The position numbers and the translations under genes were made by a program. Source: a bacterium (GTDB lineage Bacteria; UBA8248). From it: DNA of 64,000 nucleotides. Location: positions 3,456,001 through 3,520,000 of the forward strand of contig OZ253442.1 of the NCBI GenBank assembly GCA_965261085.1, in the 5' to 3' direction. Positions 1-64,000 of the stretch are shown here, one piece after another. Numbering within the stretch: position 1 is the stretch's first letter; the number at the start of each line of letters is the position of its first letter. A model generated the notes under the pieces. That model was not told the DNA's origin. It worked only from the letters and a program-made list of their open reading frames with translations, and did not search any database.

Positions 1-1488
1 GCCCGGTTGGCCGGCTTCCCTTCCCCAGGGCTGAAAATGAAACCGCTCCAACCCCCGGGCCGTCACCACGCCGCCGGGCACAAGAAGCCTAAGAGAATAG
101 TTCAGGCCGCACCCCCCGCGCATGCGGCCTGCTCCCCCGGAATCGGGGTTGAGCCCGTACTGCTCGACCAGGACGGGTATCTCCGACTCCAATACCTCGG
201 TGGGGATGTTCCGGTAGAAACCCGTGGCGAAATCGACTCCTTCCGTGCCGTCGTCGAAGGGCCGCGCGCCCGATCCGCCCACGAGAGGCTGGACGATGCT
301 CACCAGGTTCGTGCCGGTGGAGAAGTCCGGCGCGGACACCAGCATGATGGAACCCTGACCGCAACCCGCGGCGGGCATCCGCTCCCTCCAGGCGTGCGCC
401 AGGGCGCCGAGAACGATATCGGCCACCCGAAAGAACGTGGCCTGCCGGGCGCCGACGGGCGCTCCGGGCTCGGGATTGAGGATGGACCCCCGTGGCGCGT
501 TCACCTTGACGGACCGGACCAGCCCGGAGTTGTACACCATGTCCGGGTGGACGCTCCGCATGAAATTGACCACTCCCATGACCAGGAGGTAGTGACCGTC
601 CGTGCTGTAGGAGGGGACGTTGAACGCCGCCGCCACCTGCGGGTCCGTGCCCTCGAAGTCGAGGAGCATCTCCTCCCCCCGAATCCTCAAGGTGAGGCGT
701 ATCCGGACGTGGCGGCCCTCCGGCATCAGGTCCCCCTCGAGGTAGTCCCAGAACACGTAGTCTCCGTCGGGAACATCTCGAATCAGGGAGCGGGCCTGGG
801 CCTCGGCGTAATCCAGAACGTCGTGGAGGGCGGTCCTCAAGACATCCCCGCCGAACTTCCCGGCGAGGCCGGTCACGCGCAATTCCGCGCGCTTCAGCGC
901 TCCGAGCATGGCCAGTACGTCCCCCCGGTTCTTGTCCGGAATGCGGCTGTTCCTCAGGAATATCCGGAAGATGTCCTCCCTCATTTCGTCTTCGGCGACG
1001 AGCCGGGTCACCGGAATGACCACGCCCTCCTGAAGCTGGTCGACGGCGGAGGGCGCGATGGACCCGGGCGCGAGCCCCCCCACGTCCGTGCAATGGATGA
1101 AGGCGGCCGCGAAGCAGACGAGTTCGCCCTGGTGGTAGATGGGACGCCAGCAGAAGACGTCGAGCAGATGGGTGACCAGGCCCCTGCTTTGCTCCGGGTC
1201 GTTGGTCATCCAGACGTCACCGGGCCGGTAAGGCCCCCCGGCGTCGATAACGGCCTGGAAGTTCTGGCCGACCCCCAGCCAGATCCCCACATCCACGGAG
1301 CAGGCCGCCACCTCCCCTTGGGGCGTCACCAGGGCGACGATGAAATCCTGGGTTTCCTTGACGAAGACGGTATGCCCGCAGCGGGTCAGCAGCTCGCCCA
1401 TCTCCTCAACGACCCCCTGAAACTGGCACCGGAGTATTTCCAGGAGGACGGGGTCGGGCTTCGTTCGAGGCGTGAAGGGTTCGCTCAT
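1..1488 (-). CDS. Hydantoinase B / 5-oxoprolinase family subunit (runs off the window edge)
   Basis: Manual translation from the ATG at 1488: MSEPFTPRTKPDPVLLEILRCQFQGVVEEMGELLTRCGHTVFVKETQDF, a typical HyuB N-terminus. ATGA overlap with the upstream HyuA-like gene. Not in the ORF track because it has no stop inside the window. Confidence 0.85.
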   Translation of the reverse strand, partial: MSEPFTPRTKPDPVLLEILRCQFQGVVEEMGELLTRCGHTVFVKETQDFIVALVTPQGEVAACSVDVGIWLGVGQNFQAVIDAGGPYRPGDVWMTNDPEQSRGLVTHLLDVFCWRPIYHQGELVCFAAAFIHCTDVGGLAPGSIAPSAVDQLQEGVVIPVTRLVAEDEMREDIFRIFLRNSRIPDKNRGDVLAMLGALKRAELRVTGLAGKFGGDVLRTALHDVLDYAEAQARSLIRDVPDGDYVFWDYLEGDLMPEGRHVRIRLTLRIRGEEMLLDFEGTDPQVAAAFNVPSYSTDGHYLLVMGVVNFMRSVHPDMVYNSGLVRSVKVNAPRGSILNPEPGAPVGARQATFFRVADIVLGALAHAWRERMPAAGCGQGSIMLVSAPDFSTGTNLVSIVQPLVGGSGARPFDDGTEGVDFATGFYRNIPTEVLESEIPVLVEQYGLNPDSGGAGRMRGGCGLNYSLRLLVPGGVVTARGLERFHFQPWGREAGQPG

Positions 1489-3506
1489 CCGGCAGCCTCC
1501 GCGTGAAGGTTACCCGACGCGTCGACCCTGAAAGCGAACCCGGGCGTGACGAAAACGGTCGTGTCATACTGAAGAAGTACGGCAGGCCCCGAGAGCCGCA
1601 GACCCGTGGGGATTTGGGCTCTGCGGTAGACGGGAACCGCGAGCCGGTTTCCCTGATACGTCACCTCGCGGGTCTCCACTGGCGACAGTCGGTCCGATTC
1701 GCCAGGCCGGGAGGAGGAGGGGTTGCCGACCACCGGATTCGGCGCCCTGGCGAGCATCCGTATCTGCAGCACCTCGATCGCGGTGTCGGGGTCGCGATAT
1801 CCAAAAGTCTCTTCATATCTGCAGTGGAAGGCCTCTTGAGAGTCCCCGTTACGGTTAAGTCCCACCATGATCTCGAAGGATTGACCCTTGTAGCGCATAT
1901 CCGCGCTCCGCTCGTACTCCGCCGTCCCGGGCTCCAAACCCTGGTCGAAGAGCCACCTCCGGGCGATTTCCTCCATCTCCGAGAACATCTCTTCCATCCC
2001 CTCCTCATCCGACAAGTCGGTGCGTACGCTGCGGACAAAATCCATCTGGACGTCCGACACGGCCGCTCCCACCGCGCACATCGCCCCCGGCGCAGGGGGG
2101 ATGATGAGCCTTTGAATGCCCGCCTCGGCCGCCAGCAGGAAGGCATGAGTGGGGCCGGCGCCCCCGTAAGCCTGGAGGCTGTATTCGCGGTGGTCCACCC
2201 CGTAGCGCGCGATCATCGGCAGAAAAGAGGCGACCATATTCGCCGTTGCGACCCGCAGGACGGCTTCGGCCGCCTGGATCATCCCCATCCCAAGGGCTTC
2301 GCCCAACTCGCCGATGGCGTCTTCCGATCGAGCCCGGGAAAGCGTCATTCGACCGCCCAGCAGGTCATTCTCGCCCAATACGCCCGTGATGAGGTAGGCG
2401 TCCGTAACGGTCGGCTCCCGACCGCCGCGGTCGTAGCACGCCGGTCCGGGATCGGCCCCCGCCGAGCGAGGGCCCACCTTCAAAACCCCGTGAGCGTCGA
2501 CCCACGCGATCGATCCGCCTCCCGCGCCGATGGTCTCGATGGCGACGGCCGGAAGGAATAGCGGAAAATCCCCGATCATGCTCTCCAAGCTGACGCGGGG
2601 CCGGCCGTCGATGAGGGACATGTCGGCGCTGGTCCCTCCCATATCCAGGGTGAAGAGCCTGGCCTCGCCGGATTCCCGCGCGGACTTGGCGGCCGCCATC
2701 ACTCCCGAAGCAGGTCCTGAGAGCATCGTCCGCACAGGTATCCGCGCCGCTTCGCCGATGGAAACCGTCCCGCCGTTTGATTGGGTGATCAGAACCGGAC
2801 AGCCGATCTCCATCGCCCGCAGGCCTTCCTCCAGCCGCCGGTAGTAGGAACGCATGGTGGACCCGATGTAGGCGTTCATCACGCAAACAAGAGTCCGCTC
2901 ATATTCCCGCTGCTGGGGCCACGTCTCCCAGGACGCGCAGACGAAGAGATCGGGCCAACGCTCGGCGATGACCGATTGGGCTTCGCGCTCATGGACCGGA
3001 TTGATGTAGGAATGCAGAAAGCTGACGGCCACGGCAGAGACGCCCGCGCCAAGGAGTTCCTCGACCCCTTGCGCCACGGAATCCGGCTTGAGCGGGCGCA
3101 GGACGGTCCCGTCCGCGCCGATTCGCCCCCGCACCTCCCGGACATGGGCCCGGCGAACCAGTGGCACAGGCCTTGCGGCTTCGAAGCTGGGCGCATCGGG
3201 AAGCCGGGTTCGACGAATCTCCAGGACGTCCCGAAACCCTTCCGTGATCAAAAGCCCGGTCGGTTCTCCTGTGCGCTGAATGATCGTGTTGACCGCCAGG
3301 GTGGACCCTGCGCCGAAGTAGACGACGTCCGCAGGGTCCAGGCCTTCGCCCCGTAGTCCTTCCCGCACCCCGTCCAGCACACCGGAAACCGGCTCGTCGA
3401 CGATCGTGGGAACCTTGTAGACGCCGACCCGGCCCGTCGACTCCTCCACCAGGGCGATGTCCGTAAAGGTGCCTCCTACGTCCACGCCGACCCGCCAGCC
3501 GCTCAA
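1485..3506 (-). CDS. Hydantoinase A / oxoprolinase family protein
   Basis: Motifs GVDVGGTFTD, SGPASGV, DMGGTSAD, IGAGGGSIAW and GPRSAGADPGPACY. Confidence 0.93.
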   Translation of the reverse strand: MSGWRVGVDVGGTFTDIALVEESTGRVGVYKVPTIVDEPVSGVLDGVREGLRGEGLDPADVVYFGAGSTLAVNTIIQRTGEPTGLLITEGFRDVLEIRRTRLPDAPSFEAARPVPLVRRAHVREVRGRIGADGTVLRPLKPDSVAQGVEELLGAGVSAVAVSFLHSYINPVHEREAQSVIAERWPDLFVCASWETWPQQREYERTLVCVMNAYIGSTMRSYYRRLEEGLRAMEIGCPVLITQSNGGTVSIGEAARIPVRTMLSGPASGVMAAAKSARESGEARLFTLDMGGTSADMSLIDGRPRVSLESMIGDFPLFLPAVAIETIGAGGGSIAWVDAHGVLKVGPRSAGADPGPACYDRGGREPTVTDAYLITGVLGENDLLGGRMTLSRARSEDAIGELGEALGMGMIQAAEAVLRVATANMVASFLPMIARYGVDHREYSLQAYGGAGPTHAFLLAAEAGIQRLIIPPAPGAMCAVGAAVSDVQMDFVRSVRTDLSDEEGMEEMFSEMEEIARRWLFDQGLEPGTAEYERSADMRYKGQSFEIMVGLNRNGDSQEAFHCRYEETFGYRDPDTAIEVLQIRMLARAPNPVVGNPSSSRPGESDRLSPVETREVTYQGNRLAVPVYRRAQIPTGLRLSGPAVLLQYDTTVFVTPGFAFRVDASGNLHAEAAG

Positions 3507-3930
3507 TGGCGCCTCCTTCTTACGTCATGGCCGGGAATCCCCGATATCCGGTCCCCCGTTCGGCCTTCCCGGGTAATCTTGATAGCCAGTCGGATCAGTA
3601 GTCGAGTAATCCCGTCACTCCTGTCTTCAGGATTACGCGCGCGTTGATCCACAGAATTTCGCCGGATGACGCGGCAGTATATTCCATACTCGACACGGGA
3701 GAAACCAAGGCCTAAGCGCTCTCATTTCAGGAGACGAAATCAAAGGATCACTGTTACGGATGCGGCCCCCACAATGTGAAGGGGTTTCGGATCAAGAACT
3801 GTCGGGATATGGGAGGAGTCGACGGGCATGGTGGGCGCGGACTACGAATCGGGGCAGGTGTTGATCGGCGCGCCTCTTGCCGGGATGCGCAGGCGTTGTA
3901 GCGGAGCCGAAGCGTCGTTGCCGCCGCGCC

Positions 3931-5010
3931 TCAAATTAGCGTCGCGCCCGTCCCGGGGTCGAAAGCGTGGACACGCTTCGGGTCGGGGCTGAGGCGGACG
4001 CGCTCGCCCTGGCTCACCCGGACGCTGGGCTCCACCCGCACGGTGAGGGACTCGCCTCCCACGCTCAGGTCGAGGAAGATGTCCGATCCCACCGGCTCGA
4101 TGATCTCGACCGCGCCCTCGATCCCGCCCTCGCTGTCGAGGCGCATGTCTTCGGGCCGGATCCCTAATACGACTTCCCCGCCCTCGCGTCCATCGAGCCT
4201 GCTCGCGCGCTCCATAGGCAGGGGAACCCGGAAGCCGCTGCCTTCGAGGATCGCCCGCCCCTCCTCGACGCGCACCGTGGCGGAGAGGAAGTTCATCGAG
4301 GGGCTCCCGATGAAGCCCGCCACGAAGTGGTTCGCCGGGCTCTGGTAGATCTCCATCGGGGAGGCGACCTGCTGGATGGCCCCGTTGTGCATGACCACGA
4401 TTCGGTCCCCCATGGTCATGGCCTCGACCTGATCGTGGGTGACGTAGACCGAGGTGGCGGCGAGGTGCTGGTGGAGCTTGAGGATTTCCACCCGGGTCTG
4501 GACGCGCAGCTTGGCATCGAGGTTCGAGAGCGGCTCGTCGAAGAGGAAGACGCGCGGGTCGCGCACGATGGCGCGCCCGAGCGCGACCCGCTGGCGCTGG
4601 CCTCCGGAGAGCTTGCCCGGGTAGCGCCCGAGCAGGGACTCGATGTCCAGGATATCGGCGGCGCTCTTGACCCTGCGCTCGATCTCCTCCTTGGCGACCT
4701 TGCGCATCTTCAGCCCGAAGGCCATGTTCTTGTAGACGCTCATGTGGGGGTAGAGCGCGTAGTTCTGGAACACCATGGCGATGTCGCGGTCGCGCGGGTG
4801 CACATCGTTCAGCACGCGGCCGTCGAGTAGGATGCGTCCGCTCGTGATCTCCTCCAGACCGGCGATCATCCGCAGGGTGGTGGTCTTGCCGCACCCCGAG
4901 GGCCCCAGGAGCACCACGAACTCCCCGTCATGGATTGTGAGGTTCACCTCCCGGACCGCGGTCACTTCGTCGAACTTCTTGGTGAGGTCCTCGAGCAACA
5001 CCTCCCCCAT
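3931..5010 (-). CDS. Carbohydrate (CUT1) ABC transporter ATP-binding protein, MalK/UgpC-like
   Basis: Walker A GPSGCGKTT, VFQNYALYPHM, LSGGQRQR, DEPLSNLDAKLR and a C-terminal TOBE-like region. Confidence 0.95.
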   Translation of the reverse strand: MGEVLLEDLTKKFDEVTAVREVNLTIHDGEFVVLLGPSGCGKTTTLRMIAGLEEITSGRILLDGRVLNDVHPRDRDIAMVFQNYALYPHMSVYKNMAFGLKMRKVAKEEIERRVKSAADILDIESLLGRYPGKLSGGQRQRVALGRAIVRDPRVFLFDEPLSNLDAKLRVQTRVEILKLHQHLAATSVYVTHDQVEAMTMGDRIVVMHNGAIQQVASPMEIYQSPANHFVAGFIGSPSMNFLSATVRVEEGRAILEGSGFRVPLPMERASRLDGREGGEVVLGIRPEDMRLDSEGGIEGAVEIIEPVGSDIFLDLSVGGESLTVRVEPSVRVSQGERVRLSPDPKRVHAFDPGTGATLI

Positions 5011-5144
5011 TTCGAACTCCCCTCTTTACAAGAAGCGCGGTGGACGCCCGCGTGGAACGGCTTCCCCTCATGGGGCCGGTAGGCGGGTCTCCGCGTGCTT
5101 GACGGCTTGAGTCAATCTTAACAAAATCAGGCGCCTCATACTCC

Positions 5145-5978
5145 TCACTCCTTGAGGCCGGTGAGAGTGATACCGCGGACGAAGGCGCGCTGGAAGAACA
5201 AGAATATGAACGCCGCCGGGATCATCCCCAAGACCGCGAGCGCCATAATTTCATGATAGGCGGCCGAATCGATGCCCTCCATCTGGGCAAGGCCGAGCGG
5301 GAAGGTCTTCAAGGCGTCGCTCGTCGCCACGATGAACGGCCAGAGGAACTGGTCCCAGTTGTCACGGAAGGTGAGCAGCGCCAGCGCACCCAGCGCGGCC
5401 TTGCAGTTGGGAAGAATAATGCGCCAAAAGATGCCGAACTCGCTGCATCCGTCCAGCCGCGCCGCCTCGATGAGGGAGTCCGGAAGATCCTTGATGGACT
5501 GGCGCATGAGAAAGACGCCAAAAGCATCCACCGCCAATGGAGCAATGAGTCCGCCATAGGTATTTACGAGGCCTAACTCTCGCACCACGAGGAAAGTGGG
5601 CACCAGCACGATCTCCAGCGGAAGCATCAGAGTGCTCAGGATGAAACGGAAGCACAACTCCCGGTGAGGGAAGCGGAACTTGGCCAGACCGTAGCCCGCC
5701 AGGGTGCAGAAAACGAGATTCCCCGCCATGACCGCCAAAGCCACGATGACGCTGTTGAAGAAATAGATCCCGAAATCCCCTCGGGTAAGGGCATCGGGGT
5801 AGTTTTTCCACTGGATAACATTCGGTATCCATTGGATGGGGAGATCGAAAACCTCGGCCCCCGTCTTGAGGGAGGAGGAGACCATCCAGAAATAGGGGAG
5901 GAGCATTACCCCGACTCCCAGAACAGTGAGCAGGGAAATGAGACCACCTCCCCAGCGGAGCAGCGTCCTTCGGCTCAT
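5145..5978 (-). CDS. Carbohydrate ABC transporter permease (MalG-like)
   Basis: Hydrophobic helices and the EAA loop (LIEAARLDGCS). Confidence 0.92.
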   Translation of the reverse strand: MSRRTLLRWGGGLISLLTVLGVGVMLLPYFWMVSSSLKTGAEVFDLPIQWIPNVIQWKNYPDALTRGDFGIYFFNSVIVALAVMAGNLVFCTLAGYGLAKFRFPHRELCFRFILSTLMLPLEIVLVPTFLVVRELGLVNTYGGLIAPLAVDAFGVFLMRQSIKDLPDSLIEAARLDGCSEFGIFWRIILPNCKAALGALALLTFRDNWDQFLWPFIVATSDALKTFPLGLAQMEGIDSAAYHEIMALAVLGMIPAAFIFLFFQRAFVRGITLTGLKE

Positions 5979-6916
5979 TCCACCCCTCCCCGGCGCAGAA
6001 GCCGCAGTTGAATCAGAGTCAGGCCGAAAAGAAAGACAAAGAGGACCGTCGAAGCTGCGGCGGCCTCACCCATTCGGAAGAAGGCGAATCCCGTTTCATA
6101 GATGAAGTAGGGAAGCACCCGGGTTGTTCCATTGGGGCCGCCTTCGGTCATGACCATAGGGTTCAGGAACACCTTTACGGCCGAGAGAAGAGACAAGACC
6201 ATGACGAAGAGTATCGTGGGAAGAAGGAGGGGGATCGTCACGTAAATGAAGCGCTGGAACACTCCCGCGCCATCGATTATGGCCGCCTCGTAGTATTCTT
6301 TCGGGATGGCCTGGAGGCCCGCCAGGTAAATCACGCCGAAGAGCGGGATGCCCCGCCATATGCCGATGGCGATGAGGGCGGGCAGCGCCGACTCCTCCAT
6401 CGAGAGCCAGTTGATGCGGTCGATTCCGAAGGTCTCCAGGATGGTGTTCACCAATCCGTAGGGGTGGTACATGAACTTCCACACCATGGCCACCACGATT
6501 TGCGACATCGCGATTGGGAAGAAGTACGCCAAACGGATGACCGACTGCCCCGGCATCCTTCGGTTCAGAAGGAGGGCCAAGGCCAGTGCGAAGAACCACT
6601 CCGGGACGGAGACCCCGACCATGTACTTGACCGAAACCCAGAAGGACTGATGGAAGAGCGGGTTCTCCCAGAGGAGGTTGTAGTTCTTGAGTCCGGTGAA
6701 TACGGGCGGGCTCATGAGGTCGTAACGGTAGAAGCTCAACCGGAAGGCCTGGAACATGGGATAGAACTTGAAGATTACAAGATGAATGAGCGCCGGAAGA
6801 ACAAAAAAGAACCCCGCCCAGCGGAGGCGGCTGTGGAGGGAGCGTTTCCCCCCCCCAGCCACCATCCGCCGCATTATCGAAGGTAAAGCACGACCGACTC
6901 CGATCTTTCGATCCAT
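5975..6916 (-). CDS. Carbohydrate ABC transporter permease (MalF-like)
   Basis: EAA motif YLAGLQAIPKEYYEAAIIDGA; MTEGGP. Confidence 0.92.
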   Translation of the reverse strand: MDRKIGVGRALPSIMRRMVAGGGKRSLHSRLRWAGFFFVLPALIHLVIFKFYPMFQAFRLSFYRYDLMSPPVFTGLKNYNLLWENPLFHQSFWVSVKYMVGVSVPEWFFALALALLLNRRMPGQSVIRLAYFFPIAMSQIVVAMVWKFMYHPYGLVNTILETFGIDRINWLSMEESALPALIAIGIWRGIPLFGVIYLAGLQAIPKEYYEAAIIDGAGVFQRFIYVTIPLLLPTILFVMVLSLLSAVKVFLNPMVMTEGGPNGTTRVLPYFIYETGFAFFRMGEAAAASTVLFVFLFGLTLIQLRLLRRGGVE

Positions 6917-6927
6917 CGGTTCTCCGC

Positions 6928-8211
6928 CTAACGCTTGGCCAGCGCCGCGTCGATCTCCTTACACGCCCTGTCGAGCGATTTTTTGGAGTCGGCCTTCCTC
7001 AAGACCACGCGTTCCATGGCCCGGTGAATGGCCTGGTTGATCTCGATGATCTTGGCGGAGCGCTGGACATAGCGCCCGTTCGAGATGTCATTTACGAACA
7101 CGTCCAGGTAGCGTGTCTTGCGCGCCTCTTCCATCCCGGGAAGGTTAAGGAAATTTTTGTCGGGATGGGGGTAGGCCGTGCTCTCATACCAAGTCTTGGG
7201 GTCCTTGACGACGTGCTTGATCACATCGTGCACCAGCCGCTGCTTCGCCTCGGAAATATGGGGATTCACCGCGAGGGCGAAACCGTAAATCGGCGTCACG
7301 CGCTTTTTGGGATCCACCTGCGGGAAGGGCACCACCTTCACGTATTTCATCACCTTGGGGCCAAATTGCGCCACACTGCCTGCGTGGGTGATGAACATGG
7401 AGACGCGCCCCTTGGGCAGATCGTCCGCCGGGAGGGCGTTTGTGCCCAGGCTTACGGTGGGGTCCGAAGCCTTGTAGTGGTGCGCAATCCTGGCCCGGAC
7501 ATTCATGGCCTTAACACCCGCCTCGCTGTTGGCCGTGCACTTTTTCCCGGAGGCGTCGAGGACTTCTCCCCCGTATTGCCGGATGGTCGTGTTGAAGTAC
7601 CACATCGTCCAGGTGGAGGAGTGCATGGCGAAATCGAAGCCCTCACGCACCATCCTTTTACCCTTCATTTTCACCAGCTTTTTCCCGATGCTGCCAACGT
7701 CTTCCCAGGTGCGCGGATAATCCTTGTCCGGGTCCAGGCCCACCTCCCGGAAGTGGTTCTTGTTGATGAAGAGGCTGAAGACGGAAGAGATAGGAGGGAC
7801 GGCGTAGAGCTTTCCTTCATGGATGTAGCCGTCCAGCGCCCCCGACAGGTAGGCCTTCTTCATGTCCTCGAGGTCCTTGTAGCCGAGCCACTCGGGATGA
7901 ATGGGCGAGAGGACGTTCTTCGTGGTGAAGCCGGGCAGAAGGGTGTCGATGACCGTGAACATGTCGGCCGCCGAGCGCGTGGAAAGCGCGGCCGTGAGTT
8001 TCTGGAAGTAGGGGGTCATCGCGAAAAAATCATACTGCAGGGGATTTTTGGGGTGCATCTTGTTCCATTCCGCCACCAGCTTCTTTGAGTAATTGTTGTG
8101 CGGCGGGTTGCTGTGTTCCCACCAGGTGAGCCTTTGCTGGGCGAAAGCCGGGCTCAAGAGAAGCGCCGTCAGCAAACCGACCAAAAGATGAGTCATGAGA
8201 AAGCGTCGCAT
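6928..8211 (-). CDS. ABC transporter extracellular solute-binding protein (sugar family)
   Basis: Signal peptide MRRFLMTHLLVGLLTALLLSPAFA (start set at 8211); SBP family 1-like motifs; first gene of the CUT1 operon. Confidence 0.88.
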   Translation of the reverse strand: MRRFLMTHLLVGLLTALLLSPAFAQQRLTWWEHSNPPHNNYSKKLVAEWNKMHPKNPLQYDFFAMTPYFQKLTAALSTRSAADMFTVIDTLLPGFTTKNVLSPIHPEWLGYKDLEDMKKAYLSGALDGYIHEGKLYAVPPISSVFSLFINKNHFREVGLDPDKDYPRTWEDVGSIGKKLVKMKGKRMVREGFDFAMHSSTWTMWYFNTTIRQYGGEVLDASGKKCTANSEAGVKAMNVRARIAHHYKASDPTVSLGTNALPADDLPKGRVSMFITHAGSVAQFGPKVMKYVKVVPFPQVDPKKRVTPIYGFALAVNPHISEAKQRLVHDVIKHVVKDPKTWYESTAYPHPDKNFLNLPGMEEARKTRYLDVFVNDISNGRYVQRSAKIIEINQAIHRAMERVVLRKADSKKSLDRACKEIDAALAKR

Positions 8212-8701
8212 GGTTTTCCCTCCCGGTCCGTCTGCTTTAAGCAGCGGACCTATTGAATATCCCGGGCGCATCCTATGTCTCAGGATGCGCCGGAACCGAA
8301 TGAGCGCTGCAGAAGCACGTCACAGGACTCCACGACAACCACTATTTTCCTTTGTAGCTTGAATGAAAACACCCTAACATCAAATACCATTCGAGGTCAA
8401 AATTCTCTTGTGAATATCCGCGTATTGAAAATGGACCGTCGGCGAGCGCCCTGCCAGAAGCCCCTCTCCTCACGCGCAGAGAACCACGCATTTCCCCGCA
8501 GGAGCGCGTTCTGTGTGGGTGTATCGTCCCTCTGCTCGACGCGCGGCCTTCGTTCTTGAAACCGCGCATCACCGAGCCGGAAATCGGCCCGCTCGAAGAT
8601 CCCGTATCGCGCTATCCGGGCGTGAGGGAAAGGGAGTCATCGGGGCGGGTGCCGGGCGGCGAAATCGAGGCTTAATCACTCCTGAACAATACTGAAAAAT
8701 A

Positions 8702-8743
8702 CGATAAATTCACGGTGTTTTTCGATAAATTAACGGTGTTTTT
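8702..8743 (+). repeat. Two tandem 21-bp direct repeats (CGATAAATTMACGGTGTTTTT)
   Basis: 8702-8722 cgataaattcacggtgttttt and 8723-8743 cgataaattaacggtgttttt; a related inverted copy lies at 25547-25575. Confidence 0.85.
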
Positions 8744-8925
8744 CTGAACGCATCGAGGGCGTTTTCCGAGCGTTTTTTACGCGATATCGCCGCGCCGGCC
8801 GGTGGCCCCACTCTCAAGATTCAGGCGTCCCGGCGCTCGCTCGCAGGGCGCGTCGCCGCCCCCGAAAACGAGACGGTGGGGGATAACCGGGCGGTTTTCA
8901 GCCCTCTTTCCCCTTCTTGCGGCGC

Positions 8926-8990
8926 TTATCCACAGAAATACACAACATTTGGGGATAAGGTGTGGGTAAGTGCATATATTTTGTGTATAT
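8926..8990. promoter_or_regulatory. Cluster of DnaA boxes upstream of nrdJ
   Basis: Perfect TTATCCACA at 8926-8934; near-consensus reverse copies TGGGGATAA (8950-8958), TGTGGGTAA (8961-8969) and TGTGTATAT (8982-8990). Confidence 0.6.
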
Positions 8991-9004
8991 CGATTTTTTT
9001 TGTA

Positions 9005-9073
9005 TTGACAGAGGGGAGCAAAGCATACTACATTTAGTGTTGTAGTTTGATTTCAGCATACTAAATATGTCCC
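9005..9073 (+). promoter_or_regulatory. nrdJ sigma70-type promoter with NrdR boxes
   Basis: -35 TTGACA (9005-9010) and -10-like TACATT (9029-9034). ATACTACATTTAGTGT (9025-9040) matches the NrdR consensus acaCwAtATaTwGtgt. Weaker boxes at 9058-9073 and 8940-8955. Confidence 0.7.
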
Positions 9074-9110
9074 CGGCATAGCGGGACGCCCTTAGCGGAG
9101 GAGACAGGAA

Positions 9111-12100
9111 GTGGAGTTTACGAGGCGTTTTACCCGGGCCGGAGAAGAGGCGTATGGCGACATCCACTTCGCGCCGCGCACCTCACGCATCATCAACCCG
9201 GACGGCTCGGTCGTCTTCGAAGCGAAGGACGTCATGGCGCCGGAGAACTGGTCCCAGGTGGCCGTCGACATTCTGGCGCAAAAATACCTCCGAAAAGCCG
9301 GCGTCCCCACCCACTCGAAAAAGATTCCCGAAGACGGCGTGCCCGAGTGGCTGCAACGCTCGGAGCCGGACACGGAGAAACTCGAATCCCTGCCCGAGGA
9401 TGAGCAATTCGGCAGCGAGCGAGACGCCCGGGACGTTTTCCACCGCATGGCGGGATGCTGGACGTATTGGGGCTGGAAACACGGTTATTTTCATGTAGAA
9501 GAGGACGCCAAGGCGTTCTATGAGGAGATTTTATTCATACTCGCGAGCCAGATGGCGGCTCCCAATTCGCCGCAGTGGTTCAATACGGGCCTCCACTGGG
9601 CTTACGGCATTACGCGCCCCGCCCAGGGCCATTTCTACTGCGACCCCGAAACCGGGGAAATGCTCCGCTCCACCAATGCCTATGAGCGTCCCCAGCCGCA
9701 TGCGTGCTTCATACAATCGGTGAAAGATGATCTCGTCAACGAGGGCGGGATCATGGATTTGTGGACGCGCGAGGCGCGCATCTTCAAATACGGCTCGGGC
9801 ACCGGCACGAATTTCTCGAGCCTCAGAGCAGAAGGGGAATCGCTCTCGGGTGGAGGAAAAAGTTCCGGACTGATGAGTTTCCTCAAGATTGGGGACCGTG
9901 CCGCGGGCGCAATCAAGTCGGGCGGTACGACGCGACGCGCGGCGAAGATGGTCACGCTCGACATCGATCATCCCGATATCGAGGAATTCATCAACTGGAA
10001 GGTGCATGAAGAACAGAAAGTGGCTGCCTTGGTATCAGGCAGCAAGATGTGCAGCCGGCATATGAACGCCATTCTCGGAGCTTGCCTGGAGGGGAAGAAC
10101 CTGGGCTTGAATGGCAACTTCCATCAGCCGGACAAGAACCCATCGCTCACCAAAGCGATACGCGCCGCAAGGCTCGCCGGTGTTCCGGATAATTACATTC
10201 ATCGAACCCTTCAACTCGCGCGACAAGGCATCACCGAGGTCGAGTTCGAGGAATTCGACACGAACTGGGAAGGCGAGGCCTATACTTCGGTGTCCGGGCA
10301 AAATTCGAACAATTCCATACGAGTTTCAGATGAATTCATGAAAGCCATCGAGAAAAACACGGACTGGAACCTGATTCGGCGCACCGATGGTGAAATTGCC
10401 GACTCCCTTAACTCGAAAGAACTCTGGGACCAGATTGGATATGCGGCGTGGTGCTGCGCAGATCCCGGCCTTCAATTCGATACGACCATCAACGACTGGC
10501 ACACGTGCGCCGCCGATGGGCGCATCAACGGTTCTAATCCCTGCTCGGAATATATGTTCCTCGATGACACCGCATGCAATCTCGCGTCGATGAATCTCAT
10601 GAAATTCCTGGATACTGAAAAGAACCATTTTCAGATAGAAGACTATCGCCACGCTATTCGACTTCTGACAGTCGTCCTGGAAATTTCAGTGCTCATGGCG
10701 CAATTCCCCAGTCCGGAAATAGCCAAACGCTCATATGAGTATCGAACCTTGGGGCTTGGATATGCCAATCTGGGCACCTTGTTGATGGTGCTTGGCATCC
10801 CTTACGATTCGCCGGAAGCGGAGGCATGGTGCAGCGCTCTTACCTCCATCATGACCGGCTGTTCGTATGCCGCCAGCGCTGAGATGGCCGGAGAACTGGG
10901 CGCTTTCGTCAGGTATCAAGGCAATCAAGAGCATATGTTGCGAGTACTGAGAAACCACCGCCGCGCAGCTTATTCAGTGCCTGAAGCCGAATACGAAATG
11001 CTCTCTAAAGCGCCAAAAGGTATCGCTACGGAAATCTGTCCCCATTATCTTCTCCAAGCGGCGCGAGAGGCGTGGGACGATGCTTTGGCCATTGGCTACC
11101 GAAACGGCTATCGGAATGCGCAAGCTACTGTCATTGCACCGACAGGCACCATTGGTCTGGTGATGGATTGTGATACAACGGGAATCGAGCCGGATTTTGC
11201 TTTAGTGAAATTCAAAAAACTGGCCGGAGGCGGTTACTTCAAGATCATCAACCAATCTGTTCCTCTTGCCTTACGGCATCTGGGCTATGACGATGAAGAT
11301 ATCCGTGAAATCGTCGCCTACTGCCGAGGTCGGGGCACCCTCACGAATGCGCCTCATATCAATCCAGAATCTCTGTACGCAAAAGGGTTTACCAGCAAGG
11401 CACTCGAAAAGGTGGAAGCCGCACTTGAAGGGGCGTTTGAAATCCAGTTCGCCTTCAACAAATACTCTCTCGGTGAAGACTTCTGTCGTGAGCAATTAGG
11501 GATCAATGAAGCACAAATAGCCGACTGGAATCTGAATCTGCTCGGAGCCATTGGTTTCACTCCAGAGCAAATTAGTGAAGCGAATGATTTCGTCTGCGGC
11601 AAAATGACGCTAGAAGGCGCGCCCCACCTGAAAGAAGAGCATTTGGCTGTTTTTGATTGCGCAAGCAAATGCGGACGCGAAGGTAAGCGCTTCATCAGCC
11701 CCATGGCCCATGTTCGGATGATGGCAGCGGCACAGCCTTTCATATCAGGCGCCATCAGTAAAACCATCAACATGCCCGCGGAATCCACGATTCAAGAAAT
11801 CTTGGACATATACCATGAATCGTGGCAACGGATGACCAAAGCCATTGCGATTTACCGCGATGGCTCGAAACTAAGCCAACCACTTTCCGCACAAAGCGAA
11901 GCGGAACTCTTCACTGACATTAGTGAAGAAGAACCAGTTTCCCATAGCGCTCCGGTGCACGTAGCCCAGCAGATTGTGCGACGGATTATTTACCAATCCA
12001 GAAGACGCAAGTTGCCTACCCGCCGTGGTGGATACACGCAAAAAGCCGTCATCGGTGGACACAAGGTGTATCTCAGAACCGGGGAATACCAGGATGGCTC

Positions 12101-12701
12101 TATCGGCGAAATTTTTATAGATATGCACAAAGAAGGCGCTGCCTTCAGAAGCCTCATGAACTGTTTCGCCATCGCGATTTCCCTAGGACTCCAACACGGC
12201 GTCCCCTTGGACGAATTTGTGGATGCCTTCGTCTTCACGCGCTTCGAGCCCGGGGGCATAGTCTCAGGCAACCCACATATCAAGATGAGTACGTCCATCA
12301 TCGATTATATCTTCCGTGAGTTGGCAGTTTCATATCTCGGACGCCATGATCTTGCACAAGTCGTGTCGGAGGACTTGAGGAGCGACACTATTGGGCGCCC
12401 CCAGGAAGAGATCCCGGAATTCGACACCGAGGAAGAAGAAGAGATTCGAACCATATTCCCGGGGCCAGATACGAGCGCTCCGCGCAGTAACCGAGTAAGT
12501 TTGAATTATGAGAAAGAATCCACTCACGCTTCAATGACGCCAATAACAGAAACGGACTACGCCTTCGATTCACGCATCGAAGAAGCTCGCGCCAAAGGGT
12601 ATGAGGGTGAAGCATGTAGCGATTGCGGTCTATTCACCTTGGTAAGAAACGGCACGTGTCTAAAATGTATGACATGCGGAGCAACGAGTGGATGTTCTTG
12701 A
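9111..12701 (+). CDS. nrdJ: Adenosylcobalamin-dependent (class II) ribonucleotide reductase
   Basis: [27 protein letters not shown], the NPCSEY finger loop, [19 protein letters not shown], a C-terminal TSCPD-like domain and a CxxC..CxxC zinc-ribbon tail. Confidence 0.97.
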
Positions 12702-12710
12702 AAATTATTA

Positions 12711-13005
12711 CCCGTCGTGGGGGAAACGGGCGGACTCTGCGACGGGACGAGAGTCGGGGAAAACCCTCGGAGGGTTATTCCCCGACTCTCACCAAAAATA
12801 GAATTCCCATTGAATTCTCTTGCTGCGGGGGAAACGGGCGGACTCTGCAGCAGGACCGGGAACCGGGGATAATACACCTTGTGGGTTGAATCCTCGGTTC
12901 CCATTTTAAGTTAAGCGTAATTCCCTGCTGCGGGGGAAACGGGCGGACTCTGCGGCAGGTCGAGAGCCGGTGAAGTCTCCTAGGGGGAGTTCTTCATCGG
13001 CTCTC
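12711..13005 (+). ncRNA. Tandem array of three putative structured RNA units (two hairpins each); family unknown
   Basis: Invariant 22-mer GGGGGAAACGGGCGGACTCTGC at 12719, 12827 and 12932, inside 12-bp stems with compensatory and G-U changes; each unit is followed by a long second hairpin. Confidence 0.65.
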
Positions 13006-13015
13006 CCTTTTTTAC

Positions 13016-13044
13016 TTGACACTCGAAGCTCCTTCACCTACCTT
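13016..13044 (+). promoter_or_regulatory. Probable tRNA promoter
   Basis: TTGACA-17 bp-TACCTT immediately upstream of tRNA-Ala. Confidence 0.55.
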
Positions 13045-13058
13045 CAGGTTCCTTTTGT

Positions 13059-13134
13059 GGGGGTGTAGCTCAGATGGGAGAGCGCGTGGATCGCACCCAC
13101 GAGGTCAGGGGTTCGAATCCCCTCACCTCCACCA
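13059..13134 (+). tRNA. tRNA-Ala (anticodon CGC)
   Basis: Cloverleaf with acceptor GGGGGTG/CACCTCC containing G3:U70, anticodon stem CGTGG/CCACG with loop ATCGCAC, TTCGAATC T-loop and encoded CCA. Confidence 0.96.
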
Positions 13135-13156
13135 GTACAGTTCCTTGAAATGAATA

Positions 13157-14005
13157 CTACGCATTGAGCATGACGAGAGCCGCCTCTCGTGTCCTCATAC
13201 CTTCTCGAACCCCACGCTTTTCTGCCACTTCATTCATGCATGAAATGACACCGTCTTCCCATGTGCTCATCACATCGCCAATACGCGCGCTCATGGCGCC
13301 GACTGCCGCCACTGCGATCCCCTCGCGCGCCAGATAGGGAAAAGATGCGATACCGGAATCATCTTTTCCCCTCCCTGCATCATTCGCAACAACACCCTTC
13401 AGATTGAGCTTTAAAACATGCGGAACGAGAGTAAGCCCGCAATGAGAAGCTTGGATAAAGACATCTTGGGGCCTTGCTTCTTTGATAGAGCGCAGGACGG
13501 GAATGCCCCATGAGGCGCGTATATTGCCCTCAGGTAAATGCTCTAATTCGTATATTCTATCGTGAAGACTCTCTTCGACAACCACCTTCCGGCCCACCTC
13601 GGCATTGAGCAGACAATCCGAGGCCTCAGCTATTGACTGACCAATTTCAACACCAAGGGACTGGGCTGCCCGATTCACATGGCCGACTTCGCCTTCATAC
13701 ACGGATTCACCCACCGCGAGTCTGGCGGACATGGTCTCACACGCCAACGCAGGCACATGATATTCCTGAGCCAAACACAAACCGCTGATGCCCGCATTAT
13801 CCTTTCCAACTCCCGCCGCATGAGCAACTACTGCTCTCGCCCCCAAGCGCATTGCCCAGGCAATCGTCATGCGTGCGGCGTAAGAACCTCCAATGAGAAC
13901 ATCCCTTTCCCCAACCCTCTCGTCAAAATATGTCATCGAATCCGCTGAGAGAACGCGGCCACGCACGTCTTCATGATGAATCGTCTGTTCATCTATCGCC
14001 ATCAT
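13157..14005 (-). CDS. Conserved hypothetical protein made of two homologous halves
   Basis: Both halves show (A/D)AG.GKD.(A/S)GI...MSAR(L/I)...G.(V/I)...N..A...GV..G....EA. Start set at MMAIDEQ. Confidence 0.75.
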   Translation of the reverse strand: MMAIDEQTIHHEDVRGRVLSADSMTYFDERVGERDVLIGGSYAARMTIAWAMRLGARAVVAHAAGVGKDNAGISGLCLAQEYHVPALACETMSARLAVGESVYEGEVGHVNRAAQSLGVEIGQSIAEASDCLLNAEVGRKVVVEESLHDRIYELEHLPEGNIRASWGIPVLRSIKEARPQDVFIQASHCGLTLVPHVLKLNLKGVVANDAGRGKDDSGIASFPYLAREGIAVAAVGAMSARIGDVMSTWEDGVISCMNEVAEKRGVREGMRTREAALVMLNA

Positions 14006-14654
14006 ATTCTCTTTCATTAAGTCATGAACAAAATGTAATTTCTGGAGATATGTCAGCCCAAGAGAAACGCCCGGCTGATACCTCAACCGGGCGTCAAATT
14101 ATCATTCCCCATTGAGCGTTAGTATTCAGCAGGAGCATAACCCCCTTCGCCGTCACTTAAGAAGGAGAAATCATCAATTACACTCTTATCAGGCACATCA
14201 TAATTCACATCCGTTGGCAGCACGTCTCCAGACTCTGCAAAAAACTCGTGGTCCAAGACAACAACACTATCTGTTAGCTCGATCATTTCATCCTCATTTT
14301 ATAGGCTGTTCGATACGAATCTTCTCGGACATGGTTACAGGCGACATCACAAAGGCGGGGAGTATACTCAAATCATTTAAAAAAGCAACACTTTTTTCCC
14401 ATAAACTCTTATTTTTCAAGTGCTAAAATGTATTCACTCAAAGCGATGCTTGTCATTGTCTTTGGTGACATTTGGGGGCGAAATATTTTAATAAGACCAA
14501 AATAGAAAACTGGTGAAATGCAGTTCGTATACCTCCGTCTTGTTTAACACGTAGTATGATGCTAGTGAATACGCGCACAAATAATAGTTGCCCACAAAAG
14601 TGAGAACTTACTCGATAAATGTTTTAGGCGAAAAGGCTTGCGCAACCAAAATGT

Positions 14655-15320
14655 CTAAGCCAAATCCTTTGCTTGGAATTCGATTCGTCCTCCCGGCGGT
14701 TCCACCACCAAATGAAGCGCTTCAGCCAGCCTCCCTGAGAGATGCCACATACCACAAATAAAGGTGAGTTCCACGATCTGACGATTAGAGAAATATTTCT
14801 TCATCTCACTGAATGCGAAGTCGTTGTTCTTGGCCGTGAATTTCGACACTTCATCCGCCCACCGGATAACAGCTTTTTCCTTATCATCGAACAAATCACT
14901 GTCTTTCCAATCATCGCTTTCCAGCAGATTGATTTGATCCTGGCTAAGACCCAGAGCTCGACCGAGCTCCACATTGTGCCCAATTCAGTTGTTACATTCA
15001 GTCAATATGGCCGTTTTGACGATGACGAGCTCCATGAGCCGAATGTAATCGGATTCCGTCTTCAATCGATTCGTCCGGAGCTTTTGGTCGAGCAACATCC
15101 ATCCTTCGACGGTGGGAGGCGAATTTCCCAGAAGCTGCAAAAAGCGCGGGACGGTACCCCACATCCGCTTCGACCAGTCAAAGAGTGGAGTGAGTTCGTC
15201 CTTGAGTTCGTCAGGAATATTATCAGGATCGACAAAAGGCAATCTTGGCAACGGACAGGCCATCATCTCCTCGGTCACGCCCAGACTATCCGGTAAACTC
15301 GTAGCTTCGTCCACAGACAT
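14655..15320 (-). CDS. AhpD/carboxymuconolactone decarboxylase-family protein with in-frame UGA; probable selenoprotein (CxxU)
   Basis: ORFs 14985-15320 and 14655-14972 are in the same frame, separated by TGA (14985-14987), reading ELVIVKTAILTE-C-N-N-[UGA]-I-G-H. SECIS-like hairpin at 14954-14969. Confidence 0.8.
14954..14969 (-). promoter_or_regulatory. Putative bacterial SECIS element
   Basis: mRNA GAGCUC-GGUC-GAGCUC hairpin with a G-leading apical loop that begins after a 21-nt spacer following the UGA. Confidence 0.6.
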
Positions 15321-15346
15321 TGGATTCTCCTTGAAAAAAGTGTGGT

Positions 15347-17596
15347 TTATACACCGCTCGTGGCCAATGCCTCCCGAATATGATGCGGGCCGACGGGCAA
15401 TGAAAAGACGGGTATTCCAATAGCGTCTTGTATGGCGTTCACTATCGCCGCTGCAGTCGCCACAATGGGCGGTTCACCCACTCCCCGCATCCCATAGGGT
15501 GTGCCCTCGGCCGGATTGTCATACAACACAGCATTCAGTTCGGGCATATCCATACTGGTAGGGATCAAATATTCATGGAAGGTATCACCGTGCAAATTTC
15601 CATCCGGGCGCCTTGGTTGCTCTTCCATAAGGGCCAATCCGAGGCCTTGTATCATGGCACCTTCAATTTGCCCCACCACAGACAATGGATTTATGGCAAA
15701 TCCAACATCCTGCACACATGTGAGTCGCAAAACCCTGATTTCTCCGAGTTCGGGGTTTACAGCCACATCCGCTATCTGTCCGGTATGTATCGGACATGGG
15801 GGCGGTTTCGCGCTTTCACCTTGCCCAATTAAAAACCCCTGAATTTCAGGCGCCGCCTTGGCCACCTGCGCAAGTGTCAGGGCACGATCAGGCGCCGAAC
15901 CCACCTTGACTTGGCCATCTTCCAAAACCAGGTCGTCTGCAGCGGCTTCTAGTTTTATGCTCGCCACTTTCAAAATTTTGTCTCGCAAATCGCGCGCAGC
16001 ACTCAAGGTTGCCATCCCCACTGCTCGTGTCGCCTTACTACCCGACGCCGCGGATGATTCAGGAACCGAATCCGTATCTCCGTTCGAGTAACGCACCTCA
16101 TCCAAACTTACACCCAGTTCCTCCGCTGCCAGTTGGCATATCGAAGTACTCATCCCTGTGAGATTCACCGTTCCCGCTACCACTTGTACGGTGCCATCTT
16201 GATTCAGACGGACCGTGCAACTAGATGCCTCTCCCGGCCCCGGCCAATACCCGCAAGCAATGCCACGGCCGAGTTTCCAGCCATCTCCCTGAACCTCTCC
16301 GTTAGCCTCAATCTTCTCTCCCCACTTCCCTTCTACGGCTGTTGAGTCAAGTACACTACGCATGGATGAGTTTTGCTCCTTTCCAGCCAGTGTTTCATCT
16401 CCGGGCTGAAGCGAATTAATTCGCCTTATCTCGAGTGGATCAATCCCCATCTCGCGCGCAATGATGTCCATCTGCACTTCGGTGGCAAAGTGGTATTGAG
16501 GCCCGCTAGGAGCACGCACGGGACCGCAAACAGGGCCATTGGTATACACCGTACACGCGCGAATCCTGACGTTGGGAATGCGATAAGAAGATGAGCCCAT
16601 CAGCATCTTGCTGCTGCACTGGAAAGGCGCGCCTCGGCCATAGGCTCCATGATCCATCGTGACATCAAGCTCCCGGGCTACAAACGTACCATCATTCTTT
16701 ACCGCTGTGCGTATCTTGATGAAATGGGGGTGTCTCGGATTCACGCCAATATGATCTTCTTCGCGGGTCATCTCCATCCGCACTGCCTGGTCTGTTTTCA
16801 AGGCTAATAAAGCGCCTATGTGCTCATACGTACTCTTCAGTTTTGCGCCAAACCCGCCGCCGATTTCAGTAGGAATGACACGAACCTGCGTTGCCGGAAG
16901 CCCAAGCGCCTCAGCCACGTCCGCGCGAATGGCCCACGCATCCTGCGTGGTTGTCCAAATAGTGACTTTCCCGTCGGCGCCAGCCTCGGCAGTGCATGCG
17001 TGAGGCTCAATATAGCCGGCATGTACGAATGGCGTGGAAAAAGTATGCTCAAAAATACGATCCGCCTCTTTGTATCCGGCGTCGACATCTCCCATTTCTT
17101 TTTCAAAACGGGCGATGATATTTTTGTCCGCATTCGGGCCAAGTCCCAAATCTTGCCAATCTTCATGAACGGCAAGCCCCTTGCCAGCCCGGCTATCTAA
17201 GCCGTTTACTACCGGTTCTAAAACTTCATATTCCACGCGAATCAATTCGATGGCCGCTAGGGCGGCATCCATGTTCTCGGCGGCCACGGCAGCCACTGGC
17301 TCTCCGCCATACCGAACATAACCGTCTTGCGCAAACCAACTCTGATCTTTGATATTGGCGCCAAACCGAATGCGGGGAGCTTCATCTCGCGTCACGACCG
17401 CACGGACGCCGAGTATCTTGCGCGCCTCGGTCGCATCCACGCTTTTCACTTTCGCGTACGGGTGCGGGCTGCCCAAGACCAACCCGACAAGTGTCCGACT
17501 CGACGGGACATCAGCCGCAAATTTCGCACTTCCAGCTACTTTGTCCGGGGCATCGATTCGGGTGAAGCCCATGCCCGCCACTTTATAGTTTGTCAT
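15347..17596 (-). CDS. Xanthine dehydrogenase/CoxL-family molybdopterin-binding subunit
   Basis: RIDAPDKVAG, SPHPYAK, VHAGYIEPH, IGGGFGAK, GQIEGAMIQGLG and GMRGVGEPP. Confidence 0.93.
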   Translation of the reverse strand: MTNYKVAGMGFTRIDAPDKVAGSAKFAADVPSSRTLVGLVLGSPHPYAKVKSVDATEARKILGVRAVVTRDEAPRIRFGANIKDQSWFAQDGYVRYGGEPVAAVAAENMDAALAAIELIRVEYEVLEPVVNGLDSRAGKGLAVHEDWQDLGLGPNADKNIIARFEKEMGDVDAGYKEADRIFEHTFSTPFVHAGYIEPHACTAEAGADGKVTIWTTTQDAWAIRADVAEALGLPATQVRVIPTEIGGGFGAKLKSTYEHIGALLALKTDQAVRMEMTREEDHIGVNPRHPHFIKIRTAVKNDGTFVARELDVTMDHGAYGRGAPFQCSSKMLMGSSSYRIPNVRIRACTVYTNGPVCGPVRAPSGPQYHFATEVQMDIIAREMGIDPLEIRRINSLQPGDETLAGKEQNSSMRSVLDSTAVEGKWGEKIEANGEVQGDGWKLGRGIACGYWPGPGEASSCTVRLNQDGTVQVVAGTVNLTGMSTSICQLAAEELGVSLDEVRYSNGDTDSVPESSAASGSKATRAVGMATLSAARDLRDKILKVASIKLEAAADDLVLEDGQVKVGSAPDRALTLAQVAKAAPEIQGFLIGQGESAKPPPCPIHTGQIADVAVNPELGEIRVLRLTCVQDVGFAINPLSVVGQIEGAMIQGLGLALMEEQPRRPDGNLHGDTFHEYLIPTSMDMPELNAVLYDNPAEGTPYGMRGVGEPPIVATAAAIVNAIQDAIGIPVFSLPVGPHHIREALATSGV

Positions 17597-17701
17597 TTTC
17601 ACCTCGGAGAAATATATGACTTATACCGTTGAATTTCTTATACCATTCGACAATCATTCAGTGCTTTGGCCACGCAACGCATAAATTTATCTCCCCTCCA
17701 T

Positions 17702-18103
17702 CTATTCAGGAACATCCGAGGGTTTGACGCCATGCGTGGCTCGAATTTTCGTTTTGATATTTCCTCTCACATTAAAATCACCTTCAATCCATGCCCATTT
17801 CGGTTCACAAACTTCAACCAAGTCATCGAGTATGGTGCCGACTACCTGTTCATGAAAAATTTCCCGGTCCCTGTAATTATTGATGTAGAGTTTCAGGGAT
17901 TTCAACTCTACTATTTTCTCCCCGGGTACATATTTAATGTGGATTGTAGCGAAATCAGGGAAATTACTGATCGGGCAAAGACAGGTAAATTCAGGAATCG
18001 TGAAATCGACAACGTAATCTCTTTGCTTTGAGGGGTTCGGAACAGCTTCCAGCTTCGCCTCTACAATCATCCTCGCACCATACTTCATCTCGCCTTGAGA
18101 CAT
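17702..18103 (-). CDS. queF: NADPH-dependent 7-cyano-7-deazaguanine reductase (preQ1 synthase)
   Basis: [30 protein letters not shown] and FNVRGNI; short type I QueF. Confidence 0.93.
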
Positions 18104-18108
18104 TTTCG

Positions 18109-19233
18109 TTATGCTCCAGGAGTCAGATTCACCAACAAAGCGCCATCTTTTCGGGCCACAAACGTATCGTGCGCTTCTTGATATTCCTTAAGGGGAAACC
18201 GATGGGTATTGTACGGGTCCACCTTCATTCTCCCGGCATCAATGAGCGATAAAACCTCATCACCGCAATTGGGATTCGCTCGAACACCAAAAACATCCAT
18301 CTCCTCAAGCACAACGCGTTTCCATGCCAAATCAGGAATGTTATCCGGTATACCCGTGATGGCGACACGCGCACCTTTGCCGCCGCAATCCACACTCCAC
18401 TTAAAGCTATCCGTAGCTCCCGCCGTCTCCAGCACCACGTTGGCTTTTCTTCCGCCAGTCATCTCGTCTATACGTTCCGGCACACCACCCTCTCGGTAAC
18501 TGACAACTTCAGCGCCCTGTTCTCCCAGAATATCGAGCCTCCTGCCACCACCCACAACAATCACGCGTCCTGCGCCCATCGCCTTGACTTATTCATATGC
18601 AAAAACACCAATGGGTCCCGAACCCAATATCACGACCGTATCGCCAGGGTTGATGCCTGCGCGCTTCGCCGTCCAGAGATCACAAGCAGCCGGGTCCACG
18701 GCCGACCCATACTCGAAAGACATACCCTCAGGCATCTTGTGCAAAACCCGTATATTGTTGGTCACATACTCCGCATATGAGCCTTGCGTAATATGCCCAT
18801 ACTGTCTGTGGCCAGTGTCTATCTTTCCATAATTATAGCAGAGGTTATAGCGACCAATGAGACACATGCGGCAAGCGCCGCACCCTGCGTGGCTCGTACC
18901 CGCGACGGCATCACCCATATCGAGCCCGAACCCTTCTGTCATCGGGCCCATCGCCACGATTCTGCCGGCCCACTCGTGCCCTAAGATGGCCGGGAGTTTA
19001 GGCGGCCAGTTGGGGAGGTGACCGCCTTTGATGATTTCGATGTCCGTACCACAAATCGTGGTGCACTCTACTTTGACAAGCACCTCTCCGATATTCGGCT
19101 CCGGAACAGGAACGGATTGAATTTCAAGCCTTTCGGGCGCAGTCATTACAACCGCTTCCATCTTGTCTCCTACCTCTTCGCCATAACGCACATCGAACGC
19201 TGAGGACATAAAATCCAATTCTCCTTCATTCAT
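18109..19233 (-). pseudogene. Zn-dependent alcohol/polyol dehydrogenase (MDR family) interrupted by an in-frame TAA
   Basis: ICGTD, GHEWAG, CGACRMC..C and GSGPIG motifs. Reads ...FAYE-TAA(18589-18591)-VKAMGAGRVIVV in one frame. Confidence 0.8.
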
Positions 19234-19336
19234 TTGCTCGCGGGATGATAATTTTAGAATGAATGCAACATTGCTTGGAAATCAATTGCAAACTTCCCCG
19301 CAAGCTGTTCAAACGACAAGGCCATAAAGTACTGTG

Positions 19337-22300
19337 TTAGATGCCCATCTCTCCTTTCTGTGGAGAATGCACATCTACTTCCTCTCTAGTCAACCACTTA
19401 CCCGTCCATATACGCCACCAAAAACGTCCGATATCGTTTCCGATTAAAGAAATTACCGGAACCAGAACAAGGGTTATCACCGTAGCGAAAAGTAGTCCAA
19501 AACATAAACTAATCGCCATGGGGATTAAAAATTGCGCCTGAAAGCTTTTTTCGAATAGCATCGGCCCCAATCCCGCAGCTGTTGTTAATGTGGTCAGAAT
19601 AATCGCTCGCCATCTGGCAACACCAGCCAGGTGAAGCGCATCTTCAATCGGCATCCCGTCTTTGATACTTCGGTTTGCAAAATCCAAAAGCACCAAAGAG
19701 TCATTCACCACCACTCCGGAAAGCGCCAAGATACCCATCATACTCAATATGGAGATGTCGAATCCCATTACGATATGACCCCAAATAGCGCCTACTATCC
19801 CAAACGGAATGGCGCTCATGACGATGAAGGGCTGGAAATAGCTCCTGAATAATGTGGCTAAAATCGTAAAAATGACGGCTATCGCAACTGCAAAAGCGCG
19901 GAACAGGCTGGCAAATGATTCTCTTGTCTCTTTTGCCTGGCCTTCGAACCTAAATCCTATCCCCTTATACCGGTTGAAGAGTTTTGGGAAGAAGTTGTTT
20001 CTCAGATCATTGAGAACCTCAGTGGGATTGGCGCGTTCCGAGTCAATATCGGCCGTCACATTGACAACTCTTCTTCTGGCCGAGCGTTTGATCTCATCAA
20101 GGCCTTGAATCATTTTTACTTCCGCCACTTCATAGAAAGGTATTTCCGCCCCTGAAGATGTTCTGACCCTCATATTCTTAACATCTTCGAGAGAACGTCT
20201 TTCCTCTGGCGGATAACGCAGTTTCACCTTCACATCCTCCCGTCCACGCTGCAGGCGCAGGACTTGTAAACCGAAAAAGCTTGCGCGCAATTGACGCGCC
20301 AAGTCATCCAAGCTCACTCCCAGCACTCTGGCATGTGACTTTAGGGAAGTCTGAAACTCAAACTTTCCGGGACTGAAATCATCCTGAATTTCGTATAGGC
20401 CGGGATATTTTCTCAACTCCCGCTTGAACTCCTGAGCTACTCTTTTCAAAGTATCGATATCATCACCATAGAACTGCACATCGATAGGCTTTCCACCGGG
20501 CGGACGAGCACCCCCGGCGCCAAAAGTAAGGCTTATCACATCAGCAATTTCTCCTGTCTTCTCGCGCCAGCGGTTGGTGATTTCCTCCGCGCTGAGCCCC
20601 CTGGCTTCTGAGGGCAGCAACTCGACGATCAACTGCGCCATATGGCTTCCCCCCGCGACACGTCCACGACTTTGGCCTTGTTCGACTTGCTCACCCAGCA
20701 TGGTAAATACATGTTTGACGATTGGCTCTCCCGTTTTCGAGCGAAAATCCTTATCAAGAGCCTTGGCCGCCTGTTCGATCCTTCTTGTTGCGAGTCGTGT
20801 TTGCTGAATCGGAGTTCCCTGCGGAAACAGAAGCCTGGCTTCCACCCAATCGGAATCGAATTTTGGAAAAAACAAAAATCTCACATGCCCGCCCACCGCC
20901 AAGCCCACCGTCACCATAAAAACTACCAGAGCCAGGGCAATGACCAGATACCTGGCGCTGAGACAAAATCTCAGAATCGGCGCATAAAATCGGTGAATCA
21001 GCCAGTTCACGGCCCCTTCGATGGGATTTCTTATGCGCGATGAGAATCCGCCCCTCCTCGGTGGCCGCACCCAATGTCCCAAGTGGGCCGGCAAGATGAA
21101 TAAGGACTCGATGAGAGAAGCGAGTAATGCGGCGATGATGGCCGCCGGGAGCACCGCCATGAACTTCCCGACAGTTCCTTCCATCATCAACAAAGGTATG
21201 AAAGCCACTATAGATGTCACGACAGTGGCAATAACAGGCAGGACTACTTCATAACAGCCATCAATCGCGGCCTGAACGCGGTTTTTCCCTCTTTCCATAT
21301 GAGAATAAATATTTTCAGCCACTACAATGGCGTCGTCCACCAAGATTCCCAAAACCATGATAAAGGCGAACATTGTCAGCATGTTGAGCGTACCACCGGA
21401 GAAACTCAAGAAACCTAGCGACGCCAACAGAGAAATAGGAATCCCCATCGCTACCCAAAAAGAAAGGCGAATGTTCAAAAATAGCCATAGTGAGATGAAA
21501 ACCAACAGGAGACCGACCCGCCCGTTTCTTAAAAGAAGATCCAGCCGATCTTGTATCAGGCGCGAGGTATCCGCCCAGTCGACCAAATCCAATCCTTCCG
21601 GCAATTCCCGGCGTTTTTTCTTTACATATCCAGCTACTGCTTTTGAAATCGATAGCGCATCTTCTTTCTCTGTCCGGTAGACTGTGATGAGGGCAGCCGG
21701 TTTCCCATCGAATCGACCCGTTGTGTCGCTGTCCTCAAAGGCATCGACTACACGAGCGATATCACCGAGTCTCAAAATGGTGCCGTCTTTTTGAGTGAGT
21801 ATTTCAAGCCGTTCGAACTCGAGACCCGTATAACGCTTTCCCAATGTTCTGATTCTGATTCTTCGCTCCGCAGAACGGATATCCCCACCTGAAAGTTCCA
21901 GCACATTTTTGCGAATGATATTCGCGAGCCGCTCAAACGTGAGGCCATGGCGACGAAGCGTCTCCTCAGACACTTCGATTGAAATTTCCCAATCCCTCAA
22001 CCCGCTCAGAACCACCTTGGAAATATTGGGCATTTCCAGCAAGTCATCCTTGATCTCCGTGGCTTTGCGTTTGAGAATTTCATCTGAAACGTTTCCGAAC
22101 AATGAGATATGAACAACCTGATTCGTCCGCTTCATATCCGTAACGATGGGTCTTTCTATGTCCTCAGGCAATGTGTTGATACGGTCGATCTCGCTTCTGA
22201 TATCTTCCATCAACTCCCGGGAGTCTTTTATCCAAGAATGCAACTCCACCATGACATCGCAACGACCCTCATAGGCGGTCGAATTAATCTTTTTTACTCC

Positions 22301-22528
22301 CTCCACAGCCGTAAGGCCCTCTTCGATCTTGATGCAAATGCCCTCTTCCACCTCTTCAGGACTTGCGCCCTCCCACGCCACGTTGACGCTAACTCGATCG
22401 AGAACAAATTGAGGGATCAACTCGCTACGAATCTGAAAAACAGCGACAACACCGATGATCAGCATTATCGCCATCAAAAGGTTGGCGAAAACAGTATGAC
22501 GTGCAGACCAATCCAGAATTTGCTTCAT
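19337..22528 (-). CDS. RND efflux transporter permease subunit (AcrB/AcrD/AcrF family)
   Basis: 1063 aa; GILVDDAIVVAENI, GVVVNDSLVL and RAIILTTLTT. Confidence 0.95.
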   Translation of the reverse strand: MKQILDWSARHTVFANLLMAIMLIIGVVAVFQIRSELIPQFVLDRVSVNVAWEGASPEEVEEGICIKIEEGLTAVEGVKKINSTAYEGRCDVMVELHSWIKDSRELMEDIRSEIDRINTLPEDIERPIVTDMKRTNQVVHISLFGNVSDEILKRKATEIKDDLLEMPNISKVVLSGLRDWEISIEVSEETLRRHGLTFERLANIIRKNVLELSGGDIRSAERRIRIRTLGKRYTGLEFERLEILTQKDGTILRLGDIARVVDAFEDSDTTGRFDGKPAALITVYRTEKEDALSISKAVAGYVKKKRRELPEGLDLVDWADTSRLIQDRLDLLLRNGRVGLLLVFISLWLFLNIRLSFWVAMGIPISLLASLGFLSFSGGTLNMLTMFAFIMVLGILVDDAIVVAENIYSHMERGKNRVQAAIDGCYEVVLPVIATVVTSIVAFIPLLMMEGTVGKFMAVLPAAIIAALLASLIESLFILPAHLGHWVRPPRRGGFSSRIRNPIEGAVNWLIHRFYAPILRFCLSARYLVIALALVVFMVTVGLAVGGHVRFLFFPKFDSDWVEARLLFPQGTPIQQTRLATRRIEQAAKALDKDFRSKTGEPIVKHVFTMLGEQVEQGQSRGRVAGGSHMAQLIVELLPSEARGLSAEEITNRWREKTGEIADVISLTFGAGGARPPGGKPIDVQFYGDDIDTLKRVAQEFKRELRKYPGLYEIQDDFSPGKFEFQTSLKSHARVLGVSLDDLARQLRASFFGLQVLRLQRGREDVKVKLRYPPEERRSLEDVKNMRVRTSSGAEIPFYEVAEVKMIQGLDEIKRSARRRVVNVTADIDSERANPTEVLNDLRNNFFPKLFNRYKGIGFRFEGQAKETRESFASLFRAFAVAIAVIFTILATLFRSYFQPFIVMSAIPFGIVGAIWGHIVMGFDISILSMMGILALSGVVVNDSLVLLDFANRSIKDGMPIEDALHLAGVARWRAIILTTLTTAAGLGPMLFEKSFQAQFLIPMAISLCFGLLFATVITLVLVPVISLIGNDIGRFWWRIWTGKWLTREEVDVHSPQKGEMGI

Positions 22529-23850
22529 TGCGTGGAAGCCCCGGGAGTAATCCCGTTCTGCTCACTGAGTTTCATGCCGGATACAGGGGCGGGGATTGGG
22601 GAAAGGATGATACGAGAGCTTTCGTTCACTCCATTTTTGATGACGACGCCATCCTGATCTTTCCTGATGACCTGCACCTTCTGAATTCGCAGTCTCCCAT
22701 CATCCAACAAATAAACATGATCCCGCTCGCGTAATGCAGCACGCGGAATGACGTACACATCAGGCATAGTGACGCCTTCGATTTCCACCTCAACGAACAT
22801 TCCCACAAATAGGGGAGGGTGTTCACCGGGCATCCAATTCTTCATGGGTTCAGGAATTTCCACTATGAGCGTGAGCGTGCGCGTGGACTCATCCAACCCG
22901 GCATCTACAAGGGACACCCGCCCTTTCCATTCAAACTTTTTCCCGAACTGACTCCAGGATACTATGGCAGCGGGGAAAAAAGGCTTTACCTCTTCTTGAC
23001 TACGGGGGAAGGAAACTTCCCGAATACGGCGAAACGTCCACCGCACATCTTCAACCGGCAATGAAACCGGAACTTCCAACACGGAAACATCATAAATCCT
23101 ACCCACGGACTTACCGGCACTGGCGAAATCCCCGACGTCCAAACTCGTCTCTCGCACCCGCGCATCAAAAGGAGCCACGATTTTAGTACGAGACAATTGC
23201 AAAATCGCCCTTTTGAGTTCTGAGCGGTTCGCTTCCAAGGCCGCGCGTTTCTGCCTTAATTGAACGGGCAGTAGCGCCAAAACGTTTTTAATGGACTGAA
23301 CCGTCCTTTCTTGTCTCAGAAAATTTTGTTGAGACTGATCATATTGACCAGAGGAGATCACGCCTTGTGTTCTCAACTTTCTATTGCGTTTTATCTCCTG
23401 AGTAACCAATTCCATATGGCGCTCGGCGATATTCAGATCGGCCTGATGGTTCTTCTCCTCCTGTCTCAATCGAGCCATATCTGCTCTGAGTTGTGCGATT
23501 TCTGCTTCACGCCGCTCAATGGCGAGTTTGTAGTCCGCAGAGTCAATCTGAAACAACAACCCCCCTTTTCGGATAAAACCACCCGTCCTGAAGCCAGGCG
23601 AGCGCTCAACCACTTTCCCTGACACTTCGGGCACGACAGAAAGTTCCGTCTTTGGCCGCACGGTTCCGAACCCTTTGACCCAGAACGTTTTGTCTTGTTT
23701 TCTCAATAGTATCGTTCTGACGAATCTGCGTGGTGCGGGGGGAGTCACAGTCTCGAGTTCCGGTCGATTGTCAATCAGCCACTTAGTGACTCCTCCGCCA
23801 ATGGCTAGGACCAGGACGGCCAGAATGATGAAGATTTTTTGACGAGACAT
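22525..23850 (-). CDS. RND periplasmic adaptor (membrane fusion protein)
   Basis: N-terminal anchor, PEVSGKV, a long coiled coil and IVAPFDA; overlaps the RND gene by 4 bp. Confidence 0.92.
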   Translation of the reverse strand: MSRQKIFIILAVLVLAIGGGVTKWLIDNRPELETVTPPAPRRFVRTILLRKQDKTFWVKGFGTVRPKTELSVVPEVSGKVVERSPGFRTGGFIRKGGLLFQIDSADYKLAIERREAEIAQLRADMARLRQEEKNHQADLNIAERHMELVTQEIKRNRKLRTQGVISSGQYDQSQQNFLRQERTVQSIKNVLALLPVQLRQKRAALEANRSELKRAILQLSRTKIVAPFDARVRETSLDVGDFASAGKSVGRIYDVSVLEVPVSLPVEDVRWTFRRIREVSFPRSQEEVKPFFPAAIVSWSQFGKKFEWKGRVSLVDAGLDESTRTLTLIVEIPEPMKNWMPGEHPPLFVGMFVEVEIEGVTMPDVYVIPRAALRERDHVYLLDDGRLRIQKVQVIRKDQDGVVIKNGVNESSRIILSPIPAPVSGMKLSEQNGITPGASTQ

Positions 23851-24060
23851 GATATTGTCAGCATCTCCTCTCCAAGCGGCGGTACCAAGATTTCCGTGAC
23901 AAGCCCGTAGGCGGCCCTTTTAAGACTCCCCGTTTATCGGAAATTTCGGGAAAGACCGTGTATTGTATGCCTTCTTATTCCTATCAGCAGTAGCCCTGTG
24001 TGTCAAAAACCCGGTATTCTCTAATCAACTGTAATTTAATACATTAAAAAGGAAACAAAA

Positions 24061-24951
24061 ATGCACGAAGACATCGCCTATTTCAGTGATGGCCTCAAAA
24101 TCGCCGCGCATTTGTACCGCCCAGACGACTGGCAGCCCGGCGATCCGCCCCGACCGGGAATCGTCTGCGTGACAGGTTACAGCGGACGAAAAAACCTGGC
24201 CACGATCGATATGCCCATCCATTTGAGCAAGGCGGGGTTTTTTGCCCTGGCGCCCGACTACCGAGGCTACGGCGTCAGCGAGGGCGCTCGTGGACGCCAC
24301 CGTCCGCTGGAGCAGGCGCAAGATACCTACGATGGAATCACCTACCTCCAAACCGTTGAAGGCGTAGACCCTGGCCGAATTGGTCTGTATGGCACCAGTT
24401 TTGGCGGCGCGCACGCCATTTGGGTGGCGGCGTTCGACGAGCGGGTGAAGGCGACCGTCTCCGCAGTGGGGGTGCACGACGGCGAACGCTGGCTGAAAAC
24501 ATTGAGAAGGCCTTACGAGTGGCTCGCCTTCAAGTCCCGAATCCAGGAAGCCGCCCGCAAGCGCGTCGCCACCAATGAGCGGGAAACGATTATCCGGCAC
24601 GATATCTATAGCGACGACCCGGACAACCCCAAACCCCCGATGACGCTTGAGGAACACGGCTCCGAAGAAGTGCTCGAACTCGACCTCGAAAGCGTGGAGG
24701 CGTGTTTTCGCTATCGACCCGAATGGGTGGTCGGGAAAATCTCGCCCCGACCCGTTTTGTTCATTTACGGCGAAGAGGACGTCATGGTTCCTCCCTCCGA
24801 GGCGCACGCCTGCTACGCGGCCTGTGGAGAGCCCAAGAATATCGTCATGCTTCCCAAGGGACGCCATAACGACGTCTACCAGGTGAACAACAAGGCCCTC
24901 TTCGATATGGCCTTAAAGGAAACGACGACCTGGTTTGGCGAGCATTTATAG
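24061..24951 (+). CDS. Alpha/beta-fold hydrolase
   Basis: DYRGYGVSEG, nucleophile elbow GTSFGG, GEEDVMVP and a C-terminal His. Confidence 0.9.
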   Translation: MHEDIAYFSDGLKIAAHLYRPDDWQPGDPPRPGIVCVTGYSGRKNLATIDMPIHLSKAGFFALAPDYRGYGVSEGARGRHRPLEQAQDTYDGITYLQTVEGVDPGRIGLYGTSFGGAHAIWVAAFDERVKATVSAVGVHDGERWLKTLRRPYEWLAFKSRIQEAARKRVATNERETIIRHDIYSDDPDNPKPPMTLEEHGSEEVLELDLESVEACFRYRPEWVVGKISPRPVLFIYGEEDVMVPPSEAHACYAACGEPKNIVMLPKGRHNDVYQVNNKALFDMALKETTTWFGEHL

Positions 24952-25000
24952 TTATCGTCCTGAAGCCGGGGGAAAGCGTAACCGTTTGATTTGTATCTGA

Positions 25001-25444
25001 TTACCCGCCCGGCCTCTCGATGAGTTCCAGCGTGTTGCCGTCCGGATCCTCGATATACACGACGAACCCCCCCGTGTTGGGGCCTTGCGTGACGGGCACG
25101 GGCTCGGAGACGAACCTCACCCCCCTGGGCGCCAGGGCCTCGTACATCCCTTTGAGATCATTGACGTTATAGGCGATGTGCGCGCTGCCCACGTTGTTCG
25201 TGGCCGTGTCTATCCTGACGCCGGGCGCGCCCACGTATTCGACCAGCTCGATGTGGTAGCCACCGCCTTTGATGTAGACGATGCGAAGGTCGGCTCCGGG
25301 GATGCCCGTCACCTTCTCGCTGTAGTCCTGGGGCCGGGTATCGACCGAAACGATAGTAAAATCAAGCATTTCGCAGTACCACTCAGCAATCGCCGCAGTA
25401 TCGGACACCGTGAAACTCGTATGGTTGATGCTCACAAGACCCAT
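25001..25444 (-). CDS. VOC/glyoxalase-family protein
   Basis: NHTSFTVSD, IELVEY, HIAYNV and DPDGNTLELIE. Confidence 0.9.
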   Translation of the reverse strand: MGLVSINHTSFTVSDTAAIAEWYCEMLDFTIVSVDTRPQDYSEKVTGIPGADLRIVYIKGGGYHIELVEYVGAPGVRIDTATNNVGSAHIAYNVNDLKGMYEALAPRGVRFVSEPVPVTQGPNTGGFVVYIEDPDGNTLELIERPGG

Positions 25445-25849
25445 CTTGCGCCTCCTCGAAACTTGGAATCGGGGGGCGTACTCCCCCTCTTTTCCGCCGT
25501 TTTTTTCAGGCGCAATTATGGCATATCGACGTTTTTTGTTGTCAGAAATTTATCGAAAAACCCCGTGAATTTATCTAATTTTATCGAATTGTTTCAGGCT
25601 TTTTCGCTTATTCCTTCTCGTCGATTCCGGCGTAACGGGCGGGTCGATTCCGACCGGATGGAAGGCCAATCCCGACTGATGCCGAATCGCCGATTCCATT
25701 TTCTCCCCTCCTCTAATCGCCGGGAATACTTATCTGCTCGCGCGGGTCAATCCCGCCCGATTCAAGGGGTACTTCACCAAGCCGCCATGCATTACTCCGC
25801 ATTCGCCGTGGTGGGGTTTTCGTCGGGATGGGGCACAATCCCTTCCTCA

Positions 25850-27375
25850 TCGGGGTTGTTGAAAAACCCCTGACTCTATGCTTGGATGTATGGATATTAC
25901 GCGCCCGAGAAGGGAATATCCGCGATGTTGGGACGCAAGAACCGCGCCCAGATGGATTTGTTCATCACCGGTTCGCTGGAGAGGTTGATTCCCGAGGATC
26001 ACATATTGGCCCGCGTGAACCGCGTTCTGGACCTGAGTTGGCTGCGCGAGGAAGTGGCGGATTGTTATTGCGCGGACAACGGCCGTCCTGGGATCGACCC
26101 CGAAGTGGCGGTTCGGTTGATGTTGGCGGGCCTTCTGCTGGGGTTCGTGCACGACCGTCGGTTGATGCGCGAGGCGCAGGTGAACATCGCGATCCGGTGG
26201 TTCATCGGTTACGGGCTGGAGGATCGGCTGCCGGATCATTCGAGCCTGACGCGGATACGGCAGCGCTGGGGGGAGGCCCGGTTCCGGGAGATATTCCGCC
26301 GCACGGTCCGTGCGTGCCTGGATGCGAAGGTGGCCAAGGCCGAAGTCGTGCACGTGGACGCCTCATTGATCCGCGCGGACGTGAGTTGGGAGAGTCTGGT
26401 GGAGCGTCACGTGGACGAGGTGATAGCGGAGAACCCCGTCGAGGAGGAGGCCGGGAAGAAGGGTGGAGGAGGCCGCCGTGGCGGGGGTTCCGGGAAGGTG
26501 AGCCGGACGGACCCGGACGCGCGGCTGGCGAGAACGGGCGGGGGATTCGAGCCGAGCTACAAGCAGCACGCTGTGGTGGACGACACGCGCGGGGTGGTGC
26601 TCGACGTATCGGTGACGGAGGGTACGGTGAACGAGCGTGAGGTGCTCGAATCGCAGGTGGAAGCGGTATGCGAGGTATCGGGGCGCGCGCCCGCGATGGT
26701 GACGGCGGACTCTGGCTACGCCTACTCGAAGGTCTACGCGGCCCTGGAGCGCCGGGGTGTGGCCGCGCTCATTCCGGCGAAGAGGGAACCCTCGCAGAGC
26801 CGTGTTCCGTTGCGCCTGTTCCGCTACGACGCGCGGCACGACATCGTGAAGTGTCCGCGCGGCAAGATACTGAGCCCCCGTCGGCCCGCAAAGGGGGGGC
26901 GTTATTATCGTTCGAAGACCCGTGATTGCGCGGGCTGCGCGCTTCGCGAGGATTGCCTGCCGAAGGCGTGGTCGAGCAAGGTGGTGTTGGTTCCGCATGC
27001 GTATCCGGCGCTGTTGCGCGCGCGCCGGCGCCATGCGCGATGGAGGGAGGAGGAGCGGCGGATGTACCGGCGTCATATGTGGCGCTCGGAGGGCTACCAC
27101 GGCGAGGCGAAGACCTGGCACGGGCTTGCGCGCGCGGTGCGGCGCGGTCTTGAGAACATGAAGATACAGTCCTACCTGACGGCGGCGGCGATCAACCTCA
27201 AGCGGCTCTCCGCCGCACTTGCTGCAAGGTTATTCGCCCTCTGGAGGGCCTGGTCGGCCCGGGAAGAGCCTCTGTGCGTCCATCGCGGCCTCGCAAGCTG
27301 CGCGGGCTTCCTGTCCGCCGCCGCGTGACCCTCCATACCGCCCGCTCCCGAAACCGGGTTATTCAACAACCCCGA
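25850..27375 (+). mobile_element. Insertion sequence, IS1182 family (probable)
   Basis: Terminal inverted repeats TCGGGGTTGTTGAAAAACCC (25850-) and GGGTTATTCAACAACCCCGA (-27375) with one mismatch, enclosing a transposase gene. No clear target duplication. Confidence 0.85.
25925..27328 (+). CDS. IS1182-family DDE transposase
   Basis: LIPEDHIL..GRPGIDP..PDHSSLTR, VHVDAS, TDPDAR, VTADSGY, a CP..C..C..C motif and K..HGL.RA..RGL; apparently intact. Confidence 0.9.
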   Translation: MLGRKNRAQMDLFITGSLERLIPEDHILARVNRVLDLSWLREEVADCYCADNGRPGIDPEVAVRLMLAGLLLGFVHDRRLMREAQVNIAIRWFIGYGLEDRLPDHSSLTRIRQRWGEARFREIFRRTVRACLDAKVAKAEVVHVDASLIRADVSWESLVERHVDEVIAENPVEEEAGKKGGGGRRGGGSGKVSRTDPDARLARTGGGFEPSYKQHAVVDDTRGVVLDVSVTEGTVNEREVLESQVEAVCEVSGRAPAMVTADSGYAYSKVYAALERRGVAALIPAKREPSQSRVPLRLFRYDARHDIVKCPRGKILSPRRPAKGGRYYRSKTRDCAGCALREDCLPKAWSSKVVLVPHAYPALLRARRRHARWREEERRMYRRHMWRSEGYHGEAKTWHGLARAVRRGLENMKIQSYLTAAAINLKRLSAALAARLFALWRAWSAREEPLCVHRGLASCAGFLSAAA

Positions 27376-27552
27376 GGAGCGAGCGTTTGCCGACCGATGG
27401 AGGTCAATCGCGACTGATGAAGGAGCGATTGGCGCGACCGAGAAGGGGAAGACTGCACATTGCGCGTCTCAACACTCCCTCCCCCTTGATGCCCTTCAAG
27501 ATTACAAACCCTCCCTCCTCGGGAAGCCCGACGGCAAAACAAGGGAAGAAAA

Positions 27553-27771
27553 CCACTCCTCCCTTGTGGGTCAATCCCGATTGATGAATGAGGGACTGTC
27601 GGCAAGATGAGGGCGCAAGCCCGAAGTCGCGCCGGTGGGGGGAGATTTAGTTTGAGAGTTATTTATATCGCTCCTGATCAATCCTCCCTTATAAGCCGTG
27701 ATTGCCCCCCACCGCATCAGCCTTCACCCAAAGCGCTCGGCTTCCTCAACTCCCCCTCATGGGGGGAGTGA
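27553..27771. repeat. REP-like palindromic elements in inverted arrangement
   Basis: cactcctcccttgtggg...ccggtgggggga (27553-27645) is mirrored by ccccccaccg...actccccctcatggggggagtga (27706-27771). Confidence 0.45.
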
Positions 27772-27896
27772 GAAGAACCTGTTTGATGACAAATTGAATC
27801 GAGGATTATTACGACCAAGGCTCCTGGAAATCCGAGCGGGATGATGGGGGACGATATAGGGGTGGTTTTTGATGCGAGGTGATTAAGGGGAGGTTA

Positions 27897-28613
27897 TCAT
27901 TGTCCTACTTGCCGTAACAGTTCCTTATTTTCTAAGCACCACTTGCGCCCTTTTGGGGTGAGATAACAGCCCTCATAGCCAAAACCAATCATCTGCTGTA
28001 TTTCCAACTGATTGAAAGCATCCGTAATATCCATGGAAGAAAACCCTAACCTCGTTAATATCCCGTCTATTGCTCCTTTCCCCTTCTCCCTTTCGGAACC
28101 GTAATAAAAAATTTTGAGGGTATGCAATTCCGCTGCTCCGAATTGAGCCTCAGCTTTGTTTCCATTTTCCACAACATCACTTTTTGCCTTTTTCGCGGGT
28201 GGATTCTGAATGGCGATTTCGAGTCTTCTCGTAATTCCTCTCTCCAAATTTTCCCAATCACCTCGTGAATCAGTCTTATAGAAATACACGTTTCTTTGAT
28301 TCACATCGAACGGCAGCTCGCCCCGCTTGCCATCTTCGCATATCAACACGACCGGAATCCTGCAGCCGTCTGCAAAACCGAACTCATACCAGACGTTCGG
28401 ATTGTTTTCTGTAATTTCCGCCAAGCAGACTTCGGAATTTTCTATTTCTTCCCGGATTTTTTGTATGATGAGTGTTTTGGCGTCGTAGTGTTCATCCACG
28501 CGATAAGGAAACAGGCCAGCCTTTTGTATAGCTTGTTTGTAAGTCTCTTCACACCGTCTTATATATTCATCATCAAGCGGCTGGATGATAAAGCATTTTC
28601 TTTTTCCCAACAT
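27897..28613 (-). CDS. Nucleoside 2-deoxyribosyltransferase-like (TIR-like fold) protein with a possible C-terminal winged helix
   Basis: KCFIIQP...RVDE...I...I..S...LAEIT..NPNVWYEFGFA...PVVLI...LPFDV; C-terminal YLTPKGR. Confidence 0.7.
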   Translation of the reverse strand: MLGKRKCFIIQPLDDEYIRRCEETYKQAIQKAGLFPYRVDEHYDAKTLIIQKIREEIENSEVCLAEITENNPNVWYEFGFADGCRIPVVLICEDGKRGELPFDVNQRNVYFYKTDSRGDWENLERGITRRLEIAIQNPPAKKAKSDVVENGNKAEAQFGAAELHTLKIFYYGSEREKGKGAIDGILTRLGFSSMDITDAFNQLEIQQMIGFGYEGCYLTPKGRKWCLENKELLRQVGQ

Positions 28614-28752
28614 TTTATGTGTTTATCCAATCAATGGCAGACTTGATTCTTCATGTGCTCAACACTCTTATCGACTGATTAAGAACCTGAGACCCAAACC
28701 GATCCGGCTGAAAACCTTGCGGGAATCCTCGAAGCCGCTCCGCTCCTTCGCC

Positions 28753-29520
28753 TTATGCCACGAGCCTTTCAATATCCGAGAGTGCTCTATCCTGAAAATC
28801 CCCTAGTGTCGGATATTGTGTATCCGCGTTTTTGGTGAGATACAGCCTTTCCCTTCTGCCCAGTTCCTCCATGTCTTCATGGACAATGAGGCTGATAAAC
28901 GGCAATTTCGCTTTTTGAAATTCCAGCAATGAAATAGCAACATTTTTCGCCTTGTCGTTGCTCCCTATACCAAAAAGATAAAGGCTGCGTTCTTTGTGCG
29001 TGAGAGACCAATCCACACTGATGATTTCGTAGTTCTGCAACGGGCACGCATCGGGCACTGGATTGAATCGCGCCAATTCCGTCGTGGTGTAGTCCCTCAA
29101 GTCGTCATAAAATGCGCTTCGGACGACCTCCCTGCTCCAATAACGCATGTTGCAAACCTTCTGAACACAGCCCGCAAATTGTAGTATGCTTTCGTAGAGC
29201 ATTTCTGGGGTCGTATCCAGATAAAGATTTCCCTCCTCACTTTGAATCCCGTTGTTGATTAGAATGCTGTCGAAAATCTTCTGTCGAGCCGGGCTGTTTA
29301 TTTCATAACTGTAGGAAAGACGCATGACCGCCATCCCGAAGTCACAGATGCGCACACGGTTCTCACCCAGGGGGCAGTCTTGCAGATAGACCTCCACCAT
29401 ATCGCCGTCCTCATGAAGTATGGGGAAGATAAGTTGATATTTGCCTTGCCTGCGTTGATATACACCAAAACCAGTTTGGGCATTATCATTGAGTTGGCTG
29501 ATTGCCTTATTGATGTCCAT
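28753..29520 (-). CDS. DUF1828-like protein
   Basis: YQLIFPILHEDGDMVEVYL...RICDFG...LS pattern recalled from DUF1828 proteins; low GC. Confidence 0.6.
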   Translation of the reverse strand: MDINKAISQLNDNAQTGFGVYQRRQGKYQLIFPILHEDGDMVEVYLQDCPLGENRVRICDFGMAVMRLSYSYEINSPARQKIFDSILINNGIQSEEGNLYLDTTPEMLYESILQFAGCVQKVCNMRYWSREVVRSAFYDDLRDYTTTELARFNPVPDACPLQNYEIISVDWSLTHKERSLYLFGIGSNDKAKNVAISLLEFQKAKLPFISLIVHEDMEELGRRERLYLTKNADTQYPTLGDFQDRALSDIERLVA

Positions 29521-30025
29521 CGAAAAGCGTCCCTTGGCTCAACTCGGGAAAGTACTCCGCCCAATTCGTTACGCCCACATCCTTGAAGAAAACGACAAGA
29601 GCATTTTCAAACGTGCTGTATCTATCCGTAATTTCTCTATGCCTTACTTGTGGCTGAAGACTGCCGGATTGTAATTCTTCAGCCGTTATATGGTGTATAT
29701 GCGGTTTGTCGTAATGGCCGTCTTCGTCGCGGCTGCTCTCACCATGCGGGCCATTGTAACGAATAAGTGTTACAGACCCCAAGTCCTTGTTTTTGGTTTG
29801 ATAACACAGGCCAACGGAATAGTTCTCAATGAATTGGATGTTCTGACGGATAAAAACGGAGAAACGCTCTTTTTCCGCGCCAACGCTTTCCAAAGTCAAA
29901 GAACAGCGTCGAGAACCGTTTTCATCCTTATACCCTCTTGCAGGTGACTTGTTGGCGATCTTCTTTGGGGAAGCAGTAAGTCCCTGAATCTCAATATCTG
30001 TCAGCATTTCTGGTTTCTCACCCAA
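29507..30025 (-). CDS. Hypothetical protein (DUF6978-like) coupled to the DUF1828-like gene
   Basis: LTD.EI..L...PK, ENYSVGL, LIRYNGPHG...PHIHH; overlaps the downstream gene by 14 bp. Confidence 0.6.
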   Translation of the reverse strand: MGEKPEMLTDIEIQGLTASPKKIANKSPARGYKDENGSRRCSLTLESVGAEKERFSVFIRQNIQFIENYSVGLCYQTKNKDLGSVTLIRYNGPHGESSRDEDGHYDKPHIHHITAEELQSGSLQPQVRHREITDRYSTFENALVVFFKDVGVTNWAEYFPELSQGTLFDGHQ

Positions 30026-30099
30026 CCCTTAAGCGGTAAGGTTTTATATAGTGTTAACGGACCCCTTGAAGCGTTACGAGAGCGTTCGCTCTCCCTCAC

Positions 30100-31080
30100 C
30101 TACACACTCACCCCCAACGCCTTTTTCGCGGCGTCGACGACGTTGCCCGTGTTGGGGAGCACGAAATCCTCGAGGCGGGGCTCGAAGGGAATGGGCGCAT
30201 CGAGGGCGGCCACGCGGCCGATGGGGGCGTCGAGGTAATCGAAGGCTTCCTCCTGAATCGCCGCGGATATTTCAGAACCCACGCCGCTTCTCAGGTGGCC
30301 TTCCTCGACGATGATGCAGCGGTTCGTCTTGCGGACGGATTCGGCGAGCGTGGCGGTATCGAGCGGGGCCAGCGTCCTGGGGTCCATCACTTCGGCGCTG
30401 ATGCCCTCTTTCGCGAGTTCATCCGCCGCCGCCAGGCAGTTGTGCACCTGATAGCCCACGCCGATGAGGGTGATGTCGCTCCCCTCGCGCTTCACGGCGG
30501 CTTGGCCGAAGGGGGTCAGGTGCTCGCCCTCGGGAACGGGGCCCTTTATCTTGTAGAGCATCTTGTGCTCCACCATGAGCACGGGGTTGTCGTCCCGGAT
30601 CGCGGTGCACATGAGGCCCTTGGCATCCGCGGGGTCGCTCGGTACGGCCACCTTGATGCCCGGTATCTGCATGAACCAGGCTTCCAGGCACTGGCTGTGC
30701 GTGGGGCCGTACTGCACGCCGCCGCCGCCGGGGGTGCGCACGACGAGCGGCACGCTCAACTGCCCGCCCAGCATGTAGCGCAGCTTGGCCGCCTGGTTGA
30801 TGAGCGGGTCCATCGCCAGCATGATGAAGTCCATGAACATGATCTCGACGATGGGCCGGTAGCCCGCCATGGCGGCGCCTACGCCCGCGCCCACGATACC
30901 GAGTTCGCTGATGGGGGTATCGCGCACGCGATCCCTGCCGAACTTATCGGCCAGCCCCTTCGTGACGCCGAAGACATAGGCCAGCTCCACGTCCTCGCCC
31001 ATGACGATGACGCGCTCATCGCGCTCCATCTCCTCGTGATGGGCTTCGGTCAACGCATCCACAAAAGTAATCTCTCGCAT
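30100..31080 (-). CDS. Acetoin/pyruvate dehydrogenase E1 beta subunit
   Basis: MGEDV, RVRDTPISE, EIMFMDF, HSQCLEAW and AFDYLDAPI. Confidence 0.93.
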   Translation of the reverse strand: MREITFVDALTEAHHEEMERDERVIVMGEDVELAYVFGVTKGLADKFGRDRVRDTPISELGIVGAGVGAAMAGYRPIVEIMFMDFIMLAMDPLINQAAKLRYMLGGQLSVPLVVRTPGGGGVQYGPTHSQCLEAWFMQIPGIKVAVPSDPADAKGLMCTAIRDDNPVLMVEHKMLYKIKGPVPEGEHLTPFGQAAVKREGSDITLIGVGYQVHNCLAAADELAKEGISAEVMDPRTLAPLDTATLAESVRKTNRCIIVEEGHLRSGVGSEISAAIQEEAFDYLDAPIGRVAALDAPIPFEPRLEDFVLPNTGNVVDAAKKALGVSV

Positions 31081-31134
31081 GTCGCCTCTCTCCAAAGTTT
31101 TCACCGGGCGCGCAGCACCAGGGGAAGGGATTTC

Positions 31135-32124
31135 TTAAGCGTATACGTCCTCGAGTGCGGATTCGAGCGTCGCCTCCGGGCTTTGCTCCGCAAACGCGAT
31201 GGCGTCGTTCAACTCATCGTCCACGGCTTTTAAGTGCGCCTTTTTCTGCGCTTCCGTGAGTTTGAGCATTCCCGCCGCGAGCGTCAGCGGATCGCGCTTT
31301 CTCCACCCGTCCACCTCTTCTTTCGTGCGGTAGGGTCCGTACTGGGGGTCGCCGCGCGAGTGGCCGAAGAAGCGGTAGGTCTTCGCCTCGATCAAACTGG
31401 GACCGCCTCCATCGCGCGCCCTGCGGACGGCCTCGGCCGTCGCCTCGTAGACGGCCACCACGTCCATGCCGTCCACCGTCACGCCGGGCGCGTTGTAGCC
31501 CTGCGCGCGCACGCTGATGTCCTTGACGGACGTGGAGCGCTCCACGTGGTAGCTCACCGCGTAGTGGTTGTTCTCACAGAAGAATATGACCGGCAGCTTC
31601 CAGATGGCGCACAGGTTCATCGACTCATGAAAGCTGCCCTGGTTCGACGCGCCGTCCCCGAAGAAGACCACGGCCACCCGGCCCGTTCCTTCCAACTGAT
31701 AGGCGAGACCCATGCCCGTGGCCATCGGCATGTTCGCCCCCACGATGGAGTGCGCGCCGTAGTGGCCCTTGGAGATATCGGCGATGTGCATGGAGCCCCC
31801 GCGCGCCTTGCAAAGCCCGGTGGACTTGCCGAGCAGTTCCGCCATCATCTCGGGCATCCGCGTGCCCTTGGCGATGGAGTGTCCGTGGCCCCGGTGGGTG
31901 GTGAGGATGGCGTCCTCATTGTTCAAGGCCGTGCAGACGCCGACCGAGCACGCCTCCTGCCCGATGCTCACGTGAACCGCCCCCTTCACGTGGCCCGCCA
32001 TGAAGAACTCATCCGTCTTCTCCTCGAAGCGGCGGATCCGCAGCATGTTGCGGTACATCGCGTTCAAGTCCTTTTTCGTCAACCTTTTCGGCTTGGCCGA
32101 TCTTCGCTTCGCCCTGGTGGCCAC
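31135..32124 (-). CDS. Acetoin/pyruvate dehydrogenase E1 alpha subunit (TPP-dependent)
   Basis: GQEA, THRGHGH, GGSMH, TPP motif FFGDGASNQG...ENN and TYRFFGHS. Confidence 0.93.
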   Translation of the reverse strand: MATRAKRRSAKPKRLTKKDLNAMYRNMLRIRRFEEKTDEFFMAGHVKGAVHVSIGQEACSVGVCTALNNEDAILTTHRGHGHSIAKGTRMPEMMAELLGKSTGLCKARGGSMHIADISKGHYGAHSIVGANMPMATGMGLAYQLEGTGRVAVVFFGDGASNQGSFHESMNLCAIWKLPVIFFCENNHYAVSYHVERSTSVKDISVRAQGYNAPGVTVDGMDVVAVYEATAEAVRRARDGGGPSLIEAKTYRFFGHSRGDPQYGPYRTKEEVDGWRKRDPLTLAAGMLKLTEAQKKAHLKAVDDELNDAIAFAEQSPEATLESALEDVYA

Positions 32125-32248
32125 GGCTTCCTCCTCCCGGCGACATCATCAGAATGCAACCGTTGGAATGTCATGAGAACATGATTTTTAGACTTCCATG
32201 AGTATCACACGGGGCGGTGGTGGTTCAATCGGCGCGGTGGGCGGGGCG

Positions 32249-32935
32249 TCACGCAGGCTTCGCGGCGTAGCGCAGGAACAACTCATCCCCGACGCGCCGG
32301 ACCTCCACTAAGTTAAGCCCCAGAAATTCGCCCGAGCGGAAGCCCGGCCCGTCCATGAGCGTCGGAGCGGATGCTCCTCCCGCCAGCCAGGGGGTGAGCG
32401 TCACGTGAAACGCATCGATATAACGGGCGAACTCCCAAATCAGGGAACCTCCGCCCTCTATCAACACGTTCTTCATCCCGCACTCCCACAGATGGGCCAG
32501 CACCTGGGGCGCGAGGGAATCCGCCTCATCGAGAACGACAATTTGCGCGTCCCCGGTTTGGGTTTCCTCAAGACGACGTGCCCCTTCCGGAGCGGTGAAG
32601 ATGAACCGCTCGACCTCATCATTCTCGAACCAGGGCAATTTCTTGGGGAAAACGCCGCTTTTCGTGATGAGGGCGTTCGCCGGATGCGGCGGGAGGCCGC
32701 GTTCTACGCGCTCGCGCACGAGGGATTCCTCACGCACCCGCGCGGGATGGCGCGCGGTCCTGAGCGTCTGGCCGCCCCATATCACGACGTCGGCCTTGGC
32801 TCTCAGGCGATCCATCTCCAGGCGATCCGCTCCCGAACCCAGAGAGAAGTCCTCGTGGTCGTGGCCCGCGATTTTTCCGTCGAGCGTCATCGCCAGATTC
32901 GCGAATACGAAGGGTTTGTCCATGAAAATTCTCAT
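32249..32935 (-). CDS. RibD C-terminal / dihydrofolate reductase-like protein
   Basis: PFVFANLAMTLDGKI, LRAKADVVIWGGQT and VLIEGGGSL. Confidence 0.85.
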   Translation of the reverse strand: MRIFMDKPFVFANLAMTLDGKIAGHDHEDFSLGSGADRLEMDRLRAKADVVIWGGQTLRTARHPARVREESLVRERVERGLPPHPANALITKSGVFPKKLPWFENDEVERFIFTAPEGARRLEETQTGDAQIVVLDEADSLAPQVLAHLWECGMKNVLIEGGGSLIWEFARYIDAFHVTLTPWLAGGASAPTLMDGPGFRSGEFLGLNLVEVRRVGDELFLRYAAKPA

Positions 32936-33031
32936 CCTGCGGTTGTGGTCCGCCCGCTTAAGGCATTAAAGTTCGTTGTCACCTCATGCTCGTGAAAGCT
33001 GGCATTCATCAGACAAAGGAGAGAAAACGCC

Positions 33032-33682
33032 ATGGGTGAATTCGACCAAAGGGTGGACCTTCCCGCACTCGATTTTCAAAAGCTCAACATCGGCCCCTAC
33101 AGCAACAACGTATACGTGTTGACGTGCAAGGCGACGAAGGAATGCGTCATCATCGACACGTCTCACTCCGCCGAGCCGATTCTCGCCGCGAGCGAAGGCG
33201 CCACGCCCAAATACATTCTACAGACCCATTGCCACGGCGACCACATCGACGCGCTCGACGAGGTGCGCAGCCGGACGGGCGCGCCGCTGGGCCAGCACGC
33301 CGAGGACGCCAAAGAGTTCGGCATCAGCCCTGATTTCACCATCGCGGACGGCGAGGATATCAAATTCGGCGAGATCACGCTCAAGGCCATCCACACGCCC
33401 GGCCACTGCAAGGGCATGTTGATGTTCCACTACCCGGGCCACTGCGTCTGCGGGGATACGATTTTCCCCGGCGGCCCCGGCAAGACCTGGAACCACGGGC
33501 AACTGCTGACGCTGATCGATTCCATCCAGACCAAAGTGTTCGCCCTGCCCGACGACACGGTACTCTACCCCGGCCACGGGGCGAACAGCACCGTCGCGCA
33601 GAGCAAAGAAGAGGTCGCCAGATTCCAGGCCGCGGGAAGGCCTGCGCCGGATGAATTCGGGGACGTGACCTGGGACGGCTAG
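33032..33682 (+). CDS. MBL-fold metallo-hydrolase (glyoxalase II-like)
   Basis: THCHGDH, HTPGH, GDTIF and YPGHG. Confidence 0.92.
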   Translation: MGEFDQRVDLPALDFQKLNIGPYSNNVYVLTCKATKECVIIDTSHSAEPILAASEGATPKYILQTHCHGDHIDALDEVRSRTGAPLGQHAEDAKEFGISPDFTIADGEDIKFGEITLKAIHTPGHCKGMLMFHYPGHCVCGDTIFPGGPGKTWNHGQLLTLIDSIQTKVFALPDDTVLYPGHGANSTVAQSKEEVARFQAAGRPAPDEFGDVTWDG

Positions 33683-33883
33683 AGATAAAACGCTACGGGA
33701 TGAATTCGGAGCGCGCGATCCTTTCAATCGCGCGACTTGGGACGGCTAGAGATAAAACGCTACGGGATGAATTCGGAGCGCGCGATCCTTTCAATCGCGC
33801 GACTTGGGACGGCTAGAGATAAAACGCTACGGGATGAATTCGGAGCGCGCGATCCTTTCAATCGCGTGACTTGGGACAGCTAA
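33671..33883 (+). repeat. 67-bp tandem repeat, three copies plus a partial
   Basis: Units start at 33671, 33738, 33805 and (partial) 33872; each holds the hairpin GCGCGAT-CCTTTCA-ATCGCG. Confidence 0.95.
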
Positions 33884-33902
33884 ACAACAAAGGAGCCACA
33901 CA

Positions 33903-34295
33903 ATGAGTTCAGCCGGCATCGTATTCGATCACGTGCACGTCATCAGCAAAGACCCCGAGGCGAGCGTGAACTGGTTCGTCGAGAACTTGGGGGGCGAGCG
34001 CGGAGATGGCGGCGTATTCAAGGGCGCGCCGCAGATTCCGGTAAAATTCAACGGCGCCACGGTCATCGTTCGCGGAGAAAGAACGGGCGAGAGCGCCGGA
34101 ACCAAGGGCGGCCTCGAATGGGGGACGGATCATTTCGCCTTCCAGGTCGCAGGGGATTTCCAGGCCTATTGCGACGACCTCAAGGGAAAAGGTGTGAAAT
34201 TCACCGTGGAACCGGTACAATTCAACCCGGCGACGCGAATCGCCTTCATCGAGGCGCCCGATGGCGTCAGCATCGAGTTGCTGCAAAGAGCATGA
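33903..34295 (+). CDS. VOC/glyoxalase-family protein
   Basis: FDHVHV, DHFAFQV and APDGVSIELL; RBS AAGGAG. Confidence 0.88.
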   Translation: MSSAGIVFDHVHVISKDPEASVNWFVENLGGERGDGGVFKGAPQIPVKFNGATVIVRGERTGESAGTKGGLEWGTDHFAFQVAGDFQAYCDDLKGKGVKFTVEPVQFNPATRIAFIEAPDGVSIELLQRA

Positions 34296-34350
34296 CGCCG
34301 CGGAGCCTTTGCTCCGCCCTCCAAGACCGCCCGGTTTGAAGAGGAACACC

Positions 34351-35412
34351 TTGTTTCACCTCGCGCGTATCGCAGCGCCGTGTCTCCTGGTTGCGGCGCT
34401 CGGGTGGATTGTTGCGCCGGTGGCGCATCCGCAGGATAAGCGCGCTCATGAACAGGAGGAACTCCCTCCGGAACCGCCTCTGGGCCTCGACGACGTGCCC
34501 GTGCCCGAGAACAACCCCATGACGCGGCCCAAGGTCGAACTCGGCAGAATGCTGTACTTCGAAAAACGCTTCTCCGGCGACGGGAAGGTCTCCTGCGCTA
34601 CGTGCCACATGCCCCGGCGCGGATTCTCGAACGCGCGCCAGTACGGAACGGGCTTTGACGGCAGGCTCACGCTGAGGAACGTGCCCACGGTCATCAACGC
34701 CGCCTACAACGAATCCCAGTTCTGGGACGGACGCGCCGGAAGCCTTGAGGAGCAGGCCAAAGGCCCCATTCTCCACCCGAGCGAGATGGCCTCGAGCGAG
34801 GCGAAAATCATCCGGACGCTCGGCGCGATTCCAGAATACCAGGAGCGATTCGCAGAGGCGTTCGGAAGCCCCGTCATCAGCCTTAAGCGTGTGGCGCAGG
34901 CCATCGCCACCTTCGAGCGCACGGTCCTTTCCGGCAATTCCCCCTTTGACCGCTGGAAATTCGGGGGCGACAAATCCGCGCTCTCGCCTCGTGCGATCAA
35001 AGGGTTTAAGGTCTTTACAAGCAATGGAAATTGTGTGAAATGCCACTTGGTGGATGAATTCAGCGCACCCTTCACGGACGATAAGTTCCACAACATCGGC
35101 ATCGGGATGGACAAGAAGCCTTTAGAGATCGGACGAGAGAAAATCACCAGAAAAATAAAGGACCGGGGCAAATTCAAGACGCCCACGCTTCGCCACATCA
35201 ACCAGACGGCGCCCTATATGCACGACGGCCGCTTCAACACGCTGGAGGAAGTGACCGATTTCTACGACAAGGGTGGGCACCCGAACCCTCACCTCGACCC
35301 GGACATGAAGCCCTTGAAACTCACGAAAACCGAGAAACAAGACCTAATCGCCTTCATGAGCGCGCTCACGGGCGATCTCCCGGAAATCAAGGCCCCCGAG
35401 TTGCCGAAATGA
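34351..35412 (+). CDS. Di-haem cytochrome c peroxidase / MauG family protein
   Basis: CATCH and CVKCH haem motifs, QFWDGRA, FKTPTLR and TAPYMHDG. TTG start at 34351 after GAGGA. Confidence 0.9.
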   Translation: MFHLARIAAPCLLVAALGWIVAPVAHPQDKRAHEQEELPPEPPLGLDDVPVPENNPMTRPKVELGRMLYFEKRFSGDGKVSCATCHMPRRGFSNARQYGTGFDGRLTLRNVPTVINAAYNESQFWDGRAGSLEEQAKGPILHPSEMASSEAKIIRTLGAIPEYQERFAEAFGSPVISLKRVAQAIATFERTVLSGNSPFDRWKFGGDKSALSPRAIKGFKVFTSNGNCVKCHLVDEFSAPFTDDKFHNIGIGMDKKPLEIGREKITRKIKDRGKFKTPTLRHINQTAPYMHDGRFNTLEEVTDFYDKGGHPNPHLDPDMKPLKLTKTEKQDLIAFMSALTGDLPEIKAPELPK

Positions 35413-36209
35413 AGATCGATAAGACGAATGCTACGGCGTCACCGGAGCCGATGGGAGTGAACTCCAAGACTGCCCAAGCGAGGCTGCTGAAAACGCATTT
35501 CGCGGGGATTTTTTTCGTCACCCTGGCGGGAATTTTCTCACTCCTCCTCGCGCCCGCCCTCTCGTATGGCGCAGATGTCGAGGAAGGAAAATCCCTTTTT
35601 GAGAAAAACAATTGCGGAAGCTGCCACACCCTGAAAGGACCTGAAGCCAGAATACTCCCGCCCGCACGCCACGGAATCAAAGGCCCCTCGCTCTGGTATG
35701 CGGGCAGCAAATTCCGGCCCGGCTTTCTGTCGAAATGGCTGGCCAAACCCGACCCTTTTCGCGGCGTCATCTACGGAACCATGAAGCGGGGAAAATTCCC
35801 GCATCCCGTCCTCCCCGAAAAGGAGGCGGCAAAAGTCGCGGCCTATCTGGAATCCTTAAAGGACCCCGAAATGCCGGTGGGCGTGGTTCCGGGCTGGAAG
35901 AAAATCCCCAGAAAAGTGCTTAGGCGGGCGAGAATCCTGTTTCAGAAAAAACAGCCCTGTTATTCCTGCCACATGGTCGCGATTCGAAAGACGGTTTACC
36001 GGGCGAAAGTCGAGGTGGGCGGCCACAGCGCGCCTCATTTTAGAGAGGCGGGACGCAGGCTGAACGCCGATTTCATCGTGGCTTTCCTGAAAAAGCCGGA
36101 GCGCTACAATCCCAACGGCAGAATGCCGGTGTATGGGGAGGAGGCGTTCACGAAGCTGAGCGAGAAGGACTTCATCGCTCTCGCCGCATACATCGCGAGT
36201 TTCAAATGA
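35409..36209 (+). CDS. Di-haem c-type cytochrome
   Basis: Signal-like hydrophobic stretch, CGSCH and CYSCH, with distal MP motifs. Confidence 0.85.
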   Translation: MKIDKTNATASPEPMGVNSKTAQARLLKTHFAGIFFVTLAGIFSLLLAPALSYGADVEEGKSLFEKNNCGSCHTLKGPEARILPPARHGIKGPSLWYAGSKFRPGFLSKWLAKPDPFRGVIYGTMKRGKFPHPVLPEKEAAKVAAYLESLKDPEMPVGVVPGWKKIPRKVLRRARILFQKKQPCYSCHMVAIRKTVYRAKVEVGGHSAPHFREAGRRLNADFIVAFLKKPERYNPNGRMPVYGEEAFTKLSEKDFIALAAYIASFK

Positions 36210-36649
36210 AGCGTTCATTTTCATCGCATCGCGTGAGCAGAATACTCGCTCTCGCTTTCATCATGGTTGCAACGGCGAGCGCCCCCCTCCTTGTCAGTGC
36301 GGACGAACCGCCAAGCCGCGTGAGTGCGCAGGAGAATTTCCGCTGGTACTGCATCCAGTGCCACGGCCCCAAGGGAGACGGCAAGGGGGTGAACAACACC
36401 AAGAAGCTGCCTGTGAGCCCCCGCAATCTCACCGACGGCAAGGACATGGCCCAGTTCTCCGATGAGGACATGGTGCGCACCATCACTCGCGGAGGCGGGG
36501 CGAGCGACCTATCCCCCATCATGCCGCCCTGGGGCAACGTGTTTACAAAACAGGAGATTCGTGATTTGGTGGCCCTGATACGCAAGATGTGCAATTGCCG
36601 CTTCGACCCCAAGGCGAAAGAGGCGTTTTTGAAGCAACAAGGCCGGTAG
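36206..36649 (+). CDS. Mono-haem c-type cytochrome
   Basis: Signal peptide, CIQCHG and MPPWG. Confidence 0.87.
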   Translation: MKRSFSSHRVSRILALAFIMVATASAPLLVSADEPPSRVSAQENFRWYCIQCHGPKGDGKGVNNTKKLPVSPRNLTDGKDMAQFSDEDMVRTITRGGGASDLSPIMPPWGNVFTKQEIRDLVALIRKMCNCRFDPKAKEAFLKQQGR

Positions 36650-36660
36650 GTTCTTCCAGA

Positions 36661-37631
36661 ATGCGCGACATCATGCTCTCTCTTGTCATTCTCGCTCTTT
36701 TAATTTCGATGCCTGCGTCCGCGCTGGCGGCGGGAGAGCGGATTTTCGTCACGAACACGCGCGACGGCACCCTGAGCGTCATCTCGCGCGATACCCACGA
36801 GGTCATCAAGACGATCCCCGCGGGCAGGAAGGCGAACCGCCTCTCGCTCGCGCCCGACGGACGCCACGCCTACCTCATCAACGACGGCAGCGCCTATGTG
36901 CGCGTTTTCGACACGCATACGCTCAAATTCATTCGCCGCGTGGCGCAGGACGCGACCCCTACAACCTGGCGTTCTCCCCAGACGGCGCGCGCGCCTATTT
37001 CGTGAACACCTATTCGGACAACGTGACGATTCTCGACGTGGCGGCCCGTAAGGTCATCGGCCTCATCAAGCACGGGGGGAACAACCCGGTGAACATCAAG
37101 CTGAGCCCCGATGGACGCTTTGCCTTCGTGGCGAACGAGTTGAGCGAGGATGTTTCCGTCGTCGATCTCGAAACTGGAAAGCCGATCAAACAAATCGATG
37201 CGGGCCATTACATCGAGGGCATCGACGTGACGCGCGACGGTAAACACCTCTACGTCATGAACGGGGAGCGCCACTCCTACAGCGTGGTCGATCTCGATAC
37301 CTTGGAAATCATCCGTACCATTAAACTCTCCGGCGAGCCGCACGACGCCCTCATCACGCCGGACGGAAAGTTCCTCTACGTCACCCTCCCGCACATCAAC
37401 AGGGTGTCCGTCTTCTCGCTCCCCTCGCAAAAGCGCGTCGCCAGAGTGAAGCAGGGCGTGCGGCCCGACCTCATCGCCTTCACGCCCGACGGCGCGCTCG
37501 CCTACGTGACGAACAGGGATTCAAAAGAAGTGTTCGTGATGGATGCGAAAAGCCACAGCAACATCAAGAAAATCCGCGTGGGCAACGGGGCGCACGGCGT
37601 GCTCGTCGTGCCGCCCGCGCCGACGAATTGA
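36661..37631 (+). pseudogene. YVTN/YncE-type beta-propeller protein, frameshifted near 36945
   Basis: Repeats of PDG..YV.N..S..VSV.D. The first frame degenerates after FIRRVA; another frame continues GRDPYNLAFSPDGARAYFVNTYS. Confidence 0.75.
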
Positions 37632-37796
37632 TGGTTTTTTAAGTAAGACCCGGTGGTAATTTCAACAAAATGAAAACAACCACTCATCACGAATAAACGG
37701 CATGACACGAGCGATGGGAAAGTTGCTTTTCCCGTCCCCGTGTATCATATTCGAGAGGCGACTCCACTCCCAATCGACACCCGAGGAGAGGAAAAG

Positions 37797-38066
37797 ATGA
37801 CGGAATTTGAAATGGCAACGCTTACGATTTCACGGGTTGGACTCGATATTTCACGGACTGGGCTTTGGATTTCGGGCATTCACGCCTTGATTACGCTTGT
37901 CGTGGGCGGCGTTCAATGTTTTCTCATCTTGTATGGACTAAAACAGATGAACCGCACTTCGGTAGCCAGAGACAAGCAGCATGAGGAAACCATGGCCGCT
38001 TTAGACACCCGCCACCGCGAAAACATGAAAGCTCTGGAAACCTTGATCGAAAGAACGTCGAAGTAA
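37797..38066 (+). CDS. Small single-TM coiled-coil hypothetical protein, copy 1 (89 aa)
   Basis: RBS GAGGA; paralogous to 38374-38622. Confidence 0.75.
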   Translation: MTEFEMATLTISRVGLDISRTGLWISGIHALITLVVGGVQCFLILYGLKQMNRTSVARDKQHEETMAALDTRHRENMKALETLIERTSK

Positions 38067-38373
38067 ACGGAGGAAAAGACCGGCGCTTCACCTGATTTCC
38101 TTTGGCATTCCTTGAGTATGCGTCCTCTCAGGTGTGTGCGCGGCACCACTAAAAGGAACAGCAACCCGCCACGAGAATCCCGTTGCCCGACCCGCCATTT
38201 TTTGTTGGCTCCTTTTTAGCGCGGTTTCGCTCCATTATCCCGATGCAATCCGTTCTACCGGAAATCCGAACAACGGCAGGATGCGGAAGATGGCGAAAGT
38301 TGCTTTTCCCGTCCCCGTGTACCATATTCGAGGGGCGACTCCACTCCCAATCAACACCCGAGGAGAGGAAAAG

Positions 38374-38622
38374 ATGACGCAGTTTGAAATAGCGACGCTT
38401 GAGATTTCACGTATAGGGCTTTGGGTATCGGCCGTTCACGCCTTGATTACGCTTGTCGTGGGCGGCGTCCAATGCCTTCTCATCTTGTATGGTCTGAAAC
38501 AGATGAGCCGCGCTTCGGTAGCAAGAGACAAGCAGCATGAAGAAACCATGGCCGCTTTGGATACCCGCCACCGCGAAAGCATGAGAGCTCTGGAAACCTT
38601 GATTGAAAGAACGTCGAAGTAA
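38374..38622 (+). CDS. Small single-TM coiled-coil hypothetical protein, copy 2 (82 aa)
   Basis: RBS GAGGA; shares HALITLVVGGVQC.LILYGLKQM...ARDKQHEETMAALDTRHRE.M.ALETLIERTSK with copy 1. Confidence 0.75.
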   Translation: MTQFEIATLEISRIGLWVSAVHALITLVVGGVQCLLILYGLKQMSRASVARDKQHEETMAALDTRHRESMRALETLIERTSK

Positions 38623-38822
38623 ACGGAGAAACAGACAGGCGCTTCGCCTGATTTTCCTCATCATTCCCTAAATATTCAAAAATCTACCGCCGGGCGCAGC
38701 CCGTCTTTTCCCCTCAACGACCCTCGTGTTGCGCGATTCCGGCCCTGATATTCGCCCTCTCCCACGCGCAGCTTTACTCTCATTCACTCACCGCCGCTCA
38801 TTCCCACGCAACGCGGGCCCTA

Positions 38823-39707
38823 TTAACCACCCTCGCCCGTGGCGCAGCGAAAGCCGATCTTGTTGTTCCTGTAATCGGGGGGGCGATGGTAGCGGTTGTG
38901 CGCCGTGGCCCAGGCGATGGGGCTGCCCCAGGATGCGCCTCGAACGACTCTGGTTTTTCCCTTTGACGGCCCGTGCGGGTCGCGCTCGGCCATTTTTTTA
39001 TACGCTCTCGATTGATAGCGGTCGGCCGCCCATTCCCAGACGTTGCCGGACATGTCGAGCGCGCCGAACGGGCTCGCGCCTTTCGGAAAGCGGCCCACGG
39101 GCGCGACGACGGGGAACCCGTCCTTGCCACCTTTGAGGTTGGCTCTCATCACATCGCGTTCCTTGCCCCAGGGGTAGCGCCTACCGTCTCCGCCGCGCGC
39201 CGCGCGCTCCCATTCCGCTTCGGTGGGCAGGCGCCTGCCCGCCCACTGGCAATACGCTTCCGCATCGGGCCAGCTCACGTGGGATACGGGTTGTTTCGGA
39301 ACGCTTTTCCAGCTTGATTTCGGGCCTTCGGGCCGACGCCAGCTCGCGCCCTTCGTTTTTCGCCAGCCGCCTTTTCCTTTTCTCAGAGAAGCGTCCCATG
39401 TCCAGGACCATTTCCGCTTCTCGGCCGTCGTCTTGTATCCCGTTTGGGCGACGAAACGAGCGAAGCGCTCCGCCGTCGCCTCTGTCTGGCCGATCCAGAA
39501 ACCCGGAACGAAAACCTTTCTGGGCGGACGCTCATCCTTATCGCCGGATTTGCTGCCCATCACGAACCACCCCGATGGAACGTGGACCAGCGTGGCGCCG
39601 TCGAAGCCGGATATTTTCTGGCTGGCCTGCTGCGCCTGTGCAAACGAGCCGGTGACGCCCAGGAGGCAGGCGACCAGTAGATAAACGAAGGGTCTCATGG
39701 GATACAT
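38823..39707 (-). CDS. Formylglycine-generating enzyme (SUMF1/FGE-sulfatase) family protein, exported
   Basis: [45 protein letters not shown] and GFRCA. Confidence 0.92.
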
Positions 39708-39774
39708 CGCGTACTTATCTCCTGTGCTCGGGCGATGGTGGGAAAGGTAGAAAACGACCCCCAGCGGAGAAGCC

Positions 39775-40203
39775 TTAATCCCTCAGCGGGTCTCTGGGGT
39801 CGTCCACGAACGTCGTGCCCGCTGCTTCCTTGTTGGGCATGCCGCCGTAGGTGAATATCAACTCCGCCGGCTCGTCTCCGCTCGGATTCTCCTGGCCGTG
39901 GATGCACCCACACGGAAAATAGACGAAATGGCCGACGGGCACCTCTTTTCTGGTGATCTCCTCCCCCTCTTTCCAGTAAATGTTGATGGGGCCTTTCGCC
40001 ACGTAAATCGTGGTGTCGCAGTTTTTGTGAAAATGAAGCGCGTTGCGCCCCCTGGGCGGGATGATGGTTCTGCCCATCGTGATGGTATCGGTGCCCGTCG
40101 TCTCGCGATTCACGCCCCAACGGATATCGTAGGGCGGCTCATAGGCCTTGTCCTCGTCTACGTCCAGGGAATTTACGACTTGCGGGATCGGCAAATCCGC
40201 CAT
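39775..40203 (-). CDS. Cupin-domain protein
   Basis: HFH and [11 protein letters not shown] cupin motifs. Confidence 0.8.
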
Positions 40204-40257
40204 GATGATGCCTCCGAAAATGTGGGTAAAAATCCAAAAAACCGGAAAATTCCCGCT

Positions 40258-41484
40258 CTAACCTTCGGGCGGAACGCTCCAGGAAACGATGTTCTTCTCT
40301 CTCAAATCCTCGAGTTCGTCAGACCCCATGCCGAGAAGATCGCCCAGAACCTCTCTCGTGTGCTCTCCCAGATAAGGCGCCCGCGTGTACTTCATCTGCG
40401 CGCCCGGCATTCTGATGGGCGGCCCCAGGACCTTCATCCTCCCCGCCACGGGGTGGTCCATCTCCACAATCATGTCCCGCGCCAGAATCTGGGGGTCTTC
40501 CATCGCCTGCGCCACGGTGTTCACCGGCGCGAAGGGAACGAAGCCCTGAAGCAGTTCGGTCCACTCCGCGTTCGTTTTCTCCCTGAACGCCTTTTCGAGG
40601 ATGTCCAGCAGCGCTTCACGGTTCTCGAAACGATCCTGGGCCATTTGGAAGCGCGGGTCCTCGGCCACCTCCCCAATACCCATGCGCTCGACGAGGATGG
40701 GGAAGAAACTCTGCTTGAGGCAAAGCACGCTTATCCAGCCGTCTTTCGTCTCGAAATTCTGTGCGGGCACCATCGAGGGGTGCGCGCTCCGGGAAAATTT
40801 TTGCGGCACGTAGCCGCAGTTGAGCGCCCAGGTGGCCATGTATGCGAGTTGAACCAGGGCGCCGTCCATCAGCGCCACGTCGACGTCCCTGCCCTTGCCG
40901 GTGCGGCCGACTTCCCACAGCGCAGCCAACAGGCCCACGAGCGATATGAAACCACCGGTGAAATCGACAAAGCTCACGCCTGCCTTGGTGGGGGGGCCGT
41001 CAGGCTCTCCCGTTAAATCCATGATGCCCGCGTAGGCCTGCATGAGGTAATCATAGGCCGGCTCACCCGCTCTGGGGCCCGTCATCCCGTAGCCAGAGAG
41101 AAAACAGCACACGATTTTCTCGTTGTAGGGACTCAGATGCTTATACGTTATTTCGAGTTTCTCGGGCGCCGTGCCCCTGCAATTCGCATAGAGCGCATCC
41201 GCCTTGGGCACGAGTTTGCGCAATATCTCCCTGCCCTCGGGCGTGCGAATCCTGAGCGCGACGCTCTTCTTGTTGCGGTTGAAGGACTGAAAATAGTAGC
41301 TGTCGTTACCCGGAAGGGCGTACGGGGGAACGGGCCGCGCGGAATCGCCACCCACGGCGTGATCCTCTATCTTGATGACTTCGGCCCCCATATCCGCCAA
41401 CAGTTGCGAGGCCAGCGGCCCCGCCCCGAACTGCTCGACCGCCAGTATCCGCAGCCCTTCCAGCGGAAGTCGACCATCCATCAA
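40258..41484 (-). CDS. Family III CoA-transferase (CaiB/BaiF)
   Basis: PLEGLRIL, AGP..LADMGAEVIKIE, NRNKKS, YDYLMQA and APYLGEHT. Confidence 0.93.
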   Translation of the reverse strand: MMDGRLPLEGLRILAVEQFGAGPLASQLLADMGAEVIKIEDHAVGGDSARPVPPYALPGNDSYYFQSFNRNKKSVALRIRTPEGREILRKLVPKADALYANCRGTAPEKLEITYKHLSPYNEKIVCCFLSGYGMTGPRAGEPAYDYLMQAYAGIMDLTGEPDGPPTKAGVSFVDFTGGFISLVGLLAALWEVGRTGKGRDVDVALMDGALVQLAYMATWALNCGYVPQKFSRSAHPSMVPAQNFETKDGWISVLCLKQSFFPILVERMGIGEVAEDPRFQMAQDRFENREALLDILEKAFREKTNAEWTELLQGFVPFAPVNTVAQAMEDPQILARDMIVEMDHPVAGRMKVLGPPIRMPGAQMKYTRAPYLGEHTREVLGDLLGMGSDELEDLREKNIVSWSVPPEG

Positions 41485-41768
41485 TCACACCCTTTCCGGA
41501 ATCTCCGCCCCGGGATTCACCTCACCACCCGTGGCAAATCTATTTTACAAGGCTTGAGATTCACCCGAATCTCAAGCAATATCAACGCTTTTCGGCTTTG
41601 AATCACTCACCTGCATGTATGAGCGCACATGAGATTATTACAAAACATCACGAAAGTATATTTGCCGTTTCTTTCGCGCCCCGGATTTTGCTAGAATTAA
41701 CGTGATCCGGCTCGATTTCACTACACCTGAAAGACAAAGTCTTTCGCATCTTAGGAATACATTCATTT

Positions 41769-42515
41769 ATGGTCACGAAAATATCGATTCAAAATCTGAG
41801 AAAAGTCTATGACACTCCCGAGAGAAAGGTGCATGCCTTGGAGGGCGTGAACCTCAACATCGAGGACGGCGAGTTCATCTGCCTCGTCGGGCTTTCGGGC
41901 TGCGGGAAGACGACGCTGCTCAACATGCTCGCCGGTTTCGTCGAGATCACCGCGGGCACAATCACCATGGACGGAAGAACGCTCACCCAGGACTACGACA
42001 AGGGCGTCGTGTTCCAGGAATACGCCCTGTTCCCGTGGCGCACGGCGAGGCAGAACGTGGAATACGGTCTCGAAATCAGAAACTTACCCGAGGCTGAGCG
42101 CACGAAAATCGCGCTCGATTACCTGCGCCTCGTTCGCCTCGAGGAATTTGCGGATTTCTTTCCCCACAACCTCTCGGGCGGCATGCGCCAGCGGGTGGCG
42201 GTGGCGAGAGCCATGGCGTTCGACCCGCAAATTCTCCTGATGGATGAGCCCTTCGGCGCGCTCGACGCCCAGACGCGCGAGGAATTACAGGAGTTGACCG
42301 TCGACGTATGGCAGAAGACGAAAAAGACGATTCTCTACGTCACCCACAACTTGAGCGAAGCCGTCTACCTCGGGAGCCGGATCGTGGTTTTCGTTCCGAA
42401 TCCGGGAAGAATTCGCGAGATCGTGAACGTCGATCTCCCCAGACCCCGCGACGATCTCGCGCCCGAGTTCATCAAACTCCAACGACACGTCAACGATTTG
42501 ATTCGTGATTTTTAG
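41769..42515 (+). CDS. NitT/TauT-family ABC transporter ATP-binding protein
   Basis: GLSGCGKTT, VFQEYALFPW, LSGGMRQR and MDEPFGALDAQTR. Confidence 0.93.
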   Translation: MVTKISIQNLRKVYDTPERKVHALEGVNLNIEDGEFICLVGLSGCGKTTLLNMLAGFVEITAGTITMDGRTLTQDYDKGVVFQEYALFPWRTARQNVEYGLEIRNLPEAERTKIALDYLRLVRLEEFADFFPHNLSGGMRQRVAVARAMAFDPQILLMDEPFGALDAQTREELQELTVDVWQKTKKTILYVTHNLSEAVYLGSRIVVFVPNPGRIREIVNVDLPRPRDDLAPEFIKLQRHVNDLIRDF

Positions 42516-42528
42516 AGAGGAATAATCC

Positions 42529-43455
42529 ATGCAGACATCTCAGGCAGCACCCTCTCCCCAGATGTTGGACGAGAAGAAAAAAACAGTGAGAAGGCCGATA
42601 TGGGTGAAGCTGCGACCGACCTACCCGTTCATCGTCATCCTGGCCCTCTGGCAGGTCGCCGCCATGCAGGCACAGGGCAACCAGGGAAGACTCTTTCCCA
42701 CCGTCGACGCCATCGTCTATCGGGCATGGGAGCTGGTGACGGGCCCATTGTTCCGGGAGTTGGCCGAAAACCCGAACTTAGGACTCATTGACCAGTTCTT
42801 GAAACTCCTGGAGAGTCCGATTCTGCTGCATACGATCAACACCGCATGGCGTCTTCCGTTCGCGTTCTTCATCGCCGCTGTCGTCGGCACCATCGTGGGC
42901 ATAATGATGGGGCGCTTCGCTTTCTGGGAGGCGTTCTTCGTGCCGCTTCTCTCGGTGCTGCTGCCGATTCCGGCTATCGCGTGGACGCCCATCGTCGTCA
43001 TCTGGGCGGGCATCGGGAATCAGACGGTCATCGTCATCACGGCCTTCGCCTCCTTCCTGCCCATCGCCATGGCCGTGTGGACGGGCGTGAAAACCGTGAA
43101 CCCGGTATGGATACGCGCGGCCCAGTCGATGAACGCGGACAAGATGACGATTTTCCGCACCGTCGTCCTGCCCGGGTCGCTGCCGATGATCCTGAGCGGT
43201 CTGCGCATCGGCCTGGCGCGCGCCTGGCGCGCAGGGGTCGGAGCCGAGGCGTTCGCCGGAATCCGATGGGGACTTTCCGCCGGCATCTTCGACGCGCAGG
43301 AATACCTGGACATCGCGTTCATGATGGTCGCGCTCTCCGTCCTCGGTCTCTTCGGTTTCGTTCTCGAAAAGATGCTCTTCCAGCCCATCGAAAGCCGCAC
43401 CGTCATCCGCTGGGGCATGATGGAAGCGATGGGCGCGCAGGACAAGAAAGTGTAA
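42529..43455 (+). CDS. NitT/TauT-family ABC transporter permease
   Basis: PIPAIAWTP, RAAQSM.A and LPMILSGLRIG. Confidence 0.9.
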   Translation: MQTSQAAPSPQMLDEKKKTVRRPIWVKLRPTYPFIVILALWQVAAMQAQGNQGRLFPTVDAIVYRAWELVTGPLFRELAENPNLGLIDQFLKLLESPILLHTINTAWRLPFAFFIAAVVGTIVGIMMGRFAFWEAFFVPLLSVLLPIPAIAWTPIVVIWAGIGNQTVIVITAFASFLPIAMAVWTGVKTVNPVWIRAAQSMNADKMTIFRTVVLPGSLPMILSGLRIGLARAWRAGVGAEAFAGIRWGLSAGIFDAQEYLDIAFMMVALSVLGLFGFVLEKMLFQPIESRTVIRWGMMEAMGAQDKKV

Positions 43456-43483
43456 TCAAGGCAAGAACGACAAACGCTTACCG

Positions 43484-43517
43484 GCCGGGCGCGGCGAGAG
43501 TCGCGCCCGGTTTTTTT
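43484..43517 (+). terminator. Rho-independent terminator
   Basis: GCCGGGCGCGGC-GAGA-GTCGCGCCCGGT followed by a T-tract, downstream of the permease. Confidence 0.75.
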
Positions 43518-43784
43518 GTGTCATGGAGGATGATTCGCGCGCGCCATTCCCGCCACTCACCGCTATCCCGTCCCGCCACGCATTGCTGCGGCGCATGGGC
43601 GCGTAGCGGGCGCCTCGGGTAACGCCTTCGGCGCGAACGAGGCAGCGCAGAAGAGTAGGAGCCGAGAGAGGAGAGACATCCTCGAAATGCGAGTTGAACT
43701 CCCGGCCCCGGCAATTGGAAGTGTCGTGCTTGTGGGCGCGAAACTCCTCGAAATATCGGGGGAACACTCGGCTCCAGCAATAAG

Positions 43785-43817
43785 AAACCCCCGGGAACTT
43801 CTCGCCCCCGGGGGTTT
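43785..43817 (-). terminator. Probable terminator hairpin downstream of the SBP gene
   Basis: AAACCCCCGGG...CCCGGGGGTTT inverted repeat. Confidence 0.6.
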
Positions 43818-43841
43818 TGGTGTTGCGTCTGCTCCGTTCGC

Positions 43842-44831
43842 CTAGTTGAAGCCGATGTCCTTCGCGGCCTTGCGGAGGATGGAGTCATCCAGGAACGGAC
43901 TCTTGGTGAAGTCGGGGTGGCTCTTGATCCAGCCGAGCTTGATCTGCTTATCCCCCATGTCGTTCAGGTATTTCTTCACCTCGTCACTCAGGAAAACCTC
44001 CGTCTTGAGCTTTTTAACGACCTTGAGAGTGGTGCTCACCTTGGCCTTGTCGCCGACTTCCTGCAGCGCCCTAGTGTAGACCTTGGCGTAGGTCTTCGGG
44101 TCATTCTTGAGCAACTGGTGCGCCTTCAGCCAGCCCCTGAAATACTTGTAATAGAGATCGGGGTGCTTCTTGATGGTCTGGGGGTTGCCCACGTGCATCA
44201 TTCTCGTATTGTCGTACTTGCACAGATCCTCCAGATAGCGAATCAGGCCCTGCTCGCGGGCGATCTCACCCTGCGGCTCGCCGACCATGGCCGCCTGGGC
44301 GGCGCCGGATATCAGAGCGGCGATGCGCTCTGTGGTGCGGACGCTCAGGAGCTGGAAATCCGAACTCTTCAGGCCATGCGAGGGAATCACGTAGGACTGA
44401 AACGCGAAGTCCGTGCTCGTGCCCTTCTTGTTGGCGAACACCGAACCCTTGAGGTCCTTCAAGCTCTTGGCCTTCGAGTTCACAGGCACGATAATGGCGA
44501 CCATGCCGCAGATGTTCGCCGTCACCCCGATGGCCGTCACCCTCGCCCCCTTGGATATCGCCGTGGTGAAGGGCGAGAAGCCCGTGGTGCCGGTATCCAA
44601 GTTATTCTGGATGATGGCGTTGCGCATCAGTTTGCCCTGCTTGAAGTGGCCCATCGTGTACTTTAAGCCCTCTTTTTTCCAGTAGCCCATGCGGTCGGCG
44701 ATGACCTCGAAAGACCCCATCAGGGCCCTGTGCGCGCCGATGCGCAGCGTCGCCGAATCGGCCGGTGCGACCACCACGAACGTACCCGCTACGAAAGCGG
44801 CGGCCAGTGCGAAACCAACTAATCTTTTCAT
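43842..44831 (-). CDS. NitT/TauT-family ABC substrate-binding protein
   Basis: Signal peptide MKRLVGFALAAAFV (start 44831); SLKDLKG, KGTSTD and AAMVGEP. Confidence 0.88.
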   Translation of the reverse strand: MKRLVGFALAAAFVAGTFVVVAPADSATLRIGAHRALMGSFEVIADRMGYWKKEGLKYTMGHFKQGKLMRNAIIQNNLDTGTTGFSPFTTAISKGARVTAIGVTANICGMVAIIVPVNSKAKSLKDLKGSVFANKKGTSTDFAFQSYVIPSHGLKSSDFQLLSVRTTERIAALISGAAQAAMVGEPQGEIAREQGLIRYLEDLCKYDNTRMMHVGNPQTIKKHPDLYYKYFRGWLKAHQLLKNDPKTYAKVYTRALQEVGDKAKVSTTLKVVKKLKTEVFLSDEVKKYLNDMGDKQIKLGWIKSHPDFTKSPFLDDSILRKAAKDIGFN

Positions 44832-45138
44832 GCTTGTTTCTCCTCCTAGTGAATGAAGACTTCCATGGATAGCCCAAGGCATCCTAAGAAGACGCAAGAC
44901 CCGCCGCGCCGGGATATCATCGGCCCCGATCAAGCCATACGCCAGTGAATTGAAAATATCCGCTTACTATGTAGGAAAGCGAAATTCCATCTATATATAA
45001 ATTCGATATACTTATAAATTAGTATACCAAAATCTCGCCGAAAACCAAATCTCGCACAAAGCTGATATCGGGATGGGGATCGGCGGCGTCTTGGTCCCGA
45101 ATCCACAAGAAGCGGAGAATGCATGACGGCGGAAGAAG

Positions 45139-45216
45139 TGGCGGGGCTGACGGGACTCGAACCCGCGATCTCTGGCTTGACAGGCCAGCGCGATAACCAA
45201 ACTTCGCTACAGCCCC
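45139..45216 (-). tRNA. tRNA-Asp (anticodon GTC)
   Basis: GGGGCTGTAGCGAAGTTTGG...CTGGC-CTGTCAA-GCCAG...GGTTCGAGTCCC..CAGCCCCGCCA. Confidence 0.96.
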
Positions 45217-45347
45217 CACGGGAAAAATTTTGAAAACCGCCCGAAGAATGTCGGTTTATATCCCGCTCTCGGGCTCTAAGTCAACACGAAAGGCTACGTT
45301 TCGCCTCAAAAGGACAAACGTGACGCCTTCGCATGATGTAACGCCGC

Positions 45348-46406
45348 TCAGCCCAGGACCAAGCCGAGAGACTCTCCTCGCGCGAGGCGCACCATCCCCT
45401 TTTCCGTCACCAGGGCGTCCACGAAACGCGCGGGCGTCACATCGAACGCGGGGTTGAAGACGCGCACGCCCTCGGGAGCGACGGGCACGCCGCCAAAGGA
45501 GCGAACCTCCTCTTCGGGGCGCTCTTCTATGGGAATATCCGCTCCCCCTTTCGCCTCCATGTCGATGGTGCTCGTCGGCGCCGCCACATAAAAGGGCACT
45601 CCGTGCTCCCTGGCGAGCACCGCGAGGCCATAGGTGCCGATTTTGTTGGCGACGTCCCCGTTTGCGGCCACGCGGTCCGCGCCGACTACGATCGCGTCGA
45701 TTCTTCCCAGGCGCATGCAATGCGCGGCCATATTGTCGGTGATGAGCACGACGGGAATGCCGTCGCGGCTCAGTTCCCAGGCGGTGAGGCGCGCTCCCTG
45801 CAGAAAAGGCCTCGTCTCGTCCACGTAAACCTCGCGCACACGCCCATCCCGGAAGCCGCTGCGAATCACGCCGCCCGCCGTGCCGTACCCGGCGGTCGCC
45901 AGCGCGCCCGCGTTGCAATGGGTGAGAACACTGCTCCCCTCCGGCAGCAGCACGGCGCCAAGGTCGCCAATCCTGCGGCAAACCGCCACGTCCTCTTCAT
46001 GCATCTCTTTCGCCAGGCGGAGGAGTTCTTCGGCCAACGCGTGAGGCGCGGTGTCGCTTTCGCGGATATGGGCCTTCATTTTTTCAATCGCCCAGAATAG
46101 ATTGACCGCCGTGGGGCGCGTGGCGCCCAGCACCCGCGCCGCCCGTTCGAGCGCCTCACGCTGCGCATCGGCCCCTGAACCCGCGTGGCGGGCGGCTGCC
46201 AGGGCCATGCCGTAGCCCGCTGCTATCCCGATGGCGGGCGCGCCGCGCACCACCATGGTCTTGATGGCCTCGGCCACCTCCTCTTCCGTGCGGAATTGGA
46301 GATAAACCTCTTCGCGGGGAAGTTTCCGCTGATCGATCAAGACGAGCGCGCCGCCTCGAAACGCGATGCTATGGAAGTTCCCCTCAATCTCTTTTTTCTC
46401 GCCCAT
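45348..46406 (-). CDS. mtnA: S-methyl-5-thioribose-1-phosphate isomerase
   Basis: MVVRGAPAIG, RPTAVNL, THCNAGALAT, ETRP.LQGARLT and NKIGTY. Confidence 0.95.
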   Translation of the reverse strand: MGEKKEIEGNFHSIAFRGGALVLIDQRKLPREEVYLQFRTEEEVAEAIKTMVVRGAPAIGIAAGYGMALAAARHAGSGADAQREALERAARVLGATRPTAVNLFWAIEKMKAHIRESDTAPHALAEELLRLAKEMHEEDVAVCRRIGDLGAVLLPEGSSVLTHCNAGALATAGYGTAGGVIRSGFRDGRVREVYVDETRPFLQGARLTAWELSRDGIPVVLITDNMAAHCMRLGRIDAIVVGADRVAANGDVANKIGTYGLAVLAREHGVPFYVAAPTSTIDMEAKGGADIPIEERPEEEVRSFGGVPVAPEGVRVFNPAFDVTPARFVDALVTEKGMVRLARGESLGLVLG

Positions 46407-46448
46407 TCAGATTCTCTCATTCACAACGTCGCGCGAGCGCATGGGATT

Positions 46449-46742
46449 CTACGCCATGTCGCTCAGAATCTTTTTTACCTCCTCGATGCCCAAGCCTGAG
46501 ATTTTCAGGCGTTTCCTGCGCGTGCTCACACCTGAGGTGATTCGTATGGAGCGCTTCGGAATCTTCATCTTCCGGGAGAACAACTCGATGCACTGCTTGT
46601 TGGCGGCCCCGTCCACGGGCGGCGCCGAAAGCCGCACCCGCAGGGCGCCATCGTGAACTCCACTGATTTCGGTTTTGGATGAGCGCGGCTGGACCCGAAC
46701 CTCAAAGCTGACGCCGTCCGCCTCCTCGCGGAGGCCGATCAC
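46449..46742 (-). CDS. yggU: DUF167 / YggU family protein
   Basis: VRVQPRS...APPVDGAAN...G..R.K. Confidence 0.85.
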   Translation of the reverse strand: MIGLREEADGVSFEVRVQPRSSKTEISGVHDGALRVRLSAPPVDGAANKQCIELFSRKMKIPKRSIRITSGVSTRRKRLKISGLGIEEVKKILSDMA

Positions 46743-47317
46743 GACGCATCGCCCTCCGCTTTCTGGTTCAACTTGATGACGTTTTCATTTTCCTCGTCTG
46801 CAACTTCTTCGCTTTCCTCTTCCAGGAAGCGTGGGAGGTCGACCCCCATGCGGACGCCCTCGATTTCGAGCGTCCGGATTTGGGAGAGAAACGTCCCATA
46901 TAGCTCCATCAGAAGTTTGTCCCTCAAATCCTTTATATCCAACACCTCTTCGCGCAACTTTTCGGTATCCTTTTCGGCTTTCGCGAGGATATTCTCGGCC
47001 TCGGCCTTGGCCTTTTTGATGATCTCCTCGGCGTCGGTTTCCGCTTTCTCCACCATTTCGCCGGACTTGGTCGTGGCCTGATCCCTCAGTTCATTAACGG
47101 AGATGAGGATTTTTTGCAGATTGGCGTGCTCTTCTCTCAAACCATTGTATTGCTCGAACAGGTCCTTGCATTGCAGGCTGAGCTGCTCGTTCTTCCGCAC
47201 GGACTGATCCAGCCAGTCGGCCACCTTGAACAGGAACGCGTCGACTGCGAGACGATCGTAGCCCCGCATTTTATTCGAAAAGCTATGGCTTCGAACGTCG
47301 TTGCCAGTGTACTTCAT
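46739..47317 (-). CDS. divIVA: DivIVA-domain protein
   Basis: DVRSHSF...RGYD..AVDAFL followed by a coiled coil; start MKYTG at 47317. Confidence 0.8.
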   Translation of the reverse strand: MKYTGNDVRSHSFSNKMRGYDRLAVDAFLFKVADWLDQSVRKNEQLSLQCKDLFEQYNGLREEHANLQKILISVNELRDQATTKSGEMVEKAETDAEEIIKKAKAEAENILAKAEKDTEKLREEVLDIKDLRDKLLMELYGTFLSQIRTLEIEGVRMGVDLPRFLEEESEEVADEENENVIKLNQKAEGDAS

Positions 47318-47339
47318 CTGCAGGCTCCCAAAGCGAAAA

Positions 47340-47636
47340 TCAACGCAACATCTTGGCCAGATCAAAAATACTCTGTACCACGAAACTTTGCAAAAAGAAT
47401 ATGATCAGCAAAACCACAATCGGACTCGCGTCGATGCCTCCGATATTCGGCATCCGGTAGCGCACGGGCGCCAGCACCGGCTCCGTCAGGCGATACAATA
47501 TCTGGACTATCGGATTGTAGGGGTCCGGATTCACCCACGACAAGAGCGCGCGAATGATGATGATCCAAATGTAGATGGTGAGCAGATAGCTGAGAATCAC
47601 GCCGATTCCGTTCATGAAATTCGATATCAAGAACAC
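47340..47636 (-). CDS. yggT: YggT family membrane protein
   Basis: RALLSWVNPDPYNPIV...TEPVL.P.R...GGID.SPIV. Confidence 0.92.
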   Translation of the reverse strand: MFLISNFMNGIGVILSYLLTIYIWIIIIRALLSWVNPDPYNPIVQILYRLTEPVLAPVRYRMPNIGGIDASPIVVLLIIFFLQSFVVQSIFDLAKMLR

Positions 47637-47663
47637 GGCCGAACTCCCGTTTGAAAAAATGGG

Positions 47664-48470
47664 CTAGCCACGGCCCAGCTCCTCGCTCCTGCGCGCGGCG
47701 GCGCTCACGGCGTTCATGACGGCGGAGCGCAGCCCCCCGTTTTCCAGCGCGTGCAAGCCTGCGATGGTCGTTCCCCCGGGCGAGGCCACCATATCCTTCA
47801 AGCGGCCCGGATGCTCCCCTGTTTCGAGCAGCATCTTGGCGGAGCCCAAAACGGTTTGGGCCGCCAGAAGCATCGCCTCCTCACGCGGCAGGCCCGCCAT
47901 CACCCCGCCGTCCGCCAGCGCCTCGATGAACTGAAACACGTACGCGGGGCCGCTGCCCGACAAACCCGTCACGGCGTCCATCAACGACTCAGGCAGAACC
48001 ACAGCCTTGCCGACGGACTCCAAAAGCTGTCTCGCTTGCGACAAATCCGCCTCCGACGCCCCTCCGCCCGCGCACAGTCCCGCGGCGCCTTCTCCCACGA
48101 GGGCGGGCGTGTTCGGCATGACGCGGACGATCCGCGCCTCATCGCCCAAAATCCCCGTAAACCGGCTCGTGGGCGCGCCTGCGACGATGGAAATCAGGAG
48201 CGGGCCGTGCGCCAGGGCGTCCTTCAGTCCATCCAGAACAACGTCCAGCACCTGCGGCTTCACGGCGATCACCACCGTTTGCGCCTTAGGAGCGGCTTCC
48301 GCCCCATCGGGCGCCACCTGAAACCCCGACGTTTTTCTGAGATATTCGGCGCGCTCGGCCAGGGGTTCCGCGATGACGATGTCATCGACTTTCGCATAGG
48401 CGGAATTCACCATGCCCATGACGAGCGCTTCGCCCATGTTTCCACCACCGACTACAAGGATTTCCGCCAT
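47664..48470 (-). CDS. proC: Pyrroline-5-carboxylate reductase
   Basis: GGGNMGEA, AVKPQ, RVMPNTP, GSGPAY and SPGGTT. Confidence 0.96.
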   Translation of the reverse strand: MAEILVVGGGNMGEALVMGMVNSAYAKVDDIVIAEPLAERAEYLRKTSGFQVAPDGAEAAPKAQTVVIAVKPQVLDVVLDGLKDALAHGPLLISIVAGAPTSRFTGILGDEARIVRVMPNTPALVGEGAAGLCAGGGASEADLSQARQLLESVGKAVVLPESLMDAVTGLSGSGPAYVFQFIEALADGGVMAGLPREEAMLLAAQTVLGSAKMLLETGEHPGRLKDMVASPGGTTIAGLHALENGGLRSAVMNAVSAAARRSEELGRG

Positions 48471-48563
48471 TTTTCAAGCACCTTCCGCATGTGAGTTCGA
48501 AATCGTCCCGATACCCGGAACCAGCTCATCCTACTGAAATGATTGGTCTGTTTCAAATTCGCT

Positions 48564-49292
48564 TCAGTTCGTTCCTCTCGGTCCAAAAACGGCCGTGCCG
48601 ATGCGGACGAGCGTCGCTCCCTCGGCTATCGCGACTTCAAAGTCGTTCGACATGCCCATCGACAACTCGCGGACGTGGGAGAAGCCGGCGTCTTGGATAT
48701 CATCCCTCAATTTTCTCAACAATTCAAAATGTGGGCGGCTCTCCTCCGCCTCCCTTCCCAGGGGAGGAATGCACATCAAGCCGACCACCCGCAAGGCTTC
48801 CAGCGCAGACGCCTCCCGCACGAGCGTCATCGAATCAGCGGGAGAAACTCCACCCTTCTGGGCTTCTTCCCCGGTATTGACCTGGATATACACGTCCAGG
48901 GGTTCTACCCCCGCGCAATTCACGCGCTTGTTCAACTCCCGCGCGAGGGCTAGAGAATCCAGAGATTCCACCACGTCGAACAGCCCGGGCACGGCGCGGG
49001 CCTTGTTCCTTTGCAGACTGCCGATGAGATGCCACCTTGCTTTGCCTGCCACTTCAGGGTCAATCTCGCCCCTCTTGCGCTGGGCTTCCTGCACCCGGTT
49101 CTCCCCGATGATGTCGACGCCCGCCTCGATTGCTTCGACGACCCGCTCGGGGGGCTGGGTCTTGCTCACGGCCAGAAGGCGAATTTCATCCGGATTCCGG
49201 CCACAGGCCAGGGCGGCATCCGCCACGCGCCCCTTCACCATCTCGTATCGCTGCCATATAATGCTCACCGTCTTTCTCACGCTCCTATCCAT
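48564..49292 (-). CDS. yggS: PLP homeostasis protein (YggS family)
   Basis: LAVSKT, GENRVQEA, WHLIGSLQRNK, LSMGMS.D and VRIGTAVFG; start MDRSV at 49292. Confidence 0.93.
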   Translation of the reverse strand: MDRSVRKTVSIIWQRYEMVKGRVADAALACGRNPDEIRLLAVSKTQPPERVVEAIEAGVDIIGENRVQEAQRKRGEIDPEVAGKARWHLIGSLQRNKARAVPGLFDVVESLDSLALARELNKRVNCAGVEPLDVYIQVNTGEEAQKGGVSPADSMTLVREASALEALRVVGLMCIPPLGREAEESRPHFELLRKLRDDIQDAGFSHVRELSMGMSNDFEVAIAEGATLVRIGTAVFGPRGTN

Positions 49293-50080
49293 ATCGCCGA
49301 CAACAATCTCCCCGTGGACGGCCCGTCTCGGCGATAGGAGAAAAATCTCGACGATTCCGAGAACGTGCAGGGGCCCGGCGCGCCAATCCGGCTTTCGGGA
49401 ATCCCCGCCGAGGCCAACTGAAGCCTCGCCGCAAGGGGAAGGTCCAGCAGCCATTTGCCCCGCCCCAGTGGCGTGGTGAAATCTCTCCAGTTTCGGTGCC
49501 GTTCGCGAAAAGGCGGCAAGCACTCCTCGTCCACCTCGTAGCGCTCCCCGGAAATGGCGGGGCCGAGGGCGGCCCGCATGTCCCGTGGCTCGCAGCCGTA
49601 TTCCTCCCTCATCCGCTCGATGGTCCCGGGCAATACGCCGCCGGCCACCCCCTTGCGTCCCGCATGCACGGCGGCGACGACCATCTTCCGGGCGTCTGCG
49701 ATGAGCACGGGTATACAATCCGCCGTCTGAACCGCTACGCCTAAGTCAGGGACATTCGTAACCAGGGCGTCGCCACACGCTTTTTCATCGGGGGAAACAT
49801 CCTCGGCCACGAGAACATCGCACCCGTGCACCTGTTTTACTTCCACCAGGCGTTCCGCCGGAAAATCGGCGGCTTCAAAAAAACGCCTCCTGTTTTCCGC
49901 TACATTTTCGGGGACTTCACACCTGGCGCGCCCGAGGTTCAGGGAACGGAAGCCGCCCTCGCTCACCCCTCCTCTTCGGGTGCTGAACCCGTGACGCAGG
50001 AAAGCGAGTTCTTCCAGCAGCGGTGATCTCAGAAATTCAACGCCGCCGGATTCGTGACGCTCCAAAGAAATCATCCACAA
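49277..50080 (-). CDS. pgeF: Peptidoglycan editing factor PgeF / YfiH
   Basis: HGFSTRRGG, QVHG, TADCIPVL, HAGRKG and FFSYRR. Confidence 0.92.
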   Translation of the reverse strand: MWMISLERHESGGVEFLRSPLLEELAFLRHGFSTRRGGVSEGGFRSLNLGRARCEVPENVAENRRRFFEAADFPAERLVEVKQVHGCDVLVAEDVSPDEKACGDALVTNVPDLGVAVQTADCIPVLIADARKMVVAAVHAGRKGVAGGVLPGTIERMREEYGCEPRDMRAALGPAISGERYEVDEECLPPFRERHRNWRDFTTPLGRGKWLLDLPLAARLQLASAGIPESRIGAPGPCTFSESSRFFSYRRDGPSTGRLLSAIWIGA

Positions 50081-50294
50081 CCCATCCCGGACGAGAAGAA
50101 ATCATCGAACACCTCTGCATAAACTCCCCTGCTCTGCTCACATTATAAAGAGAGGTCCGTGACGCCACAAGAAACAGGCTCATGCTCTCGAGAAAGGCGC
50201 GACTGGGGGAGAATGCTCTCCCCCAGTCGCGTCCATGGGGAATGCGTCGTCAGGCGCGAGAGAGGCCCCCCCGGCCGAACGACGTTGGGGAGTT

Positions 50295-51443
50295 TCAGTC
50301 AACCTGCTTTCGCAGGAAGGTGGGCACGTCCAGATCGTCATCCTCCAGATTATCGGGGACACCGGATTGCGTTTTAGTGTTTTTCAGTCGGATATACGTG
50401 GGAACCGAAATTTTTCCGCCCTCGGTGCCCGTGGCTTCCGCTTCCAGAGGGGGAACCTCTCGAATCGATTCCCGCCCAAAGCCCGTCGCGATGACAGTCA
50501 CGCGAATCTGGTTCTCCAGGTTCGGGTCAATCACCGAACCGAAAATAATGTTGGCGTCCTGGTGCGCTTTTTCATGGACGAGTTTGCAGGCCTCGTTCAC
50601 CTCGAAGAGCGCCAGATCATTACCTCCGGTGATGTTGATGAGCACGCCCCGGGAACCCTCGATGGTCCCCTCCTCGAGCAACGGGCTGTTGATGGCGTTT
50701 TGCGCGGCGATGACGGCGCGATTCTCGCCCTGGCCCGTACCGCTGCCCATAAGCGCCTTGCCGCCCATGTCGCGCATGATGGTGCGCACGTCGGCGAAAT
50801 CGAGATTGATCAGGCCTGGCGTGGTGATGAGGTCGGCGATTCCCTTACACGCCTGCAACAAGACGTTGTTCGCCTTCTGGAAAGCTTCCATCATCGGCGT
50901 GGAACGCTCGACCATTCCCAGGAGACGCTGATTGGGGATGGTAATGAGCGTGTTCACGGCCTCGCGCAACTCATCGATCCCCTCGTCGGCTTGACTCATC
51001 CGGCGAGGGCCCTCGAACTCGAAAGGCTTGGTGACGACGCCCACCGTCAGCACGCCCGCCTCTTTCGCGATGCGCGCGATGACGGGAGCGGCGCCCGTGC
51101 CCGTACCGCCGCCCATCCCTGCGGTGACGAACACCATCTCGAGTTTCTGCATGAATTCAGAAAGACGCTCGGTGTCCTCCAGGGCGGCTTTCCGGCCGAC
51201 ATCGGGGTTTCCGCCAGCCCCCAGGCCGTTCGTCAACTCCTGGCCGATCTGAATTTTCTCGGACGCCAGAGAGCGCTCCAAAACCTGGGCGTCCGTGTTT
51301 GCAGCCACGAACTGAACACCCTCCATGCCCTCTGAAATCATGGTGTTGACGGCGTTGCCTCCGCCGCCTCCTACGCCGACGACCGCGATTCTCGCGCTAC
51401 ACGGCGGCCCCTGATCCAGTGTGAAAAACGTCGAATCACTCAT
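50295..51443 (-). CDS. ftsZ: Cell division protein FtsZ
   Basis: [25 protein letters not shown] and the C-terminal DVPTFLRKQ; start MSDST at 51443. Confidence 0.98.
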
Positions 51444-51490
51444 TCTCCCCCCCTTCGATCTTGGGAAGCTCTCCCTGCTCCCCCTCCTGA

Positions 51491-52732
51491 TCATTTGAAT
51501 ACACTAGCAAAAACATGGCGGATTTTTTGTGTTGTTTGACGAATCGGGCCGTGCGACGCCCCGTTCGTGAGGCCCCGGCGCTTTGGGGCGCCTGCTTTCA
51601 TGGCGTAAATCACCAGGCCCACGGCGGTGGAGTACATGGGTCCGTTGACCATATCCACGAGCCCGCCGATGCCGCTGGGAACGCCCAGTCTCACCGGAAG
51701 CTGAAGCACGTTCTCGGCCAGTTCATCGGCGCCCTCGATAATGCTTGCCCCACCCGTGAGCACGACCCCGGCGGGAAGGAGATCCTCCATGCCGCTTTTT
51801 TGTATCTCACGGCGGATGAGCGTCAATATCTCCTCCATGCGGGGTTCGATGATCTCGGCGAGCATCTGGCGGCTCAATATGCGCGGCGGGCGGCCTCCCA
51901 CGCTGGGTACTTCGATCTCCTCATCGTTCGACACACGGGCGGCCATCGCACAGCCGTGCTCCTGCTTGATTCTCTCCGCCTGGTAATCCGGCGTCCGCAA
52001 TCCTATCGCCATATCCCGCGTGATATGGCTGCCGCCCACGGGGATGACGGCCGAATGGCGCAGCGCGCCCCCGCTGATGACGGCGACGTCCGAGGTGCCG
52101 CTCCCGATGTCCACGATGGCCACGCCCAGGTCGCGCTCATCATCGCTCAGCGCGGCCAGTGAGGAGGCGAAAGGCTGAAGCACCAGGCGCTCGACATTCA
52201 AGCCCGCCTTCTCGACGCTGCGGGTGATGTTCTGAATCGCAGGAATCGCGCCCGTCACGACGTGGACCTTGCACTCCAGGCGAACGCCCGCCATTCCCGC
52301 GGGTTCGGTAATTCCCTCTTGATCGTCGACGATATATTCCTGCGGCAGCACATGAATGATTTCGTGATCCGTCGGCATCGTAACCGCGCGCGCCTGCTCG
52401 ACGACGCGATCAATATCCTCTTGCGTCACAATCTTGCTCTTGATGGCCACGATACCGTTGGTGTTGAAGCTGCGAATGTGCCCCCCCGCCACACCAACGA
52501 ATGCGGAGCGAATGGGGGAGCCGCTGATGAACTCCGCCTCTCCCACCGCCGTTTGAATCGACTCCACCGTCTGATCGATATTCACCACCGAGCCTCGGTT
52601 GAGCCCTTTCGAAGCGGTTTTTCCCAGACCTACGACTTCAAGGGAACCGTCCTCGTTCACCTCGGCCACGACCACACAGATTTTCGAGGTGCCGATGTCC
52701 AAACCCACCAGCACGTCGCTTCGTTTGCTCAT
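51491..52732 (-). CDS. ftsA: Cell division protein FtsA
   Basis: [22 protein letters not shown] and VVLTGG. Confidence 0.97.
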
Positions 52733-53643
52733 CCTATTGTCCCTCCATCCTTTGTGAGCGGCCGAACGATAACCCTGCCGGGAAATCTCAGATCGAACTG
52801 GAGGCCGCCCCCTCCGAATTTCTCCTGGCGGAGAACGTCATCCGCAACGGCCCGGAGCCGACCGGCCTGACTCTCCATCCTTTCTTCACTGACCATGAGT
52901 TCCACCTTTCCCTCCAAGGCGCGAAGCCGGAGTTGACCCGATCCGGTGTTTCGCACGGAAACGCACTCGCCGCGAATCACCGGAGAATCCTGGAATAAAA
53001 AGACCGCTTCGATGGAGCGCGCCAGGCGCGGGTCGCGAACAACGTCGCCCGGCCGCCGGCGTCTCGAGTCGAATCCCTCGACCATGGGCAAGCATCCCGC
53101 GAGCGGCGTCACGGGCTTGCCGAGCACGACGCCATCCTCATCCACCACGAGGGCTTCAGCGCCCATGATGAGTGCGGCGGGTTTGCGCTCGAGGATATCG
53201 ACCTGGAGGAAATGGGGCGGACGCATGCGCACGCTCGCGCGCTTTATCCACGGATGAGAGGCCACGCGCGCGCGTACGGCCGCCAAATCGGCGTCGAATA
53301 TGTTCGTTCCCGGTTCGACCCCCACGAGTTTTTCGATGTCCTCGGCTCGAAGCGTCTGATGCCCCGTCACCACCACCTTGCTCAACTCGAAATGACGGCT
53401 GCTCTTCGCCCACCGGACCGCGTGCCCGCCCAGGAGAAGCACCTCCACCAAAACCAAAAAACCGATTGCGGGCCATATCCAGTTTGCGCCTGCTCTTATT
53501 TTGCCACCTCGCCCGACTCTTTTTTGGGTGTCTCGCTTGACGCTCTTTTTGACGATCCGGGGGAGTTCGGCCGTCTGGGCGAGATTCAGGAAAACTTCCC
53601 GGCTCCTGGCTTTCCCTCTCCACTTGAACGATAAACGCCTCAC
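52729..53643 (-). CDS. ftsQ: Cell division protein FtsQ/DivIB
   Basis: TM helix, POTRA domain (HPWIKRASV), ERKP and C-terminal DLRF; position in the dcw cluster. Confidence 0.85.
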   Translation of the reverse strand: MRRLSFKWRGKARSREVFLNLAQTAELPRIVKKSVKRDTQKRVGRGGKIRAGANWIWPAIGFLVLVEVLLLGGHAVRWAKSSRHFELSKVVVTGHQTLRAEDIEKLVGVEPGTNIFDADLAAVRARVASHPWIKRASVRMRPPHFLQVDILERKPAALIMGAEALVVDEDGVVLGKPVTPLAGCLPMVEGFDSRRRRPGDVVRDPRLARSIEAVFLFQDSPVIRGECVSVRNTGSGQLRLRALEGKVELMVSEERMESQAGRLRAVADDVLRQEKFGGGGLQFDLRFPGRVIVRPLTKDGGTIG

Positions 53644-54593
53644 GCCGGGTCCTCCCCGATGACGTTCAACTCCAGGATCAGCTCGATGCCCTTTTGCTCC
53701 AAAATCGTTCTTTTCACTTCGCCGATGAGCGCCAGCACATCCGCCGCCGTGGCCCCACCGAGGTTCACCATGAAATTCCCGTGCACCTCGCTCACTTGCG
53801 CGCCGCCGACGCGCATCCCCTTGAGGCCCGCCGCTTCGACGAGCACGCCTGCGCGCTCGCCGGGTGGATTCTTGAATATGGACCCCGCGCAGGGCACCCC
53901 CCAGGGCTGGCGCTCCCGCCTTTGAACGGCGCTTCGCCTCAATTGCTCCCGCAACTCATCGGCGTCCGCCGGCCGGAGCGAGAAGCGAACGGACAACACC
54001 ACGCCCGGCGCGGGCAATTCGGCGCGCCGATACGAGAAACGCAAGTCCTTCGCGGAGAGCCGCTCGGGAGCGCCCCCATCCAGAGGCGCCCAGCGAACGC
54101 TCTCCACGGCGTCTTCGATGTATGATTCGGCGGTACCCGCGTTCATGGCCAAGGCGCCTCCCACGGTGCCGGGAACCCCCGCCAGACATTCGGTTCCCGC
54201 CCAGCCGCGCTCGGCGGCGAAGCGTACCAGCGCCGGAATCTTCTCTCCCGCGCGCGCTTCGAGCAGTATGCGCTCCGCGCTCTCCTCGACCACTTCGATT
54301 CCCCTGAAGGCCTTTGGAAACGCGATGACCACCCCGCGGACGCCTCCGTCGCGCACCAGGGTGTTGGCGCCGCCGCCCAAAACCGTGACCGGCAACGCCT
54401 CGCTCCGGCATCTCTCAATCAACTCCACCAGTTCGTCTTCCGTCGCGGGCAGCGCGAGGGCGTCCGCCGGACCACCCACCTGAAACGTGGTGTATGCGGC
54501 CAGCATTTCATCGAAAAGAATCTCGCAATCGAGACCTTTGAGCTTTTCCGCCATCTCCAGCGCCATGACTTCCTCCGCCGACCCGATGCTCAT
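53640..54593 (-). CDS. murB: UDP-N-acetylenolpyruvoylglucosamine reductase
   Basis: TTFQVGGPA, GVPGTVGGALAMNAG, AGSIFKNP and HGNFMVN. Confidence 0.95.
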   Translation of the reverse strand: MSIGSAEEVMALEMAEKLKGLDCEILFDEMLAAYTTFQVGGPADALALPATEDELVELIERCRSEALPVTVLGGGANTLVRDGGVRGVVIAFPKAFRGIEVVEESAERILLEARAGEKIPALVRFAAERGWAGTECLAGVPGTVGGALAMNAGTAESYIEDAVESVRWAPLDGGAPERLSAKDLRFSYRRAELPAPGVVLSVRFSLRPADADELREQLRRSAVQRRERQPWGVPCAGSIFKNPPGERAGVLVEAAGLKGMRVGGAQVSEVHGNFMVNLGGATAADVLALIGEVKRTILEQKGIELILELNVIGEDPA

Positions 54594-55990
54594 ACCGCTT
54601 CCTCTGATTCGCCATCTCTACGCTCGAGCCTTCCGAGCAGATCCCGGCCCGCCTTCCAGACGTCGCCCGCGCCCAGCGTGAGAACAATGTCGCCGCTCCC
54701 CGTCTCCTCGAACAGGCGATTCGAGGCATCCTCCAGACCGGCCACCGCATCGCAACTCCGGTGGCCGTGCGCCCTGATCCCCTCGGCGAGTTTTTCCGAA
54801 CTCACGCCCTCGATGGGCGCCTCGCCTGCGGCGTATATGGGCGCGACGAGCACCCTGTCGGCATCGTAAAAAGCGGTGTGGAAGGCTCCTTCGAGATGAT
54901 GCGTTCTCGTGTAGCGATGCGGCTGAAACAACACCACCAGGCGATTTTCCGGCCAGGCCTCGCGAACGGCGCGGAGCGTGACCTTGATCTCCTGGGGATG
55001 GTGCCCGTAGTCATCGAAAATCGTGACCCCCGATGTCGCGCCAATCCGCTCCAGGCGGCGGCCGATGCCGTCGAACTCGTGGAGTCCTCTTTGAATGTCC
55101 CCGAAGGAGACGTCGAGCTCCATCGATACGGCGGCGGCGGCCAGGGCGTTGTCCGCGTTGTGGCGCCCGGGCATGAGGAGGCGAATCTCGCCGAGTCGCT
55201 CTCCATGTCGTTTGACGCCAAAGACCGCCTCTCCGTTTTCGTAGCGAAACTCCTCGCCCACGTAATCCGCCTGGGTGCCGAACCCATAGGTGAAGAACTG
55301 CTTCTCCACGTGAGGGATGATCTCCTGAACCGCGGGATGATCCAGGCACAAGACCGAAAAACCATAAAAGGGCACCTTGTTCACGAATTCCAAGAACGCG
55401 GTCTTGATCGCGCCGTAATTCTCATAGAAATCCAGATGCTCCTCGTCGATGTTCGTCACGATCGCAATCGTGGGGGTGAGCCTCAAGAACGTGCCGTCAC
55501 TCTCATCGGCCTCCGCCACCAGATAGTCGCCCTCGCCCATTCGCGCATTCGAGCCCAGGGCGTTGATGCGTCCGCCCACGACGACCGTGGGGTCGAGACC
55601 GCCGGCCGCCAAGGCCGCCGCGATAAACGAGGTGGTGGTCGTCTTGCCGTGCGTCCCCGCCACGCCGATGCTGTATTTCATGCGCATGAGTTCGGACAAC
55701 ATCTCCGCGCGCTTGATGACGGGGATTTTCCGTCGCCTGGCTTCCGCCACTTCGACGTTCTCATTCGTAACCGCCGAGCTGTAGACCAAAACGTCCACTC
55801 CCGCCACGTTTTCCTTTTTGTGTCCCAGAACCACCTTGGCGCCCAGTCCGCGAAGCCTGAATATCGCCTCGTTGCTCGCGATGTCCGAGCCGCTGATCTC
55901 ATAGCCCAGGTTCAGCAAGACCTCGGCGATGCCGCACATGCCCGTCCCGCCGATGCCCACGAAATGAACGCGGTTCGAGTGCCTGAACAT
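54590..55990 (-). CDS. murC: UDP-N-acetylmuramate--L-alanine ligase
   Basis: HFVGIGGTGM, GTHGKTTTT, EADESD, DDYGHHP and FQPHRYTRT. Confidence 0.96.
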   Translation of the reverse strand: MFRHSNRVHFVGIGGTGMCGIAEVLLNLGYEISGSDIASNEAIFRLRGLGAKVVLGHKKENVAGVDVLVYSSAVTNENVEVAEARRRKIPVIKRAEMLSELMRMKYSIGVAGTHGKTTTTSFIAAALAAGGLDPTVVVGGRINALGSNARMGEGDYLVAEADESDGTFLRLTPTIAIVTNIDEEHLDFYENYGAIKTAFLEFVNKVPFYGFSVLCLDHPAVQEIIPHVEKQFFTYGFGTQADYVGEEFRYENGEAVFGVKRHGERLGEIRLLMPGRHNADNALAAAAVSMELDVSFGDIQRGLHEFDGIGRRLERIGATSGVTIFDDYGHHPQEIKVTLRAVREAWPENRLVVLFQPHRYTRTHHLEGAFHTAFYDADRVLVAPIYAAGEAPIEGVSSEKLAEGIRAHGHRSCDAVAGLEDASNRLFEETGSGDIVLTLGAGDVWKAGRDLLGRLERRDGESEEAV

Positions 55991-56039
55991 AGCGTGTGTG
56001 GCGTATGGTCGCGCTATCACTCTCAGGCTCCTTTCCTCA

Positions 56040-57125
56040 TCACGCCGCCATCGCCTGTTGACGGCATAAGGCGGCGACTGCTTCTGAAGCGTTCGCGCGG
56101 GCCAGGGATTTCGTCCGCTCCGACATGGAGACGAGCTTTCCCCGCTCCGCCTCGTATTCGAGCCAGATATCCGCCAGAACCCGGCCGCTCAAATCTTTTT
56201 GAAGAACCATTCGCGCCGCCTCGCGCTCCGCGAGATAGCGGGCATTCGCCTCCTGATGCCCGTGGGTGGCGCTGGGCAGCGGAATCAACACGGCGGGGAG
56301 CGACATCGCGGACAACTCCGCCACGCTCACCGCTCCCGCGCGCGAGAAGCATACCTGCGCCCAGCGATAGCGATCCGCCATGTCGTGCAGATAAGGCGCC
56401 ACGTCCGCTTGCGCGCCGACCTGCTCATAGGCCGCGCGCACGCGGGGGAAATCCGCCTCTCCCGTCTGGTGAACGAACCGCATTTTCCCGAGCGCCTCAC
56501 CCAAGAGGGGCAACGCCTCCATCACCGCCTCGTTGATGGCTCTCGCCCCCTGGCTTCCGCCGAAGATGAGCACCTTCAAAGGCCCGCCCCAGGAATCTTC
56601 GCCGCGTTCGAAATTCTCTGAAAACTCGCTCCTGAGCGGCAGGCCCGTCTCGACGATTTTCCCGCGAGCAAAGCCTGCGTCCCGAACTGGCAGACCCACG
56701 GCGACCCTGGACGCAAAACGCGACAGCAGCCGGTTCGCCACACCGGGAACGACGTTTTGCTCGATCAGGACAATCGGCTTTCTCCAGAGCCCGGCCGCAG
56801 CGACCGAGGGAACGCTGGAATAGCCGCCCACCCCCAAAACGACATGGGGACGAAAGCGCCTCAGGATTCCCATCGCCTGACAGAATCCATAACTCACCAT
56901 GGCCATCGCCTTGGCCCTTTGGCCCACCGAGCGTCCCAGAACGCCTGCGGAGGAAATCGCCTGAAACGGCAGGTTCTCACGCGGCAGAACCCTGGCCTCG
57001 ATCCCGCGGGCGGTGCCCACGAACAAAACTTCGTTCGCCTCTCCGCCAGCCAGCCAAGCCCTGGCCACCGCAATACCCGGGTACAGGTGTCCGCCCGTAC
57101 CGCCGCCCGCAACGAGGAGTTTCAT
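56040..57125 (-). CDS. murG: Undecaprenyl-PP-MurNAc-pentapeptide GlcNAc transferase
   Basis: MKLLVAGGGTGGHLYPG (start 57125), EQNVVPG.AN, GGSQGA and HQEANA. Confidence 0.95.
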   Translation of the reverse strand: MKLLVAGGGTGGHLYPGIAVARAWLAGGEANEVLFVGTARGIEARVLPRENLPFQAISSAGVLGRSVGQRAKAMAMVSYGFCQAMGILRRFRPHVVLGVGGYSSVPSVAAAGLWRKPIVLIEQNVVPGVANRLLSRFASRVAVGLPVRDAGFARGKIVETGLPLRSEFSENFERGEDSWGGPLKVLIFGGSQGARAINEAVMEALPLLGEALGKMRFVHQTGEADFPRVRAAYEQVGAQADVAPYLHDMADRYRWAQVCFSRAGAVSVAELSAMSLPAVLIPLPSATHGHQEANARYLAEREAARMVLQKDLSGRVLADIWLEYEAERGKLVSMSERTKSLARANASEAVAALCRQQAMAA

Positions 57126-58309
57126 GAGCGCGCCCTCCTGCGGAGGACCGGCTTGCGTGCGCGCGAAATCCACCCGACTGCCGCGTCGAGCGGACTCCTC
57201 CCCCCCGATTCTCCGGGGGCTTGGTTCGATGATTCTATGGAAATCAGCACTCCCAGGGAGATGAGCGTAAACACCAAAGACGTTCCGCCCAGGCTGATCA
57301 GCGGCAGGGGTATGCCCGTGGTGGGCAGAAGGCCCGTCGCCACCGCCATGTTCAGGAAACCCTGCGCGGTGACCAGAAAAGTCACGCCCGCCGCCAGCAG
57401 GGCGCTGAAGGAATCTTCGCAGCGCATGGCTATCTGAAAACCGCGCCAAAGCAAGACAACGAACGCCGCCGCGACGCACAAGGCGCCGATGAGTCCCAAC
57501 TCCTCGCCCACGACCGCGTAGATAAAATCCGTGTGGGGTTCGGGCAAATAGAAGAGTTTTTGCTTGCCCTCGCCCAGACCCAGACCCCCAAAACCGCCTC
57601 GCGCGATGGCCAGCAAAGACTGAATGAGCTGATAACCCGCGCCTTTCGCCGCGGCGAAGGGATCCCAAAAGGCGAATATCCGCTTCATGCGCCAAGGTGC
57701 TAAGACCACCATGCCGAGCAGTACGAATCCCGTCGCGAGCGCGCAAACGCCCAGGTGGGACGTCCTCGCGCCCGCCAGGTACAACAAAACGCCGACGACC
57801 GCGGCGGTCAGGGTGGCCGTGCCCAAATCCGGTTGAATCAGTATGAGGCCCAGAATGATCCCCGCGAATCCGACCGGCGGGAGAAAACCATACATCCAAT
57901 GATTCAGGCGCTCGCCCTTGAGCGCTAAAAAATGCGCCAGAAAAATCACCAGCACCAACTTTGCGGCTTCGGCCGGCTGAAAAGAAACGGGACCCAGCAT
58001 CAGCCACCGGCGCGCGCCGCCCGCCTCTTTTCCGATGCCCGGCGCAAACACCATCAAAAGCGCGATGACGGAGGCGAACATCAAGGGAAATGCGATTTTG
58101 CGAAGGAGGCGGGGGTCCGTCTGGGTGATGACCAGCATACAGGCGAACCCGACAACGGCCCATAAAACATGGCGTTTCACGAAGTAGAACGCATCGCCGT
58201 ACCTGTCCAGCGCCAGAATATGGCTCGCGCTGAACACCATGACGACGCCGAAAGCCACCAGCCCCAGCGAGACGAAAAAGATGACGGGGTCGATTCGTTT
58301 GCGAATCAA
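57122..58309 (-). CDS. ftsW: Peptidoglycan glycosyltransferase FtsW
   Basis: GARRW, QPAE..K, QPDLGT, LPEPHTDFI and PLISLGGTS; TTG start at 58309. Confidence 0.95.
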   Translation of the reverse strand: MIRKRIDPVIFFVSLGLVAFGVVMVFSASHILALDRYGDAFYFVKRHVLWAVVGFACMLVITQTDPRLLRKIAFPLMFASVIALLMVFAPGIGKEAGGARRWLMLGPVSFQPAEAAKLVLVIFLAHFLALKGERLNHWMYGFLPPVGFAGIILGLILIQPDLGTATLTAAVVGVLLYLAGARTSHLGVCALATGFVLLGMVVLAPWRMKRIFAFWDPFAAAKGAGYQLIQSLLAIARGGFGGLGLGEGKQKLFYLPEPHTDFIYAVVGEELGLIGALCVAAAFVVLLWRGFQIAMRCEDSFSALLAAGVTFLVTAQGFLNMAVATGLLPTTGIPLPLISLGGTSLVFTLISLGVLISIESSNQAPGESGGRSPLDAAVGWISRARKPVLRRRARS

Positions 58310-59703
58310 TTCGCATCCCTCCCCGTCAGCCCCTGCACCATTTCGCGAAACGCGTCGCCCCGGTGGGCGTAGTCGCGAAACTGATCGAAACTCGAACAAG
58401 CGGGCGAGAGAAGAACCGTATCGCCCGCTCTCGCCTCTTCTTGCGAGATGCGTACGGCTTCATCCAGCGTTTTCGCGTAGGCTAGAGGCGCGCATCCATC
58501 AAAAAAACGGCCAAAACGCTCCGCCGCCTCGCCGATGAGAATCATGCGCCTGACTTTCCGCTCCACACCGGTGCGCAAGGGCGTAAGGTCGCCTCCCTTA
58601 TCCACACCCCCGGCGATCAAGAGCACATCCCCCGTCACACTCTCCAGGCTCATCGCCGTGGCGCCCACGTTCGTTCCCTTCGAATCGTTCACCCAGCGAA
58701 CGCCTCCCATCTCGCCGACGATCTCCATGCGGTGGGGGAGTCCCTCGAAACTGCGCGCCACGCGCGCCATCACACCCACGTCCGCGCCCAGAAAATGCGC
58801 CGCCGCACATGCCGCCAAAAAATTCTCCAGGTTATGAAGGCCGGGAACCAGAAGCTCATCCGCGCCGCAAACGCGAGTGGAGCCCCCTTCATCGGCCAAA
58901 AATACATCGCCCTTTTCGACATAAGCGCCCCGGCGCACACGCCCTTTCCGGCTGAACGCCAGGACGCTTTGCGGGCCGGGGGTCATGTAGCGCGCCGTCA
59001 GGGGATCGTCGGCGTTCAGAATTTTGGCGTCCCCCTCACCCTGGTTGGCGAACAACCTCGCTTTGAGGCCTGCGTATTCATGAATGTCCGGATGCCTGTC
59101 CAGATGGTCGGGCGTCACGTTGGTCATCACGCCCACTTTCGGCTTGAGCGTGGGCGCCCATTCGAGTTGAAAGCTGCTCACCTCGCCGACGATGAAATCG
59201 GCCCCATCACCCTCGGCCTCGACCACCTCGACGAGCGCTCTTCCGATGTTTCCGCCCACCGGCGCGCGAAAATCGCTTTCCTCCAGAATCCGCCCCAGCA
59301 TAGTAGTCACCGTCGTCTTCCCGTTCGTTCCGGTGACGGCGGCGATGGGCGCGGAACAAAGGCGAGAGGCCAGCTCCACCTCGCCGATTACCTCAGCGCC
59401 TGACGCCTTCGCCAGGGCGATGTAGCGATTCGTCGCTGGAATCCCCGGACTCACCACCAACAAATCGCACTCCTCGAAACGCGCCTCATCGTGGCCGCCG
59501 AGTTCGAGAACCACGCCCGGGGGCAAGCGCTCGCCCAGGCCCGGAACTTCCTCCAAATCCGTGGCCACCACCTTCGCGCCCAGGCGCGCCAGCGCCCCCG
59601 CCGCGGCAATGCCGCTCCTCGCCATTCCCATGACGAGCGCTCGCCGCGCGGGCAGTGCTTCTATCCACGTCGTGGCCTTGTTGTCCAAAACAAGATTCCT
59701 CAT
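58306..59703 (-). CDS. murD: UDP-MurNAc-L-Ala--D-glutamate ligase
   Basis: GMARSG, VSPGI, TGTNGKTT, EVSSFQL, NDSKGTN and LSPACSSFDQF; start 59703. Confidence 0.95.
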   Translation of the reverse strand: MRNLVLDNKATTWIEALPARRALVMGMARSGIAAAGALARLGAKVVATDLEEVPGLGERLPPGVVLELGGHDEARFEECDLLVVSPGIPATNRYIALAKASGAEVIGEVELASRLCSAPIAAVTGTNGKTTVTTMLGRILEESDFRAPVGGNIGRALVEVVEAEGDGADFIVGEVSSFQLEWAPTLKPKVGVMTNVTPDHLDRHPDIHEYAGLKARLFANQGEGDAKILNADDPLTARYMTPGPQSVLAFSRKGRVRRGAYVEKGDVFLADEGGSTRVCGADELLVPGLHNLENFLAACAAAHFLGADVGVMARVARSFEGLPHRMEIVGEMGGVRWVNDSKGTNVGATAMSLESVTGDVLLIAGGVDKGGDLTPLRTGVERKVRRMILIGEAAERFGRFFDGCAPLAYAKTLDEAVRISQEEARAGDTVLLSPACSSFDQFRDYAHRGDAFREMVQGLTGRDAN

Positions 59704-60785
59704 CTCAGCTTCAGCGTCGCCAAACTCATGAGCGCCAAAACGACCGCCACAATCCAGAAGCGGACCGTCACCTTGGGTTCGGACCAACCCTCTTCCTCGA
59801 AATGGTGATGCAGCGGCGCCATGCGGAAGACACGCCGGCCGGTGAGCTTGAAGGAGACCACCTGCACGATGACCGAAAGCGTCTCGACTACGAACAAGCC
59901 GCCCACCAACAACAAAAGGATCTCCTGCTTGATCGCCAGCGCCACCGTGGCCAACAGCGCGCCCAGCGAAAGCGCGCCCACGTCGCCCATGAACACCTGC
60001 GCCGGATATGCGTTGAACCACAGGAATCCAAGCCCCGCGCCGAACATGGCGCCGCAGACGACGGCCAGTTCTCCCGCGCCCCGAACGTGGAGGATGAGCA
60101 AATACTTGGAGATGCCCGCATGGCCCGAGACGTAGCTGAAAACGAGATACGCCCCCGCCGCGATCAGCAGCGGGCCGATGGCGAGACCATCCAGGCCGTC
60201 CGTAAGATTCACGGCGTTGCTCGTCGACACGATGACGAGGGCGGCGTAGGGCACGAACCATATCCCGATGTCGGGTTGTAGGTTCTTAAAAAAGGGCACC
60301 ATGACGACGGGCTTGAAATCCATCTCCACGAAACCACTATAAAGGGCGTAACCCACGACGAGGCCGATGCCCCCTTGGATCAGGAATTTCATGGAAGGTC
60401 TCACGCCGTTTTTATCTTTCAGGATCACTTTCGTGTAGTCATCCCAGAAACCCAGAAGGCCGAAGGCGAGCAGAACGAAGAGGGCGAGCCAGATGTAGCC
60501 GTTTCCGAGGTCGTTCCACAGCAATACCGGCACGGCCACGCACAAGAGGATGAGAAGCCCTCCCATGGTTGGCGTTCCTTTTTTCGCCATATGGCTCTGG
60601 GGCCCATCGTCGCGGATAACTTCGCCGATTTGACGTTTCTGGAGATAACGAATCAGGAGAGGCCCCAGCAACAGCGACATGACGAGGGCGGAGAGCACCG
60701 CCGTCGCCGTCCTGAACGTGATGAAGCGAAACACGTTGAGCGCCGAGATCGTCTGACTCAAAGAAATGAAAGCGGAATAGAGCAT
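59700..60785 (-). CDS. mraY: Phospho-MurNAc-pentapeptide transferase
   Basis: KKGTPTMGG, NAVNLTDGLDGL, FMGDVG and MAPLHHHFE. Confidence 0.97.
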   Translation of the reverse strand: MLYSAFISLSQTISALNVFRFITFRTATAVLSALVMSLLLGPLLIRYLQKRQIGEVIRDDGPQSHMAKKGTPTMGGLLILLCVAVPVLLWNDLGNGYIWLALFVLLAFGLLGFWDDYTKVILKDKNGVRPSMKFLIQGGIGLVVGYALYSGFVEMDFKPVVMVPFFKNLQPDIGIWFVPYAALVIVSTSNAVNLTDGLDGLAIGPLLIAAGAYLVFSYVSGHAGISKYLLILHVRGAGELAVVCGAMFGAGLGFLWFNAYPAQVFMGDVGALSLGALLATVALAIKQEILLLLVGGLFVVETLSVIVQVVSFKLTGRRVFRMAPLHHHFEEEGWSEPKVTVRFWIVAVVLALMSLATLKLR

Positions 60786-62200
60786 CAGATTTCCAATCCT
60801 TTCACGACGCGTTCCATCATCATCGAGCGCGACCCCTTAACCAAAACCCAATCACCGGAGAGGAGCACCCCGGCCAGCGAGTAGGCGGCCTCCTCCGGCG
60901 TGTCGAAATTCATCAGCCGGGCGCCGTCCATACCCTCCCGGCGCGCTTCATCGGAAGCGAGCGTCATCAGCGGTCCCACGCCCACGAACAGGTCCACACC
61001 GCAAGCAACCAGTTTCCGGCCCACTCCCCGGTGCGCGCTCTCGGCGGCCGGCCCCAATTCCGCCATGTCGCCGAGAACCGATATGAGCCGCCCATCGCCC
61101 CTGAGGGCGCTTGCGGTTTCCAGCGCCTGGGAAACGGACCCAGGATTCGCGTTGTAGGAATCATCCAGAAGATGCACGCCCGCGCGTCCTGGTATCTCGC
61201 GCGCCTGCAAGCGCATTTCGGGGAGAACGGCCCGGAAAAGTCCGGAAGCTATCTCATCCAGGGCGACACCCAGCGCAGACGCGCAAGCCGCGGCGGCCAG
61301 CGCGTTCAAGACGTTATGCCGCCCGAGCGCCTTGATTCGAACCTCGCTCTCACCGTCGGGGCAGCGGAGCGTAAAGCGAGTTCCATCGGCTGAGATATGA
61401 ATTCCATCCGCCCAAAATTCGCTTTGCGGAGAAAAGCCGAAGTGAATCACACGCCCGCCCATCGCCTCATATCTCTCGGCCAAAACGCGACTGTGCGCAT
61501 CCTCGTTCGAGAGCACGGCCACTCCGCCAGGAGGCATCGCCTCGAGTATCTCGCCTTTCGCGTCGCGCACCGCCTCCACGCTGCCCAGCCCCTCGATGTG
61601 GGCAGGCCCCACGTTCGTGATGACGGCGACCTGGGGCCGGGCGATTTCGGCAAGCCTCCTGATTTCACCGGCCTCGCTCATCCCCATCTCGAAAACGGCG
61701 CTCGCATGCTCCTCGTCCAAACGGAGAACCTGGCGCGGCAGACCCACCAGGTTGTTGAGGTTCCCTTCGCTCTTGCACGCCTCGCCGCTGGTGGAGAGCG
61801 CCGCGGCAATCATCTCCTTCGTCGTCGTCTTCCCGTTGCTGCCCGTCACCCCCACCACGGGTATATCGAAGCGGCTCCGGTGCGCGCGCGCCAGATCGCC
61901 CAAGGCTCGCAGCGTGTCCGCAACCTCGATGATGAAAATCGAATCCCAATCGAGCGCGTCTGTGCCCTGCTCAACGACGACGCCCGCAGCTTTTTTCTCC
62001 ACCGCCTGGGCCAGGAATTCCGCCCCGTCGAAATTGGGGCCCTTGAGCGCGATGAACAACTCGCCCGCTCTCAGCGTGCGCGTATCCGTGCTCGCACCTG
62101 CGGCATGGGCCGAACCGTCTCCGCGGATGAGCCTCCCATTTACGGCCTTCGCGATTTCATTTGCGCTGAAAACAGCCGCCATCGATTCCGCCCCTATCAT
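60785..62200 (-). CDS. murF: UDP-MurNAc-tripeptide--D-Ala-D-Ala ligase
   Basis: TGSNGKTTTKEM, EMGM, DSYNANP, GDMAELG and LVKGSR. Confidence 0.95.
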   Translation of the reverse strand: MIGAESMAAVFSANEIAKAVNGRLIRGDGSAHAAGASTDTRTLRAGELFIALKGPNFDGAEFLAQAVEKKAAGVVVEQGTDALDWDSIFIIEVADTLRALGDLARAHRSRFDIPVVGVTGSNGKTTTKEMIAAALSTSGEACKSEGNLNNLVGLPRQVLRLDEEHASAVFEMGMSEAGEIRRLAEIARPQVAVITNVGPAHIEGLGSVEAVRDAKGEILEAMPPGGVAVLSNEDAHSRVLAERYEAMGGRVIHFGFSPQSEFWADGIHISADGTRFTLRCPDGESEVRIKALGRHNVLNALAAAACASALGVALDEIASGLFRAVLPEMRLQAREIPGRAGVHLLDDSYNANPGSVSQALETASALRGDGRLISVLGDMAELGPAAESAHRGVGRKLVACGVDLFVGVGPLMTLASDEARREGMDGARLMNFDTPEEAAYSLAGVLLSGDWVLVKGSRSMMMERVVKGLEI

Positions 62201-63705
62201 TTTTCATATCCCGCGAGGCGCAGCGCCGTGCGGGCCTCTTCGCGATCGTCAAACGCAGTGCGCTCGGTTCCCAGAATCTGATACGTCTCGTGCCCCTTGC
62301 CGGCGATGACCACGGCGTCTCCCTCGCGCGCCTCCGCGATGATCGCCCGAATCGCCTCGCGCCTGTCCAGAATGCTGCGCCAACGCCCATCACTCGCAGG
62401 CGCGAGAGCGGCGCCGGATTCCACTTCCCTCAGAATCGATGCAGGATCTTCCGTGCGCGGATTGTCGGAGGTCATCACCACGTAATCGCTCCCCCGCAAG
62501 GCGGCGGCGGCCATGAGCGGACGTTTTTTTCTGTCCCTGTCGCCCCCGCATCCCATAAGGGTGAGAATTCGCCTCTCCGTGATAGGCTGGGCGAACTCCA
62601 GCACACGGGCGAGAGCGTCCTCGGTATGCGCGTAATCCACCACCACCAGAAAGGGCTGGCCCGAATCTATCTTTTCAAAACGCCCGGGTATGTTCTTCAA
62701 AGACGTGATGCCCGCCGCCACTTCATCGAGCGTCAGACCCTGCGATAGACACGCCGCCGATGCGGCCAGGATATTGCTCAGGTTATGGCGGCCGATGAGC
62801 GCCGTTTCGACCCTCACTCCTCCGGCGGGCGTGAACATCTTGAAATTCATGCCCGCAGGAGAACTCGAGAGGTTCTCCGCGCCGAAGTCCGCCCTGGCGT
62901 CCAAAGCGTAGGTCCAGACTTTTCCCCTCGCCTCCGCAGCGATTCTTCTTCCGTAGGCGTCGTCGGTGTTGACGACGGAATTTGCGGGCGAGAAGTCTTG
63001 GAACAGCCTCAGTTTCGCCTGGAAATAAGACTCCATTTCGCCATGAAAATCGAGGTGGTCCTGGGTGAGGTTACTGAACACCGCCGCCTGAAACTCACAG
63101 CCGAGCAGCCTGCCCAGGGCCAGCCCGTGGCTCGACACTTCCATCACGGCATGGGAGGCGCCGGCGTCCGCCATCCGGCGCAGATACCGCTGGAGGTCGG
63201 GGCCTTCCGAAGTGGTGCGCGGCTCCTCGAACACCTCATCGCCCACACGGTAATGAATCGTCCCCATCAAGCCGGTGCGCCTGCCCGAGGATCGGAGAAT
63301 CGAATCGATGAGAAACGCGGTGGTCGTCTTCCCGTTGGTGCCCGTGACGCCGATGAGCGCCAGCTCTCCGGAGGGATGCCCGAAAAACGCATCGCCGATG
63401 CGGGATAAGGCCTCACGACACGAAGGCGCGACGAACTGGGGGATTTCAGGAGAGATGCCCTCTATTTTTCTCTCCACGACGAGGGCGGCGGCGCCCCCCT
63501 CAACCGCGTCTTTGGCGAAACCGTGCCCATCGGCCTGGAAACCCGCCACCGCGACGAAAACGTCGCCTGAGCGGACGAGGCGCGAATCGTAGGCCACGCC
63601 GGAGATTTGCGCGGAAAAATCTCCAGCGGCCTTCGCGCCGGGCATCGCCCGGGTCAATTCCTCGAATGAGGCGCTTTTCTCACTCACAACCATCACCCCG
63701 CTCAA
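62197..63705 (-). CDS. murE: UDP-MurNAc-dipeptide--meso-DAP ligase
   Basis: TGTNGKTT, MEVSSH, DHLDFH, DYAHT, the DAP-specific DNPR motif and AGKGHE. Confidence 0.96.
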   Translation of the reverse strand: MSGVMVVSEKSASFEELTRAMPGAKAAGDFSAQISGVAYDSRLVRSGDVFVAVAGFQADGHGFAKDAVEGGAAALVVERKIEGISPEIPQFVAPSCREALSRIGDAFFGHPSGELALIGVTGTNGKTTTAFLIDSILRSSGRRTGLMGTIHYRVGDEVFEEPRTTSEGPDLQRYLRRMADAGASHAVMEVSSHGLALGRLLGCEFQAAVFSNLTQDHLDFHGEMESYFQAKLRLFQDFSPANSVVNTDDAYGRRIAAEARGKVWTYALDARADFGAENLSSSPAGMNFKMFTPAGGVRVETALIGRHNLSNILAASAACLSQGLTLDEVAAGITSLKNIPGRFEKIDSGQPFLVVVDYAHTEDALARVLEFAQPITERRILTLMGCGGDRDRKKRPLMAAAALRGSDYVVMTSDNPRTEDPASILREVESGAALAPASDGRWRSILDRREAIRAIIAEAREGDAVVIAGKGHETYQILGTERTAFDDREEARTALRLAGYEK

Positions 63706-64000
63706 CGCACCGCATCCTGTAAAGCCGCCATCGAGCGGTCGCCATGCAGATAAAGGCGAACCTCCCTTGCGGCGTCAAAAATCTTCTCGCCTATCGTTCG
63801 ATTCCCATTCTCCAGGTTGGCGCGAACACGGACCCGGGGGCGCAAATCCGCCACCTGCAGAATCCTCGTCCCCTTCGGGGGCACGCGCATATAGCGCAGC
63901 GCCTGCCAGGCGATTCGCCGCCAAACCGGCGCCGCGACCGTTCCCCCCCACGCGCCTCCAGGCGCCTTCCCCTCATCGAAGATGACGATGAGGGCGAAGC
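63702..64000 (-). CDS. ftsI: Penicillin-binding protein FtsI, C-terminal fragment (start lies outside the window)
   Basis: Minus-strand reading ..IVIFDEG..GAWGGTVAAPVWRRIAWQALRYM.. resembles the end of a transpeptidase domain; directly upstream of murE. Confidence 0.75.
   Translation of the reverse strand, partial: FALIVIFDEGKAPGGAWGGTVAAPVWRRIAWQALRYMRVPPKGTRILQVADLRPRVRVRANLENGNRTIGEKIFDAAREVRLYLHGDRSMAALQDAVR

Follow-up and report, generated by a model that had tools for sequence, protein, structure and literature searches.

A tandem array of conserved two-hairpin RNA modules behind the class II ribonucleotide reductase gene nrdJ in one family of Nitrospinota

Directly behind nrdJ, the gene for a class II (B12-dependent) ribonucleotide reductase (RNR), the window analysed here (the whole stretch of 64,000 nucleotides) carries three tandem copies of a module composed of two hairpins. 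The array is an RNA structure of the + strand under purifying selection, and the module is very probably a functional structured RNA belonging to the nrdJ transcript. Its distribution is limited to one family of Nitrospinota, marine nitrite-oxidising bacteria, and it lies outside every Rfam family; its constant partner among relatives is nrdJ, not the tRNA-Ala gene which follows in the window. Nitrospinota are major marine nitrite oxidisers, and a conserved, family-specific module on one mRNA points to post-transcriptional control of the supply of DNA precursors.

The coordinates of the locus are compiled in Table 1. The nrdJ product closely matches a solved class II RNR (PDB 7b9p/7b9q) over residues 1-927, which are followed by a TSCPD domain and a Cys-rich tail, and an RNA-binding insert in the protein was dismissed on the basis of this layout. 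As judged from domain searches, nrdJ alone matches the RNR barrel domain in this genome (G000) and a class III RNR (NrdD) was not found there, nrdJ representing the only route to deoxynucleotides in this organism. The reading frame ends with a TGA codon at 12699-12701, and the first hairpin of unit 1 begins nine bases on. A SECIS element or another read-through signal was rejected because the nrdJ stop is TGA, TAA, or TAG depending on the genus, as was a promoter-like site within the terminal part of nrdJ (12639-12666), whose -10 hexamer is not retained in relatives. On the far side of the array, a TTGACA and a TACCTT hexamer separated by 17 nt probably constitute the tRNA-Ala gene's own promoter; the site scores below the threshold of a consensus scan and is proposed solely from its conservation. 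Beyond the tRNA gene lies a convergent open reading frame, for which the only Pfam rows are weak ones to DUF1805 and IMS.

Table 1. Coordinates of the array, its neighbours and the RNA-library contigs that cover it, as positions of the window.
Feature	Position	Strand	Evidence and remarks
nrdJ, class II (B12-dependent) ribonucleotide reductase, 1196 aa	9111..12701	+	Pfam Ribonuc_red_lgC, Ribonuc_red_2_N, TSCPD
5' flank of unit 1 (AAATTATTA), A/U-rich	12702..12710	+	Part of the R-A-A-U-U-Y flank; flank composition, 84 distinct units
Unit 1 P1, loop 12723-12734	12711..12746	+	Fold, alignment, covariation
Unit 1 P2, apex CCU-NGG-NGG near-invariant; then ACCA 12791-12794	12749..12790	+	Inverted repeat, fold, covariation
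Unit 2 P1, loop 12831-12842	12819..12854	+	Fold, alignment
Unit 2 P2, longer form, positionally conserved across the genus	12858..12902	+	Fold, relatives
Unit 3 P1, loop 12936-12947	12924..12959	+	Fold, alignment
Unit 3 P2	12962..13005	+	Fold; followed by CC and a T6 tract (13008-13013) as intrinsic terminator
tRNA-Ala promoter (putative): TTGACA, 17 nt, TACCTT	13016..13044	+	Kept in relatives retaining the tRNA
tRNA-Ala(CGC), downstream neighbour, outside the element	13059..13134	+	tRNA detection
RNA-library contig spans, four studies	12459-13057, 12133-12863, 12611-12937, 12437-12746		3-10 differences each

The array is marked by a 22-mer, GGGGGAAACGGGCGGACTCTGC, whose three + strand copies start at 12719, 12827, and 12932 and are the only ones in the whole one-contig genome (4,267,820 bases) even if up to three mismatches are allowed; none of 100 shuffles yielded a match. 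Each unit consists of a 12-bp hairpin with a loop of 12 nt (P1), followed 2-3 nt on by a second, long hairpin (P2). The P1 stem comprises eight outer pairs, which vary among the units yet stay paired, and an inner GGGG/CUCU helix with two G-U pairs, amounting to three G-U pairs per P1 in all three units of the window, where the loop reads GAAACGGGCGGA. Folding of the array yields -164.6 kcal/mol on the + strand (z = -10.4) as compared to -131.5 kcal/mol on the - strand (z = -6.9). A terminator scan reported a terminator-like site at unit 3 whose stem is shifted in register (12982-13008) and whose T tract is the one in Table 1, and the last P2 of the window is the only one that combines a G+C-rich hairpin with a U tract in the manner of an intrinsic terminator; such a tract is absent after the internal units and after the single units of genus g8. 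This architecture had been described in a first-pass annotation of the sequence, and the description holds in every detail: the identical 22-mer is present three times, the 12-bp stem closing an invariant loop, with outer stems that differ and still pair, is exact in the window, the fold reproduces the second long hairpin of each unit, and the last of these runs into CC and six T. The same annotation had assigned the RNA to the + strand and suggested that both the RNA structure and the loop it displays are under selection, and both proposals are borne out by the alignment of relatives.

Altogether, 94 units were collected from 37 genomes, 87 of them distinct, and 86 were aligned, the degenerate second unit of L030 being left out. 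RNAalifold predicts 25 pairs on this alignment, 19 of which exhibit compensatory double changes; one position, for example, is occupied by CG, UA, UG, GU, GC, and AU pairs. Standard pairs are formed in 96.8% of the cells, compared with 88.3% after shuffling, and none of 500 shuffles reached the observed value in any of five measures, a count that is not a probability, as the aligned units are related sequences. Because the units are kin, the covariation argument rests on the controls in which the partners were slid by 1-3 columns, where 45-60% of the cells pair, and on the many independent pair types. G-U pairs account for 375 of the 2148 paired cells (sum of the per-pair counts); read from the opposite strand they would turn into A-C mismatches, which identifies the RNA as the + strand, in the sense orientation of nrdJ. 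The variable stems carry positions that are fixed: CGGGCGGAC in the P1 loop is invariant in 86 of 86 units and the A preceding it is kept in at least 90%, while the GGGG/CUCU helix beneath the loop, including its G-U pairs, and the P2 apex CCU-NGG-NGG are near-invariant in the same set. Across the units, the P1 loop reads N3-4-A-CGGGCGGA and the P2 apex NGG, with an invariant GGA at the 3' end of the former and a variable base after the GG of the latter. A search for tertiary pairs by mutual information returned the known helices and a paralogue signal only, and no covarying loop contact.

The distribution of the module was assessed with a covariance model built on the 86-unit alignment and run over 51 genomes of the phylum. 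One to four tandem units are present in 37 of the 42 genomes of the window's family (f1, this genome included), at one locus per genome, whereas the model matches none of the seven genomes of the sister family f4 and not the one genome of family f3. A marginal match of 29 bits in family f2 (G042) maps upstream of a prs-like gene and was rejected on inspection. A simple pattern scan had given matches in 38 of the 42 family genomes; applied to all species genomes, it finds its holders in MAGs of Nitrospinota, Nitrospinaceae, or 'Tectomicrobia', apart from one match on a Fuerstiella contig (L051). The latter is false, as are the matches in L032, which is among the 38, and L067, all three occurring without the hairpin context. 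The assemblies of the five family genomes lacking a model match are all fragmented. Two of these genomes have contigs that end 7 and 38 nt past the nrdJ stop, the latter break falling within a recognisable first P1 arm, and in the other three the C-terminus of nrdJ was not found. Since the nrdJ 3' flank is unassembled in all five, no assembled nrdJ flank of this family has been seen without the array. Outside the family, the nrdJ 3' flanks of three f4 genomes are unrelated and lack the module, and 80 metagenomic loci retrieved with the NrdJ C-terminus as query (47-58% identity) gave no credible model match in the 3' flanks of their long-type nrdJ genes (the best one, of 18.6 bits, is located more than 1 kb downstream), nor were any tandem repeats found in the 55 of these flanks with a placeable stop codon. 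The idea that long-type nrdJ genes generally carry the module was rejected on these grounds.

In all genera of the family, the array starts 7-40 nt past the nrdJ stop, regardless of whether this is TGA, TAA, or TAG. The genes further downstream differ, being tRNA-Ala in four genera (g1, g3, g5, and g9) and other genes in g2 and g8, and of the initially described setting between nrdJ and tRNA-Ala it is the nrdJ side that stands, tRNA-Ala not being a constant neighbour. The modules are 95-108 nt in length and vary in copy number from one to four, with three in the window. Exactly one unit, with all fixed features retained, occurs in each of the four streamlined genomes of about 2 Mb in genus g8. 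In the window's genus, the orthology of units 1, 2, and 3 follows their position, each having a P2 shape of its own, which implies that the copies are old and individually maintained; elsewhere, L020 has two identical units resulting from recent duplication, and P1 has been lost from unit 2 in L011, L018, and L019. The linkers between units amount to just 9-14 nt in two genera, which leaves no space for promoters of the single units.

A passive 3' end is one rival explanation of the array, the hairpin stack blocking 3' exonucleases, terminating transcription, and shielding nrdJ from the tRNA promoter without the help of a trans-acting partner. The very stable stems, the scoring of the last P2 with its T tract as an intrinsic terminator, and the 3' position on an essential mRNA of 3.6 kb all fit. 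For these tasks, however, stems suffice, while a 9-nt loop stretch, the G-U helix, and the apex are fixed across eight genera as the stems around them covary. The U tract is moreover missing after the internal P2 hairpins and after the single unit of the small genomes, and other long-type nrdJ genes do without the module (0 of 80 flanks) and without any tandem array (0 of the 55 placeable ones). This explanation is regarded as improbable.

Evidence on transcription comes from metatranscriptomes, where contigs from four of four studies (one run each) extend from within nrdJ past its stop codon and on into the array (Table 1), which fits co-transcription of the two. These contigs derive from close relatives, not necessarily from the strain of the window, and, being assembled, give neither strand, ends, processing, nor level, with carried-over DNA as a possible source. 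They leave nrdJ upstream of 12133 uncovered in the four runs, from which no inference is drawn. Lack of transcription had been named in the first-pass annotation as an observation that would speak against its sRNA proposal; the stretch is present in RNA libraries. The alternative offered there, a 3' module of the nrdJ mRNA, is the one favoured here, with the array following the nrdJ stop in every genus and with linkers as short as 9-14 nt.

The absence of a recognised family, as initially noted, is corroborated by the Rfam searches. With Rfam 15, the region 11000-14500 gave no match on P1 or on the whole unit at E values up to 10, the one sub-threshold row in the array being archaeal RNase P at 12751-12788 (P2 of unit 1) with 16.7 bits, where the gathering score is 84, and a scan of the whole window at gathering scores returned two tRNAs only. 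A known RNA family was therefore rejected, and the 94 units from 37 genomes, with their strong covariation and single genomic context, represent a candidate for a new Rfam family. At the level of abstracts, the literature searched contains nothing on an nrdJ 3' hairpin module. A descent from tRNA was discarded with alignment scores at shuffle level, and a CRISPR array or type III antitoxin repeats were rejected because the outer stems vary by compensatory changes and the apparent 'spacers' are conserved hairpins.

Repeats of the REP/BIME type and terminators resemble the array in presenting G+C-rich hairpins behind a gene, of which the last, with its T tract, would terminate transcription. The array differs from REP/BIME elements by its one locus per genome, its one orientation, and its fixed loop sequence. 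Dispersed REP or MITE copies, which the sRNA proposal had been said not to survive, are not what is found: there are three copies at one locus, all on the + strand, and one locus in each of the 37 genomes. The genome does possess a REP family of its own, with a GTAG head and about 21 copies, which shares the eight bases GGGCGGAC with the loop. This sharing is due to chance, and a link was rejected because the REP family occurs in 17 of the 42 family genomes, within one genus, and the loop is fixed in eight genera.

As to the function of the array, we tentatively propose that it consists of docking modules for a trans-acting factor in the nrdJ 3' UTR, from which units are possibly released by RNase E/G, and judge this reading to fall somewhat short of probable. 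The array very probably makes up a structured 3' UTR of the nrdJ mRNA, built of tandem two-hairpin modules, each of which would offer two fixed surfaces, namely the P1 loop with CGGGCGGAC on its invariant G-U-containing helix and the P2 apex CCU-NGG-NGG. One dedicated trans-acting factor, more likely a protein than an RNA, would dock on both surfaces, and successive modules would contribute avidity. Docking would set the fate of the mRNA of the sole RNR by deciding between protection of the 3' end and endonucleolytic entry, and would also titrate the factor to a degree that follows the level of nrdJ transcription. The R-A-A-U-U-Y flank before P1 would be the likely entry site for RNase E/G, cleavage giving rise to module RNAs of about 100 nt as in the case of CcsR1-4 (see below), and the last P2 with its U tract would end transcription in the window's genus. 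Regulators that act on just one mRNA are uncommon, which counts against the docking of a dedicated factor. If correct, the proposal would add a layer of control of a kind that, in the literature searched at abstract level, is described for no RNR.

Several candidates for the partner were dismissed after searches of the single-contig genome, whose completeness is 96% as judged from marker genes: those for CsrA (PF02599), Hfq (PF17209), and ProQ (PF04352) were negative with positive controls detected, and RRM_1, which is present in 3 of the 51 genomes of the phylum, was not found in this genome either. A sponge for CsrA of the CsrB/Rsm type was rejected together with CsrA, and an Hfq- or ProQ-dependent sRNA together with both chaperones. 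The partner would therefore likely be a new RNA-binding factor. The genes for RNase E/G and RNase III are both present. The 5' flank of P1 shows the consensus R-A-A-U-U-Y over 84 distinct units; U occupies position -2 in 64 of them and position -3 in 56, and A occupies position -5 in 50 (AAUUUCC, AACUUCC, and AGUUUCC in L063, for example). A/U-rich linkers are to be expected between G+C-rich hairpins anyway, which renders the RNase E reading of the flank a weak one.

A second possibility is that the units are sibling trans-acting sRNAs cut from the nrdJ 3' UTR, whose loop serves as an antisense seed that pairs, through loop contact, with C-rich GUCCGCCCG sites in mRNAs; nrdJ transcription would then be reported to other genes. 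The invariant stretch of 9-10 nt in an open loop does resemble a seed, the succession of a seed hairpin and a 3' hairpin is the layout of many sRNAs, a gene for RNase E/G is available, and the units are co-transcribed with nrdJ and carry a U-rich 5' flank like the RNase E sites of CcsR1-4 (PMC8034643). The search for loop complements in mRNAs, which had been recommended as a check in the first-pass annotation, speaks against a seed. Among the four A+T-rich 2-Mb genomes of genus g8, to which this test of perfect 8-mers was applied, TCCGCCCG sites number 6, 11, 9, and 10 versus 6, 11, 9, and 2 for the backwards control, and CCGCCCGT sites number 7, 8, 9, and 8 versus 9, 9, 12, and 1. Such control frequencies weaken the seed model within this one genus. 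Only one of the 48 complement sites retrieved is common to all four genomes, with the complement opposite the gene strand; it is a hairpin 5 nt past a Na+/H+ exchanger gene with CGGGCGGA in a bulge and was judged a chance occurrence, so that conserved antisense targets among the four genomes were rejected. In the genome of the window, the loop complement is as frequent as base composition predicts, complementarity to any of its 52 tRNAs reaches 7 nt at most, and copies of the loop motif displayed by hairpins elsewhere stay at control level (43 of 557), stems of at least 12 bp being confined to the array. Furthermore, neither Hfq nor ProQ was found in the genome, a G-rich seed is unable to target Shine-Dalgarno sequences, and a seed leaves the conserved G-U helix and the P2 apex unexplained. 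We consider the sRNA explanation rather unlikely.

A ligand-sensing aptamer in the 3' UTR, which might recognise a deoxynucleotide, ATP/dATP, or adenosylcobalamin and alter the decay of the nrdJ mRNA, was also considered. Invariant loops on covarying stems and a tandem order are reminiscent of riboswitch aptamers, and the gene concerned codes for the sole RNR, which is B12-dependent. However, no Rfam riboswitch class matches, neither a multi-helix junction nor a covarying tertiary contact was found, the element lies behind nrdJ with varied downstream genes, and no expression platform is apparent, all of which renders this a highly improbable explanation.

Finally, the loop might pair with the decoding-centre strand of 16S rRNA, the nrdJ 3' UTR docking 30S subunits or their precursors. 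The loop portion ACGGGCGG finds a perfect complement, CCGCCCGT, in the one 16S gene that this genome has, within the context ...GTACACACCGCCCGTCACACC..., which makes 16S rRNA the one place where a complement of the loop is certainly conserved, and the A ahead of CGGGCGG is retained by at least 90% of the units; the stretch CCGCCCGU, present in the same 16S gene, is presumably the universally conserved strand of the decoding centre. The complementarity extends over just 8 nt, though, and leaves the invariant 3' AC of the loop unpaired, shuffles of the 22-mer reach the observed count of 8-mer matches in the rRNA operon in 3.2% of the trials, and most of the real 8-mer matches fall into the non-conserved part. 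The decoding-centre strand is also largely engaged in mature 30S subunits, and we know of no bacterial precedent for 16S docking by a 3' UTR. An identity of ten bases between unit 1 and the 16S gene beside the complementary site, ACGAGAGTCG, is not kept in the other units and was put down to chance. If 16S docking did apply, the tail of the sole RNR mRNA would capture 30S or pre-30S particles and tie dNTP synthesis to the supply of ribosomes, in a bacterial parallel to plant-viral 3' translation enhancers, but the idea appears far-fetched on the evidence given.

To our knowledge, few bacterial 3' UTRs contain tandem hairpins that share an invariant loop. The closest described system, and the sole near precedent found, appears to be that of the CcsR1-4 ('cuckoo') RNAs of Rhodobacter sphaeroides, four tandem two-hairpin RNAs in the 3' UTR of ccaF1 (RSP_6037), which are cut by RNase E at GUUUCC, CUCUUC, and ACUUC and bound by the CcaF1 protein (PMC8034643). 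Both systems have tandem two-hairpin units behind a coding gene, a conserved loop motif, co-transcription, and a variable copy number. A U-rich edge at the 5' side of each unit is likewise shared (GUUUCC and ACUUC in CcsR1-4, R-A-A-U-U-Y-CC here), which is a likeness and not evidence of cleavage. In contrast, the CcsR1-4 motif CCUCCUCCC occupies both loops, whereas the G-rich CGGGCGGAC is found in the first loop only and is combined with a different P2 apex. The gene upstream codes for a small DUF1127 RNA-binding protein in the former case and is nrdJ in the latter, and the lineages are Alphaproteobacteria and Nitrospinota, respectively, the array being without Rfam match. RNase E maturation and protein binding, which have been shown for CcsR1-4, would apply to the array by inference. 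Membership in the CcsR/cuckoo family was rejected, as the CCUCCUCCC motif and the DUF1127 neighbour are absent and the tandem two-hairpin architecture in a 3' UTR is the one trait in common.

Two further systems offer partial parallels to docking of a factor. The iron-responsive elements in the 3' UTR of the transferrin-receptor mRNA are hairpins which dock one protein that decides on mRNA decay, and they share with the array the presence of several invariant-loop hairpins on variable stems in a 3' UTR. They are eukaryotic, however, and differ by a CAGUGN loop with a bulged C, by consisting of single hairpins, and by binding a known protein with multiple targets, as opposed to one target for the array. 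Protein sponges of the CsrB/RsmZ type contain many repeated short G-rich loop motifs in one RNA, which is reflected in the GGA at the end of the P1 loop and the GG in the P2 apex, but the stems of the array are long, its loop comprises 12 nt, and it is an mRNA tail instead of a separate gene. As a further feature of the module, 27 of 53 internal units have NCCA directly behind P2; among the last units the count is 6 of 33, and each of the four small genomes contributes its single unit to these six. One idea, hypothetical at this stage, is that NCCA might constitute a tRNA-like 3' end recognised by RNase P.

In the nrdJ array at three loci (L011, L018, and L019), each from a different genome of the genus, the second unit, lying between units 1 and 3, has lost the P1 hairpin but has kept the P2 hairpin. 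Units 2 and 3 of a further locus (L020) have an identical core of 92 nt, which includes the P1 stem and everything 3' of it within the unit. The loss of P1 at the former sites and the identical cores at the latter show that modules are still being gained and lost. A further feature is found immediately 3' of P2, where 27 of the 53 internal units carry an NCCA sequence (mostly ACCA), as do the single units of the small 2-Mb genomes. This tail resembles a tRNA 3' end placed on a helix.

Besides the nrdJ array, the only conserved display of the loop motif seen was in a hairpin located 5 nt past the stop codon of a Na+/H+ exchanger gene; this hairpin is conserved in all four 2-Mb genomes and did not match any family when compared with Rfam. 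The core of the nrdJ loop, CGGGCGGA, is located there in a bulge of the 3' arm, which is probably due to chance. A second partial likeness involves a classic, GTAG-headed REP family, consisting of GTAGGGGCGGACC, 3–7 nt, and GTCCGCCC, of which about 21 copies are distributed throughout the genome under study (G000). These REPs occur in 17 of the 42 genomes of the family, all 17 belonging to one genus, and are often arranged as inverted pairs in the relatives; the eight bases they have in common with the nrdJ loop apparently represent a coincidence. Finally, unit 1 contains ACGAGAGTCG, ten bases that recur unchanged in the 16S rRNA of G000, six bases past the 16S stretch complementary to the loop; this identity is absent from the other units and was set aside as fortuitous.

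Coordinates of the features in the window, in contig C1 of G000, and at loci of relatives
Feature	Position	Strand	Remarks
Exchanger-gene hairpin	L136:2507-2570 (G033)		orthologous sites L115, L122, L134
NCCA-type tail of unit 1	window 12791-12794		equivalent places in relatives
ACGAGAGTCG of unit 1	window 12747-12756		16S match near C1:857400
REP examples	C1:572131, 1675742, 3618071		outside the window
Convergent ORF, 309 aa	window 13157-14086	-	Pfam: DUF1805, IMS, weak matches only
nrdJ leader	window 8890-9110		TTGACA-type putative promoter
Palindromic stretches of nrdJ leader	window ~8940-9075		A/T-rich
Direct repeat ACGGTGTTTTTC	window 8700-8750		~12 nt, two copies ~25 nt apart

The convergent ORF may have been assigned wrong boundaries, or may comprise two genes. 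At about 840 nt, the intergenic stretch 5' of nrdJ is unusually long, and the several palindromic stretches in the leader look like NrdR boxes and are candidates for such sites. A short direct repeat lies farther upstream of nrdJ.

Follow-up and report, generated by a model that had tools for sequence, protein, structure and literature searches.

An AhpD/CMD-family gene with an in-frame UGA in a C-x-x-U motif and a SECIS-like hairpin: a predicted selenoprotein

Organisation of the locus and integrity of its reading frame

We analysed a stretch of 64,000 nucleotides (the window; contig OZ253442.1), which carries on its minus strand a reading frame of 221 codons that is broken by a single TGA and ends at a TAG stop codon (14657..14655). 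The features on which the analysis turns are listed below.

17602..15347, minus strand: gene for a molybdenum-hydroxylase large subunit (xanthine dehydrogenase / aldehyde oxidase family), 751 aa, with Pfam matches Ald_Xan_dh_C, MoCoBD_1 and MoCoBD_2
15332..15327, minus strand: Shine-Dalgarno-like AAGGAG, read from the sequence, 6 nt ahead of the ATG at 15320
15320..14655, minus strand: complete gene for the predicted AhpD-like selenoprotein, 221 codons plus TAG stop
14996..14994, minus strand: codon for Cys109, partner of U112 in C-x-x-U
14987..14985, minus strand: UGA, codon 112, putative selenocysteine (Sec) codon, aligned to an invariant Cys column
14978..14976, minus strand: codon for His115 of U-x-x-H-N, near-invariant in the alignment of homologues (A1)
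14971..14952, minus strand: SECIS-like hairpin, an 8-bp stem (14971..14964 paired with 14959..14952) around a GGUC loop (14963..14960)

Standard ORF calling lists two ORFs here, 15320..14985 (111 aa) and 14972..14655 (105 aa, starting with the GTG at 14972), which share a common frame. Translation of 15320..14655 with the TGA read as U gives 221 residues and, across the break, the motif K-T-A-I-L-T-E-C109-N-N-U112-I-G-H115-N-V-E-L-G-R. The single frame, which is directly observed, agrees with the original prediction that the two ORFs are one gene broken by one TGA; that prediction gave no strand for the feature and was otherwise exact in its description.

The original prediction had also pointed to sequencing reads as a check for TGC or TGT at this position. 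Gene-spanning contigs of DNA runs X2 and X5, both from other studies, carry the TGA intact, and a contig of RNA-library run X16 (record 5, 14600-15204) bridges it unchanged, although a contig from an RNA library does not prove transcription. X16 is the sole bridging RNA library, because run X15 yielded no single contig with 31 letters on both sides of the TGA. The contigs of four runs have 0 listed differences at 14985-14987. With no other letter at the TGA in the contigs of X2, X5 and X16, and with the same TGA in many independent assemblies, the probability that an assembly or sequencing error conceals a true TGC or TGT is negligible.

The label 'sponge metagenome' is attached to some RNA runs that contain a portion of the window (X19, share 0.43).

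The molybdenum-hydroxylase gene lies 26 nt upstream of the predicted selenoprotein gene on the same strand. Farther upstream are queF and a broken gene for a Zn-dependent alcohol dehydrogenase; the latter was considered as a second selenoprotein gene and rejected, as its break is a TAA and not a TGA. Downstream are an unassigned ORF of 309 aa and a class II ribonucleotide reductase gene, the latter on the opposite strand. Two further candidates in the window, with TGA codons at about 29945 and 39134, both on the plus strand, were also rejected: they had no Pfam match and have the appearance of non-coding frames. A crude search of the whole genome for ORFs joined by a TGA, with a Cys close by and a hairpin, returned 311 candidates, mostly off-frame noise, so that this total is unfit as a count of selenoproteins.

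Conservation of codon 112 and of the downstream hairpin

A search of 5.8 billion proteins yielded 26 relatives, 19 of which were aligned with the studied protein (alignment A1; P0010, P0011 and the five short fragments P0021-25 were left out). The full-length homologues measure 212-253 aa, are 49-60% identical to the joined protein and are co-linear with it from the first to the last residue; two of them, P0016 and P0017, carry PF02627. As the original prediction had anticipated, Cys and neither Trp nor another residue pairs with the UGA: this holds for 20/20 rows of A1 and for 19/19 aligned homologues, and the pairing of Cys with Sec is a direct observation. The position of Cys109 is taken by Ser in 14 of the 19 Cys-form homologues and by Cys in all 10 Sec paralogues, while H115 is joined by N116 as near-invariant in A1, both residues being present in 10/10 Sec copies of the genome.

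Among the short database proteins, P0022-P0024 stop exactly at ...C-N-N, which bears out the earlier claim that annotation pipelines split such genes, and these three proteins are evidently Sec forms cut off by gene callers. Fragment P0021 reads W at the UGA column.

At the DNA level, 61 genomes (that of the window and 60 relatives) were searched in six frames, and 46 of them gave matches. Among the listed rows, each one that extends across residue 112 contains a TGA in frame (two in one case), and the only listed rows that lack it are two C-terminal fragments of a single genome (G016). Both halves of the joined protein are equally conserved. Orthologues were scanned in one genome per species, some genomes occurring twice among the loci, and a motif search of the 39 loci L025-L063 located the site in all but L059, which fell outside the pattern. 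The TGA and the same hairpin were found together in 37/38 of these orthologue loci, down to 59% protein identity. Orthologues whose records are titled Nitrospinota or Nitrospinaceae are 87-94% identical to the studied protein, those titled Tectomicrobia are 71% identical, and those titled Acidimicrobiia, Alphaproteobacteria/Rhodospirillaceae, Sulfotelmatobacter and Chthoniobacterales are 59-69% identical. Only L062 (Anaerolineales title), which reads S-I-N-C-T-G-H, has TGC at this codon, and there the hairpin is missing. Within the studied genome itself, tblastn detected ten copies with C-x-x-TGA-x-x-H-N (the studied gene and nine paralogues, 25-62% identity), and also one distant Cys paralogue.

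These results bear on the possibility that the TGA is a true stop codon, so that the locus would be a pseudogene or two separate small genes, yielding a product of 111 aa and perhaps a second one of 105 aa started at the GTG at 14972. This would fit the two ORFs of standard calling and the public gene calls that end at ...C-N-N. Against it stands the presence of the TGA at the same codon in 37/38 orthologue loci and in ten paralogous copies, together with the equal conservation of the two halves. Moreover, the match to the CMD family and a confidently predicted domain both cross the junction (see below), and neither half alone matches any family. We therefore regard a true stop codon as hardly tenable.

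A perfect GAGCUC-GGUC-GAGCUC hairpin had been predicted within the coding sequence, and this core is indeed present at 14969..14954 on the minus strand. It begins about 16 nt past the UGA, the GGUC loop beginning 21 nt past it, and it lies within the gene over the codons for V-E-L-G-R-A-L. Folding with ViennaRNA extends the core to an 8-bp stem, two G-U pairs included, with a folding energy of -10.7 kcal/mol when only these 20 nt are folded and of -12.4 kcal/mol for 30 nt. The published model of the bacterial SECIS element, as given in one figure legend, has an apical loop of 3-9 nt, an upper stem of 4-16 bp, a G in the first two loop positions, a distance of 16-37 nt from UGA to loop and a minimum free energy of at most -7.5 kcal/mol (PMC13188914, Fig. 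2 legend). Compared with this model by hand, the hairpin falls within each range (4-nt GGUC loop, 8 bp, 21 nt, -10.7 kcal/mol), in agreement with its original description as SECIS-like with a G at the start of the loop.

Taken alone, the hairpin stands little above chance expectation. Perfect stems of at least 6 bp in bacterial SECIS geometry occur after 2759 of 127,840 arbitrary positions of the window (2.2%) and 50 of its 2059 TGA triplets (2.4%), and the local fold of a 66-nt stretch has a z-score of -1.0 against shuffles. What raises the hairpin above chance is its conservation with covariation in paralogues and orthologues. In all ten Sec copies of the genome the 4-nt loop begins exactly 21 nt past the UGA, with the sequence GGUC in nine and GGCC in one, and the stems differ. 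Covariation was tested on 18 ungapped sequences, ten paralogues and eight orthologues (alignment A3). The 8-bp stem is paired in 87.5% of the cells, and pairing falls to 26-58% in controls in which the partner was moved by 1-3 columns. Compensatory changes on both sides occur in 6/8 stem pairs, and the closing pair changes from C-G to U-A in five sequences. The covariation value was 0.55 versus 0.27 ± 0.04 for shuffles, and 0/500 shuffles equalled it, these statistics being inflated by the kinship of the A3 sequences in a region that is also coding. The conserved, covarying hairpin is thus an observed property of the gene group.

Part of the sequence conservation is at the protein level, because loop and stem sit in conserved codons (L-G-R/Q), the loop bases being the Gly codon and the first base of the Arg or Gln codon. 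All 18 Sec forms of A3 carry this Gly codon, whereas 11 of 17 close Cys forms have Ala. The replacement in Cys forms suggests that in Sec forms the loop Gly is kept by a demand of the RNA rather than of the protein. The gene group would in this way offer a natural experiment on how an in-gene SECIS constrains the protein that contains it, with Gly at the loop in Sec forms and Ala in Cys forms.

Selenocysteine machinery and the reading of UGA

The genome, a single 4.27-Mb contig, encodes all four components of the Sec machinery that the original prediction had proposed to look for, each above its curated cut-off. The tRNA-Sec gene (selC) reaches 75.9 bits (gathering score 47) and is called tRNA-SeC(tca) by ARAGORN. 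SelB scores 384 bits (cut-off 242) over the full-length profile, SelA 579 bits (cut-off 268) and SelD 336 bits (cut-off 125). The selA and selB genes are long open frames, of 561 and 652 aa respectively, without TGA, so that TGA is not a general sense codon here; selD has one in-frame TGA of its own and is Sec-containing. A canonical TIGR01926 Sec protein is encoded elsewhere in the genome (L143, C-Y-G-U-T-M-N-H, 112.7 bits).

Genetic codes 4 and 25, in which UGA has another meaning, exist in bacteria. Their occurrence, and the W at the UGA column of public gene call P0021, would be compatible with an alternative code or near-cognate read-through, by which UGA would stand not for Sec but for one of the standard amino acids Trp, Gly and Cys. 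This is very improbable given the open selA and selB frames, the full Sec machinery and the conserved hairpin. In addition, the Trp, Gly and other Cys residues of the studied gene are specified by ordinary codons, and TGA occurs solely at the catalytic Cys column.

Together, the Cys/Sec pairing, the covarying hairpin, the Sec machinery and the fold described below strongly support the prediction of a hidden Sec-containing AhpD/CMD protein of 221 aa. We infer that Sec is inserted as follows. The UGA at codon 112 would be decoded as selenocysteine, with the hairpin 13-33 nt downstream acting as a bacterial SECIS. SelB carrying Sec-tRNA(Sec), the latter made by SelA with selenophosphate from SelD, would bind the hairpin and insert Sec at codon 112.

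Fold, possible function and comparison with known systems

Searched against Pfam, neither half-ORF by itself gave a match to any family. The match of the joined protein to CMD (PF02627) spans the junction, over residues 95-157, and scores 22.2 bits, which is 0.8 under the gathering cut-off of 23. Among the NCBIfam models its best match is NF053654, 'YciW-related (seleno)protein', with 46.8 bits, below the cut-off of 310, and the nine paralogues score 39.7-75.6 bits against the same model. TIGR01926, 'peroxidase-related enzyme', aligns over positions 2-177 of its 178 with 34.1 bits, also below threshold (curated cut-off 81.8), and NF041238, 'alkylhydroperoxidase-related (seleno)protein', gave no match to the gene at E up to 0.01. 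The gene and its nine paralogues all lie under the curated cut-offs of TIGR01926, NF053654 and NF041238; three of the paralogues score high enough for TIGR00778, the generic model of the AhpD core.

AlphaFold2, supplied with A1, predicted the joined chain as a single all-helical domain with high confidence (pLDDT 94.1, pTM 0.90). The 33 Foldseek matches with E <= 0.001 among those listed are all AhpD/CMD-type chains (2gmy, 2prr, 6k40, 6ohi, 2oyo and 3c1l among them), and a profile of A1 matched 2gmy with E 8.5e-20 among PDB sequences, as well as 2o4d, 7xw1, 6k40 and Bmp8 (6ohi). By these searches and the predicted model, the joined protein is a member of the AhpD/CMD superfamily with the all-helical AhpD fold.

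C109-x-x-U112 aligns with the CxxC of 2gmy, 2ijc and 2oyo, and the His lies at +3 (U-x-x-H) versus +4 (C-x-x-x-H) in the aligned solved AhpD-like chains. The second Cys of Mycobacterium tuberculosis AhpD is the nucleophile. In the motif C109-x-x-U112-x-x-H115, a nucleophilic role for U112 is plausible because its column is invariant while the partner is Ser in 14/19 Cys-form homologues. The active site would lie at a helix start of the all-helical protein, with U112 as the nucleophile and C109 resolving via a selenenyl-sulfide, a chemistry that would make the protein a selenol/thiol oxidoreductase that reduces peroxides or disulfides. The locus very probably is one gene for such a 221-residue AhpD/CMD selenoprotein, with UGA read as Sec via the SECIS.

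A different function has to be weighed. The protein could be a genuine selenoprotein that reduces neither peroxides nor disulfides, serving as dedicated partner of the molybdenum hydroxylase or as a reductive dehalogenase resembling Bmp8. Of 38 related loci, 29 preserve both the 26-nt gap and the same-strand adjacency to the molybdenum-hydroxylase gene (L063 had too little upstream DNA to be scored), and within the genus the gene always lies at this distance downstream of it. These comprise all same-genus loci, L053, L059 and L061, and in L053 (Tectomicrobia title) the MoCoBD neighbour is 73% identical. A tungsten/molybdenum aldehyde oxidoreductase is found near the Cys form L062 and near one paralogue. 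Against a dedicated partnership, the MoCoBD neighbour is absent from eight loci of other lineages (L052, L054-58, L060 and L062); where the orthologue neighbours in other phyla have a Pfam match their contexts are unrelated, and L052 is without any match. The nine paralogues are likewise in unrelated contexts, one beside a restriction-modification system and two integrases, and no shared gene family was found when a common operon partner was sought around them and the orthologues of other phyla. Context therefore gives no general function, and a specific link of this orthologue group to the Mo enzyme is possible. As to dehalogenation, 6ohi is among the matches by sequence (E 5e-16) and by fold (TMq 0.62), with an identity of just 14-16% in the structural alignment and no bmp-type gene cluster around the gene. 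Taken together we consider either of these functions unlikely, and favour the peroxide- or disulfide-reducing oxidoreductase.

A wider reading joins several of these observations. The U-x-x-H-N proteins might form a distinct AhpD-like selenoprotein clade with a fixed SECIS design (GGUC, 21 nt, L-G-R/Q codons), spread between phyla and expanded in this lineage to roughly ten copies in each genome, with the studied copy as a dedicated selenol redox partner of the upstream molybdenum hydroxylase and not a general peroxidase. We regard this combination as distinctly doubtful. If it were true, the partner might keep the active site of the molybdenum hydroxylase, or a reactive product of it, reduced, and the remaining copies would be selenol reductases, each specialised for its substrate, and some of them might be dehalogenases like Bmp8. 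A practical consequence concerns annotation: because ordinary gene callers split or shorten such genes, as they do the studied gene and its nine paralogues, the selenoproteome of the lineage will be undercounted without Sec-aware tools.

Among solved structures the closest is Atu0492 of Agrobacterium tumefaciens (2gmy), a putative AhpD-like protein of antioxidant defence. It is the best match both by sequence (E 2.1e-12 with the single protein, 8.5e-20 with the profile) and by fold (TMt 0.82, rmsd 2.3 over 141 columns), and its CxxC aligns to C109/U112. It differs in being a Cys form of 153 aa without the N-terminal part of about 85 residues, with the spacing C-A-F-C-V-D-M-H and 26% identity. 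AhpD of Deinococcus radiodurans (6k40) shares the fold along almost the entire chain (TMq 0.70, TMt 0.81, 190 columns), with the redox pair plus His on a helix; it has Cys for Sec and is 18% identical. No ahpC partner was seen adjoining the studied gene in the neighbourhood annotation. The Bmp8 debrominase (6ohi/6ohj), an AhpD-like thiol-dependent dehalogenase, shares fold and length class with the studied protein, a likeness that at the identity given above is a resemblance only.

Selenoproteins of this superfamily are known, as the original prediction had stated. A 2005 survey of the Sargasso Sea describes AhpD-like CxxU selenoproteins (27 sequences, COG2128) with a figure of their SECIS elements (PMC1088965). 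In its account of these families, the 2008 GOS survey distinguishes 'AhpD-like 1' (COG2128, CxxU, 299 sequences) from 'AhpD-like 2' (pfam02627, CxxU, 70 sequences) and places AhpD-like selenoproteins among the most abundant GOS families (PMC2398784). A 2026 review lists them under TIGR01926, with PF02627 for the CMD-like form (PMC13188914). Two curated models, NF053654 and NF041238, also cover selenoproteins of the AhpD superfamily, and the studied gene belongs to neither (46.8 versus 310 bits, and no match, respectively). It also departs from the canonical TIGR01926 type, represented in the same genome by L143 with U-x-x-x-H, in having U-x-x-H-N and in scoring below the cut-offs of both TIGR01926 and Pfam CMD. 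The U-x-x-H-N proteins, about 220 aa long and below all curated cut-offs tested, make up a divergent, well-supported subgroup within a selenoprotein family that is already known. A search of the full-text literature on sponge-symbiont selenoproteins and on selenocysteine in UBA8248 returned nothing specific to this subgroup.

The setting is likewise a known one. In BSepDB (2026), MAGs titled Nitrospinota, Nitrospinaceae or Nitrospinae (GTDB UBA8248) have 48-54 selenoprotein genes and are among the richest bacteria (PMC13326102); the labels of the closest relatives of the studied genome match this group. The AhpD-like family (since 2005), the decoding mechanism and the selenoprotein richness of the relatives' MAGs are thus already in print, and the locus opens no new question: as far as sequence comparison can establish it, this is a real and conserved gene that encodes Sec and belongs to an established family. 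With the marine AhpD-like selenoproteins, which were compared by their descriptions and not sequence by sequence, it shares the superfamily, a C-x-x-U motif with Sec in the second position, a hairpin with a loop G just past the UGA, and widespread Cys-containing homologues (PMC1088965, PMC2398784).

Nine Sec paralogues in the genome

Nine further C-x-x-U-x-x-H-N proteins are encoded on C1, the single contig of the window's own genome (G000; loci L133-L141), and all share a hairpin type with a GGUC/GGCC loop. The curated cut-offs of TIGR01926, NF053654 and NF041238 were reached by none of the nine. The paralogue at 2933007 (155 aa) looks truncated.

Sec paralogues on G000 C1 (first base of the TGA, strand)
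2392660, minus
2816790, minus
45199, minus
1237162, plus
4208593, plus
3985070, plus
1024772, minus
788367, minus
2933007, plus

The locus of the closest paralogue (61% identical; L133, G000 C1:2387660-2397660) also carries two DNA methyltransferases, a BglII-type endonuclease and two phage-type integrases, which adjoin the paralogue. These surroundings are likely a mobile island, and this fits the cross-phylum spread of the family. Aldehyde:ferredoxin oxidoreductase genes (AFOR_N/AFOR_C) were found near two family members:

L062:942-2861, minus, beside the locus of the sole Cys-form orthologue
L134:8057-9931, plus, ~3 kb from one Sec paralogue

Taken with the window's Mo hydroxylase gene, they suggest a loose, unproven association of the family with pterin-dependent aldehyde oxidoreductases.

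Interrupted frames in relatives and in the window

The orthologue of one relative (L061, contig C38 of G016) is split by a frame switch after residue 156, and at a distance of about 1.2-1.4 kb there is an additional incomplete copy that covers the C-terminal 65-68 residues; this orthologue is probably decaying or rearranged. Among the public gene calls of relatives, the protein fragments P0022-P0024 stop exactly at ...C-N-N, P0021 has W at the Sec position, and P0025 drifts into another frame after ~55 residues.

The window itself also contains an interrupted gene:

18109-19233, minus, Zn-dependent alcohol dehydrogenase (ADH_N + ADH_zinc_N), interrupted frame

Its single frame is interrupted at 18589-18591 (...F-A-Y-E-*-V-K-A-M-G...). 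A Sec codon was rejected here, the interrupting codon being TAA; the gene is a pseudogene or reflects an assembly error.

Other selenoproteins of the genome

Three further loci on G000 C1 encode selenoproteins:

L143:77-676 (around 3375135), minus, canonical AhpD-like selenoprotein, C-Y-G-U-T-M-N-H, TIGR01926
L142:34-642 (around 2113459), minus, UGSC family selenoprotein, NF041046 (140.7 bits vs 125)
L019 (3459-4421), minus, selD, one in-frame TGA

The L143 protein exceeds the TIGR01926 cut-off (112.7 bits vs 81.8) and constitutes a second AhpD-type Sec family in this genome, distinct from the U-x-x-H-N proteins. Because selD contains an in-frame TGA, SelD is a selenoprotein itself. In a crude scan, the motif G-D/G-U-G-S/G-C-T occurred at seven places, one of which (L142) was confirmed, the others being candidates. 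The same scan yielded a candidate D-C-F-Y-U-T-T-S-H at 2333815 (plus), whose motif recalls that in the name of NF041238 (AhpD_rel_CFYUT).
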